From assembly GCA_965203805.1 (NCBI GenBank), contig OZ241917.1, forward strand, positions 1,344,001-1,408,000: DNA of 64,000 nucleotides, in the 5' to 3' direction. Both the position numbers and the translations under genes were made by a program. A model generated the notes under the pieces. It was not told the origin of the DNA. It saw only the letters and a list, made by a program, of their open reading frames with translations, and did not search any database. Below are positions 1 through 64,000 of the stretch, one piece after another. Every line of letters begins with the position of its first letter. Position 1 is the first letter of the stretch. The DNA comes from Candidatus Latescibacterota bacterium (lineage in GTDB: Bacteria; Latescibacterota; UBA2968; GCA-2709665).

Positions 1-28
1 GGATCTGCAAAACGGGGCGATTTCTTAT

Positions 29-1243
29 CTATGCGACCCGCTGGAACCGCTCCCAGGCTTCGCCCGCCGCGGCCGCCTGGCGTTCCAACTCGCCGCGCCA
101 GCCCACAACCTCTCCGCCCTTGATTCGCCCGATGTCATAACCGGCGTAACGATCTTCCAGCGTATCTCCGAGCTTCTGCGTTTCGGCCCATCGGTCCCAC
201 GCCGTTTTCATCCATTCATAGGGCAAAGCGTCCCGCACGGCCGGATCGAGCTGCCAGGCGCTTCGCACGTCGGCCACCGCGGGTTCACCCGTAAACGGCC
301 CGGTCCACCGGGACCATCCAATGGATAGCGTGTTCCGTTCCCTGTCCGGCACGGTGTGACCCGTGTGGATGTTCGCGCCGATTCGGATGAGGGCTTCACC
401 GGCACGTAGCCGGACCGCAACCTGATCCGGCAACGGGTCCGTGCCGTTCCAGCTGGGCGTGTGCGGTACTCCTTTTTCCTTCATGGCTTTCGGGAGGAGC
501 ACATCATGCTCGAAGGGCGTGCGCCACCGATCGTGACTGCCGGGTATCAGTTCGTGGCACTCGTCGTCTACCAGCGCCAGGAACATGCTTACCCCGTTCC
601 GCTCAACAATCGACCTGGCGTTGTTCTCGCGAATCTCCTTCCAGCGTACCCGTTCGACCTCCTCCGAATACGCTTCGGGTCCCTCGCCCCGAATCTCGCG
701 CTGCGCGAAGTAGGGTTTTCCGGTTCCCCACCACGTTACGTCCCGGTGCCAGCCGAGGGCGTGTTCCGCCTTGCGCGGGTTGCACCACAGCAGCAGCCCC
801 CCGTACGTAACCTCCTCGGGGCCGAGCCCGTCGCACCAGGATCCCACGAAATCGAGAAAGTCGTTCGAACCGTGAAATTCCGCGAAACAGGGCTCCTTGA
901 ACGCGGGATGGACCAGACCTCGAATCGCCCACGGCTCGTCCGCGCCCGTCCGGTGGACGTAACCCCGGGAACAGTCGATCTCTTCATAGCCGTTTTCCGG
1001 TGCGCAGGCTTCGGTGACGCGGCGACCGGCTTCACGGAGCACGGGAATCCAGGGATTGTCGACAAAGTCGTTGATAATCACGAAACCGTGCTCCTTCAGA
1101 TAGGCCAGCCGCTCGGGCGTGGCCCCCGGCGCCGAGAGTTCCGGCTTTGCGTCCGCGAAGGCGGGCGCCCTGTAGGCGGATTCCGCCTGCGCATCCGCAC
1201 CCGCAACGGATGGGTTGTCGGTTTTCATTTCATCTCCTTTCAA
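29..1243 (-). CDS. Phytanoyl-CoA dioxygenase (PhyH)-like Fe(II)/2OG dioxygenase
   Basis: EHGFVII N-terminal motif, WHRD (HxD), LIPGSH, distal His in NIHTG; start may be the second Met (MKTD). Confidence 0.7.
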   Translation of the reverse strand: MKGDEMKTDNPSVAGADAQAESAYRAPAFADAKPELSAPGATPERLAYLKEHGFVIINDFVDNPWIPVLREAGRRVTEACAPENGYEEIDCSRGYVHRTGADEPWAIRGLVHPAFKEPCFAEFHGSNDFLDFVGSWCDGLGPEEVTYGGLLLWCNPRKAEHALGWHRDVTWWGTGKPYFAQREIRGEGPEAYSEEVERVRWKEIRENNARSIVERNGVSMFLALVDDECHELIPGSHDRWRTPFEHDVLLPKAMKEKGVPHTPSWNGTDPLPDQVAVRLRAGEALIRIGANIHTGHTVPDRERNTLSIGWSRWTGPFTGEPAVADVRSAWQLDPAVRDALPYEWMKTAWDRWAETQKLGDTLEDRYAGYDIGRIKGGEVVGWRGELERQAAAAGEAWERFQRVA

Positions 1244-1550
1244 TCAGGATCAGGATTCACAGGATTCTTTCGCCAATGGTCGATCTCAATACACGGTAAA
1301 TCCCCCCAGTAGCTTTGTCAATAGCAATATCAAAGGAACCGTTGCGATACGGCGCTGAAAGTCAGCATTCGAAATCCGGTCGACGGAATACAAAATTCTC
1401 GCCCATCACGTAAATTGTCCGTATATTTGAAACTCAGCATCGTGGCATCCCGCAAACACAATGCCTTCCATCCTCACCCCTCCGCATGGCTGCGCGTCCT
1501 GCCGGGAACGTCTTCAGACCGATTGACGAACCAGGGATTCGGGGTGCCTT

Positions 1551-3491
1551 TTGATCGAGGAAACAGGAGTGAATCGGATCGCTTCAGCGTTCTGCATCTT
1601 CTGGCTGGTCTTTGTTGCTCATCCCGCGGCCGCACAATCTCAACTTTCCAGGACCGGCCGTGCGGAAGCCGAAACCCGGTTTGAAGAAGCGCTTCGCGAC
1701 TACACCCACGGTCGCTATCGCGCGGCGAAACGGGCATTCCAGGCGTTGGCCGTGGACGACCCCGCGAGCCCGCGCGCGTCGGCCGCCCGGCTGATGCTGG
1801 CCAAATCCCAGTACAAACTCAAAGAGTACAGCCTGGCGGTGACTACGGCGGCCGGACTCCGCGAAATCTTTCCGCACAGCAGGTATCTGCCGGAAGCCGA
1901 CCTCGTCGTTGGCGACTGCAAGTTCAAGCTGGGACAGGTCTACAGCGCCGCAACCCGGTACGCGCGCGTGGTGTCCGGGCGGGGCGACATCCGTCTGAAG
2001 GCCAGGGCGGCGGATCGGCTGGGACAACTTGCGGGCACCGGAAAAATCACCGATGGAGACGTCGACCGTCTGAAGAGCGACTTCGGGACCGGCGTCATCG
2101 CGGAGGCCGTGGCCTTCGGCCGGGCCCGCTGGCCGTCGAGATACGGCGGCGTCGAACCGTCCGGTCGGGCCATGACCGGTTTTCTGGCCCGGCATCCCAA
2201 CGGTATTTTTGCCGCGCTGGTACCTGAGGAGTACGCCGGGCCGGAAGACCCTGAACCGGCCCTGCCCGGCGGACAGCAGACGTCTGAAGACGGCGGTGTG
2301 GAAACGCCGGACGATGCGCGATACACAATCGGCGTGATCGCACCCCTGGCGAGCCCCCCGGGAAAGGATATGGTCGACGGCGTCCTGCTTGCCAGAGAGT
2401 TGCATCAGCTCAAGACCGGAGAGCAGGTCGCGCTGGTTTTCAAAGACTCGCAAGGCAGCCCGGTACGCACGATCAAGGCCGCTCAGAGCCTGATCGAAGA
2501 ACACGGTGTCATTGCAATCATCGGCGCCCTGACGAGCGCCGAAACCCTTCCGATCGCCGCGCTGGCGGGCCCTTACGAAGTCCCGCTGATTGCACCGACC
2601 GCTTCGGAAGATGGCCTTGCGACACTGAATCCCTACGTCTTTCAGATCAACGCCACGCCCGGCGCACAGGGCCGGCGTATTGCCGACTTCGCGGTCCGGG
2701 AATCGGGGCTGCGCACACTGGCGACGCTCGCGTCCCGGGACTCCTACGGAGAGCGAATCGTGAAAGAGTTCACGGCCCGTGCCGAGGAATCGGGTTCGGA
2801 CGTCATCGTTCAGACGTGGTACGAGCCCGGCACGACCGACTACAAGGGCCAGCTGGAACGAATCAGAGACGCCGGTCTGGCCCTGCGCCCGCCCGCCATC
2901 CTGGCCGCTGAAGCAGATTCACTGCTTCTGGGAGGCATCCGCCTGGCGCCGCCGCCGCCGGTTGTCGTCGATCCCGACACGGTGCAGCCGGTGCCGGTAC
3001 GGACGCTGGAAGGTTTGCTGATCGCCGGGGGAAAGGACGACGTCCTGCTGATCGCGCCCCAGATTGCCTTTCACCGCATCCATTCGCGACTGCTGGGCAG
3101 CGACGGCTGGAATCACCACGAAGTCGCGAGAGATTCCTATACGGACAGCGCGGTCTTTGTGGCCAAGTACTCCACGCGCAGCGATCAGGTGTCCGTCCAC
3201 GAGTTTCTGGGCGCATTCAGGGAACGGTTCAACCGCGACCAGGGCATTGCCGCAGCGCTGGGATACGACGCGATGGCGGCCGTGTTGACGGCCATCGATC
3301 GGGGCGGTACGTCTCCGCGGCGGCTTCAGAACGCGCTCGAGAATCTCGGCGAGATACCCGGCGCCACCGGGAAGATATCCTTCAGCAGGGGCAATCGTGA
3401 GAACGCCTGGATGTATCTGCTGACCATCCGTAATAAAAGGATTCAACTTCTCTCCATCGGCCGCTCGGACAAAACCGTGCCGGAGCCCTGA
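1551..3491 (+). CDS. TPR/BamD-like repeat plus periplasmic-binding-protein domain protein (LpoA/LppC-like penicillin-binding protein activator family)
   Basis: Signal peptide, TPR-like helices, then IGVIAPL...IIGALTS...LGSDGW...ALGYDA...GATGKISF PBP1-type fold. Confidence 0.7.
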   Translation: MIEETGVNRIASAFCIFWLVFVAHPAAAQSQLSRTGRAEAETRFEEALRDYTHGRYRAAKRAFQALAVDDPASPRASAARLMLAKSQYKLKEYSLAVTTAAGLREIFPHSRYLPEADLVVGDCKFKLGQVYSAATRYARVVSGRGDIRLKARAADRLGQLAGTGKITDGDVDRLKSDFGTGVIAEAVAFGRARWPSRYGGVEPSGRAMTGFLARHPNGIFAALVPEEYAGPEDPEPALPGGQQTSEDGGVETPDDARYTIGVIAPLASPPGKDMVDGVLLARELHQLKTGEQVALVFKDSQGSPVRTIKAAQSLIEEHGVIAIIGALTSAETLPIAALAGPYEVPLIAPTASEDGLATLNPYVFQINATPGAQGRRIADFAVRESGLRTLATLASRDSYGERIVKEFTARAEESGSDVIVQTWYEPGTTDYKGQLERIRDAGLALRPPAILAAEADSLLLGGIRLAPPPPVVVDPDTVQPVPVRTLEGLLIAGGKDDVLLIAPQIAFHRIHSRLLGSDGWNHHEVARDSYTDSAVFVAKYSTRSDQVSVHEFLGAFRERFNRDQGIAAALGYDAMAAVLTAIDRGGTSPRRLQNALENLGEIPGATGKISFSRGNRENAWMYLLTIRNKRIQLLSIGRSDKTVPEP

Positions 3492-3635
3492 TCGCCGTCA
3501 CCCGAAAAACTCCTCGTCACAACACCATTTGCTCCCCGCTGGCATTTCTATTGCACTGGATACGGCAAGCGACCGCCGGACGCATCGTCGGCCGCGGATA
3601 AATCGCCTGTTGCCAATCATTCGTGCACGATAGTC

Positions 3636-5468
3636 ATGCCAGGGGGGACGCTCGGGATGAGCGATTTCTTTCAATTCGACCGGGCCAGACCGAATCTGAC
3701 GTTCATCACACTGGCCGTCTGCATGCTGTCCGCTGTCGCGCCCTGTGCGCAGGAATCCCTCACACCTGAAACCGCGGAAACGTACCTGACCGTCTTGCGG
3801 GACCTGGAAGGCCGGGTCATCGACGTCAACAAGGCGAACGCGGATGACCTGACGGCGTTGCCCTGGATCTCACCGGAGGTGGCGCGCGGGGTGGTGGCCC
3901 ATCGAAGGCGGTTCGGACCCTTTCGTAGCATCGACGATCTTCTCAGAGTACCCGGCGTCACATCAGAGGTCCTCGCGGCCGTCCGGCCCTACCTGTCGAT
4001 ATCTTCCCGGCGCGGTCCCCGCGTCCGGACGTCACTCCGATTCACACGCCCGCCGAACCGTGCCACCGCCTGGCCCAATCTGAGGGTCTACCAGCGGACC
4101 GTGATCTCGGCACGGCACGTGGAAGGGGTTCTGCTTACGGAACGCGACCCCCTGGAACAACGGCTCGCGGACTTTCTCACCGGGTACGTGCGAGTCACCG
4201 CCGTACCGGGCGTGCAGCGGCTGCTCGTCGGCGCCTTCCGACCCGGATACGGACAGGGACTCCTTTTCAGCCGACACAACCGATCGGCGACCGGCCTCGA
4301 GTGGGCCCGGCCGGTCAGTACGCGAAGCGTGGGATATCGCTCTTCGATCGAAGACGGCGCGCTCCGGGGCGTGTTTGCGGAAGGCCGGGTGGGCCGGGTT
4401 ACGTGGGCGGCCATGGGTACCCGTAACCGGTGGGATGCCGCCATCGACAGTGCGGGGGTTGCAACGATCCGAACGGCGGACCTGCACGTCTCGCAAACCG
4501 AGCGGGAACGCAGGGGCAGGCTGCGGGAGGACCTGACGGCCCTTCGCTCCCACGTCGAACTGCCGGATGGCAGAATCGGCGCGACCCTCGTGCGAACGAC
4601 GTTTTCACCGTCGCTTCAGCATGTTCGACGCAGGCATTCCGCGGGGTTGGATTGGAACCTGCGCGGGCGCGGGCTGGACGTTTTCGGCGAGATCGCCGCC
4701 TCGGAAAGAAACGCCGTCGCCTGGCTGACGGGCGCGCGCGCGAGCTTCGACCGCCTGAGGCTGGTCGTCCTCGCCCGCAGGTACCCGGCTGGATTCTCAA
4801 GCCTGCGCGGTCGCCCGTTCTCCGCGTACAGCGGCAGAAACGAGTGGGGTCTGTTCGCCGGCGCCGTATGGCGGCCCGGGCGGCGGACACGGATCCAGGC
4901 CACGCTGGACCGGCACGGCCGCGTGGCGCCCGAGGGAAAGGACGCGCTGCCGGGACGGGGAGAGCGATTCTCGTTCGATTTGAAGCGTCGCCTGAAATAC
5001 GCGACCCTTCGGCTCACGATGGGCACGCGTCGTCAAACCGTGGCGACGTCCGGCATTACCGGCGTACGGGTCCGGAGACGCGCCCGCCTTCGCGTCGCCA
5101 TCCCGCGGTCACGCCCACGCCTCAATCTCTGGCTGGAGGGCGCGGGCGCCCGATCCCCGATCCGCGAGAGCGGCGGACGGGCGGCGGGCATGAACCTCCG
5201 GATCCAGCGCGGGACCCGACTCAGGGCCGACGCATGGCTGGCTCTGTTCGACGTGACCCACTTTGATTCCCGCATCTATACGTTCGAGCCCGACGTATGG
5301 GGAGGCAGCCGCCTGCAACTCCTGTCGGGCAGGGGCCGATCGGCGGGAGTCCGGCTCACCTTCGCGGGATCCCGCGCCCGCGTTTCCGTCCGCTACGCCG
5401 TTAAGGACACCCGGGACGGGGTTTCAAACACCTGGGCATCGCAGATCGAATTCGGCACCAGGAAATAA
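3636..5468 (+). CDS. ComEA-like helix-hairpin-helix protein with C-terminal beta-barrel-like region
   Basis: IDVNKANADDLTALPWI...GPFRSIDDLLRVPGV HhH motif; C-terminal amphipathic strands (RIYTFEPDV). Confidence 0.7.
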   Translation: MPGGTLGMSDFFQFDRARPNLTFITLAVCMLSAVAPCAQESLTPETAETYLTVLRDLEGRVIDVNKANADDLTALPWISPEVARGVVAHRRRFGPFRSIDDLLRVPGVTSEVLAAVRPYLSISSRRGPRVRTSLRFTRPPNRATAWPNLRVYQRTVISARHVEGVLLTERDPLEQRLADFLTGYVRVTAVPGVQRLLVGAFRPGYGQGLLFSRHNRSATGLEWARPVSTRSVGYRSSIEDGALRGVFAEGRVGRVTWAAMGTRNRWDAAIDSAGVATIRTADLHVSQTERERRGRLREDLTALRSHVELPDGRIGATLVRTTFSPSLQHVRRRHSAGLDWNLRGRGLDVFGEIAASERNAVAWLTGARASFDRLRLVVLARRYPAGFSSLRGRPFSAYSGRNEWGLFAGAVWRPGRRTRIQATLDRHGRVAPEGKDALPGRGERFSFDLKRRLKYATLRLTMGTRRQTVATSGITGVRVRRRARLRVAIPRSRPRLNLWLEGAGARSPIRESGGRAAGMNLRIQRGTRLRADAWLALFDVTHFDSRIYTFEPDVWGGSRLQLLSGRGRSAGVRLTFAGSRARVSVRYAVKDTRDGVSNTWASQIEFGTRK

Positions 5469-5504
5469 GCCTCCTGGACGCGGGAAATGTACCAATAGCC
5501 AAAT

Positions 5505-5535
5505 CGCAGGGTCAGGTTTGAAACCTGCCCCTGCG
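5505..5535. repeat. REP-like intergenic palindrome
   Basis: CGCAGGGTCAGGTTTGAAACCTGCCCCTGCG near-perfect hairpin downstream of a stop codon. Confidence 0.55.
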
Positions 5536-5767
5536 CAAGAGAGTGACAATTCATGACGTAAATCAGAATGGCCTTGCCGCCCTGATATCGGAAATTTGTT
5601 TCAGAATCAAAACGTGTGCTGTATTTTTCCCTTTCTGCAGTCCAGTCAATTAGGTATTATGCCCATCCAGCGGTCGAGACGGGCACGCAGAACCTGGATC
5701 CAATTGCCGGCAGCGACATTTGTCCGCCCGCCGGCAATTTTGCTTCTTTCGAAGCGGTTAACGGGAC

Positions 5768-6808
5768 ATGATGGCGAAGAATCGAAACCAATCCTGGATG
5801 TTGGGGGCCGTGCTTTGCGGGGTCATGCTGGCCGGATGCGGCCCCCGGCTGCCCGAATCGGTTGGACCCGCGCAGGAGATCCTGGTCCTGATCGATCCGG
5901 CCGACCGGCAGGGTCTGGAACCGCACCTTAAGGAGATATTCGAAAGAATACTCTATACGCCTCAGGAAGAGAAGATATTCCGGCTGCAGTTCGAAGATGT
6001 GGCCAATATCGACAGGTTTGAAAACAAGAGGCGAAAAAACATCCTGGTTGTCGCCGAACTGGACGCTCCCCACGCCACCGCGGGCTTCCTGAGAAGCATC
6101 CTGAGCCCGGACGTCCAGGACGCCGTGCGCGGGAACCGGTCCGCCGTATTCTGGAAAGAGGACGTATGGGCGAAAGAGCAGTTGCTGGTCGCGGTGTCGG
6201 GCGCGGATAGCGCAGCACTGTTGGACAACCTCAGGATGGAAGCGGACCGGCTCTACGAGCGGATCGAAGACGCCCGAAACGAGCGGATTCGGCGGTTGAT
6301 CTATCGCTACGGCGAACGGAAGGACGTCACCGAGCGCCTTGGGCGGGAATTCGGCTGGCAGGTGCGCGTGGCCTTCGGATACCGCATCCTGGAGGCCGAT
6401 CCCGACAGCGGATTCGTGGTATTGACCAAAGAGGAACCCAACAGGTGGCTGTTCGTCTACTGGGAGGACGGCATTTCTCCCGACGACCTCACGGAAGCGT
6501 GGTGCATCCGAAAACGGAACGACATTACGCGACGGTTTTTCGATCAGGACCGGATCGTGGACGATCACCTGCAGATCGGCCAGGCCGAGTTCGGAGGAAA
6601 ACTGGCGTTTGTTCTGCAAGGCCTCTGGGAAAACAGGAGAAAATGGGCCGGGGGCCCATTCAAGAGTTACGCGTTCGTGGATGTGGAAACCAACCGGTTT
6701 TTCTACATCGACTGCGGGGTATATTCACCAAACAAGCGGAAGGAACCCTATCTTCGCCAGATCGACCTTATGGCAAGGACCTTCGCTCAGGTGGAATCGA
6801 CACCCTGA
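5768..6808 (+). CDS. DUF4837-family lipoprotein
   Basis: Lipobox LAGC; TPQEE, DVWAKEQ, GLWE...GGPF..Y, YSPNKRK motifs. Confidence 0.7.
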   Translation: MMAKNRNQSWMLGAVLCGVMLAGCGPRLPESVGPAQEILVLIDPADRQGLEPHLKEIFERILYTPQEEKIFRLQFEDVANIDRFENKRRKNILVVAELDAPHATAGFLRSILSPDVQDAVRGNRSAVFWKEDVWAKEQLLVAVSGADSAALLDNLRMEADRLYERIEDARNERIRRLIYRYGERKDVTERLGREFGWQVRVAFGYRILEADPDSGFVVLTKEEPNRWLFVYWEDGISPDDLTEAWCIRKRNDITRRFFDQDRIVDDHLQIGQAEFGGKLAFVLQGLWENRRKWAGGPFKSYAFVDVETNRFFYIDCGVYSPNKRKEPYLRQIDLMARTFAQVESTP

Positions 6809-6811
6809 ACC

Positions 6812-6840
6812 TTGCGTTTCGCTCGCGAAGAGGGTATAAT
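6812..6840 (+). promoter_or_regulatory. Sigma-70-type promoter
   Basis: TTGCGT-17 bp-TATAAT in an intergenic region. Confidence 0.55.
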
Positions 6841-7089
6841 TCGGATTGTTAATCATGATTCGTCATCTTTCAGTCACGTTAAGTCGTATATACGCAAGTT
6901 AATAAAGGCGATTGAACGTCGGATTTCCAGGATACTTCAGGTCACTGGACGTGAACCGAAAAAATGTCCATTTCGACGACCTTTTCGGCCCAATTCGGAA
7001 GGCCTTGTCGCGATGCAGCGTTGCTGCTATTGTCGAATTGAGGCTGATCGTCCAATGAAACGGCACGACGCCAGCGGAGCAGGGGATCA

Positions 7090-7800
7090 ATGGGCAGGCA
7101 GAATCGGTTTTCGGGTCTGGGAAAACGCGCGCGGATGAGCTTTCGCGGCACCCTGTTTGCCGGGATCGCGCTCCTGGTGCCGGTAGCGGTCACCTTTATG
7201 GTCCTGCAGATCGTCTTTCAGTGGATTGACGGCCTTGCCCAGCCCCTGGTCAAACGCATATTCCAGACTGAAAACGACGTCTTCGGTCTGGGCCTGGTCC
7301 TGACGCTCATTCTGATCTGGCTTGCCGGTTTGCTGGCCAGCAACGTTTTCGGCAGACGCGTCATCGGCAAAGGAGACGATCTGATCAAGCGGCTTCCGGT
7401 TATCGGAAGCATCTACGGGCCTGTGAAACAGTTCATGGAATCGGTGGTCTCGCCTGAAGAAGACAGGGGATTCCATCGGGTCGTTCTCGCTGAATATCCC
7501 ACCGAAGGACTCTGGATTCTGGGTTTCGCCACCGGCGATATTCCAATGGACGAGAAAGGGCGGACGGGTTGTTGTGTCTTTATTCCGACCTCGCCCAATC
7601 CCGCTACGGGCTGGACCGTCGTGTTCCCGCCGGAAAAGGTGCGGAACGTCTCCCTCACCGTAGAAGAAGCCATGCAGATGATCGTCTCGGCCGGGGTCGT
7701 CATTCCCGATGCGCTGAAGTCGTCGCCGTCAGATAAGCCGCCAGGTCCCCTTGCGAACCTCCAGCCGGTTGCAGACCCTTCCGACCGGGACCGTACGTAG
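7090..7800 (+). CDS. DUF502 family membrane protein
   Basis: Two TM helices, LPVIGSIY, VLAEYP, VFIPTSPNPATG, EAMQMIVSAG; start may be ATG 7135. Confidence 0.85.
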   Translation: MGRQNRFSGLGKRARMSFRGTLFAGIALLVPVAVTFMVLQIVFQWIDGLAQPLVKRIFQTENDVFGLGLVLTLILIWLAGLLASNVFGRRVIGKGDDLIKRLPVIGSIYGPVKQFMESVVSPEEDRGFHRVVLAEYPTEGLWILGFATGDIPMDEKGRTGCCVFIPTSPNPATGWTVVFPPEKVRNVSLTVEEAMQMIVSAGVVIPDALKSSPSDKPPGPLANLQPVADPSDRDRT

Positions 7801-7830
7801 ACACCGGGCGCCCGGATCCCCACGGGTTCA

Positions 7831-8235
7831 TCAGGTCTCGAAATCGTCCACGTCCTCGAATCCCTCCAGTTCGTCGACGCCTTCCCGGATCAGCGCCAGT
7901 ATGGAGTTGTGCGGAATAATCAGGTATTTCTCACCTTCGAACTTGATCTCCATCGCCACCTTTTTCATGAAGAGGGCATAGTCGCCAACCTGGGCCTGCA
8001 TCGGAAGGTACTTCGGTTCATCGGGTACGCTCCGCCATGGCTCGTCGTCGACGTCGTGGGGCTGCGGCAGCGGCATCCCCGGACCCGTCAGCATGATCCG
8101 GCCGCCCTGGACCTCTTCCTTTTCTATTACCGTCTGCGGCAGGTAGAGTCCGACCTCGGTACGTTCCTGGAGTTCCTCCTGCTTCACCAGGACCCGGTCC
8201 CCGACAATAATCAGTTCCTTATTTCCGATTTTCAT
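7831..8235 (-). CDS. Co-chaperonin GroES-family protein (orphan, no groEL nearby)
   Basis: GDRVLVK, TEVGLYLP, GPG, VGDYALF, FEGEKYLII..SILA; start set at ATG 8235 because the longer ORF overlaps tRNA-Leu. Confidence 0.8.
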   Translation of the reverse strand: MKIGNKELIIVGDRVLVKQEELQERTEVGLYLPQTVIEKEEVQGGRIMLTGPGMPLPQPHDVDDEPWRSVPDEPKYLPMQAQVGDYALFMKKVAMEIKFEGEKYLIIPHNSILALIREGVDELEGFEDVDDFET

Positions 8236-8268
8236 CGCATGGCCCTCTTGGTCTCGGTATTGTATGAG

Positions 8269-8354
8269 TGCCGGAGGCCGGACTCGAACCGGCACGGGCG
8301 TATCGGCCCGGGGGATTTTAAGTCCCCTATGTCTACCAATTCCATCACTCCGGC
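8269..8354 (-). tRNA. tRNA-Leu (anticodon TAA)
   Basis: Reverse complement GCCGGAGTGATGGAATTGGTAGACATAGGGGAC-TTAAAA-TCCCC, long variable arm, GGTTCGAGTCC, CTCCGGCA; CCA not encoded. Confidence 0.95.
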
Positions 8355-8364
8355 ACCGGGTTCG

Positions 8365-8393
8365 AAAATAGCGAACCGCCTGAACATTGTCAA
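8365..8393 (-). promoter_or_regulatory. Sigma-70 promoter of tRNA-Leu
   Basis: TTGACA-17 bp-TATTTT on the minus strand just upstream of the tRNA. Confidence 0.6.
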
Positions 8394-8472
8394 GCGGGAT
8401 CAGCCGTTTTTCCTACTTCCCAAAAAAACAACGACTAATCTCTGGAAGACAGTCGTGTAACCACCAATCTAA

Positions 8473-8547
8473 TGGAGGCGGCGGGCGGATTCGAACCGCC
8501 GAATAGGGGCTTTGCAGGCCCTTGCCTTACCACTTGGCCACGCCGCC
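8473..8547 (-). tRNA. tRNA-Cys (anticodon GCA)
   Basis: Reverse complement GGCGGCGTGGCCAAGTGGTAAGGCAAGGGCCTGCAAAGCCCC...GGTTCGAATCC...CGCCGCCTCCA. Confidence 0.95.
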
Positions 8548-8562
8548 TCGGTCTATGATCTG

Positions 8563-8591
8563 AAAATACAATACCTGCCAGCGGTTGTCAA
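8563..8591 (-). promoter_or_regulatory. Sigma-70 promoter of tRNA-Cys
   Basis: TTGACA-17 bp-TATTTT on the minus strand. Confidence 0.6.
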
Positions 8592-8626
8592 GCCCCACGC
8601 ACAGGATTGCGGGATTTCAGGTCCGG

Positions 8627-9271
8627 TTACCGGCTTGCCCACAGCATCCCGCGCCTTTGAATCTCCCGCGCCTCCGGTACGTCGAAGTCCCGGGCCACGT
8701 GCCCCAGCGACGAGTAGAACACCCGTCCCTCGCCCCACATCCGCTTCCAGACGACCGGCATGACGCACCCGTTCACCCATGGCGCCACGGTTGTCTGAAA
8801 CGTCGTCGTCGCCAGCACGTGGTTGGACGGGTCCACGTGCATGTAATATTGCTCCGAATGCATCCTGAAGTCCGGAATGCCGCGGGTGACCGGATCTTCG
8901 TGTTCCACAACGTTCACCTCATAGTCGATAACGCCACCGGGATGGGCCACCCACTGGCCGCCAACCATAAACTGGTATTCGGTATTCTCCCGGAACGCGT
9001 CGGCCATTCCTCCGTGCCAGCCGGCAATGCCCACGCCGCTCCTGACAGCTTCCAATAGTCCCTTCTCCTGCTCCCGCTCGATCGTGCCCATCGTCCAGAT
9101 GGGCACGACAAGGCTTAATTCGGCCATCCGTCCGGCATCCAGGTACACGTCCATCGACTCCGAAAGCGTGACGTCGAAGCCCTCATCGCTCAGGATCGGC
9201 GCGAATATATCCACGCACTTCCCGGGCTCGTGTCCCTGCCATCCGCCGTACACCACCAACGCTTTCTTCAT
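8627..9271 (-). CDS. ThuA-like domain protein
   Basis: [61 protein letters not shown]. Confidence 0.85.
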
Positions 9272-9352
9272 TGTCCGCCTCTCATCGTCGCTATCGCGAT
9301 ATGATCTGCTCATCGTTCACAAGCAAGATAAGGTGTCCGTCGAACGTGCGAT

Positions 9353-9709
9353 TTATTCCAGAGCACGGCGCCAGGCGTCTTCCCTGAAGCCAACGAGACC
9401 GGTGTCCCTCGTCAACAGAAAGGGCCGCTTGACCAGCATCCCGTTGCGCGACAGAAGATCGAGCGCTTCTCCGGTGTTCATCGAGGGGAGCCGGTCCTTC
9501 ATGTTCAACTCGCGATACATCCGTCCGGACGTGTTGAAGAGCTTCCTGATCTCGCCGTTGCAGTGGTCGAGCATCGCCCGCAATTCAGACACTGAGGGCG
9601 GTGTTTCCGTAATGTCACGTGAGTTGTATCCAATGCCGAGGTCGTCGAGAAACCTGATTGCCTTGCGGCAGGCGCCGCACCTGGCATACTGATAGACTTC
9701 CAGCGCCAT
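9353..9709 (-). CDS. ArsC/Spx (YffB-like) family protein
   Basis: CGACRKA (CxxC), LFNTSG..YREL, MLVKRPFL, GF...W. Confidence 0.85.
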   Translation of the reverse strand: MALEVYQYARCGACRKAIRFLDDLGIGYNSRDITETPPSVSELRAMLDHCNGEIRKLFNTSGRMYRELNMKDRLPSMNTGEALDLLSRNGMLVKRPFLLTRDTGLVGFREDAWRRALE

Positions 9710-9811
9710 CGTGAGTCTCCCCGATCATGAATGTCGATAATCAAACGGAACGTCCGTCGCGGTCCCCGTCCGTGGAAGACCGCCGGGACGTCAAGTGGCT
9801 TCCTGCAACGA

Positions 9812-18678: not shown

Positions 18679-19662
18679 CTAAAGGAAATTCTCGCCCGCA
18701 TGATCAGAGAACGAATCGGCGTCGCGGATGTATTGCATGACCGTAGCTGGATTCGTATGTCGGGTGACCGCCATGATTTTGTCCAGCCGGGCACGATGTA
18801 CTGCTGCGCTAGTGACGAATCCCGCGCGTAACGAATGACCGGCAACTTCCTTTGGGTTGAGTCCAATCCTTGAGGCATAGTGCTTGACAATCCGCGGAAT
18901 GTCTGAGTGATGTAGCGGTCTCCCCTGCACGTGACCACCTCGCTTCATTGATTGAAACAACGGTCCTGACTTGATCCGAGATGCTCGTAGCCACACCTGA
19001 AGCCGGTGAATGGGTCGGATTACACTTCCGTCTAGAATTGCTATTCTTTGCCCGCGCCCCTGTTGATCCGTTTTGGACCGGCGGATTGTGAGGAACATGC
19101 GTCGACTCGACCCGTTTTCGGGCTCGAGGAACTCGACATCGTCAACCATCAAGTCGCAAATCTCCGATCGGCGGAGTGCACCAGCAAATCCAACCGAAAT
19201 AATCGCAGCGTCTCGACGCCCAATAGTTGTATCAGGGCATTGGGAGAGCATAGCCTGTATCTGGTATTCTCTCAACGCTTCTACTCGCCGACATGCCGTA
19301 CCCTTAAGCCGAGCCATGCCCTTGAGTGTCGCGCGAACGATAGGATGGTTTGTTGGCGATGACTTTCCTGCTTCGGTAAACTTCCTGTTGACTGCGCTCT
19401 TGTAAAGGGTCACTGTGCCCATTGATAACACCGTCCCGCTTCGCGCGCTCGGATTTGTTGCCAAATGTATGAGAAACCCTGCCACTTGGTCAGGCGAGGC
19501 AGACAACGGCTCGACAATTTCAACTTCGTCGCAATATTCAATGAATCTGGACCACCCTTTTTCGTACGCGATGCGTGTATTCCTCGCCAACGAAGAGAAA
19601 AGGACATCGGTGTGAAAGCTCTGTCCAATCATGCCCGAGGGATTCAACGAAAACTCCTCCAT
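18679..19662 (-). CDS. Tyrosine recombinase (Cre-like, with N-terminal SAM-like domain)
   Basis: GALRRSE (R), SKTDQ (K), GHSLRAG (HxxR), TRH, MQYIR (Y); start could be GTG 19683. Confidence 0.9.
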   Translation of the reverse strand: MEEFSLNPSGMIGQSFHTDVLFSSLARNTRIAYEKGWSRFIEYCDEVEIVEPLSASPDQVAGFLIHLATNPSARSGTVLSMGTVTLYKSAVNRKFTEAGKSSPTNHPIVRATLKGMARLKGTACRRVEALREYQIQAMLSQCPDTTIGRRDAAIISVGFAGALRRSEICDLMVDDVEFLEPENGSSRRMFLTIRRSKTDQQGRGQRIAILDGSVIRPIHRLQVWLRASRIKSGPLFQSMKRGGHVQGRPLHHSDIPRIVKHYASRIGLNPKEVAGHSLRAGFVTSAAVHRARLDKIMAVTRHTNPATVMQYIRDADSFSDHAGENFL

Positions 19663-19716
19663 TAAGGTCCGCCAGTGTCTCACAACTTGGAGATGTGACC
19701 GGATCGAACAATGTGG

Positions 19717-20489
19717 TATAGCAATTTACTACGGAATTAAAACGGGCTATAACGCAGCATTTATCATTGATAACGACACTAAGAACGCGCTGGTCGCTGA
19801 AGATCCAAACTCAGCTGCCTTAATCAAGCCTGTGCTCCGCGGACGGGACATAAAACGCTATCGGGCGAAGTGGGCGAATCTCTGGCTGATAGCAACTTTT
19901 CCTGCTCTGACACTCGACATCGATGATTTTCCAGCAGTGAAGAAGCATTTGCTATCTTTCGGCAAAGCGCGATTAGAACAATCGGGTAGAACCCTTCCGA
20001 ACGGCACGAAATCCAGGAAATATACTATGCACGCTTGGTATGAATTACAGGATACTTGCGCTTACCACGCAGAGTTTAGCAAGGAGAAGTTGATCTGGAT
20101 GGACCTAACAGAACGAGGCCGGTTTGCCTATGATATAGAGTGCCTATTCTGCGTAAACACGGCATTTATAATGTCAGGTCCATCAATCAAATATCTATGC
20201 GCCCTGCTTAATTCAAACTTGGTAACTTGGTTTATGAGGAACACGGCCCTGAATTCCGGAATGGGCGTAACTCGATGGATTAATGCTTCCTGTAGAACCA
20301 ATTCCAATCCCACAACTTACTGGTGCAGAGCAAGTTCCGTTTACGCTCTTAATGGACCGAATCCTTTCAGCCAAAACTGTAGGTCTTGATACTGACACCA
20401 GCGATCTGGAAGTGGAGATAGACCGGATGGTCTATGATCTCTACGGCCTTTCTGAGAAAGAAATCGCCGCGGTAGAGGACAAATCATAA
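19717..20489 (+). pseudogene. Silent inverted copy of the methyltransferase C-terminal target-recognition (TaqI_C-like) domain
   Basis: IAIYYGIKTGYN.AFIIDNDTK...IKPVLRGRDI.RY...CAYH.EFSK.KL.WMD...VYDLYGLSEKEI; no credible start; 1-nt frameshift near 20290. Confidence 0.8.
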
Positions 20490-20639
20490 GTAAACCAACT
20501 TCTGAAACACTACCGGGCAGTTTATCGTTTGTTATCGCGTTGCTGACCGGACGAACAGGATGAAATCCGCTCCTCTACCGCTAAGATCTCCGTCTCTGTG
20601 AGTCCGTACAATGCGTGAACCATATAATTAATCTCCGCT

Positions 20640-23600
20640 TCAATGGCGGCTACGTCGGCATTTGGATCGGCCTCTTTTGGCTTCCAATATGCGGTCGACC
20701 AAGCAGACGAAAGTGTTTTGCTTCGGGACCGAAATTCTAGGTATGGGCAGGTGTTCAACAGCGAATTTTTTCCATTGCAAAAGCCCCATTCCCGTTGTCA
20801 ATGCGTTGTTTTTCATCAACCAAGTAATAAGAGTGCTGTTCAGAATCGCGCAAAGGTATTTCAGGGATTCACCCGTTAAGAAAAACCCTTTGTCGTTGCA
20901 ATATATCTGCACCTTGGAGTAGGCAAATCTGCCACTATTTGACATGTCCATCCAGAAGAGCTTTTGCTTAGAGAATTCCTCATGGTAAGCGCAATTACGG
21001 AGATTGTACGGTGTACTGCCTTTGTCTTGCCGCTCTTCCAGTTGGGGAAAGAACTCGTCCAAATGGTTCTTGATGGCTGGGTATTCTTCAATATCGACAG
21101 CGGGAACATTGCCGTATCCATTGTGCGTGTCAATTAGCCAAAGGCCTGCCCAAAGGACACTGTAACGCTGAATATCTCTGCCGCGCAGCAGCGGCTTTAT
21201 TATTTCTGCCGAGCGTGAATCTTCGGTTATCAATGCTTCCTTAGTGTCGTTATCAATGACAAAGGCGTCATTGTAACCAGTAAGAACCCCTCGGTAAATT
21301 GCTATATCCCAATCTTTCAACGGCGTACCTCTAGCCTGCATCTTGTCCATAACGCTTTGTTCAGTGCGTGACAGGATGCTCCATGGCTTTTCGCCGCTCA
21401 GACGCGTTTGACCCCAAAACCCTTCTGGAGGCGGAAAATCACCGGTAGGCAGTTTGTCAATGTCGACAGCGCGGCAGACATTGTTGCCGTTACCCTCGCG
21501 GAGAATCAGAACACTGGTGTCAACGATTGTGTTTACAAAGACGTCCTTACCCATCTCCAAAAGGCGAAGGGGCGTGTGTCGCTCCGAGAAATACCGACGA
21601 AGGGCCTTGCCGTATTCAGCCTTCAACCAACTGTTGGAGGTGATGTAAGCCAACAACCCCTGGGTAGGCTTCAGTAGTTGACAACCCTTCTCGTAGAAAA
21701 GCTGGTAAACATCCCCAGTACGGACAAAGGTTTCAAAGCCGGTTTTCTTGTATCGCTTTCCCAACTCTCCACCGTTTTTTTGCAATTGAATGTACGGCGG
21801 ATTCCCAATAACGACATTGAAGCCATCTTCGATTCCGAACATATACTTGGTGTCAAACCAATCCGCCTTCGCATTCTGATCATAGGACTTCCACCGGGCG
21901 ATTTTTCGAGCATCTTCAAAGCTTAAATCAAACTCTCCCTTTCGTATCTTGAACTTTTTCTGTTCTTCAATGCGCAGTTGTTCGCGGTGTTCTGCATTGG
22001 GTATTTGTGCGATTCTTCGTTCAATCTCCCGTTGCTCTCTCCCGACCCAATTTGCTCGTAGGGCTTCTAATTCACGTTCCAATTGATCTAGCAGATCTTT
22101 TTCCTGGCGGATATACTGGAGTTTTTTCGGGCGATTGTTGGCAAGAAAATACCTCGCGCGAATCGCCTCGATTTGCATTCGGAATTGCTGAACTTTGTTG
22201 TCTTGAAGAAGCGAGTGTACTTCGTAAAGCTTAAGGCCGACGAGCGTGTCTGCGGCAACAAATCGGGTCTCCAAATTCGGCAGCGGTTTGATCCCTAAGT
22301 TTTTTTTCTTCTCATCTGGATCCTGTTCAATTGCCAGTGAAATAAAAAAGCGCAATTTAGCAATCTGACAGGCTACAGGCTGAATGTCCACGCCAAAAAT
22401 GCTGTTCTGGATGAGGTAGAGCTTGCGCCCGAAGTCTCCGGAATACCGTTGAAAGGTATCGCTAATCTCTAGCAGTTGGGCGTCGCGTTCATGTTGGTTT
22501 ATATTCTCAAACGCCGCGTCCGCCTCTGCTCGCGCGCGTTCCCTTTGAAGTGCTTTCCAGCGCAGGTTGCGGGGGTCAAGCCTTCTAAGGGCCAGGGTCA
22601 ACTTGTGCAGCATGCCCATCGGAAACGCGCCGGAACCGACTGCTGGGTCCAGCACTTTCATCTTGGCAATGGCGTGCACAATGGCCTCCGCCTCGACTTC
22701 CTCAAAGAGTTCATTGGCATCATCAAATGCGTCTTCATAATCCAGCAGGTAGCGTAACCGCTCTTCCCAGAATTCCCCATTGCCGTCCGCTGGAAGAACA
22801 TCCTTCTTCAGCGTCGCCAAGACTACTTCATCCACCATATAGTCAACTACCGCGCGGGGCGTGTAGTACGAGCCGGTCCGCCTGCGCGCAGTGTCTTGAG
22901 TTTCAGGGTTGTACGCAGCGAGAAGGTTCTCGAAAACTTTGCCTAGCAATTCCGGATCTAGGGCGACTTCCTGCTCTATAGGTGTATTTTCCTCTACTGT
23001 GAACTTGTAATTGTTGAACAGCGTGATAAGCCCTTCTCCACCAAAAAACAGGTGATTTGGGATGGAATATTCGCGACGCTGAGCAGGGTTGTCGGTAAAG
23101 CAGTCGAGGCGCGCGCCTCCCGCCCCGACGGCTTCAAAGTCGTCCAGGCAGTCAAACAGACCGCCGTTGATAAAGGGCGTTTGCGCAAACAGTTCGAGCA
23201 ATCCATCCGGGTCGGTCATTTCCTTTCTGTATCGGTACACTGAAGGATTGCGGTGGTCAGCGCGATTCTGCCTGCTAAAACGACGTTTATCAATTTCGGT
23301 GTTGAGAGTAGCAAAAAACAAGTTCTGCAATATGGCGCGGTAGTAGGAGTCGCCTGTTTGGAGGTCGAAGTCTTCCAGTAGTTCGCTGACCTTCTGCTCA
23401 ATGAACAAGCCCTCGGCGATCAGCTTCTTTTCCTTAATGAACCAGACGAACATTAAGCGGGTAATGAGGCGGATCGTATGCTCTTCGGGTTCCAGAGTCT
23501 TAGCTTCGTTCGCAGGAAACTTCGCGTCGGAGACGGCTCTTTCAAACCAATCGAAGAGTTCGCCGTAGAACCGCCGATTGAGTTCCTCCGTATCCAATTT

Positions 23601-24266
23601 GTCCAACCAGGCGGCCAGCAGGCCGTCGAAATTGTTCGGCTTGTTGTGGAGATCCATCCACGTAGTGCACTCGGTCAGCGACAACTCAGCCAATATGTCC
23701 AGATGGGCGCGGTGGGGATTCTTCGGTGCAATCTCACGTATCAAAGACACTTTGCCCAATACATCGCGCGCAGGGTCGCGCTTGTGCTCTCGGCGGTGAA
23801 CAAAGGCAAGAGTCAGCAGATTGGATGTTGTGCGGAAGAGAACGACGGAGGGTTGGCTCAGGCGTTTGTTGATCTCACGGGTGAATCGCGCGTACTCCCC
23901 TCGAGTGCAGGTCGATTCCTTGAGTTCAACGGAGAAGAAGACGAAGCTTTGCTGTTGTCCCTTGTCAAAGGTAGCGGAATCAAATCCGATCGTAGGATGG
24001 GTGCTGGCGCCGACCTCGTCGCTTGTCACCTGAAAAATCAACTTCACGGACTCCGTCAGTTTGCGAAACTCCTCTTCGGACTTTGTGTTTTGATTTGGGG
24101 CCGGGAATTCACGAATAAAGTCGTCCACACTTCCTGGTAATTCCTCGGTGCGCTCGCTTTGATAGCCCAGCACTTCGAACAGGCGTTTCGCTGCCACCTC
24201 AAAGTCGTCATCATGGATTCCGTTTAGCGCCGAACAAATATCTTCTCTGATGTCTGGCTGTGTCAT
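20640..24266 (-). CDS. Eco57I-like Type IIG restriction-modification enzyme / N6-adenine DNA methyltransferase
   Basis: PFINGGLF, DPELLGKVFENLL, GSYYTPR, VLDPAVGSGAF (motif I), GVDIQ, VIGNPPY (motif IV), C-terminal TRD; apparent +1 frameshift near 20676 moves the natural C-terminus (to about 20522) out of frame. Confidence 0.88.
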   Translation of the reverse strand: MTQPDIREDICSALNGIHDDDFEVAAKRLFEVLGYQSERTEELPGSVDDFIREFPAPNQNTKSEEEFRKLTESVKLIFQVTSDEVGASTHPTIGFDSATFDKGQQQSFVFFSVELKESTCTRGEYARFTREINKRLSQPSVVLFRTTSNLLTLAFVHRREHKRDPARDVLGKVSLIREIAPKNPHRAHLDILAELSLTECTTWMDLHNKPNNFDGLLAAWLDKLDTEELNRRFYGELFDWFERAVSDAKFPANEAKTLEPEEHTIRLITRLMFVWFIKEKKLIAEGLFIEQKVSELLEDFDLQTGDSYYRAILQNLFFATLNTEIDKRRFSRQNRADHRNPSVYRYRKEMTDPDGLLELFAQTPFINGGLFDCLDDFEAVGAGGARLDCFTDNPAQRREYSIPNHLFFGGEGLITLFNNYKFTVEENTPIEQEVALDPELLGKVFENLLAAYNPETQDTARRRTGSYYTPRAVVDYMVDEVVLATLKKDVLPADGNGEFWEERLRYLLDYEDAFDDANELFEEVEAEAIVHAIAKMKVLDPAVGSGAFPMGMLHKLTLALRRLDPRNLRWKALQRERARAEADAAFENINQHERDAQLLEISDTFQRYSGDFGRKLYLIQNSIFGVDIQPVACQIAKLRFFISLAIEQDPDEKKKNLGIKPLPNLETRFVAADTLVGLKLYEVHSLLQDNKVQQFRMQIEAIRARYFLANNRPKKLQYIRQEKDLLDQLERELEALRANWVGREQREIERRIAQIPNAEHREQLRIEEQKKFKIRKGEFDLSFEDARKIARWKSYDQNAKADWFDTKYMFGIEDGFNVVIGNPPYIQLQKNGGELGKRYKKTGFETFVRTGDVYQLFYEKGCQLLKPTQGLLAYITSNSWLKAEYGKALRRYFSERHTPLRLLEMGKDVFVNTIVDTSVLILREGNGNNVCRAVDIDKLPTGDFPPPEGFWGQTRLSGEKPWSILSRTEQSVMDKMQARGTPLKDWDIAIYRGVLTGYNDAFVIDNDTKEALITEDSRSAEIIKPLLRGRDIQRYSVLWAGLWLIDTHNGYGNVPAVDIEEYPAIKNHLDEFFPQLEERQDKGSTPYNLRNCAYHEEFSKQKLFWMDMSNSGRFAYSKVQIYCNDKGFFLTGESLKYLCAILNSTLITWLMKNNALTTGMGLLQWKKFAVEHLPIPRISVPKQNTFVCLVDRILEAKRGRSKCRRSRH

Positions 24267-24432
24267 CGTCGATCTTTCTGTAAAACTCTTACCTGTTGGG
24301 GACGAGAGCGATTATGGTGGAACCGAGATTCGAGTGGCCTTAGTCACATGTGTACATAGCCACTTTCTCCCGCATTGTTGGCTCCTACAAAGATGCCCAG
24401 CACTTGTCTACGGTATCCAAGCGCCTTTCTAG

Positions 24433-26069
24433 CCTGACTAATTCATGAAACTGAACGGAACAGTGTTTTTGGAAGCAAAAAGTGATCTATAGAAGGGGAA
24501 ATAGTCAAATGACGTGTTGGTGACGGGATAATGCGTAATTTTGGGTGGTCTGTCAGCATCGAGGGGTGTCGAGTTCTTTGATTTGTGGATGGAAAGGACA
24601 GACGGATGCCTTGGTCTTACTTTTGGCGATGAGAAAGGGACGGCGGGGCCTGCGTGAAGCGTCTGCGTTATGGAACTGCCTTTGCCAAATTGCATAGGAT
24701 GGTGCCATAGAGGTGTTTCAAGGGAAATGAGGTTGGCAAATGGAGTTTGATTTTGGTTTTGAGTTCGGACACTCTCCCGGCGACTTTGAGGATGCGATTC
24801 TGAATGGTATTAAACTGCGCGTGCGTCCATTGGGTGGTCCGGAGTCCTTTTTCGGTAAGGGTGTGCATCAGGACATAAGCGGCACTATGCAGGAAGAGAC
24901 GGAAGTGATTGGCTTCGAAGGTGTGGCAGGAGGTACGATCGGAATGGAGGAAGGTTTTGTGATTCTTGATGAAGTTTTCCATCCTGCCTGCCTGGCCGGC
25001 AGACAGGCCGCGCGCACAATAGACGGTTTTGTAGAGGAATGAGGGCTGGCTACTCTTCAGGTTGGTGACGACAAAGCGTGTATTGGCTTGTCCGGAAGCG
25101 GTGATTTCAGCTTTGTAGATGATGCGTCTTGGCACGGCCCACGAATCTGCCTGGTAAGCGAAACTGGTAAATCGCTGCACAGGCTGTCCGGTCTCCCGAT
25201 ACTGTGCCTTTGCCTGCTCGATCAGCGCGTGTCCCCGTTGTGCAAGCCTGGCATTGCCCGTCTGTCCCAGCACGAAATACACCTCTTGCTCGTCGCAGAA
25301 GTCGTGGACCTCGGGACAGGAAAAATGGCCGTCGCCACGCAAAAAGAGTCGCACGTGCGGCCACGCCTCGCGAAGGCGTTTCACCAGTCGCTTGAGAACG
25401 GTGACAATCTGTTTGCCGGTAGGACGGGCGCCCGGACGCAAAAGCGTCGTGATCAGTCTTCCTGTCTGCCCTTCATAGATATGCAAGGGACAGTAACAGC
25501 GTTCACCATAATAGCCATTGAACATCGCCAACTGTTGACAGCCGTAAACCTCGTCGTCGGTGTCATCGATATCCAGAACGACCGCGTTGGGAGGCCGCTT
25601 GTAGGACGCGATAAACCCGTCCACAAGGGCCTCGGCAATACGATATAAGTCCCGGCGACGAATGCCGTTTTCCAATCGACTCATCGTGGGTTGGCTGGCC
25701 AACGGCCCCCCTGATATCGGCAACCGACCACAGGCCGCCTTGAACGCGGGGTCAAAGCGCAGCAAATCGCAATCGTTCGCATCTTCATACGCGCACGCGA
25801 TCTGAAACACACGCTGGCTGATCAGATCCGACATCGTGTGATCCCTGCCTGCGCCAAGTGCAGCGCGGCAGGCAGGCTGGTGAGCACACCGCCGTCGAAG
25901 ACGGCTTCCACCTGCTTGCCAGAAACACTTGCGAACGGAACTGTGAGTTGACTATCTTGACCTTCCACGGTAGTTTCCTCCTGTTTCATTGTGTTATGGT
26001 TATTCGCCTAACCATAATATAATACAATGACTTGGGTAAGGAAACTACCTTTTTTGTGAATAATTGGGG
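24433..26069 (-). mobile_element. Second IS1380-family element (1637 bp), degenerate
   Basis: IRs CCTGACTAATTCAT / GTGAATAATTGGGG; CTAG duplication at 24429-24432 and 26070-26073. Confidence 0.9.
24668..25968 (-). pseudogene. IS1380-family transposase, frameshifted and internally deleted near the N-terminus
   Basis: True start GTG 25968 (MEGQDSQLTVPFASVSGKQVEAVFDGGVLTS) is out of frame with the 388-aa ORF; about 33 codons are replaced by a palindrome. Confidence 0.85.
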
Positions 26070-26355
26070 CTAGATCTCCCTCAACTTCGTTGTTCTACCA
26101 TCAGAGTAACCGTCAATTGGAGTGGAAATTTCCAAATCACTGTAAATAAGCATATTAATCCAAAATAACGAAAGCTGCAATCCAAGAGTTACGACTTCTG
26201 TCAAATTACCATCAGATTACAATGATTCCCAAAACCGCATACATTTCGCGAGTCTGCCTCCATGAACTAATGCGCCTGCGAAGGTACCATCGCAGGGTTC
26301 TGTCACTACACCGCTGATTTGGACCCACAGATGACATACCCTCTGGCGTGATGCG

Positions 26356-27975
26356 TCAATTTGCGAACATTTCTGGCTCCAGGAGGTCGCGCGACCAACG
26401 GCGCAGGCGGCTGATTGCCTTTACCTTGATTTGGCGGATGCGTTCGCGTGTGAGACTCATCATCACGCCGATTTCCTCCAATGTATGGCTGTCGCTGCCA
26501 TTCAGCCCAAAATGCAGGCCGATTACTTCCGCCTCGCGTGGTGGGAGGCGCTCAAGCGCTTCCTCAATCAATAACAGCGCCGATTCGCGCATAACATCGG
26601 CATCTGGCGCGGCGATTTTTTCATCGGCCAAAATTTCGAGCAGACTCCGTTTATCCTCGGTGAAGGGTTCGTGGAGGGCATATACACTACCAGCACTCAA
26701 GATGGTTTCAATGATCTTTTCTGCTTGAAACCCTAGTTTCGCAGCTATTTCTTCCACAACTTCCTGGGACAGTCGTTCAAGTTCCGTGGTTCTAAATCCA
26801 GGGGTGTGCCCGTTAGACGGCTCGTGATGTAATACTCTTGATATGTCCTTTAGCAAGGCGACCCTGTTGAGTGGCAGACGTACAACCCGCACATGCTCGT
26901 CGACTGATTTCAATATCGCCTGGCGAATCCACCAAACTGCATACGTGATGAATTTATGACCCAAAGATCCATCAAAGCGGCCAGCCGCTTCTATCAAACC
27001 TATGTTACCAGCGCCAATCAAATCAGAAAGCGGCAGACCACGATTCTGATATCGTTTCGCTTCGTTAATGACGAAGCGCAAATTGGCGCAGATCATCTCG
27101 TCACGCGCTTCCATGTCACCATATTTGATTCGGCCAGCCAGTTCTACTTCGCGTTCTCTGGAAAGGGGTGTGGAATCAGCGACATCGTCGAAATAAAGCC
27201 GCAGGTTATTCTCCTCTCCTTCAGGAAACCTGGCCTCAGGCTCCACCTGCTCAAGCCAGTCCTTTGTATACCGGTAGAATGTCTGGCCGCGTTCTGTGGT
27301 GTCCATTTTAGATAGCCAAGCGTTCAGCAAGCCGTCACAGTTGCACGACCTAAGATTGGCGTTAAGCCATCTGGTGCACTCGAGAAGCGACAGTTCAGTC
27401 AGGACATCCAGATCGCCACGGCGTGGATTGTCCGTCTGAATTTCTCTACTCAACGAGGTAACTCGTTCCAGCACATCAAGAGTGATATCAAGCTTGTTAG
27501 GCCGGCGACTGATAACGGCGATGGTCAAGAGTGCTCCGGATCGGAAAAAAACCACCACTGGAACTTTCACTCGCTTGTCGATCTCCCTGGTGAATTCGTC
27601 ATATATACCTCGGGGATAGTCACCTCCCTTAAGTTCCACCGCGAAGAAAAGAATGCTTTGCTGCCGACCCTCTTCAATCGAAGAAGCCCGATCCCGTAGC
27701 GTTTTTGGATTCTCAGAAGCGATCTCATCGTTTGTCAGTTGAAAAACAATCCTCACAGACTGGACATGCTTGCGAAATGCCCGCTCATTCCTGGTGTTTG
27801 ATTTCCGTGCCGGAAACTCGTCGATAAAGCCATCCACATCGCCGGAAAGATCCAGGGTACGGTCACTCCGATAGCCGAGGACTGCGAGCAGGTCCTTAGC
27901 TGCCTCAATCAAATCGTTGTTTGATGAAGCTTCCAGAGAGGCTTTGATTCTTCCTCGGATATCTGACATGCTCAC
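26356..27975 (-). CDS. Fusion: R-M N-terminal domain (about 255 aa) plus RpoD/RpoS-like sigma-70 factor (regions 1.2-4)
   Basis: N-terminus colinear with the N-terminus of 20640..24266; then LRLYF..V...PLSREREVEL, ANLRFV..AKRY.NRGL..DLI..GNIGL..AA.RFD, F.TYAVWWIRQAI, TLEEIG....TRERIRQI. Confidence 0.85.
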   Translation of the reverse strand: MSMSDIRGRIKASLEASSNNDLIEAAKDLLAVLGYRSDRTLDLSGDVDGFIDEFPARKSNTRNERAFRKHVQSVRIVFQLTNDEIASENPKTLRDRASSIEEGRQQSILFFAVELKGGDYPRGIYDEFTREIDKRVKVPVVVFFRSGALLTIAVISRRPNKLDITLDVLERVTSLSREIQTDNPRRGDLDVLTELSLLECTRWLNANLRSCNCDGLLNAWLSKMDTTERGQTFYRYTKDWLEQVEPEARFPEGEENNLRLYFDDVADSTPLSREREVELAGRIKYGDMEARDEMICANLRFVINEAKRYQNRGLPLSDLIGAGNIGLIEAAGRFDGSLGHKFITYAVWWIRQAILKSVDEHVRVVRLPLNRVALLKDISRVLHHEPSNGHTPGFRTTELERLSQEVVEEIAAKLGFQAEKIIETILSAGSVYALHEPFTEDKRSLLEILADEKIAAPDADVMRESALLLIEEALERLPPREAEVIGLHFGLNGSDSHTLEEIGVMMSLTRERIRQIKVKAISRLRRWSRDLLEPEMFAN

Positions 27976-30900
27976 GCCTCAGCAACAATCAGCCAAGTGA
28001 TTAGCTCAAAGTCAGAGTTACTCGGTTTCGCAGATTTAATTGGGAGTCTGGATTCGCGTTGACCTTGAATACCAAGCTCTCTTATCTGCGTTGCCGTGTT
28101 CGCGCCACCGATTTCAGCAATGACCGCGTTCAACAGCTTGTCGTAACTTGCCATGTCTTTCCCGTTCTGTGTTTCTCGATCAAACTGATCGCACAAAGCT
28201 TGAATGGGTTCGGTCTTTCCTATGGCCACCGACTCGAACAACTCGAGCACTTGGCGCGCGTTGGCGCAACCGTACCTAATTTGTCCAGTGCTGCGAATGT
28301 ACGCCAGATAGTATGGATGAATCGGACTCGCCATTTTTTCCCGTCTGTCTTTAGTTGCGTTGCGCCGCCGCAGGAAAAATATCACTCCCCGTGCCGGCGA
28401 ATTGTCTTCGCCGTGGGTTACCGCATACGCACCGTTCGGCGTTGTTTCCAATTCAGTCCTATTTCGTTCAAGATAGCGTAATAACTGTGAGAAGAAATAA
28501 TCCAGCGTGAAATCACTGATTACGACGCCATCCGTGACTTGGTCCAGATCGAGGACTTCCTCGCGTAGTTGCTGAAGTTGCCGGTCTCGAAAATTGAGCT
28601 CCCTCTGAACCCCGTCATATGTGTCTTCATCCAGGGGATCATCAGCCCCGCTTGCCGCCGCGTCGGCAAGCGCCATGCGTGCCTGCACCCGGCATTGCAG
28701 GCGCAGATAGACTTCCATATCGTCCGTAGGCCAGTAATTTATCATCCTTACCGCTTTGCTGCGGCTTCCAATCCTGTCGATGCGCCCGAAGCGCTGGATG
28801 ATTCGAATCGGATTCCAGTGGATATCGTAGTTCAGGACGGTATCGCAATCCTGCAGGTTTTGACCTTCCGAGATGCAGTCGGTCGCAATCAGCAAGTCAA
28901 TCTCACCGTTGATAGCGCCATTACGACCACGTGCCCTAGGCGAAAAATTGGTTAGAATGGCGTTGAAGTTGCGAGCGCCAAACTTCGCATGCGTCACGTC
29001 CCCCGCGACCATGGCCATATTCAAGCCTAATCCTTCCACTAAGCTACCTAAGTTTTCGTAGAGGTATTCCGCCGTATCCTTGAAGGTCGTAAAAATGAGA
29101 ATTTTGCGATTCAACCTGCCGTCCTTGTCCGTCGTTGGACTATTCACCCTGTTTCGAATGTGCTCTTTGATTTTTCTCAGCTTTCCGTCCCGGTCGGGTG
29201 AGATCGTCCGGACTTTCTGCCATGCCGCGTCAAGTGTTTCCTTATCTGTTAGTAGATCAGCCCTCCAGCGTGGCAGGTCGAGTTCACGCAGATGATAGGG
29301 ATTGCGTGCTCGATTAACGAGAAACTCCTCATCGTCATCATCATCGTCCGGAAGGATATCGGCTTGAGATGACACCGCAGCCCGGGTTTCCAGGAAACTG
29401 TCGATTTTTGCGACCAAATCGTCAATCTTCCTCACGGTCCGCCCAAGTGTTTCGGATAATGAATGCGCGGAGCTTTCCAATCGCTTGAGAAAGTTCGTCC
29501 GAATCATGCCAATGAGAAATCGCTCACGATCCTCCTGGTTGAATCTAAGGGTCCGTTTTTCATCCGCCAGTCGTCGTTTTGCCTCTTCACTGGTAACGTA
29601 TCTGGAAGGCCTGTAGACAGAAAGGGCGAATTCTTCTATCTGTTCAGCGAGACCCTTATACGAGAGTCTACCAGTCAGGTCGGTACGCGGATGGTGGTTT
29701 TCGGGTTTTCGTTGTATTGGGAATTCACCAATTCGATCCATTTCGTCGGCGTAGAATGTCTCGATCTGGCGTCGCGACCGGGCAATCGAAATTCCGCCTA
29801 ACAATCCGAAGAAATCTGCGCCTAGTTGTTCCAGCAGTTTTGATTTGTCCTTCTTCCCAGTCTGAGCAGTGGTGTTCTCCCATGACTTAAATTCCCTTTG
29901 GGCTTGCTTCAGCATCACATCAATATTGCCGATTCCCAAGCTCTCGCGAAATACATCCTGGCGTCCTTCCGTCATCAGGTAAATCTGATTACGAAGATCA
30001 ATTAGTGATGTGTTAACAGGGGTCGCCGAAAGCATTAGCACCTTTGTCTGCGTACCCTCCTTTATCACCTCTTCCAGCAAACGGGAATAGCGACTGTGTC
30101 GTATATTGCCGTATTCATCTTTTCGAGGCGTTGAGTCATTCCTGAAATTATGAGACTCGTCGATAACAACCATATCAAAATTCCGCCAATTGAAGTTCGC
30201 CAGTTCGATTTGCCCGGATCTTCCGCTAATTCGGGTCAGATCTGTATGCGAGAGCAACGTATATCCGAAGCGGTCGTCGTCGAAGGGATTGTTCTCATGT
30301 GCGTTATAGGCCGGATACAAAGCCCAATTATCGTGCAGCTTTTTGGGACACAATACCAGCACACGTTCATTTCTCAGCTCAAAGTATTTGATAACGGCAA
30401 GCGCAGTATATGTCTTTCCCAAACCCACGCTATCAGCCAGAATGCAACCGTTGTGTCTAAGCAAGCGTGTAATGACGCTCTTTGCGCCGTCCTTCTGAAA
30501 GTTGTACAACGCATTCCAGATAGCCGTATCGTACAGGTGCGTGTCTTTAATGTTCTGATCTCTAGCTTCCCTCGCATCGATATCGTCCCGGAATAACTGA
30601 TAAAGCGTCTTGAAATAGATCAGTTCCGGTGAATGGTCCTTGCCGATCCGGTTGAGAGCATCGAGAACATCCGTTTTTGCATTGCGGGTTAGTTTCGTGT
30701 CTGTCCACAGATCGTCAAACCACGCGCCCAATTCGGCACGAATTACCGAATCAGAGGCTGCGAGGTTGATTTCGACGTTTGCCCCCTCCTCGCAGCCAAG
30801 TCCCCTCTTGGTAAAGTTGGAACTCCCGACCACCGCCGCTCCTCCATCGGACGATTCAGTTAAATGCATCTTGCCGTGAAGAAAGTTGGATATTCCAATG

Positions 30901-31259
30901 GATCGAATACGGACACCCCTTCTTCGCACCCATTCCTCGCACCTTCGCGCCAGGTATTTCTGTTGGAGAACATGATGCGGCGAGAGGCCGTCCTCCGTCA
31001 GGTCGTAAGATTTCGGCTCTTTCTCTCCCGGGTCCAATTCACCCACGGATGCCGGATCGCCGAACAGAAAGCGGACATCTTTTAGGCCTCGAAGTTCGGA
31101 TTCCAAAGCCTCATATCCGTAAATCGTGAAATATGCTGAAACGAGGCGGTACACGTCGGCATCGGACAGGTGCGTGCGCAGAAAATCGGCAACGCTGTGG
31201 CGCCGATTGTCAAGAATATGCTCGTACGCGGAGAATTCAGCTTTTTTCGTATCGGTCAT
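27972..31259 (-). CDS. PLD-nuclease-domain SNF2/SF2 helicase
   Basis: LHGKMH...GSSNFT (PLD HxK), LADSVGLGKT, IDESHNFRN, LSATP, ISEGQNLQD, QRFGRIDRIGS. Confidence 0.88.
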   Translation of the reverse strand: MTDTKKAEFSAYEHILDNRRHSVADFLRTHLSDADVYRLVSAYFTIYGYEALESELRGLKDVRFLFGDPASVGELDPGEKEPKSYDLTEDGLSPHHVLQQKYLARRCEEWVRRRGVRIRSIGISNFLHGKMHLTESSDGGAAVVGSSNFTKRGLGCEEGANVEINLAASDSVIRAELGAWFDDLWTDTKLTRNAKTDVLDALNRIGKDHSPELIYFKTLYQLFRDDIDAREARDQNIKDTHLYDTAIWNALYNFQKDGAKSVITRLLRHNGCILADSVGLGKTYTALAVIKYFELRNERVLVLCPKKLHDNWALYPAYNAHENNPFDDDRFGYTLLSHTDLTRISGRSGQIELANFNWRNFDMVVIDESHNFRNDSTPRKDEYGNIRHSRYSRLLEEVIKEGTQTKVLMLSATPVNTSLIDLRNQIYLMTEGRQDVFRESLGIGNIDVMLKQAQREFKSWENTTAQTGKKDKSKLLEQLGADFFGLLGGISIARSRRQIETFYADEMDRIGEFPIQRKPENHHPRTDLTGRLSYKGLAEQIEEFALSVYRPSRYVTSEEAKRRLADEKRTLRFNQEDRERFLIGMIRTNFLKRLESSAHSLSETLGRTVRKIDDLVAKIDSFLETRAAVSSQADILPDDDDDDEEFLVNRARNPYHLRELDLPRWRADLLTDKETLDAAWQKVRTISPDRDGKLRKIKEHIRNRVNSPTTDKDGRLNRKILIFTTFKDTAEYLYENLGSLVEGLGLNMAMVAGDVTHAKFGARNFNAILTNFSPRARGRNGAINGEIDLLIATDCISEGQNLQDCDTVLNYDIHWNPIRIIQRFGRIDRIGSRSKAVRMINYWPTDDMEVYLRLQCRVQARMALADAAASGADDPLDEDTYDGVQRELNFRDRQLQQLREEVLDLDQVTDGVVISDFTLDYFFSQLLRYLERNRTELETTPNGAYAVTHGEDNSPARGVIFFLRRRNATKDRREKMASPIHPYYLAYIRSTGQIRYGCANARQVLELFESVAIGKTEPIQALCDQFDRETQNGKDMASYDKLLNAVIAEIGGANTATQIRELGIQGQRESRLPIKSAKPSNSDFELITWLIVAEA

Positions 31260-31380
31260 CTACGCTCCAGAAAATCTGTAATCGCGGGCTTCACGCGAGG
31301 TATATTAGAATCTTACAGTAAGACGTCTACGCAAAATGCGTGCATGTTTATTGGTGCAGTTTGCTCACGTTCACGCGTTG

Positions 31381-31473
31381 TAATCCCCCCACCGCATCAG
31401 CCGTCGCCTGCCCTTCGACAGGCTCAGGGAACAGGCTCGGCTTCTGCGACTCCCCCTCAAGGGGGAGTGATTG
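31381..31473. repeat. Composite nested palindromic (REP-like) element
   Basis: Stem enclosing CCCTTCGACAGGCTCAGGG, followed by the perfect hairpin ACTCCCCC-TCAA-GGGGGAGT at 31449-31468. Confidence 0.55.
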
Positions 31474-31591
31474 CATTGTCAAACGGGCTCAGGCGTTCAC
31501 TTCAGTCAATTAGGTTGCGGCTGAACAAAACGAAGCCGCGATAGGGCACTCAGCGATCTCGATTCCCAACATTACCCGAAAGGACCTCCCG

Positions 31592-31969
31592 ATGAAAAAA
31601 CAACCGTTCACGAGTTCGAAAGGCAACATCCCCAAATTCCCGTATTCGCAGGCCATCATATACGGCGACCTGATATTTATCTCCGCGCAGCCGCCGGTGG
31701 ATCCGGAAACGGGGGACGTGGAGTCCGGCGACGTAAAGGCGCAGACCCGTCGTATCCTCGCCAACGTATCCGGCATCCTGGAAGACGTGGGCACTTCGCT
31801 GGACAACCTGCTCAAGGTCACCGTCTTCCTCAAAGACCGGTCGTTGTTTTCCGATTTCAACGACGCCTATGCCGGTTTCTTCCCGGAAAACCCGCCGGCG
31901 CGTTCACCGGTCTTCACCGACACCGGCGACTATCTCGTGACCATGGACTTTATCGCAGGCATGGATTGA
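31592..31969 (+). CDS. RidA/YjgF family protein
   Basis: PYSQA, FISAQ.P.DP.TG, KVTVFL.D...F..FN.AY..FF...PPARS. Confidence 0.9.
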   Translation: MKKQPFTSSKGNIPKFPYSQAIIYGDLIFISAQPPVDPETGDVESGDVKAQTRRILANVSGILEDVGTSLDNLLKVTVFLKDRSLFSDFNDAYAGFFPENPPARSPVFTDTGDYLVTMDFIAGMD

Positions 31970-31998
31970 GACCGGCGGCATAACGACCGGCCATCGGC

Positions 31999-33018
31999 TC
32001 AGGCTTCATCGTCCGACTTGTCCCGCCGTTTGAGCGCCAGGCGCGCGCCGAGGCGCAGCGTTTCGAGCATATTGGCTTCGTCCGCGACGCCCTGCCCCGC
32101 AATATCGAACGCCGTGCCGTGGTCCACGGACACCCGGACGATGGGCAGCCCCAGCGTCACGTTTACGGCGTCGTGAAATGCCACCAGCTTGACCGGCGCG
32201 TGGCCCTGGTCGTGGTACATGGCCACCACGCCATCGAAACCGCCGTTGTACGCCTTCAGAAAAACCGTATCCGCGGGCAGCGGCCCGGAAACCCGCATCC
32301 CCCCGGCATTCGCCTTCTGAACGGCCGGCCGGATCCGTTCAGCATCCTCCCGCCCCAGGACTCCCGCCTCTCCGGCGTGCGGATTCAGGCCGCACACGGC
32401 AATGCGGGGATCCGGCCTGTCCATGTCCCCCAGGGCGCCGTGCAGCAGTCTGATCGTGTCGAAGACGCGCGTTTCCGTCACCTGTACCGGTACACGGCAC
32501 AGCGCCAAGTGACCCGTGACGTGGGCCACGTTCAGGCGTTCGGACGCCAGCATCAATCGGACGTCCGGAACGCCGAGGTGATCCGCCAGCAGTTCCGTAT
32601 GACCCGCGTAGCTGAACCCGGCCCTGTTCATCGCCTCCTTGTTCAGAGGCGCCGTTACGATCCCGCCGATCCGCCCCGCCACGGCCATGTCCACGGCTTC
32701 AACCACCCATTTCACGGCTGCCCGGCCCGCCTCCGGACAGACCCGGCCCGTCTCAACCCGCGCGTGATCCAGGTCCACTGGCGCCCACAGATCGATCCGT
32801 CCGAAGCGGTATCGCCCCTGTTCGGGCGCGTCGACCGCCCGGATCTCGAGCGTGCGCGAAGAATGCGCGAGGTTTGCGGCGAGAACATCCGGGTCGCCGA
32901 CCACCAGCGGCCTGCAGAACGCATAGACCTCCGGGTGACTCAACGCCTTAACGATCACCTCCGGGCCGATGCCGCAGACGTCCCCCATCGTGATCCCCAG
33001 CAACGGTCGCGGTGTCAT
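31999..33018 (-). CDS. pdxA: 4-hydroxythreonine-4-phosphate dehydrogenase PdxA family (could be PdxA2-type)
   Basis: ITMGD..GIGPE, TAPLNK, GHTELLA, GLNPHAGE, AMYHDQG, NVTLGLP..R.SVDHGTAFDIAG. Confidence 0.88.
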   Translation of the reverse strand: MTPRPLLGITMGDVCGIGPEVIVKALSHPEVYAFCRPLVVGDPDVLAANLAHSSRTLEIRAVDAPEQGRYRFGRIDLWAPVDLDHARVETGRVCPEAGRAAVKWVVEAVDMAVAGRIGGIVTAPLNKEAMNRAGFSYAGHTELLADHLGVPDVRLMLASERLNVAHVTGHLALCRVPVQVTETRVFDTIRLLHGALGDMDRPDPRIAVCGLNPHAGEAGVLGREDAERIRPAVQKANAGGMRVSGPLPADTVFLKAYNGGFDGVVAMYHDQGHAPVKLVAFHDAVNVTLGLPIVRVSVDHGTAFDIAGQGVADEANMLETLRLGARLALKRRDKSDDEA

Positions 33019-33081
33019 TGTATCATCCTTCAGCGGCTCCGGGTCCCGACAACCGCACCCGGATTCAGCCCGCTGCGGCTG

Positions 33082-34011
33082 TTACCCTTTTTCGGGGCCC
33101 GAAGTCGCGTACACGTGCCGCGGCCGACCTCCGAAGGGTTCCCGGCCCAGGTACATCCGTGTGAAGCCGCGCTGCACGCAAAACCCGAACTCCTCGGCCA
33201 ACGCCTTGCCGTCCGGATTGACAAGCGGCACGTCGAAGAAGACCGGTTCGCCGACCAACCGGTCCAGCGCCCAGCAGAACAGAGCCCTGCCCGCCTGCTC
33301 GCGGGCCGCCACGAGCGGTCCGATCTGAAACGCGTTGCTGCCAGGCCTGACCATCACGTATCCCTCGATTCCGCCCCCATCCCCGGAAAAAACGCCGGAC
33401 AGGCCCCCTGAATCCCGATACAGATGCCTGAGCAGGTCATTCCGGCAGATGCCAAAGAGGGGGGTGTCGAAGGCAATTACGTCTGCCAGGTCCGCGCCGC
33501 GCATCGCCCGCACCGACGTCCACCGGCACGCCCGTCCGACCCCTTCCCGCCGCTCCAGCGCGTACTCGTCACGAAACCCGAGCGGCACGTACACGTTCCT
33601 CCCCAACGGCGTCGCGTCCAGTTTGATCGTGTCCACGCCACTGGCCTGGAGGTGCGCGATCCCGTGCCGCAACATCGCGGTACCGATTCCCTGACGCCGT
33701 CGCGCCGGCGGGACCAGCACCATCGCCACCCAGCCGCAGACCCCGCCGAACGTCACCGTCACAACCGTACCGGCGGGTTCGCTCCCGATCTCGGCCACGA
33801 AACAACCGTCGGGAGAAAGCGCGAGAAAACGCCGCCAGTCCTCCTCGACCTGGTTCCAGCCGGCCAACGTCTTGAACCGCATGCCGGTTGCAACGTCCGC
33901 CGCGGTCATCGTCCGGATGTGGAGGCTTTGCTCGATATTGGACACAGGCCCTCCGACGTTCTGCATCCGCCTGTGCCACGGGCGGCCGGCGGAACGTAAC
34001 GAGCGAACCAC
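33082..34011 (-). CDS. GNAT N-acetyltransferase (two-domain, YitH-like)
   Basis: AGWNQ..DW, V.P..RRQGIG, LDATP.G..VY..LGF, IGPLVA; start codon uncertain. Confidence 0.8.
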   Translation of the reverse strand: MVRSLRSAGRPWHRRMQNVGGPVSNIEQSLHIRTMTAADVATGMRFKTLAGWNQVEEDWRRFLALSPDGCFVAEIGSEPAGTVVTVTFGGVCGWVAMVLVPPARRRQGIGTAMLRHGIAHLQASGVDTIKLDATPLGRNVYVPLGFRDEYALERREGVGRACRWTSVRAMRGADLADVIAFDTPLFGICRNDLLRHLYRDSGGLSGVFSGDGGGIEGYVMVRPGSNAFQIGPLVAAREQAGRALFCWALDRLVGEPVFFDVPLVNPDGKALAEEFGFCVQRGFTRMYLGREPFGGRPRHVYATSGPEKG

Positions 34012-34164
34012 GGGCTACTCACCCGTTGACACGGCAATCCATACACTCCATATTATCGCCACTTCAGTCCCCGCCCGCAACGGCCGGAGCGTCGAATTCC
34101 GGACCTGAACCGTCCATAGCGCCTGGATTCTCACAACCCCGCGCAGGAGCCCGGACCCCACTCC

Positions 34165-36084
34165 ATGGCACAGATAGTCAGCCGCCGATCCGTCCTCATC
34201 GGCCTTGCGCTTACCATCGTCATCTGCCTCTTCGCGACTGACACCACCTACCGCCTGCGCGCCTCCCGCGTCTCCCTGGGCCACCTGCCCATGTCCCTCT
34301 GGCTTCCGTTCCTGCTCCTCTTCCTTGGCAACCGGATCCTGCAAATCCTCCGTCCCCGCTGGTCCCTGAACGCCGGGGAGCTCGGTCTCGTCCTCTGCAT
34401 GGGATTCATCGGGGGCGCGTTCCCCACGAAGAATATCGCGGGCCGCCTGGTCGCCGTCCTCGCAACGCCGTATTACAAGGCCACGCCCGAAAACCGTTGG
34501 GGTGAGTACGTCACGGAACACCTGCGACCCTGGTCGGTCCCGGGCAACCGCGACGGCGCCATCACCCACCTGTGGGAAGGACTGCCCAAGGGTCAGCCCG
34601 TTCCGTGGGAAGTCTGGGCGGCGCCTCTCTTCTGGTGGTTCACGCTGCTGTTCGCACTCTTCTTCGCCTGCCTCTGCATCGCCGTGATGCTCCGCAAACA
34701 GTGGGTGGAACACGAACGAATCGTCTTTCCCCTGGCGCGGCTGCCGCTGATGATGATCTCCGATCCCGGGTCGGGCGCGATCCCGCTATTCAACAACCGG
34801 CGGTTCTGGGCGGGATTCGGGATCGGCATATTCGTTCTGGCGTGGAACGTGCTCCCCAGATTCTCGCACCGCGTCCCCTATATTCCGCTCGGCCCCACGT
34901 TTTCGAGCGCCCTCTCCCTCGGGCACGACTTCCCGCCGCTGCAAATCAAGTTCAACTTCGTCGTGGCCGCGTTCGGCTATCTCACGAACCTGGAGGTGCT
35001 TCTATCCGTCTGGCTCTTCCATGTGCTTTCGCTCCTCGAGATCGGCCTGACCAACCGGCTTGGCATCGCCGTGAGCAGCGAATATCACGGGGGCGTTCTT
35101 CTCCAGCAGGCGGGGGGATTCACAGCCCTTGTGTTTCTGGGCCTGTTCATTGCGCGAAAGCACATCGCCGGCGTGTTCCGCAGCCTCTGGCGGCGGCAGC
35201 CGGGAATGGACGACCGGGACGAACTGCTGTCCTATCGCGCCGCGGTGGTCGGCCTGTTCCTGTCCCTCGCCTACGCCGTGGCCTGGCTCCACGCGCTGGG
35301 TATTTCCATCCTGGCTGTAACCGTCCAACTGGGCCTGCTTCTGGTCTTTTTCCTCGGCCTGTCGAAAATCGTGGCCGAAACCGGCCTGGTCTACATCGAA
35401 ACGCCGCAACGCACCCAAGCGCTGACGGCGGCCATACTGGGCACACAGGTACAGACCGCCGACCACGTAGGTATGGCCCTTTCGGCCAACGTCGTGGAGA
35501 GCCACAGGCAATACATCCTGCCTTCGCTGGTACATGTCGCCCGAATCCAGCACAGCTTCCGGTGGAGCCGATCCCGCGCCACCGCGGCGCTCTGCGCGGC
35601 CTTCGTCGTCGGTTTCGTCGCTTCTGTCGCCTACACCCTCAACCTGTGTTACAGCGCGACAGGCGCCGCGAATATCCGCCACGTTTACGTATTCGGCGGC
35701 TACGGCCTTCGCATGTTCAATCGCGTGGTCACGTGGGCCGGGGCTCCGCCCACCTTTACGGGTACGGAACTCGCATTCCTGGCGGCCGGCGTTCTGGGCA
35801 CCCTGCTCCTGGGAATGCTCCGGCTTCGCTTTCCCTGGTGGCCGCTCCACCCTGTCGGCTTCACCGTCGGATATGCATTCCCCGTAAGGGTAACGGCATT
35901 CACAGTCTTTCTCGTGTGGGCCTTCAAGTCCCTTGTGCTCCGGTTCGGCGGCATCGCGCTCTACCGGAGTTTCCAGCCGTTCTTTGTGGGTCTGCTGATG
36001 GGCTACACCCTCGGCGTGGGCATCTCCACACTCACCGATGCCATCTGGTTCCCCGGTGACGGTAAAATGGTACACACATGGTGA
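34165..36084 (+). CDS. Polytopic membrane protein, DUF6785/DUF6784-like (putative transporter)
   Basis: Many TM segments; PYY.ATPEN.W, LRKQWVEHERIVFPL, RFPWWPLHPVG, RFGG..LYR...PFF.GL. Confidence 0.65.
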   Translation: MAQIVSRRSVLIGLALTIVICLFATDTTYRLRASRVSLGHLPMSLWLPFLLLFLGNRILQILRPRWSLNAGELGLVLCMGFIGGAFPTKNIAGRLVAVLATPYYKATPENRWGEYVTEHLRPWSVPGNRDGAITHLWEGLPKGQPVPWEVWAAPLFWWFTLLFALFFACLCIAVMLRKQWVEHERIVFPLARLPLMMISDPGSGAIPLFNNRRFWAGFGIGIFVLAWNVLPRFSHRVPYIPLGPTFSSALSLGHDFPPLQIKFNFVVAAFGYLTNLEVLLSVWLFHVLSLLEIGLTNRLGIAVSSEYHGGVLLQQAGGFTALVFLGLFIARKHIAGVFRSLWRRQPGMDDRDELLSYRAAVVGLFLSLAYAVAWLHALGISILAVTVQLGLLLVFFLGLSKIVAETGLVYIETPQRTQALTAAILGTQVQTADHVGMALSANVVESHRQYILPSLVHVARIQHSFRWSRSRATAALCAAFVVGFVASVAYTLNLCYSATGAANIRHVYVFGGYGLRMFNRVVTWAGAPPTFTGTELAFLAAGVLGTLLLGMLRLRFPWWPLHPVGFTVGYAFPVRVTAFTVFLVWAFKSLVLRFGGIALYRSFQPFFVGLLMGYTLGVGISTLTDAIWFPGDGKMVHTW

Positions 36085-36100
36085 AACGCGCGGGACCGCT

Positions 36101-37123
36101 TCACGGCTTGCGCGGCAGGGACCGCACCCCCTCATCTCCGAACATGAACGAAAGCAGGGCGAAGCGCTTGCCGGTCGTCACCTCCGTGACCTCGTGCAGG
36201 TGCGAACAGGAAAACACCACCGCACCGCCGGCGCCGGGTTTGTAGAGATGGGGGCCGAATTCCGGAAACCGCAGGTGCCCGCCCGAGTACCGTTCGTTCA
36301 GGTTCAGCGTGAGCGCAAACCGCCGGTGCGCGGTCGATGGGCTCAGGTTGTCCCGGTGCGCGTGAAAAAACCCGCCGGACGCGGCGTCGTAGCAAGCTAT
36401 CTTGAACCCCTCAAACCGCGTGGCGCGGTACGCGAACGCCCGCTGCAACTCCGGAATCACCCTGCGGCCGATGGCGGACGAAAGCAACCTGACCAGCTTG
36501 TCATCCTCTACGGTATGGTCCCTGCGGCTCTTCTGTCCGGCGTCGATACGCGCTCCCCGTCCCGTACCCTTCGACTGCTCCACGCCGGTTTCCACGTTGC
36601 CTCTGTTTTCCCACACCCCCATCAGAAAATTGCAGATATCGGGATCCAGTACATTGGGAACCAGCAGTACGGGGGCCTGCGCGTCGACCACCCTGGGTTC
36701 GGTCTCGGCCCGCCTCGAATCCAGCACGTTTCTCACCTTGCGCGCCGCGTTGCGCGGGTCATCCAGCACGACCGACGCAAGCACGCGCAGATTCGGATCC
36801 AGCACGAATACGATGGATGCGGCTGGATCGCCGATCCGGTACGCGGAGCGGACCACGCCTTTCGCATCCACGAAAACCGGATGCGGAAACTGCGAATTTC
36901 GCGGCGGTTTGCAGGCCGAAACCGCAAGGACTTCCACGTCCCGTCGGTCCAGCGCGGCCGGGAAGCCCGCGAAGCGTTCATCCTCGCCAGGGGAAAAGAT
37001 CAGGACCGCGGGGGCGCCGCCCGCCTTTGAATAGAACCGTGACAGGGTCCCGTCGGGCGCAAGCGGAAGCACGAAGTCCGTGGCCCGCTCGCCTCGTTCC
37101 AGTCCCTGTGTCGGCGTCTTCAT
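36101..37123 (-). CDS. 2OG-Fe(II) oxygenase with N-terminal redoxin (AhpC/TSA-like) domain
   Basis: GERATDF.LP, FVLDPNLRV; CYDA..GGFF.AHRDN, Y.GG.LRFPEFG, FSCS.LHEV..VT.G.R. Confidence 0.75.
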   Translation of the reverse strand: MKTPTQGLERGERATDFVLPLAPDGTLSRFYSKAGGAPAVLIFSPGEDERFAGFPAALDRRDVEVLAVSACKPPRNSQFPHPVFVDAKGVVRSAYRIGDPAASIVFVLDPNLRVLASVVLDDPRNAARKVRNVLDSRRAETEPRVVDAQAPVLLVPNVLDPDICNFLMGVWENRGNVETGVEQSKGTGRGARIDAGQKSRRDHTVEDDKLVRLLSSAIGRRVIPELQRAFAYRATRFEGFKIACYDAASGGFFHAHRDNLSPSTAHRRFALTLNLNERYSGGHLRFPEFGPHLYKPGAGGAVVFSCSHLHEVTEVTTGKRFALLSFMFGDEGVRSLPRKP

Positions 37124-37353
37124 GTCTCGGCTATCCGTTGCAATGGGGCAGGCAATTGATGAAACCGGTGTGTCCGGCGCCGCGTCCAACCCAGAACCGG
37201 GATCAACCGCCGGGAACTGCAAAAAGAGAGGGATTTCCGGCCTTTCGGATTCTCCGGGGGACAAAAGATACCCGCAGGGACGGGTACGTCAAAGCACAAA
37301 TGACCCCAGCGGGTGCGGGCGGCGGCGCCGGCTGCGGCCTCCTTTGAAATCCC

Positions 37354-37383
37354 TTGCAACAATCCGCATAACACGCCTATAAT
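37354..37383 (+). promoter_or_regulatory. Sigma-70-type promoter
   Basis: TTGCAA-18 bp-TATAAT upstream of the glycosyltransferase. Confidence 0.5.
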
Positions 37384-37445
37384 GCGTCAGTTATTATGGG
37401 CACATCAGGCTTGACCCGGTCAGTCTTTCGGGGCTGCGCCCTGTC

Positions 37446-38549
37446 GTGAACGGACCATCGATGATTCCCGGACCACGCATCCTCTTTATCGCCCGGCGGT
37501 ATCCGCCGTCGGTTGGCGGCATCCAGACCTACGCGGAGGAGCTCTACTCCAGACTTCGCCGGCGGTGCCCGGTGACGCTCATTGCTCTCGGCAGGGAGCC
37601 GCTCGTTCACCTGGCCTGGTTCATGCCCTACGCATTTTGCGCTGCCGTGTTTCACATACTCCGTCGCCGTCCCGACGTGATATTTTTTATGGACGGGGTT
37701 ACGGCCGCCCTGGCGCCGTTTCTGCGCCCCTTTACGCCGGCGCGGTTTGCGGTGACCGTCCACGGCACGGAATTGACGTTCCGCCGCGCGGTTTTCAGCC
37801 ACCTGATGCGGGCGGGCGCGCTGGCGTGCGACCGGACCGTTACAGTCAGCCGTACCACGGGTGCGCTTGCCGCCGGGATCGGCCTTCCGGCGGCCAGAAC
37901 GCGCGTTATCTATCAGGGCATTCAAGTCGCCATCCCGACCGACGCCGAGCATCGGCGGCTCAAAGACCGCTTTGAAAGGGCGCACGGCCTGAGCCTGGAA
38001 GAACACCCCGTTCTCCTGAACTACGGGCGCCAGGTCCGGCGGAAGGGCGTGGTCGACTTCATCGAAAACGGCGTCTTCCTGATGCGGGAGGATATCCGCC
38101 TGATCATCAGCGGCAGCGGCCCCATGCAGGATGGGATCCGGGCCGCCATTAAATCCCGGAATCTGGGAAGCCGAGTCTTCGCTCCGGGCCGATTGGACGA
38201 TGCGACGGTGGCGATGCTTCGCCGCGAGGCGCAACTCTTCCTGATGCCGAACATCCATCTTCGCCACGACGCGGAAGGGTTCGGCATTGCCCCGCTCGAG
38301 TGTCTGTATGCGGGGCTGCCCGTGGTCTATTTCAACGTGGACGCCCTGGGCGAAAGCCTGCGCGACGGCGGCTACGGTGTGCCGCCGGGCGATTATTCCG
38401 GCTTCGTCGATCGGATCCACCGGTACCTGGACCTCTCCCACGAAGACAAGGAACGGGAGCGCGCGCGCGTCCGGGCCTTTGTGCGGCGTGAGTATTCCTG
38501 GGAAAAGACCACGGCGGAATATCTGGATGTGTTTACCGGACATGCCTGA
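37446..38549 (+). CDS. Glycosyltransferase family 4
   Basis: YPPSVGGIQ, VHGTE, VSR.T, GRQVRRKG, EGFGIAPLE, YSW. Confidence 0.88.
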   Translation: MNGPSMIPGPRILFIARRYPPSVGGIQTYAEELYSRLRRRCPVTLIALGREPLVHLAWFMPYAFCAAVFHILRRRPDVIFFMDGVTAALAPFLRPFTPARFAVTVHGTELTFRRAVFSHLMRAGALACDRTVTVSRTTGALAAGIGLPAARTRVIYQGIQVAIPTDAEHRRLKDRFERAHGLSLEEHPVLLNYGRQVRRKGVVDFIENGVFLMREDIRLIISGSGPMQDGIRAAIKSRNLGSRVFAPGRLDDATVAMLRREAQLFLMPNIHLRHDAEGFGIAPLECLYAGLPVVYFNVDALGESLRDGGYGVPPGDYSGFVDRIHRYLDLSHEDKERERARVRAFVRREYSWEKTTAEYLDVFTGHA

Positions 38550-38606
38550 ACACCGGGATCGGACCCGAAGCGACGGCATCCCGTCAATTCTTATTCTGAG
38601 CCTTCA

Positions 38607-39320
38607 ATGAACAAAAGCCTGCTGACAAACCTCATATCGCTCGGGCTCATCGGCGCAGGTACGATCAGTCCGTTATATCGGGAACAGATCCTGACCGTCG
38701 GCCTGTTCGCGACATCGGGCGCGCTCACGAACTGGTTGGCCGTACACATGCTCTTCGAAAGAGTTCCCGGGCTGTACGGATCCGGTGTGGTGCCCGCGCG
38801 CTTCGGAGAATTCAAAGCCGGGATTCGAAAGCTCATCATGGAGCAGTTCTTCACGCGCGAGAAGGTGGAAGAGTTCCTCGCCATGGAATCCCCGCACGAC
38901 ACCGAGCCCTTCAACCCGGACCCGGTTGTCGACGCCGTTGATTACGATCGCATCTATGCCGGTTTCGTCGACGTCGTCCTCGCCTCGCCATTTGGCGGCA
39001 TGCTCGGCATCGTGGGCGGCGCCAGAGCGCTTGAACCGCTGCGGGACCCCTTCAAGACCAAGATGAAGGAGGAACTCCGCGATATGCTGCTCTCCCGCAC
39101 TTTCAGAGACGCCATCATCGACGGACTGCAAAGCGCTCACGCCGGCGAAGCCCTGGTGGCCAGGGCGGACACGATCGTGACCCGCCGGCTGGAGGAACTC
39201 ACACCCGAAATGGTCAAGCGGATCGTTCAGGATATGATCCGCGAACACCTTGGCTGGCTTGTGGTCTGGGGCGGCGTTTTCGGCGGTTTCCTCGGACTCG
39301 CGGCCAGTTTCGTCCGGTAG
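38607..39320 (+). CDS. DUF445 family protein
   Basis: SGALTNWLAVHMLFERVPGLYGSGV.P.RF, IREHLGWLVVWGGVFGG. Confidence 0.85.
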   Translation: MNKSLLTNLISLGLIGAGTISPLYREQILTVGLFATSGALTNWLAVHMLFERVPGLYGSGVVPARFGEFKAGIRKLIMEQFFTREKVEEFLAMESPHDTEPFNPDPVVDAVDYDRIYAGFVDVVLASPFGGMLGIVGGARALEPLRDPFKTKMKEELRDMLLSRTFRDAIIDGLQSAHAGEALVARADTIVTRRLEELTPEMVKRIVQDMIREHLGWLVVWGGVFGGFLGLAASFVR

Positions 39321-39326
39321 GATCCC

Positions 39327-41129
39327 ATGTTCGTGTACGACGGAAACTGCGGCTTCTGCGTACAATGGGTGGAACGCATTCGCGGCGCCGCCGGCGACGG
39401 GGTGGCGTTCGCGCCGTCGCAGGAGGTCGGCGGCCGGTTTCCACAGATCACTCCGGAGCAATTCGAAACCGCCGTCCAGTGGATCGGTCCGGACGGTGAA
39501 GTCTTCAGCGGCGCCGGAGCGGCATTGCGCGTGCTTGCGTTCACCGGGCCTGCGGGGAGGTTGTCTTGGTGGGCTTACCGGCGCCTGCCCCTGTTTGCCG
39601 CGTGCGCTGAAGCGTGTTACCGTCTGGTCGCCCGCAACCGGAAAACGGCGTCAACCGTCACCCGGTGGCTCTGGGGCCGGGACCTCAGCCGGCCCGGGTA
39701 CCGAACGTCCGCCGACCTGTTCCTGCGCGCCCTGGCCGTGATCTACCTGATTGCCTTCCTGTCATTCTGGGTGCAGGCGCACGGCCTCATCGGCGCCCAG
39801 GGCATCCTCCCGATCGATGAATCCATTCGACTGGCCGCGGAAAAGGGCAACCCGCTGCGGTTCCCCACCCTTTTCTGGTTCGATCAGAGCGACGCCTTCA
39901 TCCACGGCCTCTGCGGCGCGGGTACGCTGCTTGCAATCGTCGCAGCGCTCGTTCCCGTTTCCGCCCCGCTCTTCCTGCTGTTGTGGATCGGATACCTTTC
40001 CGTCGTCACGGGCGGCGGCCCCTTTCTGTCCTTTCAGTGGGATGTCCTTCTCCTGGAAGCCGGTCTGCTGGCCGTGTTTCTCGCGCCCTGGAAGCTCTCG
40101 CTGCGGCGGGACGCCCCCGAGCCCCCGCGACTCGTCGCGTGGCTCTATCGCTGGCTGCTGTTCCGGTTCATGTTCGCATCCGGCATCGTAAAGCTCACCA
40201 GCGGCGACGCGACCTGGCGCGACCTCAGCGCACTCACCTACCACTACCAGACACAGCCCCTTCCCAATCCGCTGGCGTGGTACGTGCACCATCTGCCGGA
40301 AAGCATCCACGTCGTTTCCGTAGCCGCGATGTTCACCGTCGAGCTGGCGGTTCCCTTCTTCATCTTCGCACCTCGACGCCTCCGGATTGCGGCCTGCGCG
40401 TTGCTTGCCGGCCTGCAGCTCGCTATCGCGCTCACGGGAAACTACACCTATTTCAACCTGCTCGCGGCGGCCCTCTGTCTCTGGCTGATCGACGACGCGT
40501 CGTGGCCGAAACGCCTGAGAGCGCCGCGTCCCGGCTCCAAACCGGGATCCCCGAGACTGCAGAGACTGGCGGCCGTTCCGCTTGCCGGTCTGATCGTGAC
40601 CCTGAGCCTCGTGTATCTCTACAGCTTCAGCCTGCGAATGAGACCCCGCTGGCCTGAACCCCTGATCGCGCTCAACAGGGCCGTGGCCCCATTCAACATG
40701 GTGAACAACTACGGCCTCTTCCAGCTGATGACCACCCGAAGGCCGGAAATCGTCATCGAAGGCAGCCGGGACGGCAGGACCTGGATGCCCTACGAATTTC
40801 GGTACAAACCCGGCGCACCGGACAGACGCCCCCTGGTTGCAGCGCCGCACCAGCCCCGTCTGGACTGGCAGATGTGGTTCGCCGCGCTCGGCCATTACCG
40901 GCAGAGTCCGTGGTTCGTCCACTTCTGTCTGCGACTGCTCGAAGGATCGCCGCCAGTGACCGACCTGCTTGCCCGGAATCCCTTTCCCGACGGCCCGCCG
41001 CGTTACCTGCGGGCGCAGCTGTACGACTATCGCTTCACAACCCCGGACGAAAAGAGCCGGTCCGGAGACTGGTGGAAGCGCACGTTTCTCAGGGCGTATC
41101 TACCGAAGATTCAGCTGAAACAGCCGTGA
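39327..41129 (+). CDS. Lipase maturation factor family protein with N-terminal DCC1-like thiol-disulfide domain
   Basis: YDGNCGFC; FLSFQWD.LLLEAG, YHYQTQPLP, TGNY.YFN, YEFRYKPG, PHQPRLDWQMWFAAL. Confidence 0.88.
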   Translation: MFVYDGNCGFCVQWVERIRGAAGDGVAFAPSQEVGGRFPQITPEQFETAVQWIGPDGEVFSGAGAALRVLAFTGPAGRLSWWAYRRLPLFAACAEACYRLVARNRKTASTVTRWLWGRDLSRPGYRTSADLFLRALAVIYLIAFLSFWVQAHGLIGAQGILPIDESIRLAAEKGNPLRFPTLFWFDQSDAFIHGLCGAGTLLAIVAALVPVSAPLFLLLWIGYLSVVTGGGPFLSFQWDVLLLEAGLLAVFLAPWKLSLRRDAPEPPRLVAWLYRWLLFRFMFASGIVKLTSGDATWRDLSALTYHYQTQPLPNPLAWYVHHLPESIHVVSVAAMFTVELAVPFFIFAPRRLRIAACALLAGLQLAIALTGNYTYFNLLAAALCLWLIDDASWPKRLRAPRPGSKPGSPRLQRLAAVPLAGLIVTLSLVYLYSFSLRMRPRWPEPLIALNRAVAPFNMVNNYGLFQLMTTRRPEIVIEGSRDGRTWMPYEFRYKPGAPDRRPLVAAPHQPRLDWQMWFAALGHYRQSPWFVHFCLRLLEGSPPVTDLLARNPFPDGPPRYLRAQLYDYRFTTPDEKSRSGDWWKRTFLRAYLPKIQLKQP

Positions 41130-41168
41130 CGGCGCAAAGGGGGGTTTGGGTGGCGCCAATCCGATCGT

Positions 41169-42125
41169 TCAGTGCGCCAGCGCGTCTCTGACCACGTCCG
41201 CAATCCCGGGATAGAGACGCGGGGTTTCGAGATTGCACAACACGACGTGGCCGTCGACGTACCTGCCCGCGATCTCGAACTCCGCCCGTACCCGTTCGGG
41301 AGAACGCACCAGATACGGGTCCGAATAAAGGCCGATAAACGGTACGAACGTGTTGCGTTTCGGGACCTCGAGCCGCTTCATCTCCGCGGTCTCGAATGCC
41401 ACCCGCTCCAGGCTCCAGTGCGGAGGATAGAACCAGGAAATCGTCTGCGTACAATAGTCCAGTCGCAGCCGGTTTCCGTAATATTCGTTGGGATAGAACG
41501 GCGGCCAGACGTGGTTGGTCACAATCGCGTTCGGTTTGATGGCCTTTGCGTGTTCGTACAGGACATCGGAAACCGCTAACAGGCTCTCTTCCGACATTCT
41601 CGCGAGCATTTCGGGTTCGTGCGCTCCGGGACGTTCCGCGGCCATCGACTTCCGGATGGCCGCGCATCGATCGCAGAAACACGCATAGTGGTTCCTGAAA
41701 CCGAACCCGTCGAACGCAACGCCGTCCGCGAGTTCGAGCGCCCTGCTTACCCGCTCCTTCAGAAACGATCTTGAAGCCTCGTGCTCGAAGCAGAGCGTCG
41801 GGCCGTCCTGAACGATGGAGAACCACCGGTGCGACAGGAGCTGGAAATTGGCCGGCGTGCCCTCGTGCCCCGTGCGGGCGATTTCATCCTCGGCGGGCAG
41901 CAACCGTTGCAGACACTCCGGATGCGCGATTGCGAACGCGTCTGAAGGCCTGGCGTACACGATGGCGACGATCTTCACGTCCAATTCGGCGCCGCGTCGC
42001 ACCATCGCCTCGGACGGATCCCGCACGATCAGGGTATCGAAGCCCAGCTCGCCCGCGAATTCCACGATCTCCCGCTGCTGCGTTTCGGTCTCCACCGGCA
42101 GATGCCAGTCCCACGCCGCCTTCAT
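41169..42125 (-). CDS. Hypothetical protein, possible glycoside-hydrolase-like TIM barrel
   Basis: GGGAG SD before MKAAW; LCF, DGVAFD, ACFCDRC motif seen in GH-like barrels. Confidence 0.5.
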   Translation of the reverse strand: MKAAWDWHLPVETETQQREIVEFAGELGFDTLIVRDPSEAMVRRGAELDVKIVAIVYARPSDAFAIAHPECLQRLLPAEDEIARTGHEGTPANFQLLSHRWFSIVQDGPTLCFEHEASRSFLKERVSRALELADGVAFDGFGFRNHYACFCDRCAAIRKSMAAERPGAHEPEMLARMSEESLLAVSDVLYEHAKAIKPNAIVTNHVWPPFYPNEYYGNRLRLDYCTQTISWFYPPHWSLERVAFETAEMKRLEVPKRNTFVPFIGLYSDPYLVRSPERVRAEFEIAGRYVDGHVVLCNLETPRLYPGIADVVRDALAH

Positions 42126-42170
42126 GACTTCACTCCCCGCCCTTTTCTTAGTCGCGCCTTCGTTGTATTT

Positions 42171-42194
42171 GTAGCGGCAACCCTGGTGGCTGCC
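42171..42194. repeat. REP-like GTAG-headed palindrome
   Basis: GTAGCGGCAACCCTGGTGGCTGCC, intergenic. Confidence 0.4.
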
Positions 42195-42284
42195 AACATC
42201 ATGGCGCTCGCACCGCGATTGACATCGCCGCGCCATATCGCTGACCGGTTCAAGCTGAATGCTGAGAGCTGGCAGCTGTTTCAG

Positions 42285-43460
42285 CTACAATTGATCGGCC
42301 GCTTTCCTGATTGCATCCGCCATCTTTCGAACCCGGTCCTGCGTATTGTCCGGATGCATCGGGATCAACACGGCACGGCTGAGTATGTCCAGGGAATCTC
42401 TGCACATATCCATCGAGTAGGTCACGTTCAGCTTGCGGTTCGCCGGAAAGTTGTACGGATTCATATCGGGGTGATGCGCGCCCTGCTTCCTCATGACCGG
42501 ATCCCACCGGGTATAGACGTGCCGCCCGGTATCGATCGGCAGGAATCCTCGGGTACCATTCCCACTCAGACCATCTGCGAAAACCCTCGCCGATTTCTCG
42601 TTCGGAAAGATAAATCCCAGGTTGCTTCCACATTCGTACGAAAGACTGTTGTTGACGATGGAGGTCAGTCCGGCCGCCTCCCCGGCCTTCAGCAGATGGC
42701 GCTTATGTGCGCCCATCTTTTCCAGCATCCCGTCGAGGCGTCGCAACTGGGCATTCAGAATGGCGCCGGAAACCTCCGGCGCCCTGAAATTCATGCCCGC
42801 GAACTGCTCATCCTCCTTCTTCCGGTCCGGATTCCAATAGTACGAGCAGCAATCCGAGGCCACGGAGGCGCGACCGAAAACCGCTTTGTTGTTGGTGACG
42901 AATGCCCCGCCTTCGCCGCTGGATATATTCTTGTAGAAGTTGAAGCTGAAGGCGCCCGCGTGTCCGATCGAACCCAGCATCCGGCCCTCGTAGGCGCCGC
43001 CCACCGCCTGGCACGCGTCCTCCAGTACGAGCAGCTTATGCCTGCGCGCAATACGCATCAGCGCTTTCATATTGCAAGGCAGACTCCACATATGCACGGG
43101 AATGATCGCTTTGGTATGGCGCGTCAGGCGGCGCTCGACGCCATGGGGCGAAAGCGTGATGGATTCATCCACATCGGCCACGACAGGAATCGCCCCCGCC
43201 GCCAGCACGGCCAGCGCGGTGGCCATATAGGTACACGCAGGGACAATGACTTCAGCGCCGGGGCCCACCTTCAACCCCACCAGCGCGCAATACAACGCCG
43301 AAGTCCCGCTGGTGGTCATTCTGGCGTACTTCACGCCCAGATGCTTCGCCCAGCCGGCCTCGAACCGGTCGCATTCTCCCGTACGTCCGTACCGAAAGAT
43401 GCCGCCATCGTCGAACAGCCGTTTGACGCGCCCCAGTTCCAGGTCGCCGATTCTGTACAC
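42285..43460 (-). CDS. DegT/DnrJ/EryC1/StrS PLP-dependent aminotransferase
   Basis: SGTSAL, EVIVP..T..AT, IIPVH, EDACQA.G, FSFN.YKN...GEGG. Confidence 0.9.
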   Translation of the reverse strand: MYRIGDLELGRVKRLFDDGGIFRYGRTGECDRFEAGWAKHLGVKYARMTTSGTSALYCALVGLKVGPGAEVIVPACTYMATALAVLAAGAIPVVADVDESITLSPHGVERRLTRHTKAIIPVHMWSLPCNMKALMRIARRHKLLVLEDACQAVGGAYEGRMLGSIGHAGAFSFNFYKNISSGEGGAFVTNNKAVFGRASVASDCCSYYWNPDRKKEDEQFAGMNFRAPEVSGAILNAQLRRLDGMLEKMGAHKRHLLKAGEAAGLTSIVNNSLSYECGSNLGFIFPNEKSARVFADGLSGNGTRGFLPIDTGRHVYTRWDPVMRKQGAHHPDMNPYNFPANRKLNVTYSMDMCRDSLDILSRAVLIPMHPDNTQDRVRKMADAIRKAADQL

Positions 43461-43478
43461 GGTACCCCCTTTTGCCGT

Positions 43479-44132
43479 TTACACGCCGGTCTCGCTCGAC
43501 GGGTTGAAATCTTGTGCCTTGGATTGCAGTTGCCTGAGGACGTACGCACGGGCAAGCAGCGTTAGCGGCACGGTCAGGAACAGACCCACCAGCAGGCAGA
43601 GCGCGCCACCCACATTGATCAGCACCGTGAGCAGACCGAAAAGAAACAGGCGCCATCTTGCGCCCCTGGTCGTTTCGGCGCTGCGGCGCAGGGCCGCCAC
43701 CGCACCCGCGCCTTCATCTGCGATGTGATAGGCGTAGAATTGAAACAACACCATCAGAAAAATCCCCGGTACGACAATCAGAACCAGGCCGACCAGCACC
43801 GCCAACGTTGCGATGATCGTCGCGATAAAGTACGCCGGCGCCAGCGGATAGTGAATGAACAGATCGGACACGCGCACCCTTCGACCGTCGTGCAAACGCA
43901 GGGCCACGACGATCAGGCCCACGTCCATGACGATACCCGCGACAAGCGCGAGGATCCCGACAACAAACGCCCAGCCCTCTGAGTACGCGTTCACCTTGAA
44001 GACGATGCCGTTCAGGATCAGCGTGATCGCCAGGTACAGAAGCCCGAGCCAGAAAAAAAACGTGAGGTTGTCCAATGTTGTCCGCCAACCGTACCGCAGC
44101 GCGCCGGCAATGGAAAACCTATGTGCGTTCAT
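43479..44132 (-). CDS. Integral membrane protein of unknown function
   Basis: Several TM helices; LIVVPGI, ALRRS...TRG.RW.LF, GLFLTVP. Confidence 0.7.
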   Translation of the reverse strand: MNAHRFSIAGALRYGWRTTLDNLTFFFWLGLLYLAITLILNGIVFKVNAYSEGWAFVVGILALVAGIVMDVGLIVVALRLHDGRRVRVSDLFIHYPLAPAYFIATIIATLAVLVGLVLIVVPGIFLMVLFQFYAYHIADEGAGAVAALRRSAETTRGARWRLFLFGLLTVLINVGGALCLLVGLFLTVPLTLLARAYVLRQLQSKAQDFNPSSETGV

Positions 44133-45315
44133 AATCGGCTTCCGTTTCGCAGAAAAGAGAATCCCTGGACGGTTGAGTCCCCGTGTTCGACAGCATCCGC
44201 GCCTTGGTCCTGCACTCCTCGTATTCGCCCCCGGCACTGGAATCGTGGGTCACGCCGCTTCCCACGCCGAATTCCGCAACGCCTTTCTCCCGATCGACGG
44301 TCACTGTACGTATGGCGACGTTGAACTGCGCCTCGGGACCGGGAGATACGTACCCGATGCTGCCTGTATAGACGCCGCGCGGGGAGTCCTCCAATTCCGA
44401 GATGATTCCCATGGTCCGCACCTTCGGCGCGCCTGTGACGGACCCGCAGGGAAAGGCCGCCCGCAGGAGGTCCGGGACGCCCAGGCCGGAACGGAGACGA
44501 GATTGCACGGTAGACGTCATCTGCAGGACCGTTTCATACCGCTCCACGTCCCACAACACCGGTGTCCGGACGCTGCCGGTTTCGGATACCCGCCCCAGAT
44601 CATTGCGCAGCATGTCCACAATCATCACGTTCTCCGCGCGGTCTTTCGGCGACCACTTCAAGTCGTCGAACAAAATCCGGTCCTCTTCCGGCCACCGGCC
44701 CCGACGCCGTGTCCCTTTCATTGGACGAGCCGTGAGTTGGCCTGATTTCAAGCGGAAGAACAGCTCGGGAGACGCAGACAGCACCTGAAACCGGCCGGAG
44801 TCCACGTAAGCCGAATACGCCGTCGGCTGCGACCGGCTCAGGTCTGAATAGAAGGCGGCGGCGTCCCCTTCAAAATCAGCCCGCATCCGGTAGGTGAAAT
44901 TGACCTGATACGTATCGCCGGCGGCGATGTAGGCGCGAATCCCGGCCACCACGTCTTCGTACTCATCCCTGCCGATGGACGGGCGCCACGCCGAATGCGA
45001 ATATGCGCGTCGGGAGCGGGAACGGCCACCCGCGGCCGGCATCCGCCGCTCAAACAACCCGAACCATACGAGGGGCATTGCGCCGGGCGGACGGGTCTTC
45101 AGCGCGGGATCCAAACCGGCGGCCGCCTCGTACGCGATGTATCCCGCGGCGTGCAGACCGCGGGATACGGCGCGTTCCACTTCCGTCAGCGCCGCGTACA
45201 CGTCCGCCGTACAGCGGGCGACGACCTGATCGACGCATCCGGAAAACGTGTATGAAGCGCCATCCTGATCGGTACGATTGCATTCAAGCAGCACCGCAGG
45301 TTCATTCATATGCAA
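44119..45315 (-). CDS. pabB: Aminodeoxychorismate synthase component I
   Basis: GDTYQVN, SASPELF, RPMKGT, KDRAENVMIVD.LRNDLGR, FPCGSVTGAPK.R.M, RGVYTG.IG, NVAIRT. Confidence 0.85.
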   Translation of the reverse strand: MHMNEPAVLLECNRTDQDGASYTFSGCVDQVVARCTADVYAALTEVERAVSRGLHAAGYIAYEAAAGLDPALKTRPPGAMPLVWFGLFERRMPAAGGRSRSRRAYSHSAWRPSIGRDEYEDVVAGIRAYIAAGDTYQVNFTYRMRADFEGDAAAFYSDLSRSQPTAYSAYVDSGRFQVLSASPELFFRLKSGQLTARPMKGTRRRGRWPEEDRILFDDLKWSPKDRAENVMIVDMLRNDLGRVSETGSVRTPVLWDVERYETVLQMTSTVQSRLRSGLGVPDLLRAAFPCGSVTGAPKVRTMGIISELEDSPRGVYTGSIGYVSPGPEAQFNVAIRTVTVDREKGVAEFGVGSGVTHDSSAGGEYEECRTKARMLSNTGTQPSRDSLFCETEADYERT

Positions 45316-45343
45316 CCCGACGCGTTTGACAGGGAGTAGACGA

Positions 45344-46147
45344 TCAATTCTTCGCCCAGTTTCCGTACACGTCCACCTCCACGCCCTCCACCTTCGGCCG
45401 GACGCCCTTTACGATAAAGCCGGGCCGCCCCATGCCCTGCCCGCCCTCCTGTCGGTTGCGGGGGTCCCTGAATCCCAGCCGCACGAGGCGGCGCCAGTTG
45501 CCGCTGTGATTGACCGCCGACCCGTGAATGGTCCACAGGTAAAACAGGACCACGTCGCCGGCTTTTGCCGGGACCGATACGGCGTCCTGGAGCCGATACT
45601 GGTCCGTGGGAAGATGCGGGGCGGTGCCGGCGCCCGTAATATGCTGCAGCTTGCCCAGCCGGTGGGACCCCTTGAGGAACTTGATGCATCCGCTGGTCTC
45701 ATCGGCGTCGTCCAGGTGCACCAGGCAATCCGCGTACCGCCCGTCTTCGTGCGGAAAGAACGGCAAGTCCTGGTGCATGGGAAACGGCGCCCCCTTGTCC
45801 GGCGGCTTCGCGTGCAGCGTGACATGGTGCAACTCAACGGCATCCGATCCCAGGAGATCGCCGACCGAGGCACCCAATTCCCGCTTCGTGATGGCGCGGG
45901 ACCAGGCCGCCGAATAATGCTGCAACTCGTGGATGGCCACCAGCGTTGCCACCGCGTCCTCCTCTTCGTCCATATACTCTTTCCGCCAGGGCCCTTTCCA
46001 CGCGGAGTCCCAGTTCGCGAACTCCGTCATGATGTAGTCCAGTTCATCGCCCATCTCACGGACTTCCCCTGGAGAGAACATGCCTTCGAGACGGATGTAT
46101 CCATTTTCACGAAAAAAGGCGACCTGCGCTTCGCTCAGCGATTCCAT
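45344..46147 (-). CDS. Phytanoyl-CoA dioxygenase (PhyH) family protein
   Basis: FFRENGY, KPP..G..FPMHQD, GSH, AGDV.LF...TIHGS..N. Confidence 0.85.
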   Translation of the reverse strand: MESLSEAQVAFFRENGYIRLEGMFSPGEVREMGDELDYIMTEFANWDSAWKGPWRKEYMDEEEDAVATLVAIHELQHYSAAWSRAITKRELGASVGDLLGSDAVELHHVTLHAKPPDKGAPFPMHQDLPFFPHEDGRYADCLVHLDDADETSGCIKFLKGSHRLGKLQHITGAGTAPHLPTDQYRLQDAVSVPAKAGDVVLFYLWTIHGSAVNHSGNWRRLVRLGFRDPRNRQEGGQGMGRPGFIVKGVRPKVEGVEVDVYGNWAKN

Positions 46148-46183
46148 AACAGGAAATCTCCCCTATGTTGTCGCGCGCCTCGT

Positions 46184-46564
46184 CTACCTGCCGCCGATGA
46201 CAATGAGGAACGCGCTTTCTTCTACGGCCTTTACGGCGTGGCGGAGGTTTGCCGTGAAGGAAACTGCAGAACCGGATTCCAACGTCGCCTCCTCGGCTCC
46301 GGACGATATCCGGATTCGTCCACTCAGAAGAACCACCGTGGCGGGGCCCGGGGCCCTGTGTTCGTGCAGTACCGCGCCCTCCTTCATAACAGTAAGGACC
46401 ACGGTCATCTCATCCCCTCGAACCAGGGAAAGCGCGTTCCGACCGGATTCAGCGAAGGCGTCTTCCACCATAAGCTGTTCGGCCATGGCGTGTAACGGAA
46501 AAGACTCGATCCACGTCTCGTTAACTTTCAAAGGTCGGTAGGGTCGCTCAAAAGCTCTAACCAT
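46184..46564 (-). CDS. Cupin domain protein
   Basis: LHEH.APG..TV..LSG, H.V.A.EESAFL. Confidence 0.75.
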   Translation of the reverse strand: MVRAFERPYRPLKVNETWIESFPLHAMAEQLMVEDAFAESGRNALSLVRGDEMTVVLTVMKEGAVLHEHRAPGPATVVLLSGRIRISSGAEEATLESGSAVSFTANLRHAVKAVEESAFLIVIGGR

Positions 46565-46640
46565 TCCGTGAACTCCTCATTGAGGCCACAGGTATCAGGA
46601 TCGGACTCTCATGGGTCCTCATCCCGGGATGAATGGCGGA

Positions 46641-48140
46641 TCAGGACCCGGGTACCGGATTCTCGTGAAACCAGCCCTTCAGGCTCGGATACAGGTCGCG
46701 GTACCGGCGAAACCGCTTCTCGTAATCGGCCGCGCGCTTCGCTCCGCTCCGGACGGCTTCGCCCAGCTTTACCGAGCGTTCGCAGGCCGCTTCAAAGTCT
46801 GGAAACACGCCCACGCCCACGCCGGCGATCACGGCCGCGCCGAGCGCCGACGCGTCCTGCACCTCCAACACCCTGACCTCGCGCCCGAACACGTCGGCCT
46901 GGATCTGACGCCATAGCGCGGACCTCGCGCCGCCTTCGCCGATTCGCAGGTCCTCGATGGGCAGCCCGATGTCCTCGAAACACTCCAGAGAGCGCTTCAG
47001 ATCGAACGCCACGCCCTCCATCAGCGAACGCACCAGGTGCGCTCTCGTATGGCGCAGCGTCAGACCCATCCAGCCGCCCCGGGCACGCGCGTCGGGGTGG
47101 GGCGTTGCCGATCCCTCCAGCCATGGAAGGAAGAAGAGCCCTTCGCTGCCGGCGGGGGCATCCTCCGCCTGCCGCGTCAGCGCGGCGACGTCTTCTCCCA
47201 ACTGATCGCTCAACCATGCCAGACTCGCCCCGCATGTATACGAACACCCGAGCCAGAAATAGGCGCCGGGGACTGAGTGACACATCGGCCAGAGCCTGTT
47301 GAAAGCGGCGGGATCCAGACTCTCCGCGAACGCGAGCGCGTGCCCCGCCGTACCGATGCCCACGTTGACAACGCCTGGCCGGATGACGCCGCTGCCCACG
47401 GCGAGGCACGAAACGTCGCCGCCGCCCGCGCAGACGGGCGTTTTCGCGGCAAGTCCCATCTCCCGGGAGGCCCGCCCGGTCAGCGTCCCGATCTCCTCGG
47501 GAGACTCCGAAATGACGGGAAACAGGCTGCGGCGCACCTCCAAGGCGTCCAGAATCTCGCCGCTCCAATCCCTCGCCCGAAGGTCCGCGGCCGCGGTTAC
47601 GGACGCGTCCGACACGTCCGTCCCGAACGTCCCCGTCATCCGGAACCGCACCCAGTCCTTCGGGATCAGCACGTACCGTGCGTCCCGGTAGACATCCGGC
47701 TCGTGAGCGCGCACCCACAACACCTTCGCCAGCGTGTTGATGGGATTCATCACCTGCAGGGCCCGGGTCCGCAGCAGATCGCCTGCGCGTGCGTTCGCCG
47801 CGTCGCATTCGGGCTGTGAGCGACGGTCGAGCCAGAGGATGGGCGCCCTGAGCGGGTTGCCGACGCCGTCCACGAACACGGCGCCGTTCATATGACCGGA
47901 CAGCGACACGCTGCGTACTTCCGCCACAGACCGTCCCTGCTTCCGGAGTTCGACCGCCACCGCGCGGGTTGTTCTGCAGATCGCCTCCCACCAGTCATCC
48001 GCGTTCTGCTCCACCCAGCCGGGATGCGGCGTCCGCATGGCGTAACTTGCGCTGGCCGAAGCCAGTACGTCGCCGCCTTCATCCAGCACGATCGTCTTTG
48101 CGCCGGATGTCCCAATGTCAATTCCGATTACCAGTGGCAT
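46641..48140 (-). CDS. xylB: FGGY carbohydrate kinase, xylulokinase-like
   Basis: GIDIGTSG.K, ILW.D.R, PKDW.R..MTG, TD.SDAS, GGGD, EGVAF, GGARS..W.Q..AD; substrate not certain. Confidence 0.7.
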   Translation of the reverse strand: MPLVIGIDIGTSGAKTIVLDEGGDVLASASASYAMRTPHPGWVEQNADDWWEAICRTTRAVAVELRKQGRSVAEVRSVSLSGHMNGAVFVDGVGNPLRAPILWLDRRSQPECDAANARAGDLLRTRALQVMNPINTLAKVLWVRAHEPDVYRDARYVLIPKDWVRFRMTGTFGTDVSDASVTAAADLRARDWSGEILDALEVRRSLFPVISESPEEIGTLTGRASREMGLAAKTPVCAGGGDVSCLAVGSGVIRPGVVNVGIGTAGHALAFAESLDPAAFNRLWPMCHSVPGAYFWLGCSYTCGASLAWLSDQLGEDVAALTRQAEDAPAGSEGLFFLPWLEGSATPHPDARARGGWMGLTLRHTRAHLVRSLMEGVAFDLKRSLECFEDIGLPIEDLRIGEGGARSALWRQIQADVFGREVRVLEVQDASALGAAVIAGVGVGVFPDFEAACERSVKLGEAVRSGAKRAADYEKRFRRYRDLYPSLKGWFHENPVPGS

Positions 48141-48178
48141 AGATCGGACCGTGCAATGCGCGCGACGTGCCTGCCGCG

Positions 48179-49102
48179 TTACGCGCCCGCGAGAAAACGC
48201 CGCGGGTTCTCTACCAGCAGGTCCCGGATCGCACCGTCGGATACCCCTTCTTCCCTCAGCCTGGGCACGAAACGGGTCAGCACGTAGTCCAGACCCGGAC
48301 CGCCTCCGTAGCTTCGCCAGTAACTGGGGCGGCCCAGGTCGTTGCCCAGCAGAATACGATCGCCCAACCCGGCCTCAATCATCCGCTTGAGAACGGAAAT
48401 GCGCAATTCATCGGGGCCGTACTTCACTTTGCCCGGGCAGTCGTAACCCAGGTAGGCGCCGATCTCCGCAATGCGCCGGTGCTCCCAGAAATCCGGATTC
48501 CTGTCCATGTGGCTCAGACATATCCGGCCCGGCGGTACACCCAGCGCGTCCAGGAGTGCCACCTGATCGTACCCCATCGTTCCGGCTTCCGTGTGCGTCA
48601 TCACGGGCACGCCCGTCTCCGCGTGCACCTTCGCCGCGATGCGCATCAGCTTCCTGTCGGCCTCCTGAAACGTATTGTATCCGCTGCCACCCTTGACGAC
48701 GCCGGCCTTGACGCCGGTGCCGTCGATCCCTGTCTGAATGTCCCGGATACAACTTCTGATCATGGTGTCTTCGTCCTGGTTCAGGATCGCGCGGTCGCAG
48801 AAATAGGGCTTGTTGTACCCCGTGATCACAATCACGTGCACGTCCGGCACCCGGTCCGCAATCCGTACGACCTGCCGAACGTTGCGGCCGAAGTCAATCG
48901 CCGACATTTCGACCAGCGTCCTGCCGCCCGCCCGCGCCCAGGAACGAAGCTCGTCGGCCGACCGGTCCACGTCATTCAACCTGAAATCTCCATCTTCCCT
49001 GAGCAGCCAGTCCGGAGCGTCGAAATAGAGGTGTTCGTGATAATCCACAACACCCAGGTCTCCGCCATCGACCTCCCCCCGAACCGTCATCACTGTGCCC
49101 AT
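48179..49102 (-). CDS. Phosphotriesterase-homology (Php) amidohydrolase
   Basis: MTVRG, HEHL, GR, TG.PV.THT..GTMG, SHMDR, LG.D. Confidence 0.85.
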   Translation of the reverse strand: MGTVMTVRGEVDGGDLGVVDYHEHLYFDAPDWLLREDGDFRLNDVDRSADELRSWARAGGRTLVEMSAIDFGRNVRQVVRIADRVPDVHVIVITGYNKPYFCDRAILNQDEDTMIRSCIRDIQTGIDGTGVKAGVVKGGSGYNTFQEADRKLMRIAAKVHAETGVPVMTHTEAGTMGYDQVALLDALGVPPGRICLSHMDRNPDFWEHRRIAEIGAYLGYDCPGKVKYGPDELRISVLKRMIEAGLGDRILLGNDLGRPSYWRSYGGGPGLDYVLTRFVPRLREEGVSDGAIRDLLVENPRRFLAGA

Positions 49103-49111
49103 CTCGCACCC

Positions 49112-49861
49112 CTACTCGTGTTCCAGCCCGGAAAGGAATTCCGTCCACGCCCTCACGATGCGCGCCACACACCCGTGAAACCATCGTTCGCCCTTCTCCG
49201 CGGATGCGACCGTGGCATCGCCGAACACCCCCGACCGGGACAGACTGCCCAGGGGCAGCGTGGACATCTCGTACCCGGCCGACAGCGGCGGATACTCCCG
49301 CACGGCCAGGTCCATCCTGACGGATTCGGGCTTCAGGTAGAGCATCAGGGAGGTTTCAAACTCCTCCGCGTGAAAATTCATCGGCATCCACTGGGGCGAC
49401 TCCGCGTCCGCCATCACTTCCGCCAGGCCCGGATAGAAGACGTTCAATACCTTCACATTCAGTTCGTCGACCAGCTCTCTGGCGGTGAACTTCAACGGAG
49501 CCGGATTCGCGCCATGTCCCGAAAGCGTCATCAGCGCCCGGCAGCCGCTGCGGTGCATGCTGCGCGCCAGGTCCTTCACCACGGACCTGAAGGTATCGAA
49601 GGAGAACGTAAGCGTCCCCGGATAATCGCGCCAACTCCAGGAGTACCCCACGCGCACCGCCGGCAGCACGAGACCCGAACTCTCTTTCGCGACGTCCAGG
49701 GCCAGCGCCTCCGCAAGCACCGTGTCCGTATTCTGCGGCAGATGGGGTCCGTGCTGCTCCGTTGCCCCAAGAGGCAGAATCGCGAACGGCGTGTCCCTCA
49801 GGAAGTCCCTGCACTCCGGCCACGTGGCCGTTGCCGCGTCCAGCCAATTCGACTCCGTCAC
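49112..49861 (-). CDS. Creatininase family protein
   Basis: LP.GATEQHGPHLP..TD, GHGAN, HA.E.ETS, SGV.GD...AS.EKG; probable GTG start at 49861. Confidence 0.85.
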   Translation of the reverse strand: MTESNWLDAATATWPECRDFLRDTPFAILPLGATEQHGPHLPQNTDTVLAEALALDVAKESSGLVLPAVRVGYSWSWRDYPGTLTFSFDTFRSVVKDLARSMHRSGCRALMTLSGHGANPAPLKFTARELVDELNVKVLNVFYPGLAEVMADAESPQWMPMNFHAEEFETSLMLYLKPESVRMDLAVREYPPLSAGYEMSTLPLGSLSRSGVFGDATVASAEKGERWFHGCVARIVRAWTEFLSGLEHE

Positions 49862-50073
49862 GTCAAAATCTCCGGTACAGAAAAAACCCTGAAGGCGGTA
49901 AGAGGGTAGACGGTAGATGACATCCGTGCCCGTCTGGTTTCTCCTTTTGCCTCCGGCACGAAATGAAGCCGCACCAGGCAATCACGTCCTCTCCCCTCTT
50001 ACGTCTAACGTCTCCCCGCCTTTAGGGCAGGGTTTTCTTCTACCGTCTACCCTCTCCCGTCTCACCAGTCTTG

Positions 50074-50889
50074 TCAAGCTTTATATAGACTCTCAGTTGG
50101 AATATCCGTGATCAGGGCGTGGCCGGGTGTATAGGAGACCGCGAGCGGCAGCCGGGCCTGCTGGGCCGCCAGGCTCGGCGTCACGCCGCATGCCCAGTAG
50201 AGGCGGTCGGTGCCCTCGGGGACCCGTATCGCATTGCCCGATATCGTCGTGTCGAGTTCCTTGATGCCCAGTTCCCGGCCGTTATTCCTGCCCAGCGGCG
50301 CCCCATGGCATTCCGGGAAGTGACTCGTGTACTCCCATACAGCGTCGCAACGGCCCGGGAGAAAGCTGCGCAGGGTCACCGCCATCTTGCTCCGGAACCT
50401 GCCCACCGGTTCGCAATCCAGGTCCGTCAGCTGAATACACGGCCCGAAGGCCGGTTCGTACCCCTTCTCCACCAGGAGCCCGTCGAAAGACACGCTGGAA
50501 CCGATCAGAAACGTGACCATGCGCCCGGTAAAGAGGTCGACCACGTCACGCCGCTGCTCGACCACCTCGCCCTCCCGGATCACGTCATAGGAGCCCAGGT
50601 CCGTGCGGATATCGAGCCCGCTCGCGAATTCGGGACAATCGGTATCGCCAGCGGGCATCACGGCCAGCAAAGGACACGGTTTCGGGTTCGCCCTGCAGAA
50701 TCCCTCGAACTCCTTAGCGTAGTCCCGGTCCATCATGACCACGTTCACGCAGAGGTACCCCGAAAGCGCGCGGGATGCCACGGTCTTCAGGGTATTCCTG
50801 CGGCACGCGAGGCGCACCTCCAGCGGAGATCGAAATATTACGGGTTCGGCCAACGCGCTTCCCCCTGTCAGTCCGTTGATAAAGTCCAT
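50074..50889 (-). CDS. DUF1445 family (D-glutamate cyclase-like putative hydro-lyase)
   Basis: FC.ANPKPCPLL, DIRTD...Y, IG.S.SF, HGAP, WACGVTP, PGH.LITD. Confidence 0.8.
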   Translation of the reverse strand: MDFINGLTGGSALAEPVIFRSPLEVRLACRRNTLKTVASRALSGYLCVNVVMMDRDYAKEFEGFCRANPKPCPLLAVMPAGDTDCPEFASGLDIRTDLGSYDVIREGEVVEQRRDVVDLFTGRMVTFLIGSSVSFDGLLVEKGYEPAFGPCIQLTDLDCEPVGRFRSKMAVTLRSFLPGRCDAVWEYTSHFPECHGAPLGRNNGRELGIKELDTTISGNAIRVPEGTDRLYWACGVTPSLAAQQARLPLAVSYTPGHALITDIPTESLYKA

Positions 50890-50897
50890 CCGGGCTG

Positions 50898-52181
50898 CTA
50901 TAGAAGCTGCTGATGCTGAAGCACGACCTTCCTGAACGCCGCCGCGAACTGATCGATGAACCCGTCCGCGGCCTGGATATGCCCCGGATAGGACAGCACC
51001 CGCCCGCGGATCGCTTCGGAAACCGGGAAATCTCCCTCGCGATAACGGGGCAGGGGCACATTTGCCGGCCCATCGTGACCCGCTCCCCAGAGACCGGGCA
51101 GATCCCTTGTATAGATGGACCTGAGATGTTCCATGTGCCCCACGCCGGGGCCGTTCAGCGGCGCGCCCTCGGCCCGCATGGCCTCCACGAAACGGGACGC
51201 GGGCAACCCGCCCAGCGGTTCCGGTTCGTAGATGAACTTGATCCCGCCGTAGAGCTCCACGCCCCGGGCTTTCCTGTAGTTGCAGACCGGCCGGATCCCC
51301 GGGAGCCCCTCGATTCTTCGGAACAGGGCCTCCCGGTTGGCTTCAAACCGGTCCAGGCGTTCGGGAAGGTGCTCGAGGGAGACCAGGCCGATTGCCATAG
51401 CCAGCGGATGCGGCCGCCATTTCCATCCGAGGAGCTGCGGATCCAATTCGCGGTAGACCGGGTTCGTGAGTTCCTGCACCGCGCCCGGCCGGTGGAGGTG
51501 GCAGTAGATCAACGCGCGCTCGTACAGCTCGCGGTCGTTCGTCGCCACGATGCCGGCCTCGCCGCCCGCGACCGGCTTGCCTCCGGGCGTGGCGCCCTGC
51601 ATGCTGAAGCACGCGATATGCCCCAGGTTTCCGATCTTCACGCCGCCCCACTCGCTGCCGTGCGCGTGAGCCGCATCCTCCACGACCACCAGGTCATGGG
51701 CGTCCGCCAGGTCCAGCAGCCGGTCCATATCGCACACCCGACCGCAGGAATGGATCGGTGAAATCACACGGGTCCTGTCCGTGATGCGCCCCGCGACGTC
51801 GTCCGGATCCATCAGCAGCGTCTCCGGATCGATCTCGCAGAATACGGGCGTGGCGCCCATATGCAGCGCACCCGCGTAGCTGCCGATGTAACCGACGGAT
51901 GGTGTGATGAATTCATCGCCGGCGCCCAGCCCCGCGGCGAAGAATCCGCTGGCCAGCGCTGTATGCCCGTGGCTGGTCGACAGCACGTACCTGCAACCGA
52001 CGTATTCCGCGAAGCGTTCTTCGAATTCTCTTGGAACCCCCGATCCCGATCCGGAGAGATATCCTTCGTCGATCAGGGCGCACACCGCGGCTTTCTCTGC
52101 TTCAACAGGACGACGCCATTGCTCTCCACTTTCGGCCGTAATGGCCTTGTCTCCACCAAGAATTGCCAGTTCCCCGGCCAT
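50898..52181 (-). CDS. DegT/DnrJ/EryC1/StrS aminotransferase family protein
   Basis: LAILGG, FEE.FAEY.G, EDAAHAHG, FSMQ....GKP..GGE.G. Confidence 0.85.
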   Translation of the reverse strand: MAGELAILGGDKAITAESGEQWRRPVEAEKAAVCALIDEGYLSGSGSGVPREFEERFAEYVGCRYVLSTSHGHTALASGFFAAGLGAGDEFITPSVGYIGSYAGALHMGATPVFCEIDPETLLMDPDDVAGRITDRTRVISPIHSCGRVCDMDRLLDLADAHDLVVVEDAAHAHGSEWGGVKIGNLGHIACFSMQGATPGGKPVAGGEAGIVATNDRELYERALIYCHLHRPGAVQELTNPVYRELDPQLLGWKWRPHPLAMAIGLVSLEHLPERLDRFEANREALFRRIEGLPGIRPVCNYRKARGVELYGGIKFIYEPEPLGGLPASRFVEAMRAEGAPLNGPGVGHMEHLRSIYTRDLPGLWGAGHDGPANVPLPRYREGDFPVSEAIRGRVLSYPGHIQAADGFIDQFAAAFRKVVLQHQQLL

Positions 52182-52294
52182 CCGAAATCTCCTCTGTCTC
52201 AGATTACGAACCCCGCGCCGAAGCTCGCTTCGGGCGGGGCCTGGTGTCCTGTCTCAACACTCACGCTCGGACGAAAGTTCCGTACGGCGACACC

Positions 52295-53191
52295 TCACGG
52301 CACGACGGCCGCCTCACCAAAGTTATCCCGGATCCAGTGTTTGAGGGGCACATCCGCATCGGTCGGCGACGTATACCCCATCCCCCCCGTGGCCGCGCCC
52401 AGCAACTGGCGCTGGATGGGGTCGCACCGGTCCATATAATGGTCGACCGTCATATTGTCCCTCGGCCGCAACCAGCGGTAACTGTAGCCGTAGAACAGCA
52501 CTTTCCGCGTCACGTCCGAATGATTCCTCCCGGCCGCGTGCCAGAGGCGGCGATCGAAAAATACCGCCGTGCCCGCCGGCACCCGTACCGGCGTGGCGTC
52601 GGGCGGATCCGACGCACCGTCTTCAGGAAAGCTCAGGCGATTCCTCAAATGACTTCCCGGCACAATGTGGAAATTGCCCCGATTCGGTTCCGTCGTATCG
52701 GTCAGGAAATAGCCGACCTTGAGGGAGACCCGCGGTCTGGGCGCGGCATCCAGTTCGATGTTCAGGCGCCCGCTGTCCTGGTGCCAGCCCAGGCGCCATT
52801 CTCGCGTCCGTTCCTCTGCCGGCTCGGGCGGGGTGACAATCAGGTGTGAGTGGTACAGCTGAATATTCCAACCCAGGATACCCCATACCTTCGGAAACGT
52901 AACGGGCCAATCCAGTAATGCCATAAACTCATCGTCGGCGCCGACGAAATCCGTCATATTCATACGTGCGTGAGGACCCAGGCCGTTCTCGGCAAGATAG
53001 TTCTCGTACAACCCGTCGACAACCCGGCCCAACGCGGAGACCCGCTCCTGAGGAATTGCATCTTCAATGATCAGAAAGCCGTCTCGTTCGAACTTCGACT
53101 TCTCCTCGCGGGTCAATCCATTCTCAAGACATGCGGCATCCATCGGTCTCCCTCCTGGAAGATTCGGATCACTTCTTTGCCGGCTGATCAC
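52295..53191 (-). CDS. Phytanoyl-CoA dioxygenase (PhyH) family protein
   Basis: FERDGF, WHQD, VPGSH, G.AVFFDRRLWH...N; probable start ATG 53143. Confidence 0.85.
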   Translation of the reverse strand: MISRQRSDPNLPGGRPMDAACLENGLTREEKSKFERDGFLIIEDAIPQERVSALGRVVDGLYENYLAENGLGPHARMNMTDFVGADDEFMALLDWPVTFPKVWGILGWNIQLYHSHLIVTPPEPAEERTREWRLGWHQDSGRLNIELDAAPRPRVSLKVGYFLTDTTEPNRGNFHIVPGSHLRNRLSFPEDGASDPPDATPVRVPAGTAVFFDRRLWHAAGRNHSDVTRKVLFYGYSYRWLRPRDNMTVDHYMDRCDPIQRQLLGAATGGMGYTSPTDADVPLKHWIRDNFGEAAVVP

Positions 53192-53214
53192 CTCAATCCG
53201 GGGGCCCGCAGCCG

Positions 53215-54480
53215 TCAGAGCGTGGAACCCAACCCCACGGTTTCAGGGCTGTCAAGTCGATGCAGACCGTTCACGGGCTCGAAAATACCCGCCATGCGCG
53301 GCAGCCATTCGATGTTGGCGTCCGGCGTAAATTGAGGGGAGTTGATTTCCACACCGTTGACCATGGGCACGTGTGCCGCGAACAGCGCGGCGTGGATTGC
53401 CGCGAACCCGGGATTCGTCAGGTCCTGCAGCGCAAGTCGCATGCCGTTCTCGCGCGCCCACGCGGCAGCCACCAACGCGAAACTGTGGCCCTTGCAGGTC
53501 TTCAGGGCCAGTCCGCTCCACCCCTGACGTTTCGCTTCCTCGAGCAAACTCAAGCTCGTGAGACCCTCATCCAGAAACACCGGCTTCAGCCGTGTCACCG
53601 CCCGCCAGTCCTGGGGATGCAGCAGGATATCCCGGCCCGTGGGCTGTTCCAGGTACTTCAACGCACGGAAGGCCCCGGTATCCGCGGCCCCGAGGCGTTC
53701 CAGATAGTCCAGCACGCTCTGCGCGTCCGGATTGGCTTCGTTGCTGTCGACGGTCAGCGCCGGTTCGGTAACGCCATGCCCGCGCGCGGCCCGGTACACC
53801 TCAACGGTCCTGGCCGCGTCCGCGGCATTATCCCTCCCCGGTATTTTCAGCTTGAAACAGCGGTAGCCGCGTTTGCTGATGACCCGCTTCAGATCCGTCC
53901 CCAGGTCGTCGGAACTCCCCACGACCCACCACGCGGGCAACCGGGACCGGGGTGTCTGACACAGACGTTGAATCGCCGCGCACGCGCCGCCGCCGGAAAA
54001 GTAACCGTCGACGTCCGGAAACGGCGTGGCGCCGGCGTAGAAACCGAACGCGGACACGCCGGCCGCAATGCCGACAGCATCGTGGATGGCGGCGTCGAAG
54101 GGACTGGCGCACATCGCGCGCGCGAGGATCGGAGGCGACGGTTCGCTCGCGACAGCCTCGTGGAGCCGCATCCCGAGAACCAGCGGATGCGCGGGCTCGC
54201 CGCCGCAGCGCGCAAACAGTCCCCCGGCGAGACGTCTGCAGAAACCGCGCAGCGCTTCGTCCCGAAATTCGTGCGTCAACCCAGGGTGCGGCCAGGCCCA
54301 GACGTCGCTGAGATAGATGGCTCCCCTGCCCCGGGCTTCGCGCCCGGCCACGCGAACGGTGACGACGGCACGGGCTTCCGTGAGTTCCGTAATTGTACCG
54401 GAACTCAGATGGAGCGGGGTATTCAGCTTCCGGGGAATGAACGCGACGTCCGCGTCCACGACCTCAGTGTTAAAGTCCAT
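53215..54480 (-). CDS. Enolase-superfamily (mandelate racemase/MLE-like) enzyme
   Basis: FKLK (KxK), VDSNE, LEQP, LDE, ALKTCK metal-ligand pattern. Confidence 0.7.
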   Translation of the reverse strand: MDFNTEVVDADVAFIPRKLNTPLHLSSGTITELTEARAVVTVRVAGREARGRGAIYLSDVWAWPHPGLTHEFRDEALRGFCRRLAGGLFARCGGEPAHPLVLGMRLHEAVASEPSPPILARAMCASPFDAAIHDAVGIAAGVSAFGFYAGATPFPDVDGYFSGGGACAAIQRLCQTPRSRLPAWWVVGSSDDLGTDLKRVISKRGYRCFKLKIPGRDNAADAARTVEVYRAARGHGVTEPALTVDSNEANPDAQSVLDYLERLGAADTGAFRALKYLEQPTGRDILLHPQDWRAVTRLKPVFLDEGLTSLSLLEEAKRQGWSGLALKTCKGHSFALVAAAWARENGMRLALQDLTNPGFAAIHAALFAAHVPMVNGVEINSPQFTPDANIEWLPRMAGIFEPVNGLHRLDSPETVGLGSTL

Positions 54481-54510
54481 ACCAAGCGGGGGTGGCCCCG
54501 GTAACGTCCC

Positions 54511-55503
54511 TCATTCAAATTCCGACACAAGCACCGCCTCATCCCGCTCCGCGCTCTGCTTGGCCGCTTCGATGACGGCCATCGTATGCCGGACGGACCG
54601 GCCGCTGGCATCGGGGGTACCGCCCTCCAGACAGCAGTCGGCGAACTCGCGTATCTGATTCCCCATTCCACTGCTCGCGTCGTCGATCACCACTTCCTCG
54701 CCATTGAGCGACAGGCGCCCGTGGGTGAACATCATCGATCCCAGGCTGCCCATGATAAACTGGTCATGCTGCCCGGAGTGACAGACGACCGACTGCGACA
54801 GCACGCTCACCGCGCCATTGGCGTGGTTCATCACCGCGGTATAGGAATCCTTCTGTCCACGGTAGCGGTCCGTACTCTCGGATCCCTGAGCGAAGACCCT
54901 GACCACCGGCGAATCCATGTACCAGTGCAGAATGTCGTACTCATGCGGCCCGAAGCAATAAAGCACGCAGATGCCGCCGGCCTCCAGATCCAGGTACCAA
55001 TGGGTGTCCTGTCCCGGAGCGGGCGCGGGATTGAAGTTGCCCAACCGGCGTCGGAGCAGGTGACCCACCTGACCGATCACGCCGTCGGCGATGAGCTGCT
55101 TGACTTTGAGGCTGACCGGATAGTAACGCATCACCTGGCCGACCATCAGGACGCGGTCCGCATTTTCACACGCCGCGATCATCCGGTCGCACTCGTCGAG
55201 CGTGAGCGCCATGGGCTTCTCCACGAGGACGTGTTTGCCGGCTTCCGCGGCTGCCACGACCTGCGCACCGTGCTGGTTATGCGGCGTGCACACGTGGACA
55301 GCCTCGACCTCAGGGTCGTCCAGCATGGCGTCCAGGTCGGTATAGGCCCTCGCGCCGAATTCGGCCGCGGCCGCCTCCGCCGGTTCCGCGTAAATGTCCA
55401 TCACGGCCGCCGTTCTGATGTTTTCGGTCTCCGCGATGGCGCGCATATGCGACCGCGCGATACCTCCCGCGCCGACCATGCCTACGGATAACACGTCGCC
55501 CAT
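54511..55503 (-). CDS. Gfo/Idh/MocA family oxidoreductase
   Basis: VGAGGIA..H, VCTP...H, AGKHVLVEKPMA, H.YD. Confidence 0.9.
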   Translation of the reverse strand: MGDVLSVGMVGAGGIARSHMRAIAETENIRTAAVMDIYAEPAEAAAAEFGARAYTDLDAMLDDPEVEAVHVCTPHNQHGAQVVAAAEAGKHVLVEKPMALTLDECDRMIAACENADRVLMVGQVMRYYPVSLKVKQLIADGVIGQVGHLLRRRLGNFNPAPAPGQDTHWYLDLEAGGICVLYCFGPHEYDILHWYMDSPVVRVFAQGSESTDRYRGQKDSYTAVMNHANGAVSVLSQSVVCHSGQHDQFIMGSLGSMMFTHGRLSLNGEEVVIDDASSGMGNQIREFADCCLEGGTPDASGRSVRHTMAVIEAAKQSAERDEAVLVSEFE

Positions 55504-55559
55504 TACGTATCTCCCCAATCGCTTGATCAGGATTCATTCGGTTTATGATTCAATCTCGA

Positions 55560-56417
55560 TCAAAGTACCATCTTCTTTTCCGCCGGCTCCAGGTTGTCGT
55601 AATTCCAGAGCTGCCTGCCCGCAACGACCTTTTTCAGGTTGCCCGCGCCGCCGGGCGCTTCGAGGCCGTACAGCCCCAGTTTGCGGTCGAGCCAGGCGAC
55701 CTCGAGGTCCGTCAGCTCCGCGCGCACGGCGTCCACGCCCAGCGAGGCGATCCGCCCGCCCACGTAGATCGTACCGTCGTACATGGAATCTCCGAGATTC
55801 TCGTCGGCGTCCCCAAGCACGATCATCCGACCGCGCTGCATCATGAATCCGGAGAGCATGCCGGTCCGGCCGGCCACCAGGATCGTCCCGCCCTTCATAT
55901 TTATGCCCGTCCTGCCTCCGACGTCCCCCCTGCATACCAGGTCGCCGCCCCGCAGCGCCGCGCCGAAAGACGAACCCGCGTTCTTCTCCACAACCACGGT
56001 GCCCGCCATCATATTTTCCGCGCACGACCAGCCCACGCGTCCCCGGATCCTCACGTTCGGACCGTCAATAAGCCCCACGGCGAAGTATCCGAGCGACCCA
56101 TCGAAATCCAGTTTCAGCCGATTCAGAATCCCCGAACCGAGCGAGTGCTTGGCGTTGGGGTTCCGCACCACGACGTGGCCGAAGCCCGCTTCCATCAGTT
56201 GCCGGATCTTCCGGTTCACTTCGCGGATCGACATCGGCGCCGCGTCGAACTCGGCACAACTGTCGAAGTCCACGCTAAGCGATCCGGGGTACACCAGCTC
56301 CGCACCCTCTTCAGCACGGAAGAACACCCGGTTCGTCCGATTTGCAAGCGGCTCGTCGTGCAGCCCCATCGCGTGGGACCGGTGTGTCCTATCGCCGCCC
56401 GCGTCTAATTTTGCCAT
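55560..56417 (-). CDS. GXGXG (GltB domain 3/FwdC-like) protein, N-methylglutamate synthase subunit B-like
   Basis: NPNAKHSLG.G, G.VGWSCAENMMAG, GINMKGG, GFMMQRG, GDSMYDG, SLG.DA. Confidence 0.8.
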   Translation of the reverse strand: MAKLDAGGDRTHRSHAMGLHDEPLANRTNRVFFRAEEGAELVYPGSLSVDFDSCAEFDAAPMSIREVNRKIRQLMEAGFGHVVVRNPNAKHSLGSGILNRLKLDFDGSLGYFAVGLIDGPNVRIRGRVGWSCAENMMAGTVVVEKNAGSSFGAALRGGDLVCRGDVGGRTGINMKGGTILVAGRTGMLSGFMMQRGRMIVLGDADENLGDSMYDGTIYVGGRIASLGVDAVRAELTDLEVAWLDRKLGLYGLEAPGGAGNLKKVVAGRQLWNYDNLEPAEKKMVL

Positions 56418-57340
56418 ACCCGCACTTCTCCGGCGTAGGGGTCCACGGTCTCGATTTCCTGGGGCAGGACGGTCCGGATCGCGACTTCCTCGGAGGCAAG
56501 CAGGGTTTCCCCCTCGCCTTCGTAGAGCACCATCGGCTTGGCCGCCATGGTGTCTTTGGCCATGCCCAGGCTGTCGGTTGTGGCGACCAGATAGGTAAAC
56601 ACCCCGTCCAGTTCCTGTACGGACCGCACCATCGCATCCTCCAGCGAAACCGAGCGATCGAGGCTGTCCGCGATATACACCGCGATCAGTTCCGAATCGC
56701 AGTCCGACACGAAGCGGTGCCCGCGGCGCTCGAGGTCGCGGCGCATGGACCAGTAATTGGTCAACTGTCCGTTATGTACGACCGAGATATCGCCGAACGG
56801 ATACGCCCAGTAAGGATGCGCGGAACGGATGTCCACGTCGGACTCGGTGGCCATGCGGACGTGCCCGATGGCGTGGGTGCCCACGAACGAACCCATCCCG
56901 TACTGCCCGCACACCTCGTTGGCGTCGCCCAGGTCCTTGACGAGTTCCAGCGCGCTGCCGATCGACAGGATTTCCACGCCCTCAACGTCTTCGATGAAAT
57001 CCGCGAAACGGCGCAGGTCCCCATCGAATCTGACGCGGTACAGGAACGCGTATTCCGTCGGCTGGTCTGCCGACAGGATTTCGCCCCCGAGCGAACCGAT
57101 CCGATCATCCACCTCCGCCCTGCGACGCGCGATCTGATCCTGGATTTCGAACCCGGACCCCAGGTCTTCCTTCTCGGCCGCCTTGAAACGCATCGCCAGC
57201 ACCCCCGCGGCCGGCTCGCCGTACACCGCAAACCCCGTGGAGTCCGGACCCCGGTGCTTCATCGCCTGAAGCATCCTGGTCATCTCGTTCCCGATGCGGC
57301 CTGTCTTGTTCCGGTGGATAATTCCCGCGATCCCGCACAT
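56405..57340 (-). CDS. Class II glutamine amidotransferase, N-methylglutamate synthase subunit A-like
   Basis: N-terminal MCGIAG, HRGPDSTG, GHVRMATES, AHP, VHNG, DSE. Confidence 0.85.
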   Translation of the reverse strand: MCGIAGIIHRNKTGRIGNEMTRMLQAMKHRGPDSTGFAVYGEPAAGVLAMRFKAAEKEDLGSGFEIQDQIARRRAEVDDRIGSLGGEILSADQPTEYAFLYRVRFDGDLRRFADFIEDVEGVEILSIGSALELVKDLGDANEVCGQYGMGSFVGTHAIGHVRMATESDVDIRSAHPYWAYPFGDISVVHNGQLTNYWSMRRDLERRGHRFVSDCDSELIAVYIADSLDRSVSLEDAMVRSVQELDGVFTYLVATTDSLGMAKDTMAAKPMVLYEGEGETLLASEEVAIRTVLPQEIETVDPYAGEVRVWQN

Positions 57341-57361
57341 ACGCGCCTCGTTTCTGCCGAA

Positions 57362-64000: not shown

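Follow-up and report, generated by a model that had tools for sequence, protein, structure and literature searches.

In the R64 shufflon, the tyrosine recombinase Rci acts at several crossover sites to exchange the C-terminal segments of one gene. The locus considered here, part of a 64,000-nucleotide stretch of DNA from Candidatus Latescibacterota (the window), is alike in having a tyrosine recombinase, several crossover sites and a C-terminal segment that is exchanged; however, the R64 system varies a pilus adhesin by means of multiple separate segments, whereas here it is a DNA-recognition domain that is varied, by means of one spare cassette with internal sites. In the Type I hsdS systems, pneumococcal SpnIII and others (PMC7672463), a recombinase swaps recognition domains between the expressed gene and a silent copy by means of short inverted repeats in conserved coding sequence, yielding several specificities; there a separate HsdS subunit carries two recognition domains, whereas here a single domain is fused to the methyltransferase. 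Programmed inversions have also been reported in Type II restriction-modification enzymes homologous to Cj0031 of C. jejuni (Milman, Yelin and Kishony, NAR 2023; PMC9881135); some of those loci adjoin a PLD+SNF-helicase gene, a Bacteroides ovatus locus being among those listed, and the confirmed loci come from Actinobacteria, Bacteroidetes, Firmicutes and Proteobacteria. The same paper discusses the inversion of the BREX type 1 gene pglX in Lacticaseibacillus rhamnosus, crediting the earlier evidence to its reference 42.

As they are described in PMC9881135, the inverting Type II loci have much in common with the present one: a long Eco57I-domain enzyme whose C-terminal part changes places with a partial copy in inverted orientation, a recombinase close by, a PLD/HKD-Snf2 neighbour and the coexistence of both variants in sequencing data. 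Gut relatives of the window enzyme (L038, L046, L053, L055, and L060; 37-41% identical) belong to the same family. Unlike the confirmed set in that paper, the present locus lies in uncultured Latescibacterota and its cassette is common to Dehalococcoidia, and in this family three nested sites and the reassortment of sub-modules are documented by comparison. The BREX pglX inversion, as described in the same source, is similar in its roughly 1200-aa Eco57I-type methyltransferase, its adjacent recombinase and the nested inversions which exchange the recognition part; however, the window protein is not PglX, and a single inversion exchanges its whole C-terminus, so that switching at the 20-bp repeat described below would involve no non-functional intermediate. 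The sequence-only reading, made without database searches, had drawn its parallel with Type I hsdS switches only. As inversions in Eco57I-type Type II enzymes were already published in PMC9881135, the locus is best regarded as a well-supported new example and not as a new mechanism.

The Type IIG-like enzyme gene (20640..24266, minus strand) encodes, by its reading frame and translation, a protein of 1208 aa as assembled, comprised of an N-terminal domain, a gamma-class N6-adenine methyltransferase with the NPPY motif and a TaqI_C recognition domain (Pfam: Eco57I, 2.1e-33, residues 621-910; TaqI_C, 5.1e-12, residues 1024-1175; N6_Mtase and MmeI_Mtase). A promoterless spare copy of the recognition domain (19717..20489, plus strand) lies tail-to-tail with this gene, and carries TaqI_C (E = 9.6e-15) together with a weak MmeI_TRD match. 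It is 54% identical to enzyme residues 984-1167; apart from the repeats, identity between the two copies is 58% at the DNA level and about 52% at the protein level (94/182 aligned residues). Downstream of the enzyme gene and on the same strand is a tyrosine recombinase, the presumed invertase (18679..19683, minus strand; Pfam Phage_integrase, 7.9e-16). Translations and Pfam thus bear out the sequence-only reading, which had seen a partial paralogue of the recognition domain facing the expressed gene tail-to-tail beside a tyrosine recombinase, and the loop differences it quoted between the two domains are present in the translations; its term “start-less” for the paralogue is not strictly correct, since its frame extends upstream without a stop as far as an ATG at 19631, antisense within the recombinase gene. 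Four features by which PMC9881135 defines a gene-altering inversion locus are found: size asymmetry (about 257 codons in the spare copy against the 1208-aa gene), in-frame inverted repeats, a recombinase gene and both orientations.

Upstream of the enzyme gene, an IS transposase (DDE_Tnp_1_4; 24668..25834, minus strand; Pfam 2.2e-132) is inserted at about 400 bp, and this IS and a sigma-fusion gene separate the enzyme from an HKD(PLD)-Snf2 helicase/nuclease gene (27972..31259, minus strand; Pfam PLDc_2, SNF2-rel_dom and Helicase_C; PADLOC ‘HKD+Snf2’, 5.2e-108). The sigma-fusion gene directly precedes the enzyme in two relatives, L079 and L080. The island is rich in mobile DNA, with two IS elements and a GC content (0.50) lower than that of the flanks (0.60-0.64), and a pAgo gene nearby is split by another IS.

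Inverted repeat pairs were established by direct string comparison and exact-match scans. Site B, at which a crossover is demonstrated below, is a 20-bp repeat coding for I-D-N-D-T-K (residues 1004-1009 of the 1208-aa protein), its left arm at 19764..19783 and its right arm, the exact reverse complement, at 21240..21259 within the expressed gene. Site A, a possible second crossover site, is a 13-bp repeat coding for I-A-I-Y (19717..19729, with its exact reverse complement at 21294..21306). Site C, at a sub-module boundary of the recognition domain, has a 12-bp exact core coding for C-A-Y-H (20056..20067 and 20983..20994) within 78-nt arms that are 71% complementary (20053-20130 and 20920-20997), and its equivalent in L011, L012, and L015 is an exact repeat of 33-45 bp. 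The 13-bp and 20-bp repeats are exact, as had been claimed, and for each of them the codon phase agrees between the two copies, therefore inversion preserves the reading frame; the proposed swap of recognition domains also stands, but the segment, put at roughly 1.6 kb, is corrected to the 1456 bp between the 20-bp arms (19784..21239), inside which lie the bodies of both copies. Across all 64 kb of the window, the 20-bp pair is the sole exact inverted repeat of at least 20 bp with arms no more than 3 kb apart (1 observed), and none of 30 Markov simulations produced one, whereas 13-bp pairs are common (18 observed vs. 10.6 expected), so that the 13-bp repeat is by itself within chance and is meaningful only through its collinear position.

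The comparison with relatives places the crossover. The locus L006, from the same genus, is that of the window with the segment flipped, being 88.3% identical when aligned inverted and 63.5% when collinear; its expressed slot holds a body of the spare type (89% aa) and its spare slot one of the expressed type (88%). The 34-nt “heads” upstream of the 20-bp repeat have, however, stayed in place (collinear 94% and 97% between the window and L006, crosswise 53%), and the crossover maps to site B. The sequence-only reading had proposed a survey of homologous loci, and the same arrangement of enzyme, inverted spare domain and recombinase does recur, in nine loci from two phyla (the window, L006, L011, L012, L015, and L078-L081); in L038 the inverted spare domain is present and the contig ends ahead of any possible recombinase. 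In all nine, each strand contains the motif GAYAAYNNNACNAAR once, and its middle codon varies among loci (GAC, CTG, CAG, CGG) and is equal in both arms of every locus. Two sub1 types are present in all nine, each as a single copy, and with three sub2 types all six combinations occur. Inversions at sites B and C distinguish L011, L012, and L015 from one another, and likewise L079 from L080, and the “head” module between sites A and B is in the other slot in L080, in L081 and probably in L015. As judged from these comparisons, sub-modules reassort across site C (CAYH) and probably also at a third site, the 13-bp IAIY repeat.

A recombinase homologue, 58-88% identical and in the same place and orientation, adjoins the spare domain in 9/9 loci with sufficient sequence, and in the remaining loci of the 64 related ones it appears only as a 90-aa fragment, in L028. 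Its catalytic residues R171/R172, K204, H283-x-x-R286, H309, and Y318 are invariant in 8/8 homologues. Among the named tyrosine invertase families of NCBIfam release 20, matches were limited to Xer-type models, every one of them far below its cut-off (best 62.4 bits vs. 220), and on its sequence the protein is a tyrosine recombinase of no named subfamily.

It could be argued that the inversion is real but unprogrammed, the product of rare RecA-type homologous recombination at short repeats kept by coding constraint, with the recombinase an unrelated neighbour such as a mobile-element relic. The repeats do code for conserved protein motifs, for which some identity is expected without any function at the DNA level, and the island is rich in mobile DNA, as described above. 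Against this, identical residues share the same codon in 10/10 cases inside the repeats but in only 28/76 outside (Fisher p = 1.3e-4), a run of at least 20 arose in 285/20000 codon-column shuffles, the arms co-vary within each of the nine loci, and the recombinase adjoins every spare-domain locus that can be evaluated while being otherwise confined to the L028 fragment. A repeat of 20 bp, moreover, barely reaches or falls short of the length that RecA usually needs for efficient recombination, and one strain's material holds both orientations with 0 other letters. We consider this explanation unlikely, even though it fares best among the alternatives.

The evidence on orientation is from assembled contigs of four public runs, of which X2 and X3 are from one sample, X4 is from another sample and X1 is from another study, its source being a relative with 24-61 other letters per piece. 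One X2 contig (record 9; 11,115 nt, depth 4.2) carries 19784-21239 on the plus strand and both flanks on the minus strand, the opposite orientation to that of the window assembly, and has 0 other letters over 18600-21609. It joins 19783 to 21239 and 19784 to 21240 with a change of strand, 20 letters being compatible with either side, within the 20-bp repeat, and both junctions lie on this one contig with at least 255 letters on each side. Contigs of X3, X4, and X1 break exactly at the repeat edges, the X3 pieces being ..19729, 19717-19783, 19764-21259, 21240-21306, and 21294..; as a graph of 31-mers is expected to stop at a 20-bp repeat only when both junctions occur, such breaks count in favour of inversion. 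At site A, 19729 is the end point of contigs from X3 and X1, and contigs of 67 nt begin at 19717; however, the loose X3 end at 21294 is a third “head” variant from some relative, and the site A breaks may thus partly stem from other organisms. At site C, the breaks in X4 and X1 fall where other organisms cause spikes in depth, and X2 and X3 run through. Both orientations, for which the sequence-only reading had suggested looking, are therefore found, on contig evidence, to coexist in one strain's material, and with L006 flipped as well neither contigs nor relatives are confined to one orientation. The inversion is real.

Two co-existing, fixed sub-strains would nevertheless give the same contig picture as switching, and it might be held that there is no switching in the organism, either for this reason or because one orientation is an assembly artefact at the repeat; the evidence is from contigs, the inverted one has a depth of 4.2 and the window assembly has two single-letter errors in the same region. 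Yet a 31-mer contig crosses a 20-bp repeat only on junction-spanning words and here both junctions are in one contig, the repeat-edge breaks recur in three further runs (from two samples and a second study), and L006 and other relatives have independently become fixed in the flipped state, which makes an absence of switching very improbable.

The two single-letter errors are a +1 frameshift near the 3′ end of each copy (about 20291 in the spare, 20679 in the enzyme gene), and they are read as assembly errors because the letters are absent from all contigs of the same-strain runs X2, X3, and X4. Without the extra letter at about 20679 the enzyme frame runs to a stop at 20522-20524, giving about 1247 aa, and this alternative frame contains the conserved C-terminal tail of the enzyme. 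A decaying duplication, with the enzyme a pseudogene and the spare copy a functionless relic, would be suggested by the two frameshifts, the IS upstream and the split pAgo gene, but is the least credible account, given that the same-strain contigs restore both frames, L006 reads through in frame at both places and the 175-codon bodies of all 18 copies in the nine loci contain zero stops.

We are therefore left with a locus that is very probably a programmed, gene-altering inversion system which swaps the recognition domain of its enzyme; the X2 contig, the flipped state of L006 and the recurrence in nine loci all support the recombinase-linked, in-frame inversion of the C-terminal domain put forward by the sequence-only reading. 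The 3′ end of the gene would encode the sole recognition domain of the enzyme, which is of TaqI_C type and runs from about residue 1004 to the C-terminus, and the adjacent recombinase would act on the 20-bp repeat coding for I-D-N-D-T-K at the junction of methyltransferase and recognition domain, so that the 1456-bp flip places the other domain in frame behind the constant 1003 N-terminal residues. Such inversion is presumably frequent and reversible, and cells of one strain would be of at least two forms, presumably methylating different DNA sequences; that specificity changes with orientation is suggested by the identity of only about 52% between the two TaqI_C domains. Restriction of different sequences would presumably follow, carried out either with the HKD-Snf2 partner or by the N-terminal domain of the enzyme itself. 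Across the family, the C-A-Y-H site mid-domain and the I-A-I-Y site upstream would serve as two further crossover sites, at which nested inversions reassort the sub-modules.

The class of the enzyme bears on how restriction might be achieved. Two Type IIG features are present, the gamma-class N6-adenine methyltransferase domain with NPPY and a C-terminal target recognition domain in the same chain; PADLOC matches the protein to REase_MTase_IIG (2.7e-145), and its matches among PDB sequences are adenine methyltransferases (7lni at 6.3e-10; TaqI). A search for the catalytic D...ExK of a PD-(D/E)XK endonuclease in 24 aligned N-terminal domains, however, found no invariant acidic residue or ExK lysine. 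The model of this domain (pLDDT 82.5) had no Foldseek PDB match at E <= 0.001, and its best VIA match, the N-terminus of the Type IIL enzyme DrdV (7lo5_A; Z 5.9, rmsd 3.7, 116 aligned), is below the level separating real from common arrangements. An HKD-Snf2 homologue ends no more than 120 nt upstream of the enzyme in 47/64 related loci and is the conserved partner gene of the family, and as this is the enzyme's usual immediate neighbour the earlier description of a “single-chain enzyme” is doubtful. Other assignments were considered and rejected. BREX PglX models fell below their NCBIfam cut-offs (BREX-1, 73 bits vs. 500; BREX-2, 47.7 vs. 400), and the BrxC and PglZ families had no match among the window ORFs scanned; for Class 1 DISARM, DrmMI gave only a partial match (1.7e-17, where the Type IIG model reached 2.7e-145), the helicase scores better with ‘HKD+Snf2’ (5.2e-108) than with DrmD (9.8e-35), and no DUF1998 (DrmA/DrmB) was seen among the ORFs scanned.

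A more ambitious reading, which we offer tentatively as possible but doubtful, combines a three-site combinatorial shufflon in one fused recognition domain with a cassette that is mobile between phyla and an HKD-Snf2 specificity subunit. The nested IAIY, IDNxTK, and CAYH sites might then reassort head, sub1, and sub2 into up to eight enzyme variants per cell line, and the cassette and its private recombinase might be transferred together between Latescibacterota and Dehalococcoidia, which are unrelated symbiont phyla of one host habitat. If the methyltransferase-recognition protein served a two-gene HKD-Snf2 restriction system as its specificity subunit, what the switch retargets would be a translocating nuclease and not a classical single-chain Type IIG enzyme.

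The programmed inversion system favoured here extends phase-variable recognition switching to fused Type II enzymes of uncultured symbiont phyla, outside the confirmed set of the 2023 survey, and provides a clean natural case in which the crossover is mapped to about 20 bp by two relatives together with metagenomic contigs. For annotation, such loci yield assembly breaks, consensus errors and apparent pseudogenes, and the spare copy should not be labelled a pseudogene. The module map, with two sub1 and three sub2 types in all six combinations, amounts to a natural experiment on how TaqI_C-type domains read DNA, whilst a host-restricted symbiont population would hold several methylation/restriction specificities simultaneously, a form of bet-hedging against phages in a dense community.

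The locus is very probably a programmed, recombinase-driven recognition-domain switch. The inversion proposed in the sequence-only reading is supported by an inverted contig in a public sequencing run, by a flipped locus in a same-genus genome, by the co-variation of repeat arms within loci and by an architecture that recurs among relatives. The full-length enzyme gene (20640..24266, minus strand; 1208 aa as assembled) carries Pfam matches to Eco57I (residues 621-910), N6_Mtase/MmeI_Mtase and TaqI_C (1024-1175) together with an NPPY motif, and among PADLOC models it fits that of a Type IIG enzyme best (2.7e-145). BREX PglX was ruled out, as the protein scores 73 bits with the BREX-1 model, whose cut-off is 500, and so was DISARM DrmMI, whose model it fits only partially (1.7e-17). 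Tail-to-tail with this gene, on the plus strand, lies a spare copy of its 3' end (homology 19717-20489) in which TaqI_C is also found (9.6e-15), and beside the spare copy is a minus-strand tyrosine recombinase of 334 aa (18679..19683; Pfam Phage_integrase, 7.9e-16), which matched no named NCBIfam subfamily and whose catalytic residues (R, K, H-x-x-R, H and Y) are conserved without exception in 8/8 homologues. This arrangement had been recognized correctly from the sequence; the description of the spare copy as start-less did not strictly hold, because its reading frame extends without a stop as far as an ATG at 19631, which lies antisense within the recombinase gene. A consensus scan for promoters and terminators gave nothing decisive (11 promoter-like sites, 5.4 expected) and, on the minus strand from the enzyme gene to the recombinase gene, no terminator-like site.

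String comparison and translation bear out both inverted repeats: each is exact, lies at its claimed position and has the same codon phase in the enzyme and the spare copy. The repeats, a 20-bp pair (19764-19783 and 21240-21259; IDNDTK) and a 13-bp pair (19717-19729 and 21294-21306; IAIY), were established by string comparison and exact-match scans and do not appear in the general repeat-search listing. The 20-bp pair is the sole exact inverted repeat of such length within 3 kb in the whole window, and none arose in 30 simulations; inverted pairs of 13 bp, on the other hand, readily arise by chance (18 found, against an expectation of 10.6). Within the repeats, the codons of residues shared by the two copies are identical in 10/10 cases, as against 28/76 elsewhere (p = 1.3e-4), and 285 of 20000 codon shuffles yielded a run of 20. 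A 10-mer forming part of the 20-bp arm, GTTATCAATG, is also repeated in direct orientation at a distance of 23 bp (21226-21235 and 21249-21258) in the expressed-type body, a doubling present in the corresponding copy of the same-genus locus (L006) as well; it may be a recombinase sub-site.

Both orientations were sought in four public runs that contain this stretch, examined as Logan contigs rather than raw reads. An 11,115-nt contig of X2 (depth 4.2) has the outer parts 18600-19783 and 21240-21609 on the same strand and the intervening 19784-21239 on the opposite one, with zero other letters relative to the window and both joints inside the 20-bp repeat; it shows the arrangement of the window in inverted form. 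Contigs of X3 (the same sample as X2), X4 (another sample) and X1 (a diverged relative from another study) end exactly at the repeat edges (up to 19729, 19717-19783, 19764-21259, 21240-21306 and from 21294), and the breaks at the 20-bp repeat indicate that both junction forms are present, since a graph of 31-letter words should otherwise pass through it. Bins of X1 have no cover beyond 21394 and were uninformative there.

The same contigs bear on a +1 frameshift that the assembly shows close to the 3' end of both the enzyme and the spare copy, a feature overlooked in the sequence-only reading. Every contig of X2, X3 and X4 is one letter shorter at 20291 and at 20679, precisely where the frameshifts fall, so that in those data both copies are intact and the enzyme ends at 20522 (~1247 aa). 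The extra letters probably reflect errors of the consensus at a locus where the reads are heterogeneous, and annotation pipelines would label both copies pseudogenes on their account.

Activity at two further sites was considered. A third repeat, at C-A-Y-H (12-bp core 20056-20067 and 20983-20994), shows contig breaks (20056-20085 and 20983-21012) in X4 and X1; these were rejected as evidence of inversion, which at this site is unsupported in this strain, because other organisms produce depth spikes of 80-170 at the same places and the contigs of X2 and X3 pass through unbroken. Inversion at the 13-bp repeat would likewise account for contigs ending at 19717/19729 and 21294/21306, but a loose contig end with a third variant of the head, the stretch between the IAIY and IDNxTK sites, shows that some of these breaks may come from relatives in the sample; activity of the 13-bp site in this strain is likely but unproven.

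The survey of homologous loci found the combination of enzyme, inverted spare domain and recombinase repeatedly, and the locus of a same-genus Latescibacterota genome (L006) is that of the window with the segment flipped. Its expressed slot holds the spare-type body of the window (89% amino acid identity) and its spare slot the expressed-type body (88%); the 1456-bp segment is 88.3% identical when inverted and 63.5% when collinear, whereas the 34 nt preceding the repeat match collinearly at 94% and 97% and crosswise at 53%. A flipped segment between collinear flanks maps the crossover to the 20-bp repeat. The motif GAYAAYNNNACNAAR (I/V-D-N-x-T-K) occurs once per strand in each of nine loci, with an exact repeat of 17-44 bp at this site in every one, and the middle codon varies among loci and is the same in both arms within each, which argues for more than coding constraint alone.

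Comparison of the recognition domains revealed modules: two sub1 types, one of each in every locus, and three sub2 types, with all six combinations seen. The C-A-Y-H repeat is exact over 33-45 bp in L011, L012 and L015, compared with 12 bp in the window, and those three loci represent three of the four states predicted for inversions at two sites; two nested inversions separate L079 from L080. In L080, L081 and probably L015 the head occupies the opposite slot, which points to a third site, represented in the window by the 13-bp repeat. In the Dehalococcoidia locus L015, a stop or frameshift interrupts the expressed-gene head just ahead of the IDNxTK site (8880-8920); it may be an error like the extra letters in the window, or a real inactivation.

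An inverted spare recognition domain lies downstream of the enzyme in 5/64 related loci (L006, L011, L012, L015 and L038) and adjoins a recombinase in all but L038, where the contig ends first. The spare domain was sought by tblastn of the last 330 residues of each enzyme against its own downstream 4 kb, a tblastx self-comparison being too noisy in GC-rich sequence; the test is invalid where the followed frame stopped early (L013, L015, L016, L035, L048, L064, L067) and excludes eight loci with no more than 33 nt downstream (L034, L046, L053, L055, L058, L060, L066, L068), so that loci outside it were judged by the other comparison alone. Elsewhere among the 64, the only trace of a recombinase is a 90-aa fragment (82% identical) next to an enzyme whose recognition domain is unrelated (L028:10294-10563); a partial recognition-domain copy lies downstream in direct orientation at L030:9269-9643, and both are possible relics of lost switches. 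A recombinase homologue was found in 6 of 40 related genomes searched: four genomes of the same order gave L078-L081, all with enzyme, inverted spare domain and recombinase, while G011 has the arrangement of L006 and the contig of G006 stops directly after the recombinase.

The switch is situated in a low-GC defence island (GC 0.50; 0.60-0.64 in the flanks) that also holds a pAgo gene, a Cas4-like nuclease, an HKD-Snf2 protein and a sigma-70 fusion. The pAgo gene is split into an N-terminal half (15791..17023) and a PIWI half (13106..14143), both by PADLOC, by a DDE_Tnp_1_4 transposase (14255..15589), and is followed by the pAgo-associated Cas4-like nuclease (17027..17929). The arms of a perfect 15-bp inverted repeat (15797-15811 and 17015-17029) lie almost exactly at either end of the 410-aa pAgo N-terminal ORF; the repeat may be meaningless, given how common 13-bp pairs are by chance. 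The two flanking IS copies have no detectable DNA similarity, and the idea that they form a composite element or serve as another substrate for inversion was rejected on this ground. The same-genus locus differs in its defence-type genes (L006:3616-5870 and 12046-13062): the place of an IS in the window is taken there by a Schlafen/AlbA_2-HATPase_c_4 protein together with a ParA-like AAA_31 ATPase, and a TIR-domain protein follows the recombinase. This gene content shows that the island around the conserved switch turns over rapidly.

The sigma-70 fusion (539 aa; 26356-27975, minus strand; also L006:1804-3204, L079 and L080) joins a paralogue of the N-terminal domain of the enzyme, 47% identical to its residues 3-258, to a complete sigma-70 (regions 1.2-4); it is MzaA-like in NCBIfam, under the cut-off. 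A sigma factor fused to a defence-enzyme domain is an unusual combination, placed between the HKD-Snf2 and enzyme genes only in the window's order of Latescibacterota.

Switches of this kind are already known. Milman, Yelin and Kishony describe programmed inversions of Type II restriction-modification enzymes, predicted and confirmed by long reads (PMC9881135), in three classes, namely DISARM-like enzymes, Cj0031 homologues (some adjoining a PLD+SNF helicase gene) and BREX PglX, with confirmed loci in four phyla. Allelic diversity of recognition domains in Type IIG genes was reported by Furuta et al. (2010; PMC2853133), and the analogy used in the sequence-only reading was to Type I work (PMC7672463). 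A targeted literature search found no title or abstract on this locus type in Latescibacterota or Dehalococcoidia; the additions made here are these phyla, which the predicted loci of PMC9881135 may include, the exact mapping of the crossover and the module map.

As to what the switch would redirect, an HKD-Snf2 gene ends no more than 120 nt upstream of the enzyme in 47/64 related loci and is present somewhere in the flanks in 58/64; in the window, the sigma fusion and an IS lie between the two, and the IS, 400 bp upstream of the enzyme gene, may bear on its expression. Across 24 sequences, neither an acidic residue nor an ExK residue is invariant in the N-terminal domain of the enzyme. The domain has no Foldseek PDB match at E <=0.001; it shows a weak VIA match to the N-terminus of DrdV (Z 5.9), and its paralogue in the L006 sigma fusion a faint match to DUF4391 (0.0067). 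Given this proximity, the lack of conserved nuclease residues and of a firm fold match, the HKD-Snf2 protein and the methyltransferase-recognition protein are likely to form a functional unit, of which the recognition domain would be the only specificity determinant.

Follow-up and report, generated by a model that had tools for sequence, protein, structure and literature searches.

Between the gene for a PLD-SNF2 helicase-nuclease and the gene for a DNA methylase, the 64,000-nucleotide stretch of Candidatus Latescibacterota DNA analyzed here (the window) carries an open reading frame in which a 255-residue N-terminal domain, hereafter the N-domain, is followed by a complete sigma-70 factor (regions 1.2-4). 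The fusion is genuine and maintained by selection; our tentative reading is that it forms an accessory subunit of a restriction-like module with two components, and that it may serve as the partner-switch controller of that module. The features on which the argument depends are the following, in window coordinates.

18679..19683, minus strand: tyrosine recombinase beside the spare TRD, probable invertase (Pfam Phage_integrase, 8e-16)
19631..20389, plus strand: inverted spare TRD cassette (TaqI_C; Pfam TaqI_C, 2e-14)
20640..24266, minus strand: N-domain plus Eco57I-type N6-adenine methylase plus TaqI_C/MmeI-like TRD, 1208 aa, M/S subunit
24267..24428, minus strand: non-coding, 5' of the methylase gene, downstream portion of the former fusion-to-methylase spacer
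24429..26069, strand not given: inserted IS of 1641 bp, outside the system
24668-25834, minus strand: IS transposase ORF, DDE_Tnp_1_4, N-terminally short (Pfam 2e-132, profile positions 58-433 of 435)
26070..26355, minus strand: non-coding, 3' of the fusion gene, upstream portion of the former fusion-to-methylase spacer
26356-27975, minus strand: sigma fusion ORF, open for 539 aa
26356..27210, minus strand: sigma-70 half (regions 1.2, 2, 3, 4) plus stop codon (Pfam)
27211..27975, minus strand: fusion N-domain (residues 1-255), paralogous to the N-domain of the methylase
27972..31259, minus strand: PLD (HKD) nuclease plus SNF2 helicase, 1095 aa, R subunit (Pfam PLDc_2, SNF2-rel_dom, ResIII, Helicase_C)

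The fusion gene and its neighbors

An earlier, sequence-only reading of this DNA had described the fusion as translationally coupled to the helicase through a GTGA overlap. The overlap of the fusion start with the helicase stop is real, but an ATG at 27969, two bases past the helicase stop, is the more likely start, because a GAGG lies seven bases upstream of it and the homologues of the fusion begin at this position. The protein would then have 537 rather than 539 residues. With either choice of start the helicase and fusion genes abut.

On the other side of the fusion, the Eco57I-like enzyme that had been called its neighbor is nearby but not adjacent in the window, because the 1641-bp IS intervenes. 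A contig from run X4 joins position 24428 to 26070, skipping 1641 bases, and thus represents the empty IS site; CTAG is present at both edges of the element. The non-coding segments that flank it belong to a single original spacer. The segment at 26070..26355 is homologous to the start of a 0.9-kb spacer in three loci of the same genus (L121, L122 and L126), and the segment at 24267..24428 is 75-79% identical to the last ~300 nt of that spacer. In L132 the fusion-to-methylase spacer comprises only 17 bp.

The two flanking proteins are readily classified. The helicase matches the PADLOC profile 'HKD+Snf2' (C3a139, 5e-108), and its HxK, GSSN, Walker A and DESH motifs are invariant across 28 homologues. 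The methylase matches Pfam Eco57I (2e-33), N6_Mtase and TaqI_C (5e-12) as well as PADLOC REase_MTase_IIG (2.7e-145), its translation contains the motifs DPAVGSG and NPPY, and, with methylase motifs and a TRD in one chain, it belongs with the type IIG-like methylase/TRD proteins. The inverted spare TRD layout beyond the methylase gene recurs in L120, L124, L131, L135 and L142, where recombinase homologues of 59-88% identity occupy the same position; in the window the spare TRD and the methylase form a weak inverted repeat (78 nt, 71%). We considered whether the fusion is strictly linked to TRD inversion and rejected the idea, since no more than five fusion loci have the recombinase and inverted TRD, which are also found in the sigma-less L142.

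The N-domain is shared with the methylase

Residues 1-260 of the fusion are colinear with residues 1-267 of the methylase (122/268 identical, 46%, E 5e-66). This bears out the alignment of residues 1 to about 255 with the N-terminus of the Eco57I-like enzyme on which the sequence-only reading was built, every quoted peptide pair being present, and it is also true, as that reading stated, that both N-domain copies are open. Common to both paralogues and invariant are GY.S, FQ.T, TRE..KR and three Trp, and the charged cluster formed by TRE..KR and R157 is kept in both. Other motifs are fixed in a paralogue-specific manner (TREIDKR versus TREINKR; PRR.D versus PHRAH). In a tree the sigma-type N-domains form one clade, with support of 100/93, nested among the methylase N-domains, so that duplication and fusion took place a single time. 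A methylase N-domain was duplicated, and the copy became attached to a complete primary-like sigma factor belonging to the same bacterial lineage.

The description of this region as a restriction-modification domain is not supported as it stands, for the N-domain shows no sign of being a nuclease. In alignments of 41 and 37 N-domains the ExK-like motif is variable, with E114 replaced by G or V and K116 by W, R or N, and D83 also varies. The AF2 model of the fusion N-domain has a pLDDT of 78.7 and a pTM of 0.77. Comparison of the N-domain with the PDB yielded 0 Foldseek matches at E<=1e-3 and 0 matches at E<=1 in a sequence-profile search, and a search of the ESM Atlas returned no usable match. 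The N-domain thus fails to display the conserved D...(D/E)xK motif and restriction-endonuclease fold of the PD-(D/E)XK nucleases, and the variation in the motif rules out an active PD-ExK nuclease.

The domain shows a weak resemblance to DUF4391 (PF14335), which matches 26 of 41 N-domains weakly over profile positions ~25-131, with a best E of 6.4e-5. The bit scores of 17.8 and 20.1, and of 19 in the genome search, lie below the gathering score of 29.9, so that the N-domain is not a member of the family. The profile is silent in 14 control genomes and in the source genome matches only at the fusion itself. The papers listed for this family, judged by title and abstract, contain nothing that bears on the N-domain. 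The N-domain family comprises about 1300 representative clusters, in which two architectures only were found, methylase-linked or sigma-linked; tblastn against plasmids found none. Wherever upstream sequence is available, N-domain methylases directly follow a PLD-SNF2 helicase in most of 79 metagenome loci. The N-domain is likely to be a protein interface, rather than a nuclease, in PLD-SNF2/Eco57I-type systems, and this would give a likely role to a widespread, distantly DUF4391-like N-terminal domain.

The sigma half is complete and resembles primary sigma factors

Fusion residues 258-529 match Pfam Sigma70_r1_2, r2, r3 and r4. The matches to Sigma70_r2 (52.9 bits, cut-off 24) and Sigma70_r4 (54.4, cut-off 24.1) exceed their cut-offs, and those to Sigma70_r1_2 (21.3 bits, cut-off 22) and r3 (20, cut-off 25.3) fall just below. 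The NCBIfam superfamily model TIGR02937 is passed comfortably (97.7, cut-off 42.9); at the superfamily level the protein is a sigma-70 family member. The sigma half aligns end to end with solved SigA/RpoD chains (SigA 8x6f_E, residues 99-360, E 1.9e-45) and, being colinear with the primary sigmas from region 1.2 to 4.2, is a group 1/2 (RpoD/RpoS-like) sigma. The apparently intact RpoD/RpoS-like factor with regions 1.2, 2, 3 and 4 that had been recognized from the letters alone is therefore confirmed. It scores below the cut-offs of the equivalog models for both RpoS (TIGR02394, 215, cut-off 378.7) and RpoD (NF004208, 193, cut-off 555), and Pfam detects no Sigma70_r1_1 in the fusion, which consequently is not a group 1 sigma.

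The suggestion that the N-domain replaces region 1.1 is not obviously correct, because the closest stand-alone sigmas of the same lineage, encoded by frames of 286-365 aa, themselves begin near region 1.2. The region 2.4 and 4.2 helices of the fusion resemble those of the lineage's stand-alone sigmas.

Distribution and selection

Full-length homologues, covering at least 96% of the fusion, form 48 other protein clusters with identities down to 43%, and the fusion is present in 16 of the 168 genomes of the phylum, the source genome included, in three families. A fusion unique to this assembly, with reads failing to span the junction near 27210, had been named as one outcome that would undo the sequence-only reading; instead, a contig from an independent study crosses the N-domain/sigma junction. 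The clusters, the 15 other genomes and this contig together exclude an assembly artefact. In these 15 genomes the fusion invariably has a PLD-SNF2 helicase and an N-domain methylase as neighbors. It follows the helicase in 15/15 and precedes the methylase in all 13 loci with a whole methylase N-domain; L128, in which the contig ends within the sigma half, and L130, in which the methylase N-domain is truncated, were left out of this last count. The helicase and fusion genes overlap or are separated by at most 5 nt in the window and in 10 of the 15 other loci. The fusion is intact at 532-566 aa in 14 loci and is frameshifted or split in L119, L120 and L134. These frameshifts occur in single-contig MAGs and may be assembly errors.

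For the 40 closest pairs among 14 intact fusion genes, dN/dS lies at 0.15-0.48 in the N-domain and at 0.19-0.36 in the sigma half, so that both halves of the fusion are under purifying selection, and the relaxed selection on the sigma half that would have weighed against the earlier reading is not seen. The fusion has a dN/dS 2-3x that of the helicase. In most close pairs the dS of the fusion is low, like that of the helicase, and the dS of the methylase is several-fold higher, which speaks for co-inheritance of fusion and helicase. The idea of an old, maintained fusion has thus fared well, given the number of clusters, the same three-gene order in 15 further genomes, the single clade and a dN/dS below 1.

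N-domain methylase systems that have no sigma are commoner than those that do, and are found in 19 genomes of the phylum and at 78/79 metagenome loci. When contigs were scanned with sigma-half patterns, 79/80 loci proved to encode ordinary sigmas. In a second phylum (that of L019, 401 genomes) no fusion was found at E<=1e-36 among the best 5 candidates per genome, a weak negative since sigma paralogues may occupy the five scored candidates, and none was found in five single genomes of other phyla.

Proposed function

The conserved arrangement may link DNA defense to transcription. The tether to the helicase or methylase and the decoy sensor for anti-restriction proteins that the sequence-only reading put forward are both conjectural. 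Small HTH proteins or proteolysis are the usual means of regulating restriction-like systems, and in sigma/anti-sigma partner switching a sigma factor is controlled by sequestration. We think it possible, at clearly less than an even chance, that the fusion is built into the helicase/methylase module as its controller. First, the methylase N-domain would be a non-catalytic interface that couples M to the helicase-nuclease, a proposal modeled on the N-terminal domains of HsdM and BrxX. Second, the paralogous N-domain would dock the sigma at the same partner as the methylase, so that the helicase would titrate free sigma and competition by the methylase would release it, which would constitute the switch. 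Third, the freed sigma, with promoter-reading helices like those of the host, would drive transcription of the module and would tie R expression to M abundance, the job performed by C proteins in type II systems.

This controller model is supported by the paralogy, the gene order, the tight coupling to the helicase, the constraint on both halves and the completeness of the SigA-like sigma. Other observations count against it. A comparison of loci revealed no conserved promoter motif 5' of the helicase gene, and a sigma-70 pattern scan of the region showed no excess (5 found versus 6.4 expected). The fusion-to-methylase spacer contains TATAAT, with the best -35-like hexamer 20 nt away and so not properly spaced, and spacer conservation is no higher than that of the synonymous sites of the flanking helicase and fusion genes. 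The 17-bp spacer of L132 and the higher dN/dS of the fusion relative to the helicase also speak against the model, in which the interface between N-domain and helicase rests on analogy. Most N-domain methylase systems work without a sigma, and a controller is therefore dispensable. When a complex of the helicase (residues 612-1095) with both N-domains, that of the methylase and that of the sigma fusion, was predicted, the score was 0.00, which argues neither for nor against binding. No Rfam family was detected at 11-33 kb. Three metatranscriptome runs match small shares of the stretch, X18 and X20 covering only the IS and short conserved bits.

A different possibility, which we consider rather unlikely, is that the fusion relays an immune signal. 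The sigma would be parked on the restriction complex by means of the domain copied from the methylase, and foreign DNA or a phage inhibitor meeting the complex would release or activate it, with the helicase-nuclease playing the part of an anti-sigma; restriction status would then be read out directly as a change in transcription. In a related version, about equally doubtful, the sigma would be held inactive on the helicase-methylase complex until released by unmodified DNA or a phage anti-restriction protein, and would then turn on genes for second-line defense or abortive infection at other places in the island or genome. The model for this logic is PrrC, which is held by the type I enzyme EcoprrI. 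The structural facts (paralogy, gene order, single clade) fit this proposal as they fit the controller model, and both junctions flanking the fusion are hot spots for toxin-antitoxin, AIPR, Schlafen/AlbA_2 and ParA-like cargo; an HTH protein, a PD-(D/E)XK protein and a 410-aa ORF of unknown kind lie downstream in the window. However, the fusion has no cargo gene that is conserved along with it: in 16 related loci (L119-L134), tblastn found no match to the HTH, PDDEXK and 410-aa proteins of the window. Since cargo varies by locus, no common regulon is visible, and the DNA-reading helices of the sigma are not distinctive.

It is less probable still that the N-domain binds DNA or a small ligand rather than the helicase or methylase, and does so in the methylase too, the fusion being an alternative sigma under regulation that moves with the island and secures its expression in new hosts. 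The TRE..KR cluster and R157 of both paralogues could form a ligand or DNA site, and the island occupies different chromosomal sites in different families with low synonymous divergence across them, as expected of a mobile module. Left unexplained are the restriction of the partners of the N-domain to this methylase and this sigma, and the constant place of the fusion inside the helicase-methylase pair.

We regard as improbable a role in recruitment, in which the fusion would deliver RNA polymerase to the helicase-nuclease, or else direct the latter to promoters, for transcription-coupled restriction or the clearing of stalled complexes. The sigma half has kept its core-binding and promoter-binding regions, and RapA, which associates with RNA polymerase, is an SNF2 helicase that the module helicase matches weakly; but this match is one that SNF2 proteins give in general (E 4e-13, well under the cut-off), and host-like promoter specificity would aim the nuclease at the host's own promoters. 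Finally, helicase C-terminus remnants 3' of the fusion in L120, L125 and L130, from which it follows that the junction recombines, and the disrupted fusion copies might point to a gene without function, left by recombination between two helicase-methylase systems in tandem and kept through linkage, but this is very improbable given the 14 intact loci, the low dN/dS of both halves, the 48 divergent full-length clusters and the possibility that the frameshifts are assembly errors.

Comparison with known systems

The C proteins of type II restriction-modification systems are small HTH dimers that have no domain in common with their methylase. The fusion resembles them in that a transcription factor is encoded in a restriction-modification operon and, by inference, could time R against M; it differs in being a sigma factor that shares a domain with the methylase. 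If it so acts, it would represent a different way to couple defense and transcription.

In the passages of Milman et al. 2023 (NAR, PMC9881135) matched by term search, a Cj0031-like type II/IIG methylase has a PLD + SNF2 helicase gene adjacent to it and undergoes programmed TRD inversion. As in the system these passages describe, a PLD + SNF2 helicase here adjoins an Eco57I-type methylase/TRD, with a spare inverted TRD and a recombinase alongside. In contrast to it, the two genes are here separated by the sigma fusion, and no nuclease motif is conserved in the N-domain of the methylase. A sigma factor is not mentioned as a part of the system in those passages. Class 1 DISARM (DrmD SNF2, DrmMI methylase, DrmC PLD) likewise brings together PLD, SNF2 and an Eco57I-type methylase, and the helicase and methylase give weak matches to the DrmD and DrmMI profiles, respectively. 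However, the PLD and SNF2 are here fused in one protein, all DISARM profile scores fall below their cut-offs (DrmD 144, cut-off 610), and neither DrmA nor DrmB (DUF1998) is present among the 10 island ORFs scanned, so that the module is not class 1 DISARM. The BR systems of PMC12839542 were rejected as a match, since they are centered on DUF499 and so constitute a different system.

The sequence-only reading knew of no described system of this kind. A literature search at the level of abstracts and main texts likewise found no paper describing a sigma fusion between helicase and methylase, but the databases do hold a defense sigma with a long N-terminal extension. This family, MzaA ('MZA anti-phage system associated sigma-70 family RNA polymerase sigma factor'; NCBIfam NF041931; PADLOC PDLC02203), is the nearest precedent for the fusion. 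No paper on the role of MzaA was found, and the main text of the PADLOC papers is without Mza, sigma or HKD. In both cases a sigma-70-family module forms the C-terminus of a longer protein within a defense system, and the sigma half of the fusion matches the C-terminal part of the MzaA profiles (PADLOC 3e-35, NCBIfam 4e-57). The N-terminal part (~470 residues in the MzaA profile) and the partner genes differ, and the fusion is not itself an MzaA, as it scores 194.5 bits against NF041931 (cut-off 800) and profile positions 474-706 alone match. The fusion would thus be a second, independent example, beside the uncharacterized MzaA, of a sigma-70 module recruited into a defense operon.

Organization of the locus

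All relevant genes are encoded on the minus strand of a low-GC region located at about 12-32 kb of the window (GC 0.47-0.53, compared with 0.63 outside). From pdxA, which flanks the island, the features are as follows.

33018-31999: pdxA
31259-27972, minus: helicase, 1095 aa, with PLD (HKD), SNF2 and helicase-C domains; first in transcription order
27975-26356, minus: the sigma fusion, 539 aa; second in transcription order, after the helicase
24429-26069: IS with a DDE_Tnp_1_4 transposase, between fusion and methylase
24266-20640, minus: methylase, 1208 aa, Eco57I-type N6-adenine methylase with a TaqI_C/MmeI-like TRD
19631-20389, plus: spare TRD cassette, inverted
19683-18679, minus: tyrosine recombinase

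Downstream of the recombinase (15791-18282, minus) are genes for an HTH_3 protein of 118 aa and a PDDEXK_1 nuclease of 300 aa, together with an ORF of 410 aa that matches nothing in Pfam or NCBIfam. The group is possibly a further defence cassette; 16 related loci contain no homologue of any of its three proteins. Three further ORFs of the island (378, 148 and 345 aa; 11473-14143, minus) have no Pfam match, and the first and last have none in NCBIfam. Close to the far end of the island are genes for tRNA-Leu (8268-8354) and tRNA-Cys (8473-8547).

A genuine, conserved fusion

The sequence-only reading had allowed that the fusion might be peculiar to this assembly, with nothing spanning its junction, and had proposed a search for homologues covering both halves. 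A search of 5.8 billion proteins returned 48 further clusters (clustered at 90% identity) whose match extends over at least 96% of the fusion, at 43-75% identity and lengths of 521-570 aa. When matches were scored on the N-domain only, 74 proteins of 296-944 aa were found, 55 of them sigma fusions. Among the remaining 19, 18 run on as methylase past the N-domain and are truncated methylases; in the other, P0162, methylase similarity is confined to the N-domain and the tail is unplaced. Within the phylum, a match crossing the junction is present in 16 of 168 genomes, that of the window included, in three families: 5/15 genomes of the window's genus, 5/21 of genus g11 and 6/31 of genus g25. Finally, the junction is spanned by a contig from a sequencing run of an independent study (X4), which extends over 26384-28455 with 43 differences. 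The fusion is therefore real and conserved, and no artefact.

The 20 kb around each phylum fusion were compared by mapping the window's proteins onto them. The fusion comes after the PLD-SNF2 helicase in all 15 other fusion genomes and stands ahead of the N-domain methylase in every locus with a whole one, a count that leaves out L128, where the contig ends within the sigma half, and L130, where the methylase N-domain is truncated. A 17th genome, G102, has both halves adjacent in different frames, in the order helicase, methylase, fusion. Beyond helicase and methylase, no gene in the mapped loci is conserved with the fusion, save a spare TRD and recombinase in five. Frameshifts interrupt the fusion in L119 and L120, in L134 it is split, and an in-frame TAG stands in the methylase of L131; these may be pseudogenes or long-read assembly errors.

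Two halves and a start codon

As the sequence-only reading had claimed, fusion residues 1-260 are colinear with methylase residues 1-267 (46% identity, E 5e-66), and an intact sigma-70 follows, with regions 1.2, 2, 3 and 4 at residues 258-529. This half aligns over its full length with solved primary sigmas, e.g. SigA 8x6f_E residues 99-360 (E 1.9e-45). No other part of the protein is as poorly conserved or as poorly modelled as region 3; in three homologues (P0046, P0049 and P0050) it contains an acidic, tandemly repeated insert some 30 residues long (columns ~410-440 of the homologue alignment, A1). The gene is tightly coupled to the helicase, as proposed, and the GTG start does overlap the helicase stop as GTGA. 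An ATG lies 2 bases past that stop with GAGG 7 bases upstream, and homologues begin there; the start is therefore likely 27969, giving 537 aa.

Both flanking junctions accept cargo

The IS is 1641 bp long with CTAG at both edges, and its transposase frame is N-terminally short or broken. A second X4 contig joins 24428 to 26070, i.e. an empty site, so the insertion is recent. Inside the IS end a sigma-70-like hexamer pair, CTGACA-17-CATTAT (24556-24528, minus), points towards the methylase. A full-length transposase of the same Pfam family as the 24668-25834 copy lies at 14255-15589 (plus); the two proteins are just 59.5% identical.

Between fusion and methylase, the spacer measures 17-202 bp in eight loci; three same-genus loci have one of about 0.9 kb, and the window's holds the IS. 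Fragments of the helicase C-terminus (last 45-184 residues) stand just after the fusion, ahead of cargo, at L120 8714-8845, L125 10665-11213 (184 aa) and L130 8872-9036, and probably mark past recombination between paralogous systems. In L120 the remnant is followed by Schlafen/AlbA_2 and ParA-like genes (Pfam), and L130 has the same content, as judged by eye from translated frames. The helicase-to-fusion junction of g11, also read by eye from translations, holds HigB/HigA-like toxin-antitoxin pairs, joined in two loci by a 560-aa ORF that is AIPR-like (inserts L124 9172-9860, L125 13027-15104, L129 7698-9791, L131 10881-11558). About 18 sigma-less metagenome loci have inserts in the same slot; judged by eye from translations, some are toxin-antitoxin-like pairs and one is Schlafen-like.

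Selection and origin

Among the 40 closest pairs of 14 intact fusion genes, dN/dS taken for each half, as had been proposed, is 0.15-0.48 for the N-domain and 0.19-0.36 for the sigma half; the same loci give 0.10-0.14 for the helicase, 0.16-0.21 for the methylase N-domain and 0.12-0.20 for the methylase core. In most pairs fusion and helicase share a low dS (~0.15-0.4), whereas methylase dS in the same genome pairs (L119-L135) is 0.5-2.2; L121/L122 is a mixed case. Because of this several-fold difference, methylase alleles appear to have been swapped behind a co-inherited helicase-fusion block, which suggests allelic replacement with a breakpoint near the methylase start codon.

In a maximum-likelihood tree of 54 N-domains the 17 sigma-type copies form one clade (support 100/93), nested among methylase N-domains of the same phylum. 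This topology fits a single duplication and then a single fusion. The nearest relatives of the sigma half are stand-alone sigmas from its own lineage: identity is 62% with L002 and 52% with the best paralogue of the window's genome, and residues 253-330 are 78% identical to g25 sigmas in frames of ~285-355 aa. The region 2.4 and 4.2 helices of this half are common to the lineage's stand-alone sigmas. None of these relatives has a long N-terminus, so the N-domain looks like an addition and not, as had been supposed, a replacement of region 1.1.

The N-domain

A profile search of 1.84 billion representatives gave 1298 N-domain proteins at E<=1e-3 (899 at <=1e-10, 474 at <=1e-30). The domain is always N-terminal. 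Among the best 150, the domain leads into a methylase in 125, into a sigma in 5 and into neither in 20 (all <=306 aa), with no third architecture among them. In 79 metagenome loci the N-domain methylase directly follows a PLD-SNF2 helicase wherever upstream sequence suffices; one (L135) has a sigma fusion.

GY.S, FQ.T, TRE..KR, R157, W203, W220 and W240 are invariant in both paralogues, and the methylase and sigma types each have their own fixed motifs besides. The reading of the domain as an active nuclease was rejected, as the residues of the ExK-like motif (E114, K116, D83) vary in both. An AF2 model (pLDDT 78.7, pTM 0.77) has no PDB neighbour at E<=1e-3, and the sequence profile has no PDB match. 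Weak DUF4391 matches occur in 26 of 41 copies, two bit scores being 17.8 and 20.1 against a cut-off of 29.9. The HxK, GSSN, Walker A and DESH motifs of the helicase are kept in 28/28 aligned homologues, so the PLD domain is the likely nuclease.

Relation to known systems and possible role

The two-gene base system with an invertible TRD is already known, being noted in passages of Milman 2023 (PMC9881135); the sigma fusion variant we did not find described, and literature full text on sigma factors inside restriction or defence operons, or on DUF4391, yielded no account of this arrangement. The two-gene system looks like parts of class 1 DISARM reduced to a minimum and fused, but falls short of the cut-offs. 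The sole described parallel found to the sigma fusion is MzaA, a database family; the fusion matches its sigma part, at a score far under cut-off.

Alone among the parts of the methylase, the N-domain is taken as dispensable both for methylating DNA and for recognizing the target, and it is found together with the helicase. Most simply, it would be the interface between methylase (M) and helicase-nuclease (R), as PMC12839542 proposes for the HsdM and BrxX N-terminal domains. Fusing a paralogue of this domain to a complete sigma would bring the sigma to the methylase's partner. Our favoured reading, held tentatively, is a partner switch that would make the module's transcription depend on the helicase:methylase ratio. 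However, no conserved promoter was found and most systems of this family lack the sigma, both of which count against it. A guard or alarm relay is an unlikely alternative, and a sigma whose sensory N-domain never touches the complex is rather less likely still. Recruitment of RNAP to the helicase seems improbable, and we give very little credence to a dead by-product.

Possible specificity switching

An inverted spare TRD and a tyrosine recombinase, a shufflon-like specificity switch, follow the methylase in the window (19400-21800) and in L120, L124, L131, L135 and L142. Switching may have decayed in the window, since the inverted repeat there is just 78 nt at 71%.
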